Shown here piece after piece: positions 1 through 41,555 of a DNA stretch of 41,555 nt (positions are counted from its first letter, which is position 1; every line of letters begins with the position of its first letter). Source of the stretch: a virus (lineage: Duplodnaviria; Caudoviricetes); IMG/VR virus record IMGVR_UViG_3300020382_000151, positions 1 to 41,555 of that record, one strand, 5' to 3'. The notes under the pieces are model-generated. The model was not told where the DNA came from. It ran no database searches and saw only the letters and a program-made list of their open reading frames with translations. The translations under genes and the position numbers were made by a program.

Positions 1-3000
1 ATACTAGGTGTAATAGCATTTACGTTTGCTCCAGGATTGTTTGCGTCTACATAATTAGGATCGTCTATTCTTACTCCGTTTTTATAAAGGTTATATACAA
101 TGCCTGTTGCAAGAGGAGCACTTAATTCTACTGCAATTGTAGAACCATCTGCTGTAAATACTTGATCTTCAAAAGTGTTATCAAATGTATCCCAATTATC
201 AGTATACCATCCAGCAGTATCAAAACCACTCGGTCCTGCAAAGTTAAAGCTGCGTACTTCAACACCACCATAGTCAATACCAGTCATTAGCTGTGCTAAA
301 TCATTGCCGTACATGCCAGCAATCGGTGCATATGCAAGATTAACTCTATCTGCTGCATTTAACATACTTAATGGTATATTATAGTCTACTTTTATAACTG
401 CGTTTAGTGCTGGTGCAGTTGCAAATACAATCTTTCCTTGCTCTCTACTATATGTAACATCGTTATTTTCAATATTTACAAATGTATACTTACTACGTAA
501 CTGTAAAATATTATCAATATACACACTTACTTTCTTAGTATCAAGATTCATTGGCCATTCTAAGAATATTCTCGATTCAAATCCTGTGCCTGCAAATGTC
601 TCTGACTTAGCAAGTGTACTAAATGTAAACGTGCCAGTAATTCTATCAAACTTAATTTTAACACTTGGACTTCTCACAACTCCGTTTCCAAGCACTGCTG
701 TTGCTGTTGGAACTATTCCTGTTGATGTTTGGGAGCCAGCAATTACTACTGTCGGAGCACTTGTATATCCACTTCCTGGATTAGTAACTACAATTTTAGT
801 AATTACACCGTAACCTAAATATGCCGTTGCCGTTGCGCCAGTTCCACCGCCGCCTGTTAAGTTAACAGTAGGTTCAAACGTAAATCCTGAGCCGCCAGTG
901 CCTATTTTAATTCCAGTTATTTGATATCCGTGGTTATCTTTCCAATTTTTGCGAGGATATGTAGTAGTGTCGAGATTTTGATCTACAATTATACCGTTTA
1001 CAATAGTTGCTTTACTTGGTTCAATTTGCTTAGTAACTGAATTATACGCTTGCGATAAATCAAAGTCACTAATCGAACTGTTTGTAGGATCTACTGCTGC
1101 GTATTCACTAACAAATTCTCTTATCTTTGTTGAATATGGTTTAAACTCTTCAACAAATTCTTGATAGCTTGCTAAGTTATCGTTATTAAATGTTATGTCT
1201 TGTAAGCTTAATGATCCTCTGATATGCTTTGACTTTACAAAACTAGTCTTAAACATCCAGTCAACTGATTTCTGCTCTGAAAGTACATAGCGTAAAGCTG
1301 ACATAAACAATTGATTATATTCAACTTCTAAGTTTCCTATAAAGATTTTATCTCTAATTGCTTTAAGTATAATTCTTAATTCAAGATTTGGATTATTATC
1401 ATAAAAGTTACTATCAAAACTGCGATTATCAAATCCTACAGTATTCTTTGAATAATCATACAATGTATCTTTAAACTGTATTGTACCGTTTTCACGTCCA
1501 ACAGTATTATAGTTAACTGTATAATCTTCAGTAACCTGCGAGTCTACTTTTTGTAGTAATAGCCAGCCGCCGGCACCTACTGTTTTAATTTTTACAATAC
1601 TACCAATAGAATTGGCTAAGCCTGCTAACTGATATGATCCAACTATTGTATCGTTAATATTAGTAAACTGATTAAATCCAGTTGCATACCAATCAACATA
1701 GTCCCAATACAGCGATACATTGTAACTTTGTAGTTTTCTTCTATACCACGCAGTACCATTCCATGAATATAATGCCCACTTACTTTGTATACTTTCGTCT
1801 GCGTTAACTAATACAGTGACTGGTCTAACTGTTATAGTAGTACTACTGTTATAACCACTGCCAGCGTTAGTAATTTTAATGCTTGTTAGTTGACCTAGAT
1901 TATTAATAGTAATATCAAATTCAGCGCCAGTACCAGCACCGTTAATTTTAAAGGTTGGTACAACTTTGTAGCCGCGTCCTGCATTAGTAATATCAATTCT
2001 TGCTATTCTACCATTAGTAATAATAGGTGTTAGTACAGCAGAAGTAATTTTATTTGTGCTTACAAATGAAAGTTCTGCTAACGTGTCTGTTACTATATCA
2101 TACTCTTTAGATAGTAATGTAGGCTTAGAATCTTGATTGGATAATGAAGAAATATCATATTCGTCAACTACAAGATTTTCTGCTAATTTTAAATTTATTC
2201 TTTCAATAGTCTGCTTTAGTGCTTCAAATCTATTAACAAACATACTTTGTCTTGGACGATTCTGTACACCATAACGGTTTTTAATAGTTATTGTAGGATC
2301 AGGAACAGTTCTGTTATTGTCGTCAAAGCCAATTAAACTATCAAACCATTTGCGCTCTATATCGGAGTCAGGCTTACTTGTACTTAACCCATCTGATATT
2401 AACTTATATTGACTATGCAAGTTTTGTGTTTTCTTAGGACCAGTTGAATATTTAATATTCAATACTAAATCATCACTATCAATAAGTGAATCAAAGTTAT
2501 TAACAACAAATTTGTTTTTAGAAAGCAAACTTACAAACGGATAACCCTGTGTTCTTGGATTTTCTATTAGTGCAGCAATATCTGTAATACTTAATTTTCT
2601 ATTTTCCATAACAGGAATTGTAACTTTATTAACTACCCAAAAGTAATATCTATTAGTAAACGTCTTACTAACTTCGTCATAAATTATTTCTGTTGAATAT
2701 TTTGTGTCACCGAATAAACTGGCTCCACTAATTCCAGCAGCAGTTCCGTTAGGAGTATCTGAAACGCTATCCCATATACTTGGAATAAAATCACTTTGCA
2801 CCCATTCAAAAATATCTATCCTTGCTCCTGGTGTTAGTTTATTCCAAGTATTCTTTTGGAATGCCGTGGTACCTTGGTACGGATGGGCAAATTTAGCACT
2901 GCTAATATTCCACCATACTTGACCAACATGTGTAGTTGTCCATGCTCTATTCGGATCAACTGAATTATCAGCAAGTGCTCCTGTATTATATACAGCAGGA

Positions 3001-6000
3001 TCGAATGGAGTTTTAAATGTAATTTCTTGGTCGGCAGGTCCAGCAATTTTGCCTTGTATTGGATCAATATAATCAACATACGTTACGATTCTATTTTCAC
3101 GCTTGTTATACAAGAACATGCCGCGGATATTATCTACGTCAACTGGAGTAATGCCATCACTAATAACACTCCAGGCAAATGTTGTTGCATTTTTTCTAAA
3201 GTCAACTATTGATCCTTTGTAGCCAGCAAAGTCATCAGTTCCGCCTGATCTCGCACTTGTTAGCTGATCAGGCATTCCGATATAAACGTGGTTTCCGTTA
3301 GTATAAATGTTCTTGCCAAACGTAGTTTGTGTTAACGAATATGTAAACTGCTCTGAATATATTAAGTTATTATTAATATTTTCATAAACATATACAGCTC
3401 CTTTATCTAGTTTAATATTCTTAAAGTTAGTAAACAAGTTATCAAACGTAGTCGCTGTATCGTCTGTTGCAGTAAATGCACTAATGTCAAACGTAGTTGG
3501 TATTGTTTGGTCGCCATTTAAACTAGATACAACTAAGTTATCAGTTCCGTATGATAGTCCAAAGCCAAAGCCTTCGCTTTCTTCGTTGTTTGGTGGTGTA
3601 AGTGTTTGAGTTAATGTAAATGTTCCTGCTGTTTGTGTGTAAACATAAACAACACCTTGATTAATTTTACTAACATCAGATAGCATTGAGCTTACAGCAA
3701 TTTGTGTTCCTGCTGGATTTAAACTAACTTTGTCAGCCCAGCCTGTAATATTATCAGGTGCATTTATTGTTTGGCTTAACGTAAACTTATCATTAGTTAC
3801 ACGGTATATTGCAAGCTTAGTATTTACTGTACTCGTAGTATCTGTTTGTTTTGTTGTTACAACTAATACTTGTGCATCGGCACTAATATCAAAACTGTTA
3901 CTAAATTCTAATATATTTTCAATTGGATCAAATACCGATTCATTGTAAAATGCATTTGCTGTTAGGTTTGGTAAGTACCCCAAGTAATCAATATTAGTGC
4001 TTACTGTTGCCCAGGAAACGTTTGAAGTACTTGGTACTGCTGCGCTTACTGCTATATTAGTTTGGGCTTCCCATAGTGCATTACTTTGTACAACTATATT
4101 TCCTTTCTTATAGGTATACGAATTATCAAAGTTGCCGCGATAGTTATCGTCTTTAGCTTGCTTCCAGCTTATTTTGTTCCAGTAAATTGGATCAAGAATA
4201 ACATTTTGGCCTGCTGTTACTGCTTTGCGACAAATATAGTAATCATCTTTATATATTATAACATCGTCTACAACATAAGCTGATATTTTATATTCGCCTT
4301 TAAAACTATCAGTTACTGCAACTCCGTGTCTAAATATTTCAATTGCTCCAGGATGCACTCTGCGTCCGGTAGAATCAGTTTCGCCGGCACTAACAACACT
4401 ATCGCTTGCAACTAGAAGTGTATAGTAATTTCCTGTTTGTACTATTGCAACTTTAGATCCAAATTTTCTATTTGCAGCTCTATGCTCTGATGTAAATGTA
4501 TCTTGGAATCTATAAGTGCCGTTACGCAATCTTCTATAGATAGAAAATGCACCTTCATCTGCTAATACTGGAGATGTTCCAGTAAGTGCTGCTGGTATAT
4601 TATATACTTGTGTATAATCTTTATTTAAACTGTAAGGAGGGTTTTGTACGCGCTGTACACCAGATTCAGTTGTTTCATCAAAGAACCAATATTCCTCATC
4701 TGTTATTAACGGAGTAGCAACAACATCAAAGTTGCCAACTTTTTCGTATACAACTAACTTGCCAATTAATGCTGTTCCTAACACAATGCCATTGTTTACA
4801 TCTGTTACTGTGCCTATTTTGCGAGATACATCAGTAGCTCCACGTAGTGCAGTGTTTGCTCTACGGAGGATTTGATAGCGACCAATATTTGATAGTTCAT
4901 TCCAGGCGCCTGTAGTACCGTCTGTATTTGCAACAATTTTTAGATAGACTCTAACACTAGTAAAGTTACGCTGCATAAACATTACTTCAGCACTGCTAGA
5001 TGTAATACTAGTTAATGCTAATCCGCCTTGGCCGTCTCTAGGAATTTGAACATCTTCAATTATGTCTCCAACTTGTGGTTCGTATGCAAACCCTTGGAAA
5101 TCAAATTCTGTAAGAGTAAAATCTACGTAGCCGTCCCATAAGTCAACAATTGTCTGTTGCTTGTTTAAAATAGCGTATGAAAATCCAGCACTTGTAACAT
5201 CAATTACTCTGTTATCAAGGTTATATAATCTAAATTCTTGCACAGCTCCGTTAGTTAATGTGTCAGTAAATGATTTTGCAGCTCGTGCTACCCATTTATT
5301 ACTAGGCAGATCACGTTCGGTACCATCCTGAGCATCTGCGCCTGATGGATCGCCTCTATATGATAACTGGCTAATAAAACTAGCTTGGTTTTTCTTAGTT
5401 ACATATACTCCGATACTACCAACAGTGTCTTGAATATTAGAATAATTATTAAGCGCACGGGCAGATCCTTGGAGTTTAACATCAGCGTAAACTAATCCAC
5501 GTCCTGCGTCATAATATATACCATCGTTTGAATAACTAAAGCCTGTATTAATATACCAAAAGCCGCCAACCGCAACTGTTGTACTGTACGTCGACTCTTC
5601 TGTATATGCTCCTACTAATTCAATTTCATTAACATATAAATTACCAGTAATACCAAATACACCGTTTGTATTTTTAACATATACTACTGCACTGTCATTA
5701 CGTGTACTTGTATATGTTACTTCAGCACTACCAGTGTCAGTCGAAACTATAGCTCCTACAACTGGAATTGATACAAAGGTATCAATAAAAAATACATGAT
5801 CAATTTTTTCAACAATTGTATGTTGTTGATTTATAAATGATGGTGTTATTTCTGAAATTGCTCCATTAAATGGAAGATAGTTATCTAATGTAGGATATGC
5901 ATAACTACGTTGATTCCACGCTAAGTTAATTGTATCGCCAGCGGTTGTTCCAAGGTACATGTCTGTAGGAGCGCGTACTAACAAGTGGCTTACTGTATTA

Positions 6001-9000
6001 TTTGCTAATCCTGGATCGCCTGCAACTAAAAGATTTAGTACCGTGCTATCAGCATCTGCACTACTTGCAATGTTTATATATGTGTCGAATGTACTAAATG
6101 GCTGGTTAGCTACTTGAGGAAGTATTCCTCTATTTGCTTTCCATAAACTTTCTCTATAACGTACAATATCACTTTTAATATAAGTTGCATCGCCTTGGAA
6201 ATCAAATGTACTTGCGCCAGTCGATGCGTCTGTTTTATATGCTAGTTTAGTTTTAATATTACTTGCCTGAGGTATACCTACAATAAGATATTCGCCATCA
6301 GGCGACACTGCAATACTTTTACCAAAGTCTGCATCTGCGATATTAAATAAATCGTTATTATCAAGTTTTATTTCTTGGTCTAGTAGTAAGTTAGATTGTT
6401 CTCTAGTTCTTCTATAGACTGATACTTTTCCGTTTATATCATTCGGTGATGATACAAACACGTTATTATTATTTGCAGTTATAGCAACACTATCACTAAA
6501 TCCTTGATCAGTACTGTCGTACAATGACGGATTTGTAATTGATTGAGAATTTAAATAAACAGGATCATTTTCTAATACAGCCCATTCATTAATGTATGTA
6601 TCTACCCATAATCGCTGTTTAGGATATATCTCTTGATTTGTGGCTGCGTTAATTCCAGCGATGTTACTAACTCGTACAGTTCGTAATACAGCTAGTGCAA
6701 ATGACTGTTCTTCAAAATCAATTATTTCGTTATCTAATGGAACTCGTATTTGTATAGTATTAAGATTAATATTATCTACTTCATATAATCCGTTTATTGC
6801 ATATGCATTTGCTCCTCGGATACCAACATAGTCGCCTTTGTATAATAATGCATCTGCCCACTTATCAAGTGTTATGTCTACTAGGCGCAATCCGTTATCT
6901 GCAACAGTAGTAGTAAGTGTCGAAACTATGTTAGCATTTACACTTGCTCTTACTAATTGCATAACAGTCCAGCTCTTATTATCTGTCTCAGTTATCCATA
7001 TACTATTACCAAGATCAATTTGGTTAGTATCTACTGATGCAAGGTCTACTAAGTTTCCAACAATAAAGTCAACATCGTCTTCGTTTGCATAACCAGCAGT
7101 TTTAATATATTCACTAGTTAACGTTTTAATAGGAAACGGCTCGCTTGTATAACCTTCTGGTCTATCATATACATCCGTAGGTTTAATACGGAAAATTTTG
7201 TCATAGTTGCGGTTAGGTATAACATTTACAAGCTCAATAGCTTGCGGTGATTCTTGTATGTCTTCTTGTATTAAGTTAAACTCAATTTGCTTCACATCAT
7301 CTACTGCACCATAACGTCCAACTTGTATTGCCCACTCTTCGTAGAACTCTAAGTTATCAGACGTGTTGCCGAGCGCATTAAACAGCTTAGTAAACACATT
7401 CATAGTACCCTTGTCTGCAATTGCTCCTCTGTAAAACTTAAACTGACTTACATCGTCGTTAATAATATTAGCAAGATACTGGCGCTTTTGATATCCTATC
7501 AAATGCTGTGCCATTTTTTGCTGTTCGATATCAAAGCTGTCTGAATCTAAATCATAAAAGTCTGTAAACTGTGTAACTCTATAATCAAAGTTAGTCATTA
7601 ACTGCGATACTGGTTTTTCATTTAATTGATACCAGTTAGTTGAATTAAAGTTTTGACTTCCGGACGCATTAAGTGTAGCTACATAATAATACTGCTTGTA
7701 TTTTACAATGTCGCCAATCTTATAATCTTTCCACTGGGCCCAGTCGGTATATGACGCATCATCATATACAAATCCAGGAATGTTTAATCCGCCGCGCCAG
7801 TCATCTGATCTATATCCATTAACTTTAATTCTGTCTTGTCTGTAGCCAGTACTCGGAGTGTAAATGGCATCATTGAAGTCTGTTGTATTATCTAATAGTA
7901 CAACATGCTCCTTTTGTACCAACGGAAGTGATACATGGTATAATCCTTCGTCAGTATCAACTGTTTCTAGGCCAAAGCTATTTTGATCTCTTAACAGACT
8001 GTTAAATTCTGAACTTAAAAATAGACCGTCTGCTTTATAGATACTGTACCCGTAAAAATCATCTTTGATATTATCAACTATATGATAATCTCTTTTAAAT
8101 TCTAATAAGTTTGCTCCAGGACTTAATGCAATTAACGCACTGTTTGCCCATCCTTGTGTTGTCCAGAATAAAAACTCCTTCGCTGCGTTAGGCCAATTTT
8201 CAACTACGTTTGACCCGCTAATAACATTTTCAAAACTAAATCCAATTGCTTGTTGACGCTGACTATAGCCTAATATAAAATCAACAACTTCTTGAGCATT
8301 ACTAAGTCTGCTGCCGTATTGTAGCGTTTTAATTTCTTGAGTATAAAAGTCTTTCTTGAATTCAGCAGTTTTGCCGCCTTCAACTGGTAGCACAGGTAAT
8401 TTAATTATATCTGTAGTATCAAAAGTTACACTACTTGTAAAAGAATTAATAACTCTATAAAAAGCATTGTTATTTTGAATTACTTCACCACTTATATAAG
8501 CAGTATTACTATTCCACGGCTGGACCTTTTCTGCTATTCCGCCAACTGTTACTGTCGAACTAGTCGATCCTTCCTGCACATCATAATATTCAAAGTACGG
8601 CTTTTCTAAATTATATCCTCGTATAACATAACCTAGTTCAGCACGTTCTATAATCATACCACTGTAAATTGCAAGTTCAGTAGGACTACTAGTGTTTAGG
8701 AATACTTGATAGTTTTCCTGCGGGACAAATATTCCGCCTTGTGTTTGTTCTTGTGTAGGTGACCTACTATCAAGTATTAAATTAAATTTTTCTTTGCTAG
8801 TAAATCCAGCAACTTTAATACCTAGTTGGTTAGTAATTGTAGCTAGTTCTGTTTTGTATCCTTCATATACTGTTAGTATATCACTTGCTACTAGATTATA
8901 GATATAGTTTACTAAGCCAGAAGTAATAGTTCTTGTAGATGAATTAATAGTATTTGGTAATTTTAGATTCTTAATAACAACAGGCTTGTTTGTATCCTTA

Positions 9001-12000
9001 TCAACCCATTGATTTGCTAAGTTTTTAGTTATCCTTGAAATATCAAATCCAAGACTCATAGTTTTGGCAGGCTTGTTAAGTAACATTGCTGTTAATACAG
9101 CAAAAGGATATTCTGAACTTCTGCTCCATGCATTTTCAATTGGCGATCTGTCACCAAATTTAAAGTTCTTTGTTGCACTACTTATTTGGAAGTTTTTAGC
9201 ATATCGACTATCTAGTGGTGATAGTAGTTTACCGCTGCTTGCAACAGGAATAAAATTAGTTAAACCAGTACGAGCATATTTAAGATCAATTCTTGTATTT
9301 TTAGGATCTGCAATTCGACCAGCTTCTAAATCTCTCCAAAGTACTAAGTTATCACCTGTATAAGGAGCCGGACCATAAACTGTATTCCACCAGCTTGGCT
9401 TAGTTGTTAAGCCTAACATTTCCCAAGGATGAGTATGCGGACGGTCTGTATCAAATGCTCTTATATACACACTTCTCCAAAATCCTGGATTTATATTTCC
9501 ATCTGGAGATGTAGTATCTGAGTAGTTAAATGTCCAATTATTAGTTCTATCATAGAATGTATTATTAGTAAACGTTTCATTATTTAAATTTTGCTGTAAC
9601 CATTGCTGGAAGTCTCCAAGCATTGTGTTATCGATTTCAGCTTTTGTAAATTCATTAACTCTAAACTCGCCGCCAATAAAGGCATTAATATCTAATCTAT
9701 CAGTTGAATATTCAGCTTTAATATTATTAAAGATTCTATTTTCTAATTCTAATAACAGTTCATCTCTAAAGTCTTTATAAGCTTTAATGTAACTACCATC
9801 GTGTCCTCTAATAAATGCAACACCAATTGGAAACTCGTCAATTTCAATATTATCAGTTCCAGCAATAGTTGCACCAGTTGCTGGAATATATAATATCTTA
9901 TTCATTCCTTTAAATGTATAGCCTTTCGATGCTGCGCCAGTGCCAGCTGCCACTTTAGTTGTGTAGACTGGATAGAACCAACCTCTAGTACCAGTTGCAC
10001 TATCTTCGCCGTATACTTTAAACGGGCCTGTTGAAACTGGCTCAGTTGCAAGTACAGTATCGTCAATTGTTAATTCTGGATAGTACTTAGGATACAATCC
10101 TAGTTTTGTAGGAGTAGGAGCAATAAAGCTGCCATCAGTATTATCATATTCGTGTATTTCGATTAGATCGTTTTCTTTTTGTCCTGCGGCAATCGAAACG
10201 TACCCAGCTACATTAAAATTATAATCCTTAAGATATGTTAGTTGTACATTATTTAAATATATTGTTATTCCTGTCGAACTTAATACAGATAAACTAAAAG
10301 TATTAGTAATTGGATAATCTGTTACTCTTGCATCTAATACTGTATAATCAAGTTTGTTAGAAGGTCCATTAGGTATCATATCTGAGAAGTAAAATGGCTG
10401 CGACTTTATCTTATCATTATTAATTTCTTTTAACACTTTATCTACGTGGCCTTTGACTGGACCGTCATACCCTAAATTAGTAGCTACATCTAAAAATGTT
10501 TTCTTAAATCTAGAATACTCTTTTTTGGAAAACTTTAAAGCCTTTATAATATTATAGCTTTTGTTAGTTATATGATATAACGGTAGGTTAATTGGACCGC
10601 TGTGTTTAACAAACCGTTTTCCGTAATGATCTAAGTCGCCCAAGTCTCTTAGGTTGCTAGATCCAAGGTATGTGCCAGTATAGTTTGGAATATCTTCCAA
10701 CATACTATCAACATGATCAACTACTTCTCCGAGTGTAAATTGCTTAACATCATCATTTAACGGGTTACGCTCCAAGTTATATGGAAATTCGTAATAGCCA
10801 TTAGAATTTTTTATAGTTTTAGTGTCTGTTTTAATTTTAACAATATCGCCAACAGTTAAATCTTTATTAAATATAATAGCTGCGTTGTTATTAGTTTTAT
10901 CAACTGTATAGTTTGTGGTAATTATCTGTAATTTATTATTAACAAATACTACAATTTTTAAATCAGTTAAAGTACTCGAGTTATTATACGCATCAATTAC
11001 AAATTTATTAACTTGTAAGTCAGTAGCTGCATGTTCTTTTATAACAAACTGCTTACTTTTTGTAGGAGTACTACTAAAGCCGTTTACATAAGAATATGCA
11101 GTAAGTGATTTAAATTTCTTTAAGTATCCACTGCTAATTGACTGCGTAAATACTTCTGTATCTGTTTGATAGTTAAACGAATCGTTTAATAAATTAAAAT
11201 CAAAGACAATATCGCCTGAGTTTACAATAGTCTTATAACTTAATGCAAATCCTAATTCAGTATCTACTACTCCTTCTCCGGCTGCATATGAGAATAATTT
11301 AGATCCTTTAAATGTAGTTGATCCGTAACTTGTAATATCACTAAAGCTATTTCCGTTTACATCAAATACATCAAATAATGGTGCTTGATTACGTGTAGTT
11401 TTTTCTTGTGCAGCAGCCCACTTTAAATTAGTAAAATGGTAACTTTTGCCTGCGTTTTTTACGCCTTGTGTAACTAATACTGTTTCGAGATCTAACGGTA
11501 AAGTATCAGTAGTTTCAATTAAACTAATTTGTCTTACATTACTAATTTTAACAAATTTAACTTGATAAATTTTACCACTAACACGGATGTCAGTATCTGC
11601 TGTAAACATAATACGCATGTTATCTGCAAGATTGACTCCGTCGATGTTGTAGCCTGTTTGTCCTTCAATAGTACTAAACACATCTTTAGTAAATGTATCT
11701 ATTAAGTCAACATCTTGTTTTGCAGATGCTCCGAAGTTATTTAATTTTATGCCTGCTTCGAATTCAATAATAGGACGCTTGGCGCGGTTGGCTTCATCTA
11801 CATCTCTAGGTAGCCCGTTATGTTCAAAACTTTTTAATATTACATCTTTGTGATGCCATCTATTATATCGACTCCATGCGTTTCTATCAGGCGTAGCCCT
11901 GTTAATAACAATATAATCTTGATTAGTTGCATAAGCTGTGGCATCTGTAAACGGTAATGTATCAAAGTTATCACTATCGTATGCCACACGCTTTGTATCA

Positions 12001-13091
12001 CTATATGCTGCTGGAATAATTAAATCTTGATCTTTAATTAATTTAATTTTAGAGCCAACGCCTTCAACATACCAAGAATTAGTTTCGTATGTAACAGGTA
12101 GTATATCACCTTGGAATTTAATTTTCATTCCGTTTGATAAAACTACTCCGTTTGCAGTTGTATAAGTTTTCTTACCTATTATTTCTTGATCTATATTAAG
12201 GAATGTATTTTCCTCAATATCATAAACTCTAATAGCACTGCTAGTATCTACTGAATTTTTACTAATATAATATAATACATTAGGTGCGTTAGATGGAATA
12301 GTAAACTCAATGGTGCCTTTTTCAATGTATGTATCTGTAGTAACATTACCTAGTTCGTCATACATTGTTATACCATCAGTATAAAGTGTACTAACGTTAG
12401 TATCAACACTTACTCCTGGAGTAAACGTTCTACTAAGGGCAATTGATATCGGATGTCCTAAAGTGTCAATTGCAAAACGATATGTTTGTCCTCGGTAAAG
12501 TTTTAATGTTGGATTAACTGTAATTCCTTCATTAAATACATAAGCAATATTGTCGCCTTGGTCTTGAGTAGTAACAGTATAGGTACTAACAACATCTCTA
12601 CTTTGCCCTCTAACTTGTATACTAAGTGGGCCGTTTGGCATCCAGTAATACTCACGGAAGTTTACAAATTTATCCCAATCAATGTTTGGGTTCCATGCAT
12701 AGGTTTCTTGGTTATTTAAACGACTATGGTTATCTGTATTTGCTCCGTATACATTTAACTGACCCATATAATCATTATAGTCTTTATAAAAAGTTACATT
12801 ATCGTATAAGTCTTTAATAACAGTAGCAGGTTCTAATTGATAGTTAGTCCTATTAACTGTTACATCGTCGATATAATTATCTGTAGCTTTGTATGCTTTG
12901 GCAGTTTTTCTGCCGTAATAACCATTTACTTTTTCAGCAACGCCAGGTTGTATAAGCTGGTCTAGTGTACCTTGTAGGAACTTTTTATTTGCTTGTGTTC
13001 TAAAAAACTTTGGTAGAAAATCACTTGAAGTAATTTTATTATTCTGGCCCGGAACAGGTAGGGCACTTTCGTTTTGATCATTCTTAGCCAT
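1..13091 (-). CDS. Giant virion structural protein (>4,360 aa, 3' end outside window); probable baseplate wedge/adsorption protein with beta-propeller and carbohydrate-binding-like repeats
   Basis: ATG at 13091-13089 overlaps the TAA of the upstream gp6-like gene (TAATG). It begins [39 protein letters not shown], and the same frame still reads ...[19 protein letters not shown] at positions ~60-3. The track lists no stop-terminated ORF in this frame. Contains FG-GAP-like segments ([20 protein letters not shown] ~6330-6270) and W-x5-Y-x2-GD-like motifs ([20 protein letters not shown] ~7742-7683). Confidence 0.88.
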
Positions 13092-16000
13092 TAGTAACTG
13101 TAGCCTCCACCTGAGTTGCTGGCGTTTCCGCCTGAGTTGCTGGCGTTAGCCAAGCCGCCGCCTGTTGCTGCTGTTGTAGTTGTAGTTGTAGTTGATGCAC
13201 TGCTTGTAATTCCTGCTGTTGAAGCTGTTGACACTGTGTTAAGCACTGTGCCTGTTGCTTGTAAGTTTGTTGCAGTAATCTGATCTATTGTTTCGATATC
13301 AGTCACTTTGGCTGCGCTTGCAAATATTTCATCTGGCTCACTCTTAATTTCAAATAGGCTACCAAACGATTGTGTTGTTTGGCGCGGTACTATTAGTATA
13401 CTTACCAGTTTCGGAGACAGCTGGTTTATGATATAGGCACTAAGCTCTTGGAAGTAAAAAGTCTCGCCAAAGTCCCAGTTTTCAATATCAAAGAATCTAT
13501 TAATTGATTCAACAATGTCTGATTTAAGTTCATTATCGTTAGTAACAATATTTGTATTTTTAACAATTTTAAATTTAACTTGTAAATCAGGAGTTGCTTT
13601 GTCACCAAATAGTATCTTATACTTTACAGGATGATAAATTATTTCATCGCTAATACTTTTTATTTTGTTAATTGCAGTTCCGTAACTTCTAAACAATTCG
13701 TCATTGCTAGGCGGCTTAGGATTAACTATAGTTGCTCCACTAATATATTGTTTTACTTGTGTATCATACGTTTTCGATAAAATGTAAGTGTCAATAATAT
13801 TACTTGCACTTGGGTCAATTCTATATCCGCTATCAGCAACGTGAATATAATGGAATTTTAAATCTGCTCTGCCAAAGTATGCTTTATAGTCTGTATTAAT
13901 TGCTGTATTGTTTAGTGTTTTATTAAGCTTTCTAAATATAGCTTCGTTAATTAAGTAAAATATTTGTCCTTCAACTCTAGTACTATAAGGTGCAATAGCT
14001 GCTTCGTTTTGTACTACAATAATTTCAGCAGTTGTGTTTGCAAAATATTTAAAATCTTCTACACCGTCAGTTGTTGTGTATTTCTTTTGAAATACTAGTT
14101 TGTCTTTTGTAAGAATAGTTGTATCTTCTTCACCTACTATTTGCTCAAAAATATCAGGATCGTCAACAACACCGTCATCGTCTAAATCAATAAACTGAAT
14201 TTGTATTTTACGACTATCCAAGTATCCTTCTGTATCTCGATATGCATCTGTAATAGTCCAATTAAAGTCTCTTGTAAATGGAGTTAATGCGCCTGGTTTA
14301 CGGTTAATATTTAATATATCAATTTTGTCTCTAACAATTTGTCCAGTAGTCGGATCATACACTTTATCAGCACTGTCAAAGAAGAATCTAATTTCGTCTG
14401 CACTTTCCATTACATATCTTAAATTGCGATATGTAATAGTATATTTTTCGCCATCAGTTTTAAAGTATAACATCCAACTAGCATCTAAATTTGCGCCAGT
14501 GATATCACCCGCTTTACCTGTAGCAAATGTAGTTAATGTATTAATATTTTCGTCTAATATTAGTTTCCACTGCCTGTCATACTGGTCATAACGTAATGCA
14601 AAGTCGTGGTAGTTAAATGCCTGGTCAACTAACTGAGTTTTAATATCATTAATTAATACTTTAGAATAATTAGGTATAACCTGTTGTAATATTGCTCCTG
14701 TAGGAATAATATCATTAAGTACTATAGGAGCAATACCATCTTCGTCTATTACAGTTCCATTGCCTACTACAGACACTACCTTTGACCACTTATATGATGT
14801 TTTACCTAAATGATCACTTGCACCATCGGTCATTAAAGTACCATTAGGCATAAAGTGTTTACCTGTTGGAGCAACAAACTTTAACATTGTTCCAGCTTCT
14901 AATAAGCGCAAACTGTTTGCAGTAAATGTACCTACTGTATAAGAGTTGCTGTCAACATCTTGTAATAACCCTAATGATTGATTTGTGCTTGTAGTTGATT
15001 GTGCCCAAGTTGCGCCGAGGTCACTAACAATAATTTTTGGATACTTTGAAAAGTAAAAGTTTTGTGTGCTAATATTACTTAAAATAGATTCAATAGTATT
15101 ATATATTACACCTTCAATATCTGTTTGAGTTGCAAATGTAAATGTTTGTTTTTCATCAAACTCTTCTTTATAAATTACACCGTCATCAGCAAACAGGCTA
15201 GTGTTTGAATATTTGCCGCTGGCGTCTTTCAAGTCAAAGAATCGACTTATACCACTCGAAATTCTATTTGAACTTTTAGTCTTAATAATATCTTGACTAA
15301 TTGCTAAAGGCCCAATATTATAATCTTCACCTGTAATTAATCTATTTTGTGTGTAATAAGTTGCAGGTGCATTTTGCTTAATTTCTGCATTAGTTTCTGT
15401 TGCAGCACCGTTAGCTACAGTATAGTTTAATTTAAGTCCAATGGTAAGAGTTTGCGCTGTTCCATTTCTTGACTGATATGGTATATCAATACTTACTGTA
15501 CTAATTGCACTAGGAGTTATTACACTTCTTACGTTATTACTAGTTCTATAATATGCTCTAAAGTCTCCAGCTGGTAAATTACCAAATACGCCGTCACTAA
15601 ACACTAAGTTAATTCTATCACCGATACGTGTAGTTACTGCAAATACATCTCTAGTTTTATTAAACAAACTATTGTAGATAACATTGTTGCCTTCTGTAGA
15701 GTCAATTTTTGTCCATTCGTTGTTCTCATAGCCTGCGCTGTTTACTGAAAACAGCCAAACATCACTATCATTAATATTCTGTGCATCAATCTGAACTGCT
15801 TGATTAGGTGTCGGATTAGCTACTGCAAAATCTCCTGTTTCAATCTTGCCCTGGCGGAAATGCATAAAGAATCCTGTGTTAGTACTACCAGCTCCTTGAC
15901 CATCATCTCTAAACAAAAATGCAGGACTGTTGCCTGGTAATGGTGCTTCTTCAATTATATCGTCTGTTGATATATCAGTACTTACTACTTCAAAACGTGT

Positions 16001-16627
16001 GGTTGTGCCTTCAATACGCTTAGTAAACGGATATACTGCTATACCAGTGTTTGTAGCATTTATGCGATATTTTTGTGTTTGTACATCTGCGATTAATGCA
16101 GACTTTAAAGGATTGCCAATTGAGTTCGACAACGGCAATGCTGAATTCATAATCTTAACAAACTGTTCAAAATAGTTTGTGTTAGTTTGGTCATTCCACT
16201 TAACAGTAATTCCTGACATGTTTAAACCATTACTATCTAAAAGATTTTCAGTTGTTTTAATTGTATCGAATTTAAGTAATCCGTTTGCTGCTTGATTACG
16301 CTTAGGATTATAAGACAGCATACGTGCTAAACGCAATACGCTTTCTCTGCGCTCTGCTGTTTCAAGGAAGTTTTCACGAGCGTTTAAATCAATACGGAAT
16401 GATAAGTTTTGCCCAAGGAAAGCAATCATATCAATTAGCGCAAGATATTCACTTGACTCGATGTAATCGTTAAAGTCTTCTGGATAGTTTTGACGCAGAT
16501 AATTAATCATTGTGCGTCTTAGATTATCAAAATCATAGCTTTGGAAATCAGCGTTTCTAAAACTTTGGTATATTCTTTTCCAGTCCTCAGCTACTAAGAG
16601 CCTCGACTGTCGATCATTTGCAGACAT
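13091..16627 (-). CDS. gp6: Baseplate wedge protein, T4 gp6-like (enlarged, 1178 aa)
   Basis: N-terminal [24 protein letters not shown]...[24 protein letters not shown], internal [10 protein letters not shown] and [13 protein letters not shown] motifs typical of gp6/baseplate J proteins; lies downstream of the gp25-like gene. Confidence 0.88.
13110..13147. repeat. Direct repeat CCTGAGTTGCTGGCGTT x2 (21-nt period; encodes NASNSGG x2 in the gp6 C-terminal tail)
   Basis: Identical 17-mers at 13110-13126 and 13131-13147. Confidence 0.9.
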
Positions 16628-16650
16628 ATCAGTTTCCTTGTTTACTAATG

Positions 16651-16656
16651 TATTTA
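16651..16656 (-). promoter_or_regulatory. Putative late promoter core TAAATA upstream of gp6-like gene
   Basis: GGTAAATAC on the minus strand in the intergenic gap; resembles the T4 late consensus TATAAATA, and a gp55 homolog is encoded in the window. Confidence 0.6.
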
Positions 16657-16685
16657 CCTGAAATGATAATGTGTGTATTTAATTT

Positions 16686-17126
16686 CTATGCTTGGAGTAA
16701 ACCGTTGTCTTTATCGAATTTAAAGCGCAATTGATCCGTTACACCGAATGGAAGAAAAGATATAGTACAATCTATTTGAATACCTTGTTCATAAGTATCA
16801 ATTTCAATAGCACTTGCTTGTATTCTAGGATCATAATTAATAATACGGGTAACGTCTTCTATAATTGCTTCTTGTACTTCGGTAGTAAACGGTTCATACA
16901 AAATATCCCAAATAATAGTACCAAATGTAGGATCACTTAACTTTTCAGTTTGACGTATGTGAAAGTGGTTTATTAAGTCTTGCTTAATAAGTTCAAAGTC
17001 ATATATGCTAAAACTTTTAGTATCTGCAACTGTAGAGAAGCCTCTATATTTTCTACCAGAACTTGCTGTCTCAGTGGGTGCATTTACTGTTACTCTTTTG
17101 TATAGATTTTTTTCTAATTGACTCAT
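16686..17126 (-). CDS. gp25: Baseplate wedge subunit, T4 gp25-like
   Basis: DFELIKQDLINHFHIRQTEKLSDPTFGTIIWDILYEP...IINYDPRI matches the gp25/GPW family pattern; lies between the gp5- and gp6-like genes. Confidence 0.9.
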   Translation of the reverse strand: MSQLEKNLYKRVTVNAPTETASSGRKYRGFSTVADTKSFSIYDFELIKQDLINHFHIRQTEKLSDPTFGTIIWDILYEPFTTEVQEAIIEDVTRIINYDPRIQASAIEIDTYEQGIQIDCTISFLPFGVTDQLRFKFDKDNGLLQA

Positions 17127-17130
17127 ACTG

Positions 17131-17136
17131 TATTTA
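17131..17136 (-). promoter_or_regulatory. Putative late promoter TAAATA, 4 nt before the gp25 ATG
   Basis: GGGTAAATACAGTATG on the minus strand; no Shine-Dalgarno between promoter and ATG. Confidence 0.65.
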
Positions 17137-17140
17137 CCCT

Positions 17141-19627
17141 TTATGCTGTGCCACTAGTTTGCGATACTGTGGTTGTAGCAGCACTATTATCTGACGGTTC
17201 TGATGTTGGCGGATTGTTTTGTGCTATAAGAATTTCTTGTTCTAGAGAACGTAGTGCATCTGCTTCTTCATTATGCATTCTATTAACAACACTTTGTCTA
17301 ACAGAAGATGTACTACTTCTAAAGTATCGCATGCCATTATCTGCTCTACGCTCATTATACACTGCTCTAATTATTGCTGCATCAGTTGGCTCAGCTATGC
17401 TTATTGGGGTGGGCGGGTAACTTAAACTAGCAAGTGCTCGTTTAAATACAGTTCCTGAGCCGCCTACACCATGTTGAATAGAAGTAGACCATACAACATT
17501 TTTTACGGTTTCAGATCGTAGGTTAGTATCAAGTGTAGTTCTATTTGTAATTTTCTTATAAGACGGAATATAATATTTAAGTACTGCATAGTTGTGTTGT
17601 GCTTCCACTCCTAATGCAGAGCTCATAACTTGTTTCCAAGCTGCTTTGTATGCCTGTGTTCCTGCTAACGCTGCCGATGCTCCGCCTGCTTCTTTTAATT
17701 GCGATTCTAAACTAGGATGATTTACTGATAACCATTTATGGAAATCTCCCATTGTTCCACGACAGAATTGGTAAGTTCCGTAACTATAGCCTCCAGTACT
17801 ATCCCATCCAACTGTTGCAGGATTGCCCCAAGATTCATATTTTGCACTTAATGAACCTAATTCTGAATCAAAGTCAAAGTTACTTGTATATTCACCTTGC
17901 GGTACTGGTGATTGTCCATGTCCAGTTCCGCCTGAACTATGTCCAGTGGTAATATTGCCGCCGCTTCCAGCGACATATGCACTAGTAGAAATTCGACCTT
18001 GTAAATTTTTATCAAACGTATCAGGAGTGAGTATTCGATCTGCTGATGGCAATGGGCCTGGCGATTCTCTATCAGTATGTACTGTCTTAAATGATGCCGG
18101 ATCTAAGTTTTCATGGTGTGGCCACGGTTCGTGTTGCGGTGCTCTTGTTAGAATAGACTCGTATCCGCTTATTGCGCCGCCTGCTTGTACTCTTGGCAAG
18201 GTAACTGTGTTTAATTGTTCAACTTCTTGCGCTGGATTTGCAGTAGATGCTGGTTGCTTCGGTCCATTCATGTGTATTTTTGTAGCAGTTTCTCTATGAT
18301 CTCGGCCACTTTTAATATGTGTATAACCTTCAGCAGTTAACTTATTATCTTTACCGCTTTTAATATGCAACGTTTTATTAGTATCAATATAGTGAGATTC
18401 TTTTACTTTTATAGAGTGATTTTTTCCTACAGTAATTTTACTATCCTGTCCTACTAGTAAATTAAAGTCGTTTTTAGATTCAATTTGTACTCTGCCGACA
18501 TCATTGCCTTCGGCTCTACCAGCAGCTTTAATATTAACATTTCTGCCAGCTTCTAAGTTTATATCACGTTCGGCAGTAATATTTAAATCTGCTTCAGTCA
18601 TAATACTAACACTGTCTTGTGCATGAATATCAATCTTTCCATCACTAGACATTTCGATCCAAGTAGTGCCTCTAGCATTACCGATATAGATCAAATCTTC
18701 TGAATTATGCATTAATATCTGATGACCAGTTCTAGTCCTTAAACGAAATAATTCATTTTGTGGGATTGTATTATCGCCTCCAGTTTCGGGCGGTGTAGCA
18801 CCTTTATTTTTGTAGATCGGAGGTCCTTCTTCAGCATGTGTTGCACGGACAAAGTTTTCATCTCCGTCGTCCATTACAAATGCCGATCCTCCTAATCTAT
18901 TGGAAGGAACTTTAACTTTCGAACCGGTGCTGCCAATTTCCATAGAAGGCGCACCATCTCTGTAATCTTTAGGGCCTGGAGAACTAATACCAAATACCAT
19001 ACTTGGCATTTCTCGCCTAGCACTACTTGTAGTTGTCCCTCTAGATTCGTCATTTAATAAACCTTGTACTTCTAATGTTTCTGTGAAGTCTTTATTGTAG
19101 GGCTTGTTAAACAGTGTAGGATCTACTTTTGCTCCAGTTTCAATTGCTTTGTTATATTCGCCTACTGGAAGTTTTCTTCCTTTTAAGTTTGGAGGCGTGA
19201 TTCCTGTTGTATTTTGTGTAGACGCTTTACCATCTGGAACAGCAAAGTTCATATAATCTGCAGGGATACATCCGATCCAATAACCGAAGTTTGCGTTTCC
19301 TTCTGCGAACATAACAAGTACTTTGGTTCCTACATCTGGCGGTACCATCCACATACCGTATGCTTTTTGTGTATGCTCATATCCGTCATTTGCTGTAAGT
19401 GCTGCATTAGGAGTTACTCCATAAAACGGGCTTAAATATCTAACATTTAACAACTGTCCAGTGCGCTCTGGAGTACCAGCGGAACTAGTGTACTTTAGTA
19501 GTTCAACAGTTAGACCACCCATATATCGAGTGTCAAGGTTGTTAACTACAATAGCTTCGTATGGTCCTGAATCTTTAAATCCAGTGGTCATACCTGCTGC
19601 TGTTCTTGTATAATTTCCCGTTGCCAT
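17141..19627 (-). CDS. gp5: Baseplate central spike/hub (gp5/VgrG-like) with C-terminal lysozyme-fold peptidoglycan hydrolase
   Basis: N-terminal OB-fold segment (YGMWMVPPDVGTKVLVMF...YWIGC), then RTRTGHQILM and beta-helix-like repeats (DLNITAERDINLEAGRNVNIKA). The C-terminal LGSLSAKYES...GGYSYGTYQF...VWSTSIQHG resembles the VgrG3-type muramidase domain. Confidence 0.82.
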   Translation of the reverse strand: MATGNYTRTAAGMTTGFKDSGPYEAIVVNNLDTRYMGGLTVELLKYTSSAGTPERTGQLLNVRYLSPFYGVTPNAALTANDGYEHTQKAYGMWMVPPDVGTKVLVMFAEGNANFGYWIGCIPADYMNFAVPDGKASTQNTTGITPPNLKGRKLPVGEYNKAIETGAKVDPTLFNKPYNKDFTETLEVQGLLNDESRGTTTSSARREMPSMVFGISSPGPKDYRDGAPSMEIGSTGSKVKVPSNRLGGSAFVMDDGDENFVRATHAEEGPPIYKNKGATPPETGGDNTIPQNELFRLRTRTGHQILMHNSEDLIYIGNARGTTWIEMSSDGKIDIHAQDSVSIMTEADLNITAERDINLEAGRNVNIKAAGRAEGNDVGRVQIESKNDFNLLVGQDSKITVGKNHSIKVKESHYIDTNKTLHIKSGKDNKLTAEGYTHIKSGRDHRETATKIHMNGPKQPASTANPAQEVEQLNTVTLPRVQAGGAISGYESILTRAPQHEPWPHHENLDPASFKTVHTDRESPGPLPSADRILTPDTFDKNLQGRISTSAYVAGSGGNITTGHSSGGTGHGQSPVPQGEYTSNFDFDSELGSLSAKYESWGNPATVGWDSTGGYSYGTYQFCRGTMGDFHKWLSVNHPSLESQLKEAGGASAALAGTQAYKAAWKQVMSSALGVEAQHNYAVLKYYIPSYKKITNRTTLDTNLRSETVKNVVWSTSIQHGVGGSGTVFKRALASLSYPPTPISIAEPTDAAIIRAVYNERRADNGMRYFRSSTSSVRQSVVNRMHNEEADALRSLEQEILIAQNNPPTSEPSDNSAATTTVSQTSGTA

Positions 19628-19654
19628 ATTTATTGTAGTCCTATATTATTAAGG

Positions 19655-20653
19655 TTAAATCGTAACCACTTTTTTGCCTGTGTTGAAATCGTATCTGTCA
19701 AATCCTGCTTTAAGTGGCTCATATTTATATACGCTTGGCGATTGGTTATCAGTTGCCGATGTGTCCACTGTATCTGTTGTTACTGTATTAGGTTTAACAG
19801 TTTCTGGAAAGTCAGGACCTGCGCCGCCAAATGCGTCTAGCGCAGTTGAGGCAGTTTCTGCTGCTTTAGTGCGTAATGCAGATATTGCATCGTCTGGTCC
19901 AAGAACCTTTGTTACTGTGTTATCTACTCCAGGAGCATTCTCTGGTAAACACGGAGGAAGACCTTCCTCTCCAGGTAATATTGCTCCTGGAATTAATTCG
20001 CCTATGCCACCAAAAGCACTTAACTTGTCGTTAAGAAGTGACTTTGCTTTATCCTGAAGCTTTCCTTTAATTATATCTACACTAGGAATTTTTCCAACAA
20101 CTACTTCGCTTATTGTCGAAGTGCCTGCATTCTTCGCAATATTAGTAACAGAAGTGTCAATTGTTACTCCTGCTGTACTAGAAGTAGAACTTTTTTCAGT
20201 TACAGGACGCTCGTTACTCAAACTGGTAAGTGGCTTAAACACAGGAACACCGTTAGCAAGGTATACTACTTGTTTTTCAGAAAATTTAGCTATTTTCAGT
20301 AATTCAGGTGTCGCTAACTGTATTTTTAAAGCATCTGGATCTAGGCGTTTCAACCACTGGTGTAATGGCCTAAAGTAACCGTTTAAAGTGCCGCCTGTTG
20401 TATATACTGTTTCTCCAACATACCACTGGTCATTAGTAGACCAAGTGACATTATTAAGTGTTACGTCGACTGGATCTACTACTATAAATATTCTAATGCT
20501 CCTACCGTCCCAAGACAATTGGGCATCGTCAAGAGTTTGATAAACTAAAGTATTATTTTCGTTTCGCCATCCATCTGCACTACTCCACGGAACTGCATCG
20601 CCTTGCTCTGTTTGTGCGCCAATAGTTTCTGGTGTTTCGTCTTCTTCAATCAT
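19655..20653 (-). CDS. Hypothetical protein in baseplate operon (332 aa)
   Basis: Long ORF co-oriented with its neighbours; AGGA RBS-like sequence upstream; no recognisable family. Confidence 0.75.
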   Translation of the reverse strand: MIEEDETPETIGAQTEQGDAVPWSSADGWRNENNTLVYQTLDDAQLSWDGRSIRIFIVVDPVDVTLNNVTWSTNDQWYVGETVYTTGGTLNGYFRPLHQWLKRLDPDALKIQLATPELLKIAKFSEKQVVYLANGVPVFKPLTSLSNERPVTEKSSTSSTAGVTIDTSVTNIAKNAGTSTISEVVVGKIPSVDIIKGKLQDKAKSLLNDKLSAFGGIGELIPGAILPGEEGLPPCLPENAPGVDNTVTKVLGPDDAISALRTKAAETASTALDAFGGAGPDFPETVKPNTVTTDTVDTSATDNQSPSVYKYEPLKAGFDRYDFNTGKKVVTI

Positions 20654-23600
20654 TTATGTAGATCCTAATATCCCTTTAACTTTAGCTTTGCCTGCATTTG
20701 AAACTGCTGCTATTTGTGTACTAGCAACGTTTTTACTATTTACAGCAAGTGAAGCTGTTACTGCATTAGTATTGAGTTGGGCGGTTGCAAGACTAGCTTG
20801 GAGACCAGTAGGAGTGTAACCTCCTGATGCAGCAACTCCAATGCCGCCTATTGCATCACTAGCAAGTGATGCAATAGCAAGTCCTCCAACTCCAGGTATT
20901 TTACTAGCGATTGCGCCAAATGCTACATCGCCTATTGCTTTTGGAATAATTTTACTTAAATCTACAGCCTTCACTAAACCAAAGTCTACGCCAGCTACTT
21001 CAGATTTTATATTGCCAAATGTATCTTTTACAAGATTTTCTACTTGTTGCAATGCATTTATTTCTTTAGCAGTTACGTCTGCTGCTATGGTTGGGTTAAT
21101 ATTCCTAACATCATCTTGTGTAGGCGCAGGAATGCAATCTATTCCTGGTCTTATGGCGCCGACTGTTCCGTCACTCCTAACTTGAGTTTTGCCGTTCTTT
21201 ACATCACCATTTACACTAACAAAGGCACTGTTGCCTGATGTTGCTGCATCATTTTGCTTTTTACGTCTTATTAGTTTTAAAGTTTGTCTGAACTGACCTT
21301 TACTAAATGAATTTGTAACTGCCCAAGCTTGGAATAACCCACTAAACTGTGGAACAATTTGTGGCATTTCCATTGTTGCTCCTTTAATTTGATAATCAAA
21401 AGGTGTTTTAAAGTTTACATCAAGAAATACTGGTCCTTTATGATATGGCATAGTACCTTCAGCGGTAATATTAGGATTAAATCCTGTTTTTGCTACGTAG
21501 TTTCCTATTTCTTGCGGGATGAAAAACGGGTCACCGTAAATTTCCATCTCAGCAGATATCATGTCTATTGGTAAGTTTGTAATTCTGTCATGAAACATTT
21601 CAGCAACTTGTCTGCGTATGTCCGAGCTATATGTTCCAGCAGGAAGAGCTACGGCAGTGTCTGTTTGGGTGCCTCCACTAGCTTCTTCTTTGGTTGTTGC
21701 ATCATTGTCAGTAGTTGGTCCTGCTCCAGGTTGCGCTGGTTTAGTGATTGTTCCAGAGTCTACATCAGCAACTGGACCAGCGCCTGCGCCATAGCTTGCT
21801 AATGCAGTAGACATAAATGCATTATTAAAGTTAATATCAAAGCTTAAAATGTCTTCGTTTTTTCCTGTATAAATGTAGTTGTATTCCTTAACAGCTTCCT
21901 TTGTTAGCCCAACAGTGTTTTTAGGAGTTTTATTATGTCCGATAGTAACGGCAGAGTCTACTTCGTAAGTCTCAACACTATACACATAAACTTTAGGCTT
22001 TTGTCCTTGTTGTAATTCAGAAAGTTCGCCATCATCAATGAATACATATGTGTTAATCTTAAACCATTTATTTAATCCGTTTTCAGATTCTTCTGTGGAG
22101 TTCTCAGCGGCATACTCTGTTTGGACTACTAGTTTTTCAATAATGCTAGTAATTTTCTCATTTTGAGAAAACATATACTCTCTTGCTTTATCTGCTGACT
22201 GAGCATCTGATGCGCTGCGATCAGATTTGCCTGTGTCTGGATTAATTATTTGTATCGGATCAGCTTCTTTTTTGTTTCCTGCTGCATTAGTATCTTCATT
22301 AAGTGAGCTAGTTCCAATTGCATTCATTAAAGAAATATCTTCAGCAAATGTTTTTAACACTTCATAAGTAGACGATGCAGGTTTAATTGTTATAATTTTT
22401 GTAGAATATTGAGCGCCGCGTAAGCCGTCATCAGGACCTGCATTTCCTGCTTTTTGTTGAGCAAGTTCTTCTGGTGATGTAGTAAATGCAGTGTCTGTAA
22501 CTACTCCTTTATGTAATGCATCGAGTAGCATGCGTCTCTCTTTAGGAAAGGTTACAAGGAATCTGTCGCCTGGGGCCATTGCACCCGAAAATTCCATATC
22601 TTGTAAGTGTCCGTTTATTGCTGATGTTAAAGAATTATCATTTGTTTCAAGAACTTCATGTAAAAAAGTTCCTGATGTTTTAACTGGGGTTTTTATTTTA
22701 TTAATTTTATCTGATAGTCCTGCTTCACTCATCGGTATTGCTTTTACTGCATAACTGCTGCCTTGGCCAGACACCTTAAAATCCATATTAATAAATTTAA
22801 TTGGCATAAAGATAGGGCGATCTTCATAAGGATTAATAACTGACGTTCTAATTTCTGAAGTTTCGGGTTCCCATCCTATAAATTCAATCTTTAAACAGAA
22901 CGGAGCGTCTAGATAATTTTTATATCCTGCTGTAGACGCTGAGCCGACGATAGCTTGTATAAAGTTGCCCATGCTATATGGCTCAAGTACATTAAACTCT
23001 ATCGATGTGCCTAATGCAACTCTAGTATTTGGATTTGGAGCAACAACTGCATCGACGTTTAAATCATCAATATAATATTCTGCGTGTGTTTGTGATCCGT
23101 CCTGGTGATGATTTGCTGCAACGTTGCCAGCGTGTTCATCAAACACTTGATATCGTTTGCCTAGGTCGCCGCCGCTGCTTTGTATTATATAATTCTTAAA
23201 GCCGCCGGCATCTCTGTATAAGTCTGGATTATTATATTCAGCAGTGTCAAGTATTCCTAACGTAATTTTATAGTTAAAGCTTTCGTATTTTCTTAACGGG
23301 TTTGGAATTTTGCTCGACGAAGTATCATTGCCGTTGTACACATCTACTGGGCCGTCATCGATATAATTAAATAACGTATTATTCTTTGTACTTTGGTATT
23401 GACTAGTTGTTAGAGAAAATTGTTCTCCGACAATACCTTGAAGTTCAGCTGCTCCTCGTTCGACTACTTTTAAAGCAGGTCCTTTTAAACCTAAAAGTTC
23501 AGGAGCGCCTCCTATTAATCCTTTTAGTTTATTTTCAGCTAGTCCTAGCAAGCCGCTACCGCCTAGTAACGCGCCTATAGCTGCGCCTTTTTTACCGTCA

Positions 23601-23785
23601 AGCACGGCCCCTATAGCTGCGCCTTTTAATGCTGCACCGAATTTATTAGCACTTAATGATCCGCCAGGAGAGGGTATTTTAGTATTAATAGATGCACCGA
23701 CTTTTGCACTAACTGTACTAATCGCTGTGTTAACCGAGCTGTTGACTGCACTTGTAACTGCTGCTTTTAATTTAATAGCTGGCAT
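20654..23785 (-). CDS. Probable baseplate hub protein (gp27/gpD-like position) with Gly/Ala-rich terminal extensions
   Basis: 1043-aa ORF between the gp53-like and gp5-like genes. The C-terminal core EMEIYGDPFFI...FSGLFQAWAVTNSFSKGQFRQTLKLIR resembles the last strands of hub proteins. Confidence 0.62.
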   Translation of the reverse strand: MPAIKLKAAVTSAVNSSVNTAISTVSAKVGASINTKIPSPGGSLSANKFGAALKGAAIGAVLDGKKGAAIGALLGGSGLLGLAENKLKGLIGGAPELLGLKGPALKVVERGAAELQGIVGEQFSLTTSQYQSTKNNTLFNYIDDGPVDVYNGNDTSSSKIPNPLRKYESFNYKITLGILDTAEYNNPDLYRDAGGFKNYIIQSSGGDLGKRYQVFDEHAGNVAANHHQDGSQTHAEYYIDDLNVDAVVAPNPNTRVALGTSIEFNVLEPYSMGNFIQAIVGSASTAGYKNYLDAPFCLKIEFIGWEPETSEIRTSVINPYEDRPIFMPIKFINMDFKVSGQGSSYAVKAIPMSEAGLSDKINKIKTPVKTSGTFLHEVLETNDNSLTSAINGHLQDMEFSGAMAPGDRFLVTFPKERRMLLDALHKGVVTDTAFTTSPEELAQQKAGNAGPDDGLRGAQYSTKIITIKPASSTYEVLKTFAEDISLMNAIGTSSLNEDTNAAGNKKEADPIQIINPDTGKSDRSASDAQSADKAREYMFSQNEKITSIIEKLVVQTEYAAENSTEESENGLNKWFKINTYVFIDDGELSELQQGQKPKVYVYSVETYEVDSAVTIGHNKTPKNTVGLTKEAVKEYNYIYTGKNEDILSFDINFNNAFMSTALASYGAGAGPVADVDSGTITKPAQPGAGPTTDNDATTKEEASGGTQTDTAVALPAGTYSSDIRRQVAEMFHDRITNLPIDMISAEMEIYGDPFFIPQEIGNYVAKTGFNPNITAEGTMPYHKGPVFLDVNFKTPFDYQIKGATMEMPQIVPQFSGLFQAWAVTNSFSKGQFRQTLKLIRRKKQNDAATSGNSAFVSVNGDVKNGKTQVRSDGTVGAIRPGIDCIPAPTQDDVRNINPTIAADVTAKEINALQQVENLVKDTFGNIKSEVAGVDFGLVKAVDLSKIIPKAIGDVAFGAIASKIPGVGGLAIASLASDAIGGIGVAASGGYTPTGLQASLATAQLNTNAVTASLAVNSKNVASTQIAAVSNAGKAKVKGILGST
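23574..23627. repeat. Direct repeat CCTATAGCTGCGCCTTTT x2 (36-nt period; encodes KGAAIG x2, glycine-zipper-like)
   Basis: Identical 18-mers at 23574-23591 and 23610-23627. Confidence 0.88.
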
Positions 23786-23786
23786 A

Positions 23787-24083
23787 TTAGATTCCCAACG
23801 TAGTTCTGAGTGATGTTTCGTCAGGAATATATATCTTTGTTCCTGCTACAAAATCAAATACTGGATCTTTTAAAATATCTAAATTACGCTGGGCAAATAC
23901 CCACCATAATTCTTTCCTACCGTATACAATGTGCGCAAGTAAATCAGGACGGTATGTATATTCAGGTGTTATTGTAAACAAAATATCTTTACCGCTTATA
24001 GGTACTGGACGCGGTACCAATACATCTAAATATCCAGTAGAAGTTATCGGTGTAGCTGCATACGGACTTAAACCATTACTCAT
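23787..24083 (-). CDS. gp53: Baseplate wedge protein, gp53/tail-X (LysM-like)
   Basis: YRPDLLAHIVYGRKELWWVFAQRN...DPVFDFVAGTKIYIP is the characteristic gp53/LysM-like pattern. Confidence 0.82.
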   Translation of the reverse strand: MSNGLSPYAATPITSTGYLDVLVPRPVPISGKDILFTITPEYTYRPDLLAHIVYGRKELWWVFAQRNLDILKDPVFDFVAGTKIYIPDETSLRTTLGI

Positions 24084-24922
24084 TATACAAATCCCTCATC
24101 GCCGCCAGTATGGTTACCGCTGGCGAATTTATTTAAACTAAAGCCTGCTTGCGAACGTCTTGCATATTGCGGCTGTAATGTTACTGTAATCGAACTTTGT
24201 GTAGGAACATAGTTAGTGTGTCCATCTATTGCACACTCAATATAATCAACATCAACTGGCAAGTCAGTTGTAAAGTTTGTTATTACTACAGGTATATCAT
24301 TTAATACATGTTTACCATAGCCATTTAATCTGCATACAACTGGTGGAGCACCTAATGGCTTGCTATTACCGTAAAACATCTTTGTTGCACTTCTTAAAAA
24401 GTGCAAACATCCAATCCAATATCTTGCATCGTTTTCATTTTCTTGAAAAAACTCGCCTGTAAGTGTAATTGCATCTACTTGACTACTTTCATATGCATTA
24501 TACACATAGTTTGTATGCGTTGGCTGCACAGCAGCATAGTTTGCACTGTGACTTAATAATACTGTAGGGTTAAACGGAAATATCATTCTATTTCCTGTTG
24601 CGTTTGGATTTGATCCGTTATCTAGCAAAGGCTTAATAACATTTCCAACGTGAAACAGGGAAGGAACACTTATACTAACTCTCCAGTCGCCGGTTTCTGT
24701 ATTTGTAATGTTAGAAGAAATAAGTGCTCGCGAGACTGTTCTGCCGTCATTGCCAAAGCCAGCAGTTTCGTTAATAAAATTAGCTGCTAATTTTCCTAGC
24801 GGGCCAAGGCTTCCGAGTTTTTGTGTTACTGCATCCAATGCAGCACCTTGAACTTTGCTTTTTACATCGCTTACAATGCTGCTCATAAAATTCGAAGCTG
24901 AAGATTTTATTGAAAAGGCCAT
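24083..24922 (-). CDS. Probable baseplate-tail tube initiator/cap protein (gp48/gp54-like, tube fold)
   Basis: FPFNPTV...PTHTNY...ITLTGEF...APPVVCRLNGYG...IPVVITNFTTDLP...VPTQSSITVTLQP resembles contractile-tail tube-initiator proteins; first gene of the operon, with AGGAG RBS. Confidence 0.65.
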   Translation of the reverse strand: MAFSIKSSASNFMSSIVSDVKSKVQGAALDAVTQKLGSLGPLGKLAANFINETAGFGNDGRTVSRALISSNITNTETGDWRVSISVPSLFHVGNVIKPLLDNGSNPNATGNRMIFPFNPTVLLSHSANYAAVQPTHTNYVYNAYESSQVDAITLTGEFFQENENDARYWIGCLHFLRSATKMFYGNSKPLGAPPVVCRLNGYGKHVLNDIPVVITNFTTDLPVDVDYIECAIDGHTNYVPTQSSITVTLQPQYARRSQAGFSLNKFASGNHTGGDEGFV

Positions 24923-24946
24923 AATTTATTTTGTCTCCTATACTAC

Positions 24947-24952
24947 TATTTA
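24947..24952 (-). promoter_or_regulatory. Putative late promoter TAAATA for the baseplate operon
   Basis: CTAAATAG on the minus strand, upstream of the AGGAG RBS and ATG at 24922. Confidence 0.65.
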
Positions 24953-24953
24953 G

Positions 24954-24982
24954 TTGACAAAATTAAGTAAGTAGTTTATAAT
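24954..24982 (+). promoter_or_regulatory. Consensus sigma70 promoter for the late sigma factor gene
   Basis: TTGACA (24954-24959), 17-bp spacer, TATAAT (24977-24982). Confidence 0.88.
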
Positions 24983-25005
24983 AAGTATAACAAATGGAGA
25001 ATAAT

Positions 25006-25857
25006 ATGCGCCCTAAGAATTATTTAAATAACAAAGACATACTTAAAGAAATACATAAATCAAAAAACCAATTTAATAGCTTCCTTGCGCCTGAATACGG
25101 GCAGTATGACATTATTTTGGCAAGTGTAGACAAAATAAACCGTCTAACTGTTACAGAAGCAAAACGCAATAAGGCAAAAAAAATGTCTTCTGCCGAATAT
25201 GACCGACGAAAGAAGCTTGGTGAAAAGGTTAAGCAAGCAGAGTGCGAAACACTATATACCGAAATTACAAAAGAAGAATTAATCTTCCGAGTAATGACGT
25301 TTGAACATATTCCTGAAGAGCCAGGTCGTAAAAAGAACCCAAAGACTGTTGCTGATACTAGAGTTAAGCTTCCTTTTCCACCGTTCCATCATTACAAATA
25401 CAATGAAGAAGGCGAAATTATCCTAGTTGGCAAAAGTCATTGGGTAGGTGGCATGGATAACGGACATTTTAGTCATCAACATGGTAAAGCAACTAATACA
25501 CTTGCACTAATGTGGTTAAAGCTTGTTGATCGGTATGCAACTCGTGGCAATGTTCGCGGTTATACGTATAATGACGAAATGAAAGGACAAGCAATACTAC
25601 AATTAGCACAAATTGGTTTGCAATTTGACGAATCCAAGTCAGACAATCCTTTTGCATACTATACTGCGGCTGTTACTAATAGTTTTGTTCGTGTTATTAA
25701 TATCGAAAAGCGTAATCAAAACATTCGAGATGATATTTTGGAAATGAATGACTTGTCGCCAAGTTATACTAGACAGAATCAAGGAGAATGGGAAGCAAGT
25801 GTTAAGAGAAACGAAGATGCTTCACCTACACAGTTTACAGAATACAAACCTAAATAA
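25006..25857 (+). CDS. gp55: Sigma factor for late transcription, T4 gp55-like (alternative start 24994)
   Basis: NYLNNKDILKEIHKSK and RGYTYNDEMKGQAILQL...FDESKSDNPFAYYTAAVTNSFVRVINIEKRNQ are gp55 signatures. GGAG at 24996-24999 favours the ATG at 25006. Confidence 0.88.
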   Translation: MRPKNYLNNKDILKEIHKSKNQFNSFLAPEYGQYDIILASVDKINRLTVTEAKRNKAKKMSSAEYDRRKKLGEKVKQAECETLYTEITKEELIFRVMTFEHIPEEPGRKKNPKTVADTRVKLPFPPFHHYKYNEEGEIILVGKSHWVGGMDNGHFSHQHGKATNTLALMWLKLVDRYATRGNVRGYTYNDEMKGQAILQLAQIGLQFDESKSDNPFAYYTAAVTNSFVRVINIEKRNQNIRDDILEMNDLSPSYTRQNQGEWEASVKRNEDASPTQFTEYKPK

Positions 25858-25861
25858 ACGG

Positions 25862-25890
25862 TTGACAGGTGTTGCGTTTTACTATATACT
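25862..25890 (+). promoter_or_regulatory. sigma70 promoter for the gp47-gp46 operon
   Basis: TTGACA (25862-25867), 17-bp spacer, TATACT (25885-25890). Confidence 0.82.
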
Positions 25891-25917
25891 AGTACATGTA
25901 CATATGGAGAACTAAAT

Positions 25918-26934
25918 TTGTTTAAAAAAGCTGCGGTATTTACAGACATTCATTTTGGTCTGAAAGGTAACAGTCGTATACATAACGAAGATTGCGAAGA
26001 ATTTATTGATTGGTATATAGAACAAGCACAAGCTGCTGGTTGCGAAACTGGTATCTTCTGCGGTGACTGGCATCATAATCGTAATTCGCTTAATCTTACT
26101 ACTATGGATGCAACAATTAGAAGTATGGAAAAGCTTGGTGCTGCGTTTGAGAAGTTTTACTTCTTCGATGGTAACCATGACTTGTATTATAAAGACAAGC
26201 GTGACGTTAACTCCACTGCATTTGCAAAACATATTCCAGGTATTACCTTTGTAGACGAAATTTTCATTGAAGATGATGTTGCACTTGTACCGTGGCTTGT
26301 TGGAGACGAGTGGAAGAAGATGAGTAGTATCAAAACAAAGTACTTGTTTGGTCACTTTGAACTTCCTAGTTTCTATATGAACGCATTAGTTAGAATGCCC
26401 GACCACGGCGACTTAAAGCCTGAACACTTTAAACACCAAGACTATGTATTCAGCGGTCACTTCCATAAACGACAGAAGCAAGGTGCTATTCATTACATCG
26501 GTAATGCGTTTCCACACAACTATGCTGATGTTGGTGACGATGATCGTGGCATGATGATACTTGATAAAGAAAATAACAAGGAACCAGAGTACATTAACTG
26601 GCCCAACTGTCCTAAGTATCGTACTGTAACACTTAGTAACTTAATTGATAACGCAGATACATTTATTAAACCTAAAATGTACTTGCGAGTAACGCTTGAT
26701 CTACCTATTAGTTACGAAGAAGCAAGTTTTATTAAAGAAACATTCATCACTCAGTACAACTGTCGTGAGATCACACTGATTGCACAGAAACACTTAGAAG
26801 AGATTACTACAAACCTTGATATAAGTGTGTTTGAAAGTGTGGATCAGATAGTTAGCAACGAAATAGCAGAACTAGACACTACTAACTTTGATAAAAGTTT
26901 GTTGTTGCAAATATATAATGGACTAGAATCATAA
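25918..26934 (+). CDS. gp47: Recombination nuclease, Mre11/SbcD-like (T4 gp47); TTG start
   Basis: Metallophosphoesterase motifs DIHFG, GDWHH, GNHD, GHFE and SGHFH; GGAG RBS upstream. Confidence 0.93.
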   Translation: MFKKAAVFTDIHFGLKGNSRIHNEDCEEFIDWYIEQAQAAGCETGIFCGDWHHNRNSLNLTTMDATIRSMEKLGAAFEKFYFFDGNHDLYYKDKRDVNSTAFAKHIPGITFVDEIFIEDDVALVPWLVGDEWKKMSSIKTKYLFGHFELPSFYMNALVRMPDHGDLKPEHFKHQDYVFSGHFHKRQKQGAIHYIGNAFPHNYADVGDDDRGMMILDKENNKEPEYINWPNCPKYRTVTLSNLIDNADTFIKPKMYLRVTLDLPISYEEASFIKETFITQYNCREITLIAQKHLEEITTNLDISVFESVDQIVSNEIAELDTTNFDKSLLLQIYNGLES

Positions 26935-26935
26935 T

Positions 26936-28705
26936 ATGATAAAGATTAAAGACCTAACTGTAAAAAACTTTATGAGTGTGGGTAATCAGACTCAAGCAGT
27001 AGACTTCGACCATGAACAACTAACATTAGTACTAGGTGAGAACCTAGATCAAGGTGGCGATGACAGTGGATCACGTAATGGTACTGGTAAAACTACTATT
27101 ATTAATGCATTGTCATATGCATTGTACGGTACTGCACTTACAAACATCAAACGCAACAACTTAATTAACAAAACTAACAGCAAAGGCATGTTAGTAACGT
27201 TACAGTTTGAAAAAGATAACAATAGCTACCGTATCGAACGTGGGCGCTCACCTAATCTGTTTAAATTCTATATTAATAACCAAGAATCATTAGTAGACGA
27301 GTCACAAGGTGACAGTAGACAGACACAAGACGATGTTAACACACTGTTGGGTATGAGTCATGACATGTTTAAGCACATTGTTGCGCTAAACACTTATACC
27401 GAACCGTTTTTAAGTATGCGTGTTAATGATCAAAGACAGATTATCGAGCAGTTGTTAGGTATTACTATCTTATCCGAGAAGGCTGATTTACTTAAAGAGC
27501 AAACACGTAATACTAAAGACTCTATTACTGAAGAGACATTAAAAATTAATGCTATCCAAACTGCTAACGAAAAGATCGAAGCAAGTATTGGACAATTAGT
27601 TGGAAGACAACGTGCATGGGTGTCTAAACACAAAGCAGATCAAGATAGTTTGTCAAAAGGCATTGATCAATTAGAACATTTAGACATTGAATCAGAACTC
27701 GAGTCACACGAAAAGTTAGCTAACTGGACACAGCACAATAATGCTATTTTAGCTCTTAGAAAAGAATTAAGTACGTTAGAGCCAGCACTTCAACGTGCAG
27801 ATAAGAGTGTTGTAAAGGCTGAAAAAGACATTGCGGACCTAGAAGACGCTACTTGTTACACTTGTGGACAGGAACTACATGCAGACAAGAAAGCAGAGAT
27901 TGCAGAGCGTAAAAATAAAGAACTTGCTGACGCAATAAGTTATCAATCCGAAGTTAGTGTTAAATTGACAGATGTAATGTCGTCACTTGACGAAATTGGC
28001 GACATTAACGGTAAGCCTACTACGTTTTATGATAGTGCTAAGGAAGCATACGAGCATCGTAGTAACGTAGATAATCTAAAGCAGACACTAGCAGCCAAGC
28101 AGGTTGAAGAGGACCCGTATACGGCGCAAATTACCGATTTAAACGACACTGCTATTCAGAAAATTGACTGGTTAATCGTTAACGACCTTACTAGCTTCAA
28201 AGAACATCAAGAGTTTTTGTTAAAGTTACTAACAAACAAAGATAGTTTCATTCGTAAGAAGATTATTGATCAGAACTTAGCATACCTTAACAACAGACTG
28301 TCATACTATCTTGATAAGATTGGATTACCACACCAAGTAGTATTCTTAAATGACTTAACTGTTGAAATTACACAGCTAGGACAAGACCTAGACTTTGATA
28401 ACTTGTCAAGAGGCGAACGTAATAGACTTATCTTAGGATTAAGCTTTGCATTCCGTGATGTTTGGGAAAGTTTATATCAAAACATTAACTTATTGTTCAT
28501 TGACGAGCTTATTGATAGCGGCATGGACACTGCTGGTGTTGAAAACTCATTAAGTATTCTTAAAAAGATGGCACGTGAACGTGAAAAGAATATATATCTT
28601 ATCTCACACAAAGACGAACTTATTGGCAGAGTTAATCATGTGCTACGAGTTGTAAAAGAAAACGGCTTTACATCATATGCAAACGATTTAGAGGTATCCG
28701 ACTAA
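26936..28705 (+). CDS. gp46: Recombination ATPase, Rad50/SbcC-like (T4 gp46)
   Basis: KNFMSVG, Walker A GSRNGTGKTT, coiled coil with zinc hook CYTC, signature LSRGE, Walker B LLFIDE, H-loop LISH. Confidence 0.94.
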   Translation: MIKIKDLTVKNFMSVGNQTQAVDFDHEQLTLVLGENLDQGGDDSGSRNGTGKTTIINALSYALYGTALTNIKRNNLINKTNSKGMLVTLQFEKDNNSYRIERGRSPNLFKFYINNQESLVDESQGDSRQTQDDVNTLLGMSHDMFKHIVALNTYTEPFLSMRVNDQRQIIEQLLGITILSEKADLLKEQTRNTKDSITEETLKINAIQTANEKIEASIGQLVGRQRAWVSKHKADQDSLSKGIDQLEHLDIESELESHEKLANWTQHNNAILALRKELSTLEPALQRADKSVVKAEKDIADLEDATCYTCGQELHADKKAEIAERKNKELADAISYQSEVSVKLTDVMSSLDEIGDINGKPTTFYDSAKEAYEHRSNVDNLKQTLAAKQVEEDPYTAQITDLNDTAIQKIDWLIVNDLTSFKEHQEFLLKLLTNKDSFIRKKIIDQNLAYLNNRLSYYLDKIGLPHQVVFLNDLTVEITQLGQDLDFDNLSRGERNRLILGLSFAFRDVWESLYQNINLLFIDELIDSGMDTAGVENSLSILKKMAREREKNIYLISHKDELIGRVNHVLRVVKENGFTSYANDLEVSD

Positions 28706-28899
28706 TGGACGATCCACATGATTCACTTGTTCAAGCTTACCTTGCTTACTTTAAAGCAAATGAAATATTTGAAAGGCAAAATAGTGTACGAACGCATCGT
28801 GCAGTACGAAAGTGCTTGCGAGATATTCGTGCGTTAGCAAAAGAAAGATCCGATGAAATACATGTTCATCATAATACGACAAGATCAACCAGAACATAG
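28705..28899 (+). CDS. Small hypothetical protein (64 aa), translationally coupled to gp46
   Basis: TAATG overlap with the gp46 stop; GAGGT RBS upstream; helical, basic sequence. Confidence 0.7.
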   Translation: MDDPHDSLVQAYLAYFKANEIFERQNSVRTHRAVRKCLRDIRALAKERSDEIHVHHNTTRSTRT

Positions 28900-28921
28900 G
28901 CATAAATCCAATTGTTCTGGT
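28888..28921 (+). promoter_or_regulatory. 9-bp inverted repeat with TAGGCA in the loop, abutting a TAAGTA late-promoter-like element
   Basis: ACCAGAACA (28888-28896) pairs with TGTTCTGGT (28913-28921). TAAGTA at 28921-28926 lies 5 nt before the ATG at 28932. Confidence 0.5.
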
Positions 28922-28931
28922 AAGTACTTGG

Positions 28932-29360
28932 ATGCAATGGACTTACGAAGGATTAACAGTAGACGAATTACCAGTAGACTGTGAAGGCTTTGTATATCTA
29001 ATTACAAATCTTACAAACAATCGTAAGTACATAGGCAAGAAGTTAGCTAGATTTAAAACTACTAAGCCACCACTCAAAGGCAGAAAAAATAAAAGGCGCG
29101 GCACTAAAGAAAGTGATTGGAGAACCTATTGGGGTTCATCAGATAACTTAAATGCAGATGTCGCTACACTAGGCACAGACAAATTTACTAGAGAAATATT
29201 ACATTATTGTCCTAGTAGAGGCGTACTAAGTTACATAGAAGCGAAAGAACAATTTGATCGCAGAGTACTTGAAACAGAAGAATACTATAATGGTATTATT
29301 AATGTTAGAGTAGGCGGTTCAAAAATTCTTACAGAGCACTTCAAAAATACTCCACTTTAG
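28932..29360 (+). CDS. Single-domain GIY-YIG family endonuclease (142 aa)
   Basis: GFVYLITNLTNNRKYIGKK (GIY-YIG), YWGSS, catalytic-type Glu in LSYIEAKEQF, C-terminal YYNG. Confidence 0.88.
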   Translation: MQWTYEGLTVDELPVDCEGFVYLITNLTNNRKYIGKKLARFKTTKPPLKGRKNKRRGTKESDWRTYWGSSDNLNADVATLGTDKFTREILHYCPSRGVLSYIEAKEQFDRRVLETEEYYNGIINVRVGGSKILTEHFKNTPL

Positions 29361-29371
29361 GCAACTATCGA

Positions 29372-29400
29372 TTGACAGCTACACTAGAACATACTATAAT
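29372..29400 (+). promoter_or_regulatory. Perfect consensus sigma70 promoter firing into the non-coding region
   Basis: TTGACA (29372-29377), 17-bp spacer, TATAAT (29395-29400); no credible plus-strand ORF until 30048. Confidence 0.9.
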
Positions 29401-29406
29401 AATAAC

Positions 29407-29870
29407 ATAGGCAAAGTTAGCGTAGGCGCTCCTCGAGCAACAGGCATCCACAGGCAAATCATTCCAACACATAAGGTTAGCGGGCCAGACTATTTAATGC
29501 CGCTGTGGAAAAAGCTACCGTATAGGAGCACACGTACATATTGATCGACTACCCAGAGGTAGGAAGCCACCAAACAAATTGGGCTCACAGGTTGATATAG
29601 ATTGCATGTTGGCAGTCGGAAAACACAATATAGTTCATAAAAACCCTTTAGCACTAGGAACGAAGCGAGGGAATATTGTTACATATAATGTACATTGTAT
29701 ATTATAAGCAACATAATGTCGACGGAGGATGGGAAAGGTCAGAGCCCATTGAACTTGTGTATAAAAAATTACCTCTTTCCAAGTCTTGGCTGTGGCGGAC
29801 TCACATGAAGTTATCCAGAAAGACGACGGGACTAGAAATAGTTCCGTCTGACTAAACAATCTACATGAAA
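29407..29870 (+). ncRNA. Putative large structured non-coding RNA (family not recognised; 3' end uncertain)
   Basis: Has its own promoter, local GC enrichment and many helices. These include GACGGGACTA-GAAA-TAGTTCCGTC (29825-29848, G-U pair plus GNRA loop), CTACC-CAGA-GGTAG (29549-29562) and long-range TGGGCTC/GAGCCCA (29580-86/29742-48). Confidence 0.65.
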
Positions 29871-29876
29871 TTAAAA

Positions 29877-29999
29877 CATTAATACATTCGTATTAATGCA
29901 ATATAATAATATTATCACACTTAATTGCTTATACAAAACGAAGTATAGTTAGTTAGAGCGTTAGCGATAACTTGTATTAACGAAGTTAATACACTAACT
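29877..29999. repeat. AT-rich cluster of inverted repeats/hairpins
   Basis: CATTAATAC-attc-GTATTAATG (29877-29898); TATAC/GTATA (29930-29947); TGTATTAAC-GAA-GTTAATACA (29973-29993); AGTTAG/CTAACT (29947-52/29994-99). Confidence 0.8.
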
Positions 30000-30010
30000 G
30001 ATATAAAAGT

Positions 30011-30018
30011 AATAAATA
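30011..30018 (+). promoter_or_regulatory. Putative late promoter AATAAATA
   Basis: One mismatch to TATAAATA; ~30 nt upstream of the ATG at 30048. Confidence 0.6.
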
Positions 30019-30047
30019 CTTTCATATAACATTAATGGATACATCAG

Positions 30048-30620
30048 ATGAAAATAAATGACTTACTTACTGAATCGCAAAAGCTTGATGAGTTAGAAAT
30101 GCCTAATTTTGCCACTAAACAAGGTAGAGCTATTAATCGTGCTGAGAAAGCAGGAGCTGCTGATGTAAAACAATCTGTTAAGGATTTGTCTGTTGAATTT
30201 GCTTCACGTCTTGGTACGCAAGGTAAAAAGTTTAATACTGCTACTACTGATGATGTTATTTCATTTTTGAAGTCTAAGAAGGTTGATACTTCTAAGATTG
30301 ACACTACAGCTCCAATGGATAAGAACAGAATTGGATTAGTGTTTAATACTTTAGTTAAAGATAAGATTATGGGTAAAAGTATAGCTGCTCAAGATCCAAG
30401 TAACGCACCAGTGTCTGATCCCAAAGTAGTTAAGTCTGTGTATGCTACAACTAAGGCTGCATTTTCGAAACTTAATATGAAAGAAAAGAAACGATTGCTA
30501 ACTGCTTTACAAAAAGATATTACTTCTAAAACTAAAGTTAAAAAGCCGGCTAGTACTACTGTTGATAAAAACTTTGATAAGAACCAAAGACTAAGTAGCT
30601 TTGGAAAAACTGGCGCTTAA
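30048..30620 (+). CDS. Basic hypothetical protein (190 aa), candidate internal head protein
   Basis: Late promoter upstream. The N-terminus MKINDLLTESQKLDE has gp21-type L-x-E sites and the body is Lys-rich. The stop overlaps the convergent gene's stop (TTAA 30617-30620). Confidence 0.75.
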   Translation: MKINDLLTESQKLDELEMPNFATKQGRAINRAEKAGAADVKQSVKDLSVEFASRLGTQGKKFNTATTDDVISFLKSKKVDTSKIDTTAPMDKNRIGLVFNTLVKDKIMGKSIAAQDPSNAPVSDPKVVKSVYATTKAAFSKLNMKEKKRLLTALQKDITSKTKVKKPASTTVDKNFDKNQRLSSFGKTGA

Positions 30621-30823
30621 AAGAATGGAAGTTGAGTTTTCTTAGTTGTTTCTAAGTTTTCTTTAATAATATCATTAATCAACATTCTGTCTTCATAAGA
30701 TAAACTAAAGCCTTCTTCAAGAGTTAACCCTCCGCGCATATACCAACACATCTTCATTATTTCGGACTTGAGTTGTTTCTGCTCGCCCTCCATATTCTTA
30801 ACTTCTTCTAGGATCTCAGCCAC
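30617..30823 (-). CDS. Small tail/baseplate hub assembly chaperone ORF (gp51- or lambda T-like position); likely also or only the -1 frameshift extension of 30841-31722
   Basis: MCWYMRGGLTLEEGFSLSYEDR pattern; lies in the -1 frame of the upstream gene and is open back through the slippery site. Confidence 0.75.
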   Translation of the reverse strand: MAEILEEVKNMEGEQKQLKSEIMKMCWYMRGGLTLEEGFSLSYEDRMLINDIIKENLETTKKTQLPFF

Positions 30824-30856
30824 GGACCAGGCTAGGATCCTTACACGAAAAAATTT
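30811..30856 (-). other. Putative -1 programmed ribosomal frameshift signal (slippery site plus downstream hairpin)
   Basis: The minus strand reads A AAT TTT TTC GTG TAA followed by GGATCCTAGCC-loop-GGCTGAGATCC. Confidence 0.75.
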
Positions 30857-31722
30857 GATTGATCAAACGTAATTGGAATTTCGTATTCCGCTTCTGCGCC
30901 TGCTTCAATATCTTCTTCTGACGATCTGACTTTCATAGGCTCAATAGCAAACTTTATACGCTGCGCATCTAAGTGTGCAGTAATCGCATTAAAGAATTCC
31001 TTATCTACATTATCAATAAATTCCTCAATATGTACTCTGTTAGTTACGACATTGTCGCCTACAGTTATTGATCCTATACTATTACATAACATAGATATTG
31101 TTAAGTTGGTTAACTTTTTGAAACTAACGTTAAATCTTTCTAACTTAGTAGTATCGTCTAAGTCATCGTCATTTACCATTGTAAATATGCGCTGCTCTTC
31201 AAAAGTTTTTAAATTAGTATCTGTAAATTCTTTATAAGATAGTGGTTTCATTTTTAATACAATATCACCAACTACTAGATTGTCATCAAATTCTGGAGTT
31301 ACTAGTTTATTTAATACTTGCCTTAGGTCTACATCGAACTTTCTTTCTTCGCCTGTACCTGGAACTTTAGTTGTTATTTCTAAAGTTTCGCCATAGGTTG
31401 CAATCCTAACAGCAACCAGTAACGCATCTAAGTCTACACTAGGCATATGCCACGGGTTAGTAATAGCTGGTATACAACTTTTAATAATATCTACTGTTGC
31501 TTGTCCGTTTAGTAGTGCATCTGGTGTTTTAATTAACAGTTCGTCTTTTGCAGTCATTGCAAACACTGGCAGTTCATTTGTTTCTGGCATATTTAATATA
31601 CCATCGGCGTAGTATCGCCCACGTGATGGCAATGTTACAAACACTTTTGCTTGTCTAAAATATTTTCTTAAAGGGTTTTGCTCGATGTTACTATTAAACT
31701 CTGCAGGATTGAATTCAGTCAT
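30841..31722 (-). CDS. gp26: Baseplate hub assembly protein / tail assembly chaperone, T4 gp26-like
   Basis: VTLPSRGRYY...MTAKDELLIK...IIKSCIP...DLDALLVAVRIATYGE, and C-terminal IPITFDQSNFF, match the gp26-family pattern; GGAG RBS. Confidence 0.75.
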   Translation of the reverse strand: MTEFNPAEFNSNIEQNPLRKYFRQAKVFVTLPSRGRYYADGILNMPETNELPVFAMTAKDELLIKTPDALLNGQATVDIIKSCIPAITNPWHMPSVDLDALLVAVRIATYGETLEITTKVPGTGEERKFDVDLRQVLNKLVTPEFDDNLVVGDIVLKMKPLSYKEFTDTNLKTFEEQRIFTMVNDDDLDDTTKLERFNVSFKKLTNLTISMLCNSIGSITVGDNVVTNRVHIEEFIDNVDKEFFNAITAHLDAQRIKFAIEPMKVRSSEEDIEAGAEAEYEIPITFDQSNFFV

Positions 31723-31733
31723 TTGTTACTCCG

Positions 31734-31773
31734 TATAAATACAATGTGTACTAGTATGTATCTCATATATTTA
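31734..31773. promoter_or_regulatory. Face-to-face late promoters: TATAAATA (+, 31734-31741) and TAAATA (-, 31768-31773)
   Basis: Both elements lie in the 79-bp gap between the divergent gp26-like and tape measure genes. Confidence 0.65.
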
Positions 31774-31801
31774 TGTGCGCATATAACTCAAGGATTTTAA
31801 T

Positions 31802-34738
31802 GTGGCTGAACAAGTAGAAGTTGGTAATATAGGCGGCGAAGGTGTAGCTAGTGAAGTTACGCTTACATCCTTGTTGGCTGTCACAACTGCAATGGCTAAG
31901 AAGGCTGGCATTGATCCTAAAGACGTAAACAAGAAGCTTAAAGCATTAAGTCAAGCTACCGAGGACACTGTAAAGATAAGCAGTAAAAATAGAGACTCGA
32001 TAAAGAAAAATACTAAAGCAATTGACAATTCGACTTCCGCAGTTAATAAGTTTGGCCGAAGTTTGGCAGGAACACTAGCTAGTGCGTTTGGAGCATTAGC
32101 AGGAAGTGCTGTTGGATTAACAAAAACACTATTAAACGGGCAAAATCAATTAAGAGACTTTGCTCAACATATGCCAATAGTTGGCGAGCATCTGGGTGAT
32201 TTAGTTGGCGTACTCGACGATAGTTTTGATACATTTAAAGGGTTAGCATCAACTGGTGCAGCATTTAATAATAGTATTACTGATATGAGAATAGCAGCGG
32301 CAGGAACTCACTTACAACTAGGCGTGTTTGCTGAGATGGTATCGCAAAATTCTAGTAAGTTAGCAGCTTTCGGCGGAACTGCAACACAAGGTGCTATGCA
32401 GTTATCTAAAATGCATAAACAAATGGGTGCCCAGCGTCTAGAACTTATGAATGCAGGACTAACTCAATTAGAAGTTAACGAAGCATTGATTGAATATAAC
32501 CATCTTACTAGAGCAGGTTCTAGACAGCGCAGGATGGACGACAAAGGGTTAAAAGAGCAATCAAATGCAGCAGCAAGTTATACTAAACATTTATTAACAC
32601 TTGCTAAACTTACTGGTGAAGATGTTAAAAGTCTACAAGAAAAAAATGCAGCAGCATCACAATCATTAGCTTTCCAGATGAAAATGGCCACAATGGAAGA
32701 AGACGAAAAGAAAAAGCTGATGGTGAATCTTGCAACTATTCAAGCTAATGGCGGAACAGCAGCAGTACAAGCGTTCCAGGCAGAATTTTTAGGCATGCCA
32801 CCTTTGACACAAGCTGCACAAAATTATGTTGCACTTAATACAGAAGGTTATAATTTAATTAAAGCAAGCATCGATGATGTGTACAACCAAAGTCTTACCA
32901 CTAAAGCAAACGAAGCAAAACAAGCATCGCTTGGCGTCGGTCTTATGCAGACCAATCATGACATGGCGGTAAATTTAGGCACTCAAGTAGCAGCAATGGG
33001 CGCAGGCATGGATGGCATTGCTGGACTTGATATGCAAAGTCTGTTAACCGACCAAGCTACTAACATTGCAGGCTACACTACTGAAGCAGGAGAGTTTAAC
33101 AGAGCAGCCGCCTTAGCAAACTATACTCAAGCTACAGCAGAAACATTAGCGCAAACGTCAGTTGTTGATTCATTAAATGTCCTCAAAATAACTGTTGGCG
33201 AGATTCAAGCAGAACTGGAAACAAACGTTAAATCGCCACTAATACTAGCTTCAGGTGATGCAGTTGCTGCTATTACTGCTCAAATTTCAAAAATACCAGA
33301 TACTGCTTTATTTAAAACAGCTATGTCGACAGCTAAAACACAAATTGAAAGCTTTGGCGCAGCAATGGGTACTTTAATAAACTCCTTGGAGCAAGCCGGG
33401 TCCGATCCATTAGCATTAACTAAGACTGCATTCCAGACTGGCGCAAAGGCTATTATGGACGGCATGAAAGACTTAATGTTAGGTCAAGTGATTACAAGTG
33501 GTCCACAGACTGGACAACGTGAAGGCGGATTAATGGAATCTACGTTTGCACCGATATTTAAAAGTGCAGGCACTACAATAATTAATGGACTTAAATCTCT
33601 CTTTACAGATAATCCACTAGTAGTAGCAGGCGTAGTTGTTGCAATCGCTGGATTGTTTGCGTTACCAGCACTTGGTGCTGCACTTGTCGCAGGCATTGGT
33701 TCTATGTTCGGCGGAGCCGCAATAGCTTCGGCTATGAAAAATGGAATCGGAGGAATGTTTGGCAAAGCTACACCAAGTGCTGGAACAAATAGAGACCCAA
33801 GAACTGGCAGATATACCAGCCAAGCTAATGGCGCAGGAGGAACAGCCGGCAAACTTGGAAGGGGCTTATTGCGCAGAGCTCCTGGTATTGGTCTAGCACT
33901 AGGCGCATATGATATTGGCAGCACTTTGATGGACGACAATCTTTCTGGTAGTGAAAAACAGCAAGCAGTTGTAGAAACAGGCGGCGGCATGGGTGGTGCA
34001 GTAGCTGGAGCTTATGGAGGAGCAGCAGCAGGCGCATTACTAGGATCAGTTGTTCCTTTATTAGGAACTGCAATCGGCGGCGCACTTGGCGGAGTAATAG
34101 GCGGAGCAGCAGGCTGGTGGGCAGGATCAACAGCAGCAGGAGCAGCAAACAAAGCACTAACTGCTACCAACGTCACAGCGACATCGGCCCCACCTGCTGG
34201 AGCATCTATTGCAACACAGCTAACAGAAGCACAAGTAGCACTAATGGAAAGAGTTTCTGCTATAGATTTTAAAGACTTTACTTCAGGTGTTGCTAGATTA
34301 AATACTAATAAGCTATCAAATATTGCAGATTTAGACTTTTCAAGCTTTGCAACTGGATTAAAGACATTTGCTGAAATACCAAACTTAAAAACACAGTTTG
34401 ATACTGTAAATTCACTTGACGCGACAGCAGTTATAAGTTATACTAGTGCTATGGAAGAATTAGTAGAAGTACTTGGAAAAGTAAACGAAGTGTTAGCTGA
34501 AGACAATTCTGGATTATTTGGCGGCGGCACTGGAAAAGCAGCAGCTGATTTGCTAGGAAGCATCGGCTCGTCCACGTCTGGTAGTGCAGCGACTATGCAA
34601 CAGTTAAATACTACTATGCAAATTATAGCAACAACTTTATCTCGAATGGAAATTTTAGACGGTGCAGTTGTAAAGAATACTAATAGAATATCAGGAAGCA
34701 ATATTGCTATAGGCGGCGTGAGTAATCTGCCACAGTAA
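31802..34738 (+). CDS. Tail tape measure protein (978 aa; GTG start)
   Basis: Ala/Gly-rich helical protein with a hydrophobic segment (PLVVAGVVVAIAGLFALPALGAALVAGIG) and a long glycine zipper; adjacent to the chaperone pair; AAGGA RBS. Confidence 0.78.
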   Translation: MAEQVEVGNIGGEGVASEVTLTSLLAVTTAMAKKAGIDPKDVNKKLKALSQATEDTVKISSKNRDSIKKNTKAIDNSTSAVNKFGRSLAGTLASAFGALAGSAVGLTKTLLNGQNQLRDFAQHMPIVGEHLGDLVGVLDDSFDTFKGLASTGAAFNNSITDMRIAAAGTHLQLGVFAEMVSQNSSKLAAFGGTATQGAMQLSKMHKQMGAQRLELMNAGLTQLEVNEALIEYNHLTRAGSRQRRMDDKGLKEQSNAAASYTKHLLTLAKLTGEDVKSLQEKNAAASQSLAFQMKMATMEEDEKKKLMVNLATIQANGGTAAVQAFQAEFLGMPPLTQAAQNYVALNTEGYNLIKASIDDVYNQSLTTKANEAKQASLGVGLMQTNHDMAVNLGTQVAAMGAGMDGIAGLDMQSLLTDQATNIAGYTTEAGEFNRAAALANYTQATAETLAQTSVVDSLNVLKITVGEIQAELETNVKSPLILASGDAVAAITAQISKIPDTALFKTAMSTAKTQIESFGAAMGTLINSLEQAGSDPLALTKTAFQTGAKAIMDGMKDLMLGQVITSGPQTGQREGGLMESTFAPIFKSAGTTIINGLKSLFTDNPLVVAGVVVAIAGLFALPALGAALVAGIGSMFGGAAIASAMKNGIGGMFGKATPSAGTNRDPRTGRYTSQANGAGGTAGKLGRGLLRRAPGIGLALGAYDIGSTLMDDNLSGSEKQQAVVETGGGMGGAVAGAYGGAAAGALLGSVVPLLGTAIGGALGGVIGGAAGWWAGSTAAGAANKALTATNVTATSAPPAGASIATQLTEAQVALMERVSAIDFKDFTSGVARLNTNKLSNIADLDFSSFATGLKTFAEIPNLKTQFDTVNSLDATAVISYTSAMEELVEVLGKVNEVLAEDNSGLFGGGTGKAAADLLGSIGSSTSGSAATMQQLNTTMQIIATTLSRMEILDGAVVKNTNRISGSNIAIGGVSNLPQ

Positions 34739-34751
34739 TTAGGAGCATTAA

Positions 34752-36497
34752 ATGAGTTGGAAGAAACATTTTACACCAGTAGCAACAGGTGATAATCAAA
34801 GCGGTAGTTATAGTCCGTTTACGAGCAAAGGCAGTGGAAACATGGCCGGACCTGCTCGTTCCAACTATAGCTCATACTTACCAGATGTGTATGTAGGTTC
34901 GCCAAATCGTGTTGAACGCTACGGCCAATATAATACAATGGACCAAGACAGTGAAGTTAATGCTGCACTTGATATTCTTGCTGAATTTTGTACACAAAAG
35001 AATCAAGGAAACAGCACTCCGTTTATTGTTGATTATCGTAGTAAAGCTACTAATAGTGAAATTACTATTATCGGCCAGTACTTACAGCAGTGGAACAAAC
35101 TACAAAAGTTTGAAACAAAGATATTTAGAATACTGCGTAATGTATTTAAAATGGGAGATCAGTTTTTCCTAAGAGATCCAGAAACTAAAAAATGGTTTCA
35201 TGTCGATGCTGCAAATGTATCACGAATTATTGTTAATGAATCAGAAGGAAAGATTCCTGAACAGTATGTTATTAAGAATGTAAACTTTAATTTTAAAGAT
35301 GGCATAGCTACAACTCCAATGGATACAGCTGGTGGAGGCGGAAGCACAGTAACTCAAGCTCAACGTGTAGGTGGCGCCCGAGGAATGGTAGGCCAACCGC
35401 AATCAGCTATGGCTGGCTCACGCTTTTCAACAGCCGACGGAGAACTTACTGTTAGTGCAGAACATGTTGTGCATTTAAGTTTGTCAGAAGGTTTAGATAA
35501 TAACTATCCGTTTGGTAACAGTTTACTTGAAACTATCTTTAAAGTATACAAGCAAAAAGAATTATTAGAAGACGCAATTATTATATATCGTGTACAACGT
35601 GCTCCAGAGCGCAGAGTATTCTATGTTGATGTGGGCAACATGCCTTCACACCTTGCTATGCAGTTTGTGGAGCGTGTTAAGACGGAAATACACCAAAGAC
35701 GAATCCCATCGTCAACAGGGGGTGGTGCTAATGTCATAGACAGTTCATACAATCCTTTGTCAATCAACGAAGATTACTTCTTTCCACAAACTGCTGAAGG
35801 GCGTGGATCAAAAGTTGAAACATTGCCTGGCGGTACTAACCTTGGAGAAATTGATGACCTTAGATATTTTACTAATAAGCTCGTACGTGGTTTACGAATC
35901 CCTAGTAGCTACTTACCAACCGGGGCTGACGACAGTGCTGCTCAATACAATGATGGAAGAGTAGGCACAGCATACATCCAAGAGCTCCGCTTTAATACTT
36001 ACTGTGAACGTTTACAAAACTTAATAGTAGAACAATTTGACACAGAGTTTAAGCGTTACTTACTAGAAAAAGGAGTAAACATTGATACAGCAATGTTTGA
36101 TCTTAAATTTCAACCACCGCAGAACTTTGCAAGTTACAGACAAGCTGAAATTGATAATGCTCGTGTACCAACATATACACAAATGAGTGCTATTCCGTAT
36201 ATGTCAAATCGCTTCTCAATGAAACGCTTCTTAGGAATGAGTGATGAAGAGATTGCAGAGAACGAACGTATGTGGCGCGAAGAGAATGAAGAAAACTTAG
36301 AGCCTATTCCAGGCGATGCAAGTGCTGAAATGAGAGATGCAGGCATTAGCGGAGCAGGTATTGGCGCAGACTTAGGCGGAATAGAAGATGAAGCATTAGA
36401 TGACGAAGCTCCTATCAGCGGCGAAGATGGTGAAATGCCAGATACTGTCACAGGGCAAGAGTTAGGCCAAGGCGCATCAACTGAGCAAACGGTATAA
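34752..36497 (+). CDS. gp20: Portal protein, T4 gp20-like
   Basis: LLEDAIIIYRVQRAPERRVFYVDVGNMP, EDYFFP..EGRGSKVETLPGGTNLGEIDDLRYF, ELRF; AGGAG RBS. Confidence 0.96.
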   Translation: MSWKKHFTPVATGDNQSGSYSPFTSKGSGNMAGPARSNYSSYLPDVYVGSPNRVERYGQYNTMDQDSEVNAALDILAEFCTQKNQGNSTPFIVDYRSKATNSEITIIGQYLQQWNKLQKFETKIFRILRNVFKMGDQFFLRDPETKKWFHVDAANVSRIIVNESEGKIPEQYVIKNVNFNFKDGIATTPMDTAGGGGSTVTQAQRVGGARGMVGQPQSAMAGSRFSTADGELTVSAEHVVHLSLSEGLDNNYPFGNSLLETIFKVYKQKELLEDAIIIYRVQRAPERRVFYVDVGNMPSHLAMQFVERVKTEIHQRRIPSSTGGGANVIDSSYNPLSINEDYFFPQTAEGRGSKVETLPGGTNLGEIDDLRYFTNKLVRGLRIPSSYLPTGADDSAAQYNDGRVGTAYIQELRFNTYCERLQNLIVEQFDTEFKRYLLEKGVNIDTAMFDLKFQPPQNFASYRQAEIDNARVPTYTQMSAIPYMSNRFSMKRFLGMSDEEIAENERMWREENEENLEPIPGDASAEMRDAGISGAGIGADLGGIEDEALDDEAPISGEDGEMPDTVTGQELGQGASTEQTV

Positions 36498-36500
36498 ATA
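36493..36500 (+). promoter_or_regulatory. T4-type late promoter TATAAATA overlapping the portal stop, 4 nt before the next ATG
   Basis: Exact T4 late consensus. Confidence 0.75.
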
Positions 36501-36504
36501 CAAT

Positions 36505-36753
36505 ATGATATTAAGAGAATTATTTTACCACGATCCCGAAACTATTGAGTTTGTAGACGATAAACGCTACGAAGCTGAGTATGATGATTCTCCTTTAGAG
36601 AAAACAGATACACGCAAGACACGATTAACTCTAGGACAAATTAATAGAATCCGCAAAGCATCTGAGCTACATACAGAAGAGAAGCGTAAGGAACAAGAGT
36701 TCATTAAGCAAATGTATGGTATAGCAGCAAACGCAGAGGCAGGCGGAGTTTAA
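36505..36753 (+). CDS. Small hypothetical head-cluster protein (82 aa)
   Basis: ORF directly after the portal, behind a late promoter; MILRELF...DTRKTRLTLGQINRIRK...IKQMYG. Confidence 0.78.
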   Translation: MILRELFYHDPETIEFVDDKRYEAEYDDSPLEKTDTRKTRLTLGQINRIRKASELHTEEKRKEQEFIKQMYGIAANAEAGGV

Positions 36754-36756
36754 CTA

Positions 36757-37341
36757 TTGTCAAAGACTGCATTTGTACTAGGCAACGGCACAAGTCGTTC
36801 CAGTATTGAACTACCTCAACTAAAACCACACGGCACTATCTATGGATGTAATGCACTCTATAGAGAGTTTGAACCTGACCATTTAATTGCAGTTGATACT
36901 AAAATGATACTTGAAATTAATAACGCTGGGTATCAACATAGTCATAGTGTATGGACTAATCCTAATCGAGCATTTAGTCATTTCACTGGCTTCGATACTT
37001 TTAATCCAAGTAAAGGATGGAGCAGCGGTCCCACAGCACTATGGCTTGCTAGTACACACGATATTCACACTGTTTATATAATAGGGTTTGACTATCAGGG
37101 CATTGAACACAAGATAAATAATATATATGCAGACACTCCTAATTATAAAAAGAGTCACGATAGTGCAACATTTCACGGTAACTGGCTTAATCAAACTATG
37201 ATAACTTGTAAGAAATTTGATCAAAAGAGATATATAAGAGTGTTAGGAGATAATCCTTTTATTCCGAAAGAGTTTTCAAAAATTGATAACTTATCACACA
37301 TTACAATCGAAGAATTTAAAAATCTCTTCGATTTATCATAG
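36757..37341 (+). CDS. Maf/MptE-like (DUF115; sialyltransferase-like Rossmann fold) protein; TTG start
   Basis: AFVLGNGTSR, IYGCNALYR, PDHLIAVD, SSGPTALWLA and VYIIGFDY motifs; GGAG RBS. Confidence 0.7.
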   Translation: MSKTAFVLGNGTSRSSIELPQLKPHGTIYGCNALYREFEPDHLIAVDTKMILEINNAGYQHSHSVWTNPNRAFSHFTGFDTFNPSKGWSSGPTALWLASTHDIHTVYIIGFDYQGIEHKINNIYADTPNYKKSHDSATFHGNWLNQTMITCKKFDQKRYIRVLGDNPFIPKEFSKIDNLSHITIEEFKNLFDLS

Positions 37342-37397
37342 TATTCTCAAAACGACGCGTTTTGGGCCAGTTATGACCCCCTTTTACACATAATGAG

Positions 37398-37403
37398 TAA
37401 ATA
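37398..37403 (+). promoter_or_regulatory. Putative late promoter TAAATA for the prohead core-protease-scaffold-capsid operon
   Basis: GAGTAAATAT in the intergenic gap, ~60 nt upstream of the ATG at 37464. Confidence 0.62.
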
Positions 37404-37463
37404 TATTATGACAGCCCCACACCTCTGTGTGTGTGACACAAACATTTATAGGAGTTTATAAAA

Positions 37464-38462
37464 ATGGCAGATCTAAGTAAATTTGAAAAAATGCTAGAGC
37501 TACTTGTCAATGAAGACAAGGATGCAGCACAAGAATTATTCCACGAGATTGTAGTAGAGAAATCACGTACAATTTATGAGTCACTTCTAGAAGACGAAGA
37601 AGAAGTAGACGAAACTACAGACGAAGAAGTCGACGAAGCCACTGATGAAGAAGTTGATGAATCAGATGACGAAGACTTAGACGAAACTGATGACGAAGAC
37701 CTAGACGAAAACTTTAGCTTAGATACATTTGAAGTTGAAGCAGACGACGACATGGGCGGTGATCCAACAGACGATATGATGACTGACCTAGGCATGGACG
37801 ACGAAGGCGGAGAAGGCGACGACGATATGGGCGATGCAGAAGATGATGCAGACGTTGAAGATCGTGTAGAAGACTTAGAAGATGCATTAGACGACCTTAA
37901 AGCAGAATTTGAAAAAATGATGGCTGGTGACGACGATGGCGAAGACGATGGCGAAGAAGCTGACGACGATGCTGAAGGCGACATGGACATGGATGCTGAA
38001 GAAGAGCCAGAAGAAGAAGCAATGGCTTTTGAAGCAGCAGACGAAGAAGTTGAAGAGTCAGATGAAGAAGTTGAAGAAGCTGATGATGCAGAAAAAAGCG
38101 CAACTGAAACAATGCGTGAGTATGTAGAAAAAGTAACAGCTACAATGGGTGACAACGGTGTAAACGGTAAGTCAGCAGTAGCAAAGCCAAACAACATGGG
38201 CGGCACAAGTGCTAACATTGCAAAGAATGGCACAGCAAGTCATCCAGAAGCAGGTGCAGGTTCAACTGTACAAGGTTCAGCACTAAGCGATACATCTGCA
38301 AAAGATATGTCAACTGGTAATATTAACGTACCAGGCGGCAAAGCTGCAAAAGCACATAAAGGTGCTGGAGCAGGACACGGAGCTGAAAAGAAAGGTTCCA
38401 GCGAAACTGCTGACAAAGCCGCAGGAAGTACTTTAACTAAAGTATCAACTAGAGCCAAGTAA
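37464..38462 (+). CDS. Highly acidic prohead core protein (gp67/gp68-like position)
   Basis: Asp/Glu-rich with EEVDE repeats and many (L/V)-x-E protease sites; lies between portal and protease; AGGAG RBS. Confidence 0.72.
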   Translation: MADLSKFEKMLELLVNEDKDAAQELFHEIVVEKSRTIYESLLEDEEEVDETTDEEVDEATDEEVDESDDEDLDETDDEDLDENFSLDTFEVEADDDMGGDPTDDMMTDLGMDDEGGEGDDDMGDAEDDADVEDRVEDLEDALDDLKAEFEKMMAGDDDGEDDGEEADDDAEGDMDMDAEEEPEEEAMAFEAADEEVEESDEEVEEADDAEKSATETMREYVEKVTATMGDNGVNGKSAVAKPNNMGGTSANIAKNGTASHPEAGAGSTVQGSALSDTSAKDMSTGNINVPGGKAAKAHKGAGAGHGAEKKGSSETADKAAGSTLTKVSTRAK

Positions 38463-38481
38463 GCAAGATAAGGACTGATAG

Positions 38482-39105
38482 ATGAAAAACCTACGAGAGC
38501 ATTTGACATTCGACCAAGCTAATATAGTGCTTGAGAACGCCAACGATGGAAAAGACCTTTACTTAAAAGGTATTATGATCCAAGGTGGAGTTCGCAACGC
38601 TAATCAGCGAGTGTATCCTGTAAATGAAATAGGCAGGGCTGTCAAAACTCTCAATGATCAAATTACTGGAGGATACAGTGTTCTCGGAGAAGTTGATCAT
38701 CCGGAAGGACTTAATATAAACATTGACCGTGTAAGCCACATGATTACGGAAACGTGGATGGAAGCTGATAACGGTTACGGTAAGCTAAAAATACTACCAA
38801 CACCGATGGGAAACTTAGTTAAAACGATGCTTGAAGCAGGCGTTAAATTAGGTGTTTCATCGCGTGGAAGTGGCAATGTTAGCGAAGACGGAAGCGGTAA
38901 CGTTTCTGATTTTGAAATAATCACTGTGGACGTTGTGGCTCAGCCCAGCGCCCCCGGTGCGTACCCTACAGCAATTTATGAAACACTTATGAATGCTCGC
39001 GGAGGTATGAAGGCATATGAACTAGCACAGGCAACTAAGCACGATGTAAAGGCACAAAAGTATCTTAAGGACTCACTGATTAACATAATCAGTAAACTCC
39101 AATGA
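38482..39105 (+). CDS. gp21: Prohead protease, T4 gp21-like
   Basis: LYLKGI..Q..VRNANQRVYP, GEVDHP, ILPTPMG, LGVSSRGSG (catalytic Ser), DVVAQPSAPGA. Confidence 0.96.
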   Translation: MKNLREHLTFDQANIVLENANDGKDLYLKGIMIQGGVRNANQRVYPVNEIGRAVKTLNDQITGGYSVLGEVDHPEGLNINIDRVSHMITETWMEADNGYGKLKILPTPMGNLVKTMLEAGVKLGVSSRGSGNVSEDGSGNVSDFEIITVDVVAQPSAPGAYPTAIYETLMNARGGMKAYELAQATKHDVKAQKYLKDSLINIISKLQ

Positions 39106-39119
39106 AACAGGAGAACAAT

Positions 39120-40220
39120 ATGATAGATGCACTGAAAACACTCTTTGAAAACGATGTTGTATCAAATGATGTCAGGGCACAAATAGAAGAAGCTTGGGAG
39201 CAAAAGATTCAGGAAAACAAATTAGCGGCTACTGCTGATTTGCGTGAAGAATTTGCACAAAAGTATGAGCACGATAAGTCAACTATGGTTGAAGCTATCG
39301 ACTCAATGCTTTCTGAGCGACTTGCTGAAGAGATTGCAGAGTTTGCAGATGATCGCAAACAGCTCGCAGAAGCAAAAGCAAAATATGCTGTTGCAATGCG
39401 TGAAAATGCTAATCTACTGAAGGGTTTCGTTGCTGAGCAATTAGCTGGCGAGATTAAAGAACTACGAAAAGACAAGATAGCAATGGCAGAGCAACACGCC
39501 AAGCTTGAAGAGTTTATTGTAGACGCCCTATCAAATGAAATTGCAGAATTTTATGAAGATAAACAAGATTTAGCTGCTACTAAGGTAAAACTAGTACGTG
39601 AAGCTAAAACCCACTTCGCAAAAGTCAAAGCTGACTTTATCGAAAGAAGTACTACAGCAATATCTGAAATGGTAGGAACGTCACTAACACGTGAAATTAC
39701 TGCACTTAAAGAAGATATTGATACAGCACGAAGCAACGACTTCGGTCGTAAGATATTTGAAGCATTTGCAAATGAGTATACTACTTCGCACTTGAATGAA
39801 AATTCAGAAGTTGATAAACTTATGGGTGTACTAGCTGCTAAAGACAAGCAATTAGTTGAAGCCAAAGCATTCGCTACAAAAGCAAAGACTCTAGTAGAGT
39901 CAGTAAGTAAAGATAAGAATCGACTTATTGAATCTGCAAAGAGAGAGAAAATTATGACAAGCTTGATCCAACCTTTAGGAAAAGATCAACGCGAAATTAT
40001 GACAGATTTACTGGAATCGGTACAGACTGAAAAGCTTAATAAGCAATTCAATAGGTACTTACCATCAGTTATTGACGGAAATACTCCAGCAAAGCGTAAG
40101 GCAACACTTACAGAAGGCACAGAAGTAACAGGCAACCGAACCGAAACACCAAAAATGACAACTAAAGCAGACGATACTAATAATGTATTAGATATACGCC
40201 GTCTTGCTGGATTAAATTAA
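39120..40220 (+). CDS. gp22: Prohead scaffolding protein, T4 gp22-like (alternative start 39102)
   Basis: Coiled-coil Glu/Ala/Lys-rich protein between protease and capsid genes. AGGAG upstream favours the ATG at 39120. Confidence 0.85.
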   Translation: MIDALKTLFENDVVSNDVRAQIEEAWEQKIQENKLAATADLREEFAQKYEHDKSTMVEAIDSMLSERLAEEIAEFADDRKQLAEAKAKYAVAMRENANLLKGFVAEQLAGEIKELRKDKIAMAEQHAKLEEFIVDALSNEIAEFYEDKQDLAATKVKLVREAKTHFAKVKADFIERSTTAISEMVGTSLTREITALKEDIDTARSNDFGRKIFEAFANEYTTSHLNENSEVDKLMGVLAAKDKQLVEAKAFATKAKTLVESVSKDKNRLIESAKREKIMTSLIQPLGKDQREIMTDLLESVQTEKLNKQFNRYLPSVIDGNTPAKRKATLTEGTEVTGNRTETPKMTTKADDTNNVLDIRRLAGLN

Positions 40221-40227
40221 GGAGATT

Positions 40228-41409
40228 ATGATGTCAGAATTACTAGAATCACGCTGGGTAGACACCAAAACTGCACTTCTTGAAGGCCTGCAAGGCAACA
40301 AGAAATCTGTTATGGCTGCTACACTAGAAAATACTCGCAGATATTTGTCTGAGAGTGCAACAGCAGGCGCAACATCTGCAGGTAACGTAGCGACACTTAA
40401 TCGTGTTATTCTACCAGTTATCCGTCGTGTTATGCCAACAGTTATTGCTAACGAATTAGTTGGCGTACAACCAATGACTGGACCAGTTGGTCAAATTCAC
40501 ACATTACGTGTACGTTATTCAGAAACAACGAATGACGCAAGTGCAGGTAACACTGATACTACAGCAGGCGAAGAGGCTCTAAGCCCATTCAAAATTGCTG
40601 AAGCATATTCAGGTGATTTATCAACTGCAAAAGCTGCAAGTACCGCTTCTTTAGAAGGTGCAGCTGGACGTAAAATGTCAATCCAAATCTTAAAGCAGAC
40701 AGTTGAAGCGAAAACTCGTAAGTTGAGTGCTCGTTGGACTTTTGAATCTGCTCAAGATGCGCAGTCAATGCATGGTATTGATGTAGAAGCAGAAATCATG
40801 GCAGCTCTTGCACAAGAGATTACTGCTGAGATCGACCAAGAAGTAATTGGTTCACTTGTAACGTTGTCTGGTACAGCCGCACAAGCATACGACCAAACAG
40901 CAGTAAGTGGCACAGCTACTTTCGTAGGTGACGAGCATGCAGCATTAGCTGTTATGATCAACCGCGTAAGTAACTTGATTGCACAGCGTACACGTAGAGG
41001 CGCAGGTAACTGGGCAGTGGTATCACCATTTGCACTAACTATCCTACAGTCTGCTACAACTAGTGCATTTGCACGTACAACTGAAGGCACTTTTGAAGCT
41101 CCAACTAACACTAAGATGGTTGGTACTTTAAACAGCGCAATGAAAGTATATGTAAACACTTATAGTGCAGACGCAGCACCAGTTCTTATTGGATACAAAG
41201 GCGCAAGTGAGTCGGACGCAGCAGCGTTCTATTGCCCATATATCCCACTAATGAGCTCAGGCGTTGTATTGGATCCAGGTACGTTCGAACCAACAGTATC
41301 ATTCATGACACGTTATGGATATGTTGAGTTGAACAACACGGCTTCATCGCTTGGTAACGCAGCTGATTACTTAGGTAATGTTTCTATTGCTGGTGTTACT
41401 TTTAGCTAA
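40228..41409 (+). CDS. gp23: Major capsid protein, T4 gp23-like (393 aa)
   Basis: VIRRVMP.VIANELVGVQPMTGPVGQI, VEAKTRKLSARWTFESAQD...HGIDVEAE, AFYCPYIPL, FMTRYG; TAAGGAG RBS. Confidence 0.97.
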   Translation: MMSELLESRWVDTKTALLEGLQGNKKSVMAATLENTRRYLSESATAGATSAGNVATLNRVILPVIRRVMPTVIANELVGVQPMTGPVGQIHTLRVRYSETTNDASAGNTDTTAGEEALSPFKIAEAYSGDLSTAKAASTASLEGAAGRKMSIQILKQTVEAKTRKLSARWTFESAQDAQSMHGIDVEAEIMAALAQEITAEIDQEVIGSLVTLSGTAAQAYDQTAVSGTATFVGDEHAALAVMINRVSNLIAQRTRRGAGNWAVVSPFALTILQSATTSAFARTTEGTFEAPTNTKMVGTLNSAMKVYVNTYSADAAPVLIGYKGASESDAAAFYCPYIPLMSSGVVLDPGTFEPTVSFMTRYGYVELNNTASSLGNAADYLGNVSIAGVTFS

Positions 41410-41433
41410 ACTTTAGTTAAAATAGTAAGCTAC

Positions 41434-41462
41434 AAAAAGGGCGCCTTAGGGGGCCCTTTTTT
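41434..41462 (+). terminator. Rho-independent terminator after the capsid gene (potentially bidirectional)
   Basis: AAAAAGGGC-GCC-TTAG-GGG-GCCC-TTTTTT: GC-rich stem with one mismatch, flanked by A and T tracts. Confidence 0.88.
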
Positions 41463-41491
41463 ACGACTTGATAAAATAATAAGGAATACAC

Positions 41492-41555
41492 ATGGACGTA
41501 GTATTAGTAGTAGGTTTGTTTTTAACCTTGTTTATATTCGAACCAGGTAATGAAA
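41492..41555 (+). CDS. Partial ORF, hydrophobic N-terminus (MDVVLVVGLFLTLFIFEPGNE...)
   Basis: AAGGA RBS then ATG at 41492; open to the window end. Confidence 0.55.
   Translation, partial: MDVVLVVGLFLTLFIFEPGNE

Follow-up and report, generated by a model that had tools for sequence, protein, structure and literature searches.

The window analysed here, a 41,555-nt stretch of viral DNA, contains on its + strand, at positions 29463-29871, a conserved multi-pseudoknot RNA of approximately 410 nt (type A1), and covariation among 81 homologs identifies it as a real new RNA family. From comparison of the sequences, we consider it rather probable that this RNA serves as an R-loop pre-primer at a phage origin, in the manner of ColE1 RNA II. 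An earlier note on this DNA, made from the single sequence, had suspected an undescribed large structured RNA, and this is supported by the absence of a matching Rfam family, by the covariation and by a literature search. A replication pre-primer was the last of the alternatives named there, and it now appears to be the one that fits best.

Genomic context

The 41.5-kb window comes from a large marine phage and, judged by its gene content, is T4-like. Baseplate genes are followed by the late sigma gene, SbcD, SbcC, a 64-aa ORF, the GIY-YIG gene, the gap that holds the RNA and a variable gene, beyond which lie a small ORF together with the baseplate hub on the - strand and then the portal and capsid genes. 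The capsid protein is 66-70% identical to those of cultured jumbo phages of 350-470 kb (such as Serratia BF, fHe-Yen9, Vibrio 2.275.O and Phosso). No tRNA or tmRNA gene was found in the window. The GIY-YIG gene (28932-29360, + strand) encodes a stand-alone SegE-type protein of 142 aa (Pfam PF19835, SegE_GIY-YIG, E 2.8e-34, residues 3-123), in which Pfam recognises no further domain, in agreement with its earlier description as minimal; no PDB homologs were found. The family is named 'NAD synthetase' in PHROG 447 and in many GenBank records, which looks like a mis-annotation. The gap measures 687 nt and, as had been stated, contains no credible ORF, all of its ORFs being 74 aa or shorter.

Conserved fold

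Taken alone, the sequence folds just about two standard deviations better than its shuffles (z -2.06 on the + strand and -1.75 on the - strand), and the comparison of homologs was therefore relied upon. Homologs were drawn from 80 of 595 GIY-YIG loci and from at least 120 loci for each of two RNA motifs (estimated to occur in approximately 920 and 540 stretches). Reduction of the 95 complete type A1 copies left 81, which have a mean identity of 0.74, and 115 of 422 alignment columns are near-invariant (at least 97% conserved). Changes on the tree were scored for coupling between the two sides of each helix, the background having a mean of 0.20 and a 99th percentile of 0.67.

The 5' strand of the first pseudoknot, PK1 (29464-29469), forms 6 bp with the loop at 29607-29612; it is paired in 100% of the homologs, and 14 of the 14 possible tree changes are coupled (fraction 1.0). 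The 5' domain (29479-29617) is made up of helices 29479-83/29500-04, 29505-07/29531-33 (coupled fraction 1.0), 29514-16/29527-29 (0.9), 29538-46/29590-98 (0.9 for 29538-44/29592-98) and 29600-04/29613-17, and it is swapped for a shorter domain in type A2. In the core (29623-29790), helices 29623-27/29756-60 (0.75) and 29632-37/29750-55 (0.92) are crossed by 29718-22/29786-90, which is maintained through wobble alone with 0 coupled changes, and by 29724-29/29771-76 (0.75). The core also holds hairpins at 29644-71 (0.75 for 29644-47/29668-71) and 29730-48 and a length-variable stem near 29674-29715, all on the + strand and placed by the covariation alignment. Four other helices have coupled fractions of 0.5-0.57, and one helix is without coupled change. 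The last hairpin (29825-34/29839-48, within 29825-29853) has a nearly invariant 3' strand. PK3, the pairing of 29847-53 with the loop 29737-43, is tentative: it is 99% paired with 0 compensatory changes and is not clearly kept in small phages. Among 5534 cells, G-U combinations greatly outnumber A-C ones (511 vs 40), so that the folded strand is the + strand, as had been proposed.

Several helices read earlier from the single sequence reappear in this alignment. GATTG/CAGTC of the proposed GATTGC/GCAGTC helix, CCCT/AGGG (29644-71) and the long-range pairing ACACA..AGTTCA/TGAACT..TGTGT all covary in the 81 homologs, and AGCGG/CCGCT, for which pairing reaches 99%, has a single compensating position. 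Covariation is also seen for CTACC/GGTAG, but this helix belongs to a subdomain that is optional; pairing stands at 91% in the stem at 29825-48, but nearly all change in it is one-sided and its GAAA loop is not conserved. Others were not confirmed: the AU-rich stem at 29684-706 varies in length (spacing 12-89 nt), the GCTC/GAGC helix (29428-38) lies upstream of the conserved RNA, and four of the five proposed long-range helices are without covariation. These are TGGGCTC/GAGCCCA, GCCAC/GTGGC, GGAAAG/CTTTCC and TAGATTG/CAATCTA, with 0, 0, 0 and 2 coupled changes (fraction 0-0.14, background 0.20), the GGAA/TTCC core of the third being invariant and thus beyond covariation testing. PK1 (29464-69/29607-12), helix 29538-46/29590-98 and the DNA-hairpin flank at 29938-29993 are absent from the earlier note. 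In many type A RNAs (L006, L015, L040, L087 and L093) the variable stem contains GCGAAGC and GCG-NNA-GC mini-hairpins that resemble those of the flank.

Types of the RNA and novelty

Other RNA types occupy the same position, namely A2, with its shorter 5' domain, and B and C, which have different cores and show covariation of their own in 34 and 27 sequences, respectively. A further variant, read by eye, is found at this position in L017, L019, L020 and L056. All types share the same 3' end, consisting of repeat 1, a hairpin, a TGAC-like motif and repeat 2. As the profile similarity of type A to types B and C is not significant, we infer their common origin from position and build.

The Rfam check suggested earlier returned no family at the gathering score, the sole hit at E up to 10 being a chance snoRNA match outside the element. 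With blastn, cultured phages were searched for all three types and plasmids (PLSDB) for types A and B, and the matches were either none or due to chance. The parts of the literature that were searched contain no description of the family, and four diagnostic motifs had 0 matches in six of the supplementary files of PMC10690425; others of that paper, files 1, 2 and 4, may list it. A tRNA or tmRNA identity was rejected since none was found, and RNase P, HDV and box C/D identities were dropped after comparison by eye. A group I or group II intron or an HDV-like ribozyme was likewise rejected: there was no Rfam hit, the flanking genes are whole, the downstream gene varies and no core motif was seen by eye. 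The three GTDB hits (L358-L360) are jumbo-phage contigs of 73-335 kb within bacterial MAGs and at most candidate prophages.

The two repeats

The recurrence of ACATGAA on both sides of the last hairpin, at 29803-09 and 29863-69, was pointed out in the earlier note and has become the key feature of the element. Repeat 1 (29800-29811, + strand) reads CT, a bulged C29802, ACATGAA and GT, and is the predicted seed for the template DNA strand of repeat 2; repeat 2 (29861-29871, + strand) reads CT, ACATGAA and AT, and is the predicted DNA capture site. Throughout the family, repeat 1 has one additional base, usually C, ahead of the core. When the A, B and C loci are dereplicated to 138, the two repeats agree in their 7-mer in 136, and 25 different 7-mers are in use. 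For the scoring, 132 of 141 type A loci had fixed anchors, and the registers of types B and C came from a best-identity search; the same B and C pairs were recovered from plain alignments. On a tree built without the repeat columns, 19 of 20 parsimony changes of the repeats are coupled, against a background of 0.20.

Mismatches between the repeats are one-sided. At positions 1-9 the transition mismatches (repeat 1/repeat 2) are G/A 89, A/G 0, T/C 21 and C/T 0, counts that are inflated by shared ancestry and by the near-constant G at position 8 of repeat 1. Position 9 is therefore the cleaner test, and there C/C occurs 43 times, C/T 0 times (8.7 expected), T/C 21 times and T/T 22 times. From position 10, C/T mismatches reappear. 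In a metagenome set of 120 loci, which probably overlaps the viral one, 96 of the 102 scorable loci have identical repeats and the 6 mismatches are all G/A. This one-sidedness is expected if the RNA of repeat 1 pairs with the template DNA of repeat 2, as rG-dT and rU-dG are tolerated, whereas twin protein sites or a shared third partner would be expected to give symmetric mismatches. From these sequence patterns we infer that the RNA of repeat 1 binds the template strand of the DNA at repeat 2; an antisense RNA would yield the identical mismatch pattern. A third site complementary to both repeats at a shared position was not found: an exact complement is present in 10 of 138 loci, and 5 of these are the palindromic repeat itself. 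Nor did pairing between the linkers ahead of the two repeats give a clean signal in type A.

The DNA-hairpin flank

Repeat 2 is followed by an AT-rich inverted repeat (29877-29898), which in many homologs is a c(GNA)g hairpin of the - strand; such a - strand hairpin lies 120-400 nt past the core motif in 40 of 91 loci. Loops of the c(GNA)g kind are stable in DNA. Further on, motif conservation delineates a flank (29938-29993, + strand) composed of ACGAAGT, GAGCGTTAGCGA (29956-67) and a 9-bp c(GAA)g hairpin (29973-93), which is predicted to act as a single-strand DNA signal for the loading of primase or helicase. Of 91 type A loci, 79 have the motif GAGYG-N2-4-RCGA 120-400 nt past the core motif, vs 0 occurrences in a control stretch. 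The distance from repeat 2 to the start of the motif is 39-105 nt in 53 of 63 loci of type A and 15 of 22 of type B, but only in 4 of 18 of type C. The c(GNA)g hairpins with stems of 8-10 bp are confined to the flank in the window and in the sequences G002-G006; G001 is without any.

A search with the flank only led back to the RNA, since type A or B RNA lies upstream in 100 of 105 informative hits, and the repeat pair is present in 98 of the 100 RNA-bearing hits vs 6 of 71 controls. The flank motif also occurs once in the 6646-bp ColE1 record (NC_001371), at 1332, which may be the primosome assembly site, approximately 140 nt past the origin. No literature source was found for a consensus of primosome sites.

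Promoter and transcription

The perfect sigma-70 consensus TTGACA-17-TATAAT claimed earlier is indeed found at 29372-29400 (+ strand), 11 nt past the GIY-YIG stop, and is one of two perfect matches in the window. By its sequence it is likely to be where the RNA starts in the phage of the window, and it is lineage-specific: a match of at least 11/12 precedes the RNA in just 3 of 44 loci, and a sigma-70 promoter was therefore rejected as a conserved feature of the family. The earlier placement of the RNA start near 29407 gives way to a conserved 5' end at approximately 29463. The TAA within the 5' motif of the RNA is the GIY-YIG stop codon in 23 of 38 loci. Promoter-like sites are also present on the - strand of the window, and GGCA repeats upstream of the RNA show little excess over the control (40 of 44 vs 38 of 44 loci). 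RNA-library contigs, from 8 of 20 metatranscriptome runs, span the RNA and its neighbours alike, and as contigs they cannot reveal ends, strand or level.

The second perfect TTGACA-TATAAT of the window, at 24954, lies just upstream of the late sigma gene, where gene direction diverges. Short tandem repeats are seen between the upstream stop and the RNA in L017, L073, L238 and L212, made of 14-mer CACAGACACCAAGT units or of GGCATACAC units. Jumbo and small phages alike can have, directly ahead of the RNA, a small ORF showing the pattern G-K-(Y/H)-x-G ... YL-x-W (upstream of it in L097, L102, L105 and L082; L650:1100-1327; L663:3531-3728). Its product is possibly an accessory protein, and the two copies scanned had no Pfam match.

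Small siphovirus-like phages

A second lineage, of small siphovirus-like phages, carries the RNA without a GIY-YIG gene (24 of 28 pattern hits), and in 23 of these 24 loci terS lies downstream. The type A profile matches five small-phage genomes with E values of 1e-10 to 1e-44. These five RNA-bearing siphoviruses have a unit of 27-34 kb (CheckV 89-100%), one of them, G013, being a partial concatemer. A sixth genome, G012, is complete and has an element of like build that is not a significant profile match to type A.

The small genomes contain mostly virion genes, and among the ORFs scanned there was no Pfam or PHROG match to a polymerase, primase, helicase, initiator or integrase. In G012, 40 of 46 ORFs were scanned with PHROGs and 8 with Pfam; in G013-G017, 42 selected non-structural ORFs were scanned with both, the others having been called structural by eye. 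Small ORFs without an assigned function could act as initiators. One example is a recurring protein of 140-160 aa with two HTH-like repeats, encoded near the RNA in small phages (L357:5494-5928; also L128 and G013-G017), which is possibly a regulator or an initiator. Possibly, too, the small siphoviruses are satellites of jumbo phages. The hexamer TAARTA is frequent ahead of ORF starts in the small phages G012-G017, loci L650-L664 (29 of 203, vs 2 of 109 inside ORFs), and in G006 it precedes 92 of 346 ORF starts vs 12 of 234 inside ORFs.

Cultured relatives

Phages BF, 121Q and Phosso have gene-free gaps of 800-1000 nt between gp46 and the baseplate hub, and no GIY-YIG gene is annotated there in BF and 121Q. 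Vibrio phage 2.275.O and Atu_ph07 have no gap at the corresponding position. In BF and 121Q the gap is built of a bulged repeat, a hairpin, a repeat and a GNA flank, and for the BF gap 62 records of cultured phages contain homologs. Across an alignment of 18 copies, repeat 1 reads ATC or ACC, a bulged A, one base, CGTCA and G or A, and repeat 2 reads the same minus the bulge. Both variable letters agree between the repeats in 18 of 18 copies. The base that follows the bulge differs in 8 of the 18, and 7 of these mismatches are not wobbles.

Diverged, co-oriented non-coding elements of 500-800 nt recur along both genomes, at 30.3, 93.0, 174.4, 258.9 and 335.4 kb in BF and at 90.3, 192.9, 247.6 and 326.7 kb in 121Q. 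Their spacing is more even than that of random points (CV 0.17, P 0.001 for BF; CV 0.26, P 0.026 for 121Q), the two genomes being related to each other. These copies are candidates for multiple origins. Searches of marine jumbo contigs with five profiles revealed one copy each and no additional ones. RNase HI is encoded by BF and 121Q, and the gap of Phosso has an annotated RNase HI gene immediately behind it; RNase H (PF00075) had no match on G001, G002 or the 335-kb phage contig.

The syntenic gap of PA5oct has paralogs at 12.9 and 246 kb, the latter being ncRNA004. According to the available part of its description, this transcript spans 246116-246734 (+) and makes up 0.08, 0.03 and 0.02% of phage reads (PMC7318152). 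A TTGACA promoter-like site precedes it, and its annotated 3' end lies approximately 50 nt before the flank hairpin. A clear repeat pair was not found in the PA5oct or Phosso gaps. There was no Rfam match for the BF and 121Q elements, and profile homology of types A-C to the elements of BF, 121Q, PA5oct and Phosso is not significant (best E 0.04), so that the link between them rests on position and build.

Proposed function and alternatives

As a pre-primer, the RNA would be transcribed from the sigma-70 promoter in the phage of the window and elsewhere by read-through from the upstream gene, and its co-transcriptional folding would keep repeat 1 unpaired. During passage of the polymerase over repeat 2, some 60 nt later, repeat 1 would form a hybrid of approximately 11 bp, one base being bulged, with the template strand there, a contact that would resemble the rG/dC contact of ColE1. 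The RNA would remain hybridised with the non-template strand displaced, priming of the leading strand would proceed from the 3' end of the RNA, generated either by termination or by a cut of the RNase H type, and primase or helicase would be loaded at the GNA hairpins that become exposed 40-105 nt beyond. In five partial contigs, the window and the 335-kb contig, GC skew tracks the gene strand and leaves no origin mark at the RNA, and the main gene-direction divergence nearby lies approximately 4.5 kb upstream of the RNA, not at it. The skew, being explained by gene strand, was set aside as an origin signal and gives no support for an origin.

The absence of a skew signal would also suit an R-loop with the RNA's own template DNA that serves some other end: it might stop transcription where convergent operons meet, act as a hot spot of recombination for gp46/47 and resolvases, or mark the start of packaging. 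Such a role would explain the repeats just as well, and it agrees with neighbours such as SbcCD, GIY-YIG and EndoVII or resolvase and with the small terminase gene downstream in 23 of 24 small-phage loci. For packaging the distances are awkward, as the element is approximately 14 kb from terS in G012 and terL is approximately 66 kb away in G006. More generally, these roles would leave the small phages without visible means of replication and the ColE1-like flank motif unexplained, and we regard them as unlikely.

Still more doubtful is a trans-acting or catalytic RNA, either a ribozyme or an oligomer like GOLLD, ROOL or phi29 pRNA, in which the repeats would be twin protein or docking sites. 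The complex fold, the 115 near-invariant columns and the conserved bulged base would suit it, and twin sites for a dimer would likewise stay identical. Yet twin sites predict symmetric mismatches where one-sided ones are observed, a fixed DNA-hairpin flank follows the RNA, no Rfam ribozyme or large RNA matched, and ncRNA004 of PA5oct accounts for just 0.02-0.08% of phage reads in the available part of the source (PMC7318152).

Beyond the pre-primer reading itself, a wider scheme may be outlined, which we offer tentatively and would not yet call probable. The family may represent initiator RNAs of a class that is modular and widespread among phages and has a seed open to reprogramming. In these RNAs repeat 1 would clamp the template strand and possibly the loop 29737-43 the other strand, so that the duplex would be opened and replication begun with no need of an initiator protein. 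One to five copies would serve as the origins of a jumbo phage, types being swapped in the way of the incompatibility groups of plasmids, and the small siphoviruses that lack replication genes would carry the same RNA to borrow the replisome of the host or of a jumbo helper. The seed would be free to change as long as both repeat copies match. RNA-built origins of such complexity are known mainly from ColE1 plasmids, and the literature found, as far as available, does not address the replication start sites of jumbo phages of the GAP32/121Q/PA5oct group. If the pre-primer reading is correct, it would provide a comparative-genomic signature of an RNA that pairs with its own template DNA, name candidate origins in cultured E. 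coli phages and explain how small marine siphoviruses without recognisable replication genes could be copied.

Relation to the GIY-YIG gene

Among type A loci, the GIY-YIG gene is found upstream of the RNA in 69 of the 71 viral ones and in 51 of the 54 from metagenomes. A FastTree phylogeny of 154 GIY-YIG proteins requires 15 or more switches of RNA type, where the minimum is 3 and shuffles give 69; a vertical signal is therefore present as well. Proteins that are 89% identical carry type A or type B RNA, and type A spans protein identities down to 46%. In some loci ORFs are inserted between the gene and the RNA, and in L258 the arrangement is inverted. Phage Melnitz has a GIY-YIG protein that is 81% identical, yet the gap behind the gene is only 149 nt; a different conserved intergenic sequence of approximately 150 nt stands behind the GIY-YIG gene in Melnitz-like phages (L064, L071, L076, L078 and L080). 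Among 53 informative GIY-YIG loci, RNA of types A-C is present in 25 of the 43 that adjoin SbcC and in 0 of the 10 others, and 15 of the 43 have no such RNA within 3 kb. The protein family occurs in 787 phage records of a collection in which the RNA has no blastn match.

Independent distribution, which the earlier note had named as evidence against a partnership, was thus found, and the GIY-YIG gene is the usual syntenic upstream neighbour of the RNA in jumbo phages and no required partner. A role of the RNA as partner or guide of this minimal nuclease, as proposed earlier, would suit the adjacency, the shared TAA stop and the lack of an extra recognised domain. It is very improbable, however, given the RNA standing alone in 24 of 24 small-phage loci, the type switches, the insertions and the inversion, the wide range of proteins behind one RNA type, the many records with the protein family only, and the absence of any visible variable guide segment.

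Comparison with known systems

Structured RNAs that touch a nuclease ORF are known from HEARO and omegaRNA with HNH, IscB or TnpB proteins. The phage RNA differs from these in that it and the nuclease are independently distributed, and neither a guide segment nor transposon ends were seen. With GOLLD and ROOL, as far as the available descriptions go, it shares large size, multiple pseudoknots and, in their case, frequent occurrence in prophages; it differs in having no Rfam match and no tRNA gene in the window, and a DNA flank and a repeat pair are not among the features given for them in those descriptions. ARRPOF, GEBRO and PAGEV are described, in the available part of the source, as structured motifs averaging 223-349 nt in plasmid regions tied to replication (PMC5737381). 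These are plasmid-borne, unlike the phage RNA, which matches no Rfam family.

The T4 origins oriF and oriG need a middle promoter and an unwinding element and form a persistent hybrid, according to the part of the review available (PMC4412123). The likeness here is that of a T4-like phage with its own replisome and a promoter followed by an AT-rich stretch, but the T4 origins as described there are without a conserved folded RNA or a repeat pair. In ColE1 RNA II, the same part of that source relates, an upstream RNA stretch pairs through rG/dC with the template strand of a later identical stretch (PMC4412123). In the ColE1 record a G6 run occurs twice, a hairpin preceding the second occurrence, and a GAGCG-N-AGCGA motif occurs once further downstream. 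ColE1 replication is not known to need a Rep protein. The type A profile found nothing in the ColE1 record NC_001371 at E up to 10, and the phage RNA, with its several pseudoknots, has no sequence homology to RNA II. Its seed is a mixed, variable 7-9-mer with a bulge, the two copies being approximately 60 nt apart, in contrast to G6 and approximately 250 nt in ColE1. What the two appear to have in common is a long folded RNA in which an earlier stretch can pair with the template DNA of a later, identical one, as judged for the phage repeats by comparison, from their identity covariation and one-sided wobbles. By analogy, then, the new family probably works most like ColE1 RNA II, yet by sequence it does not belong to the ColE1 type.
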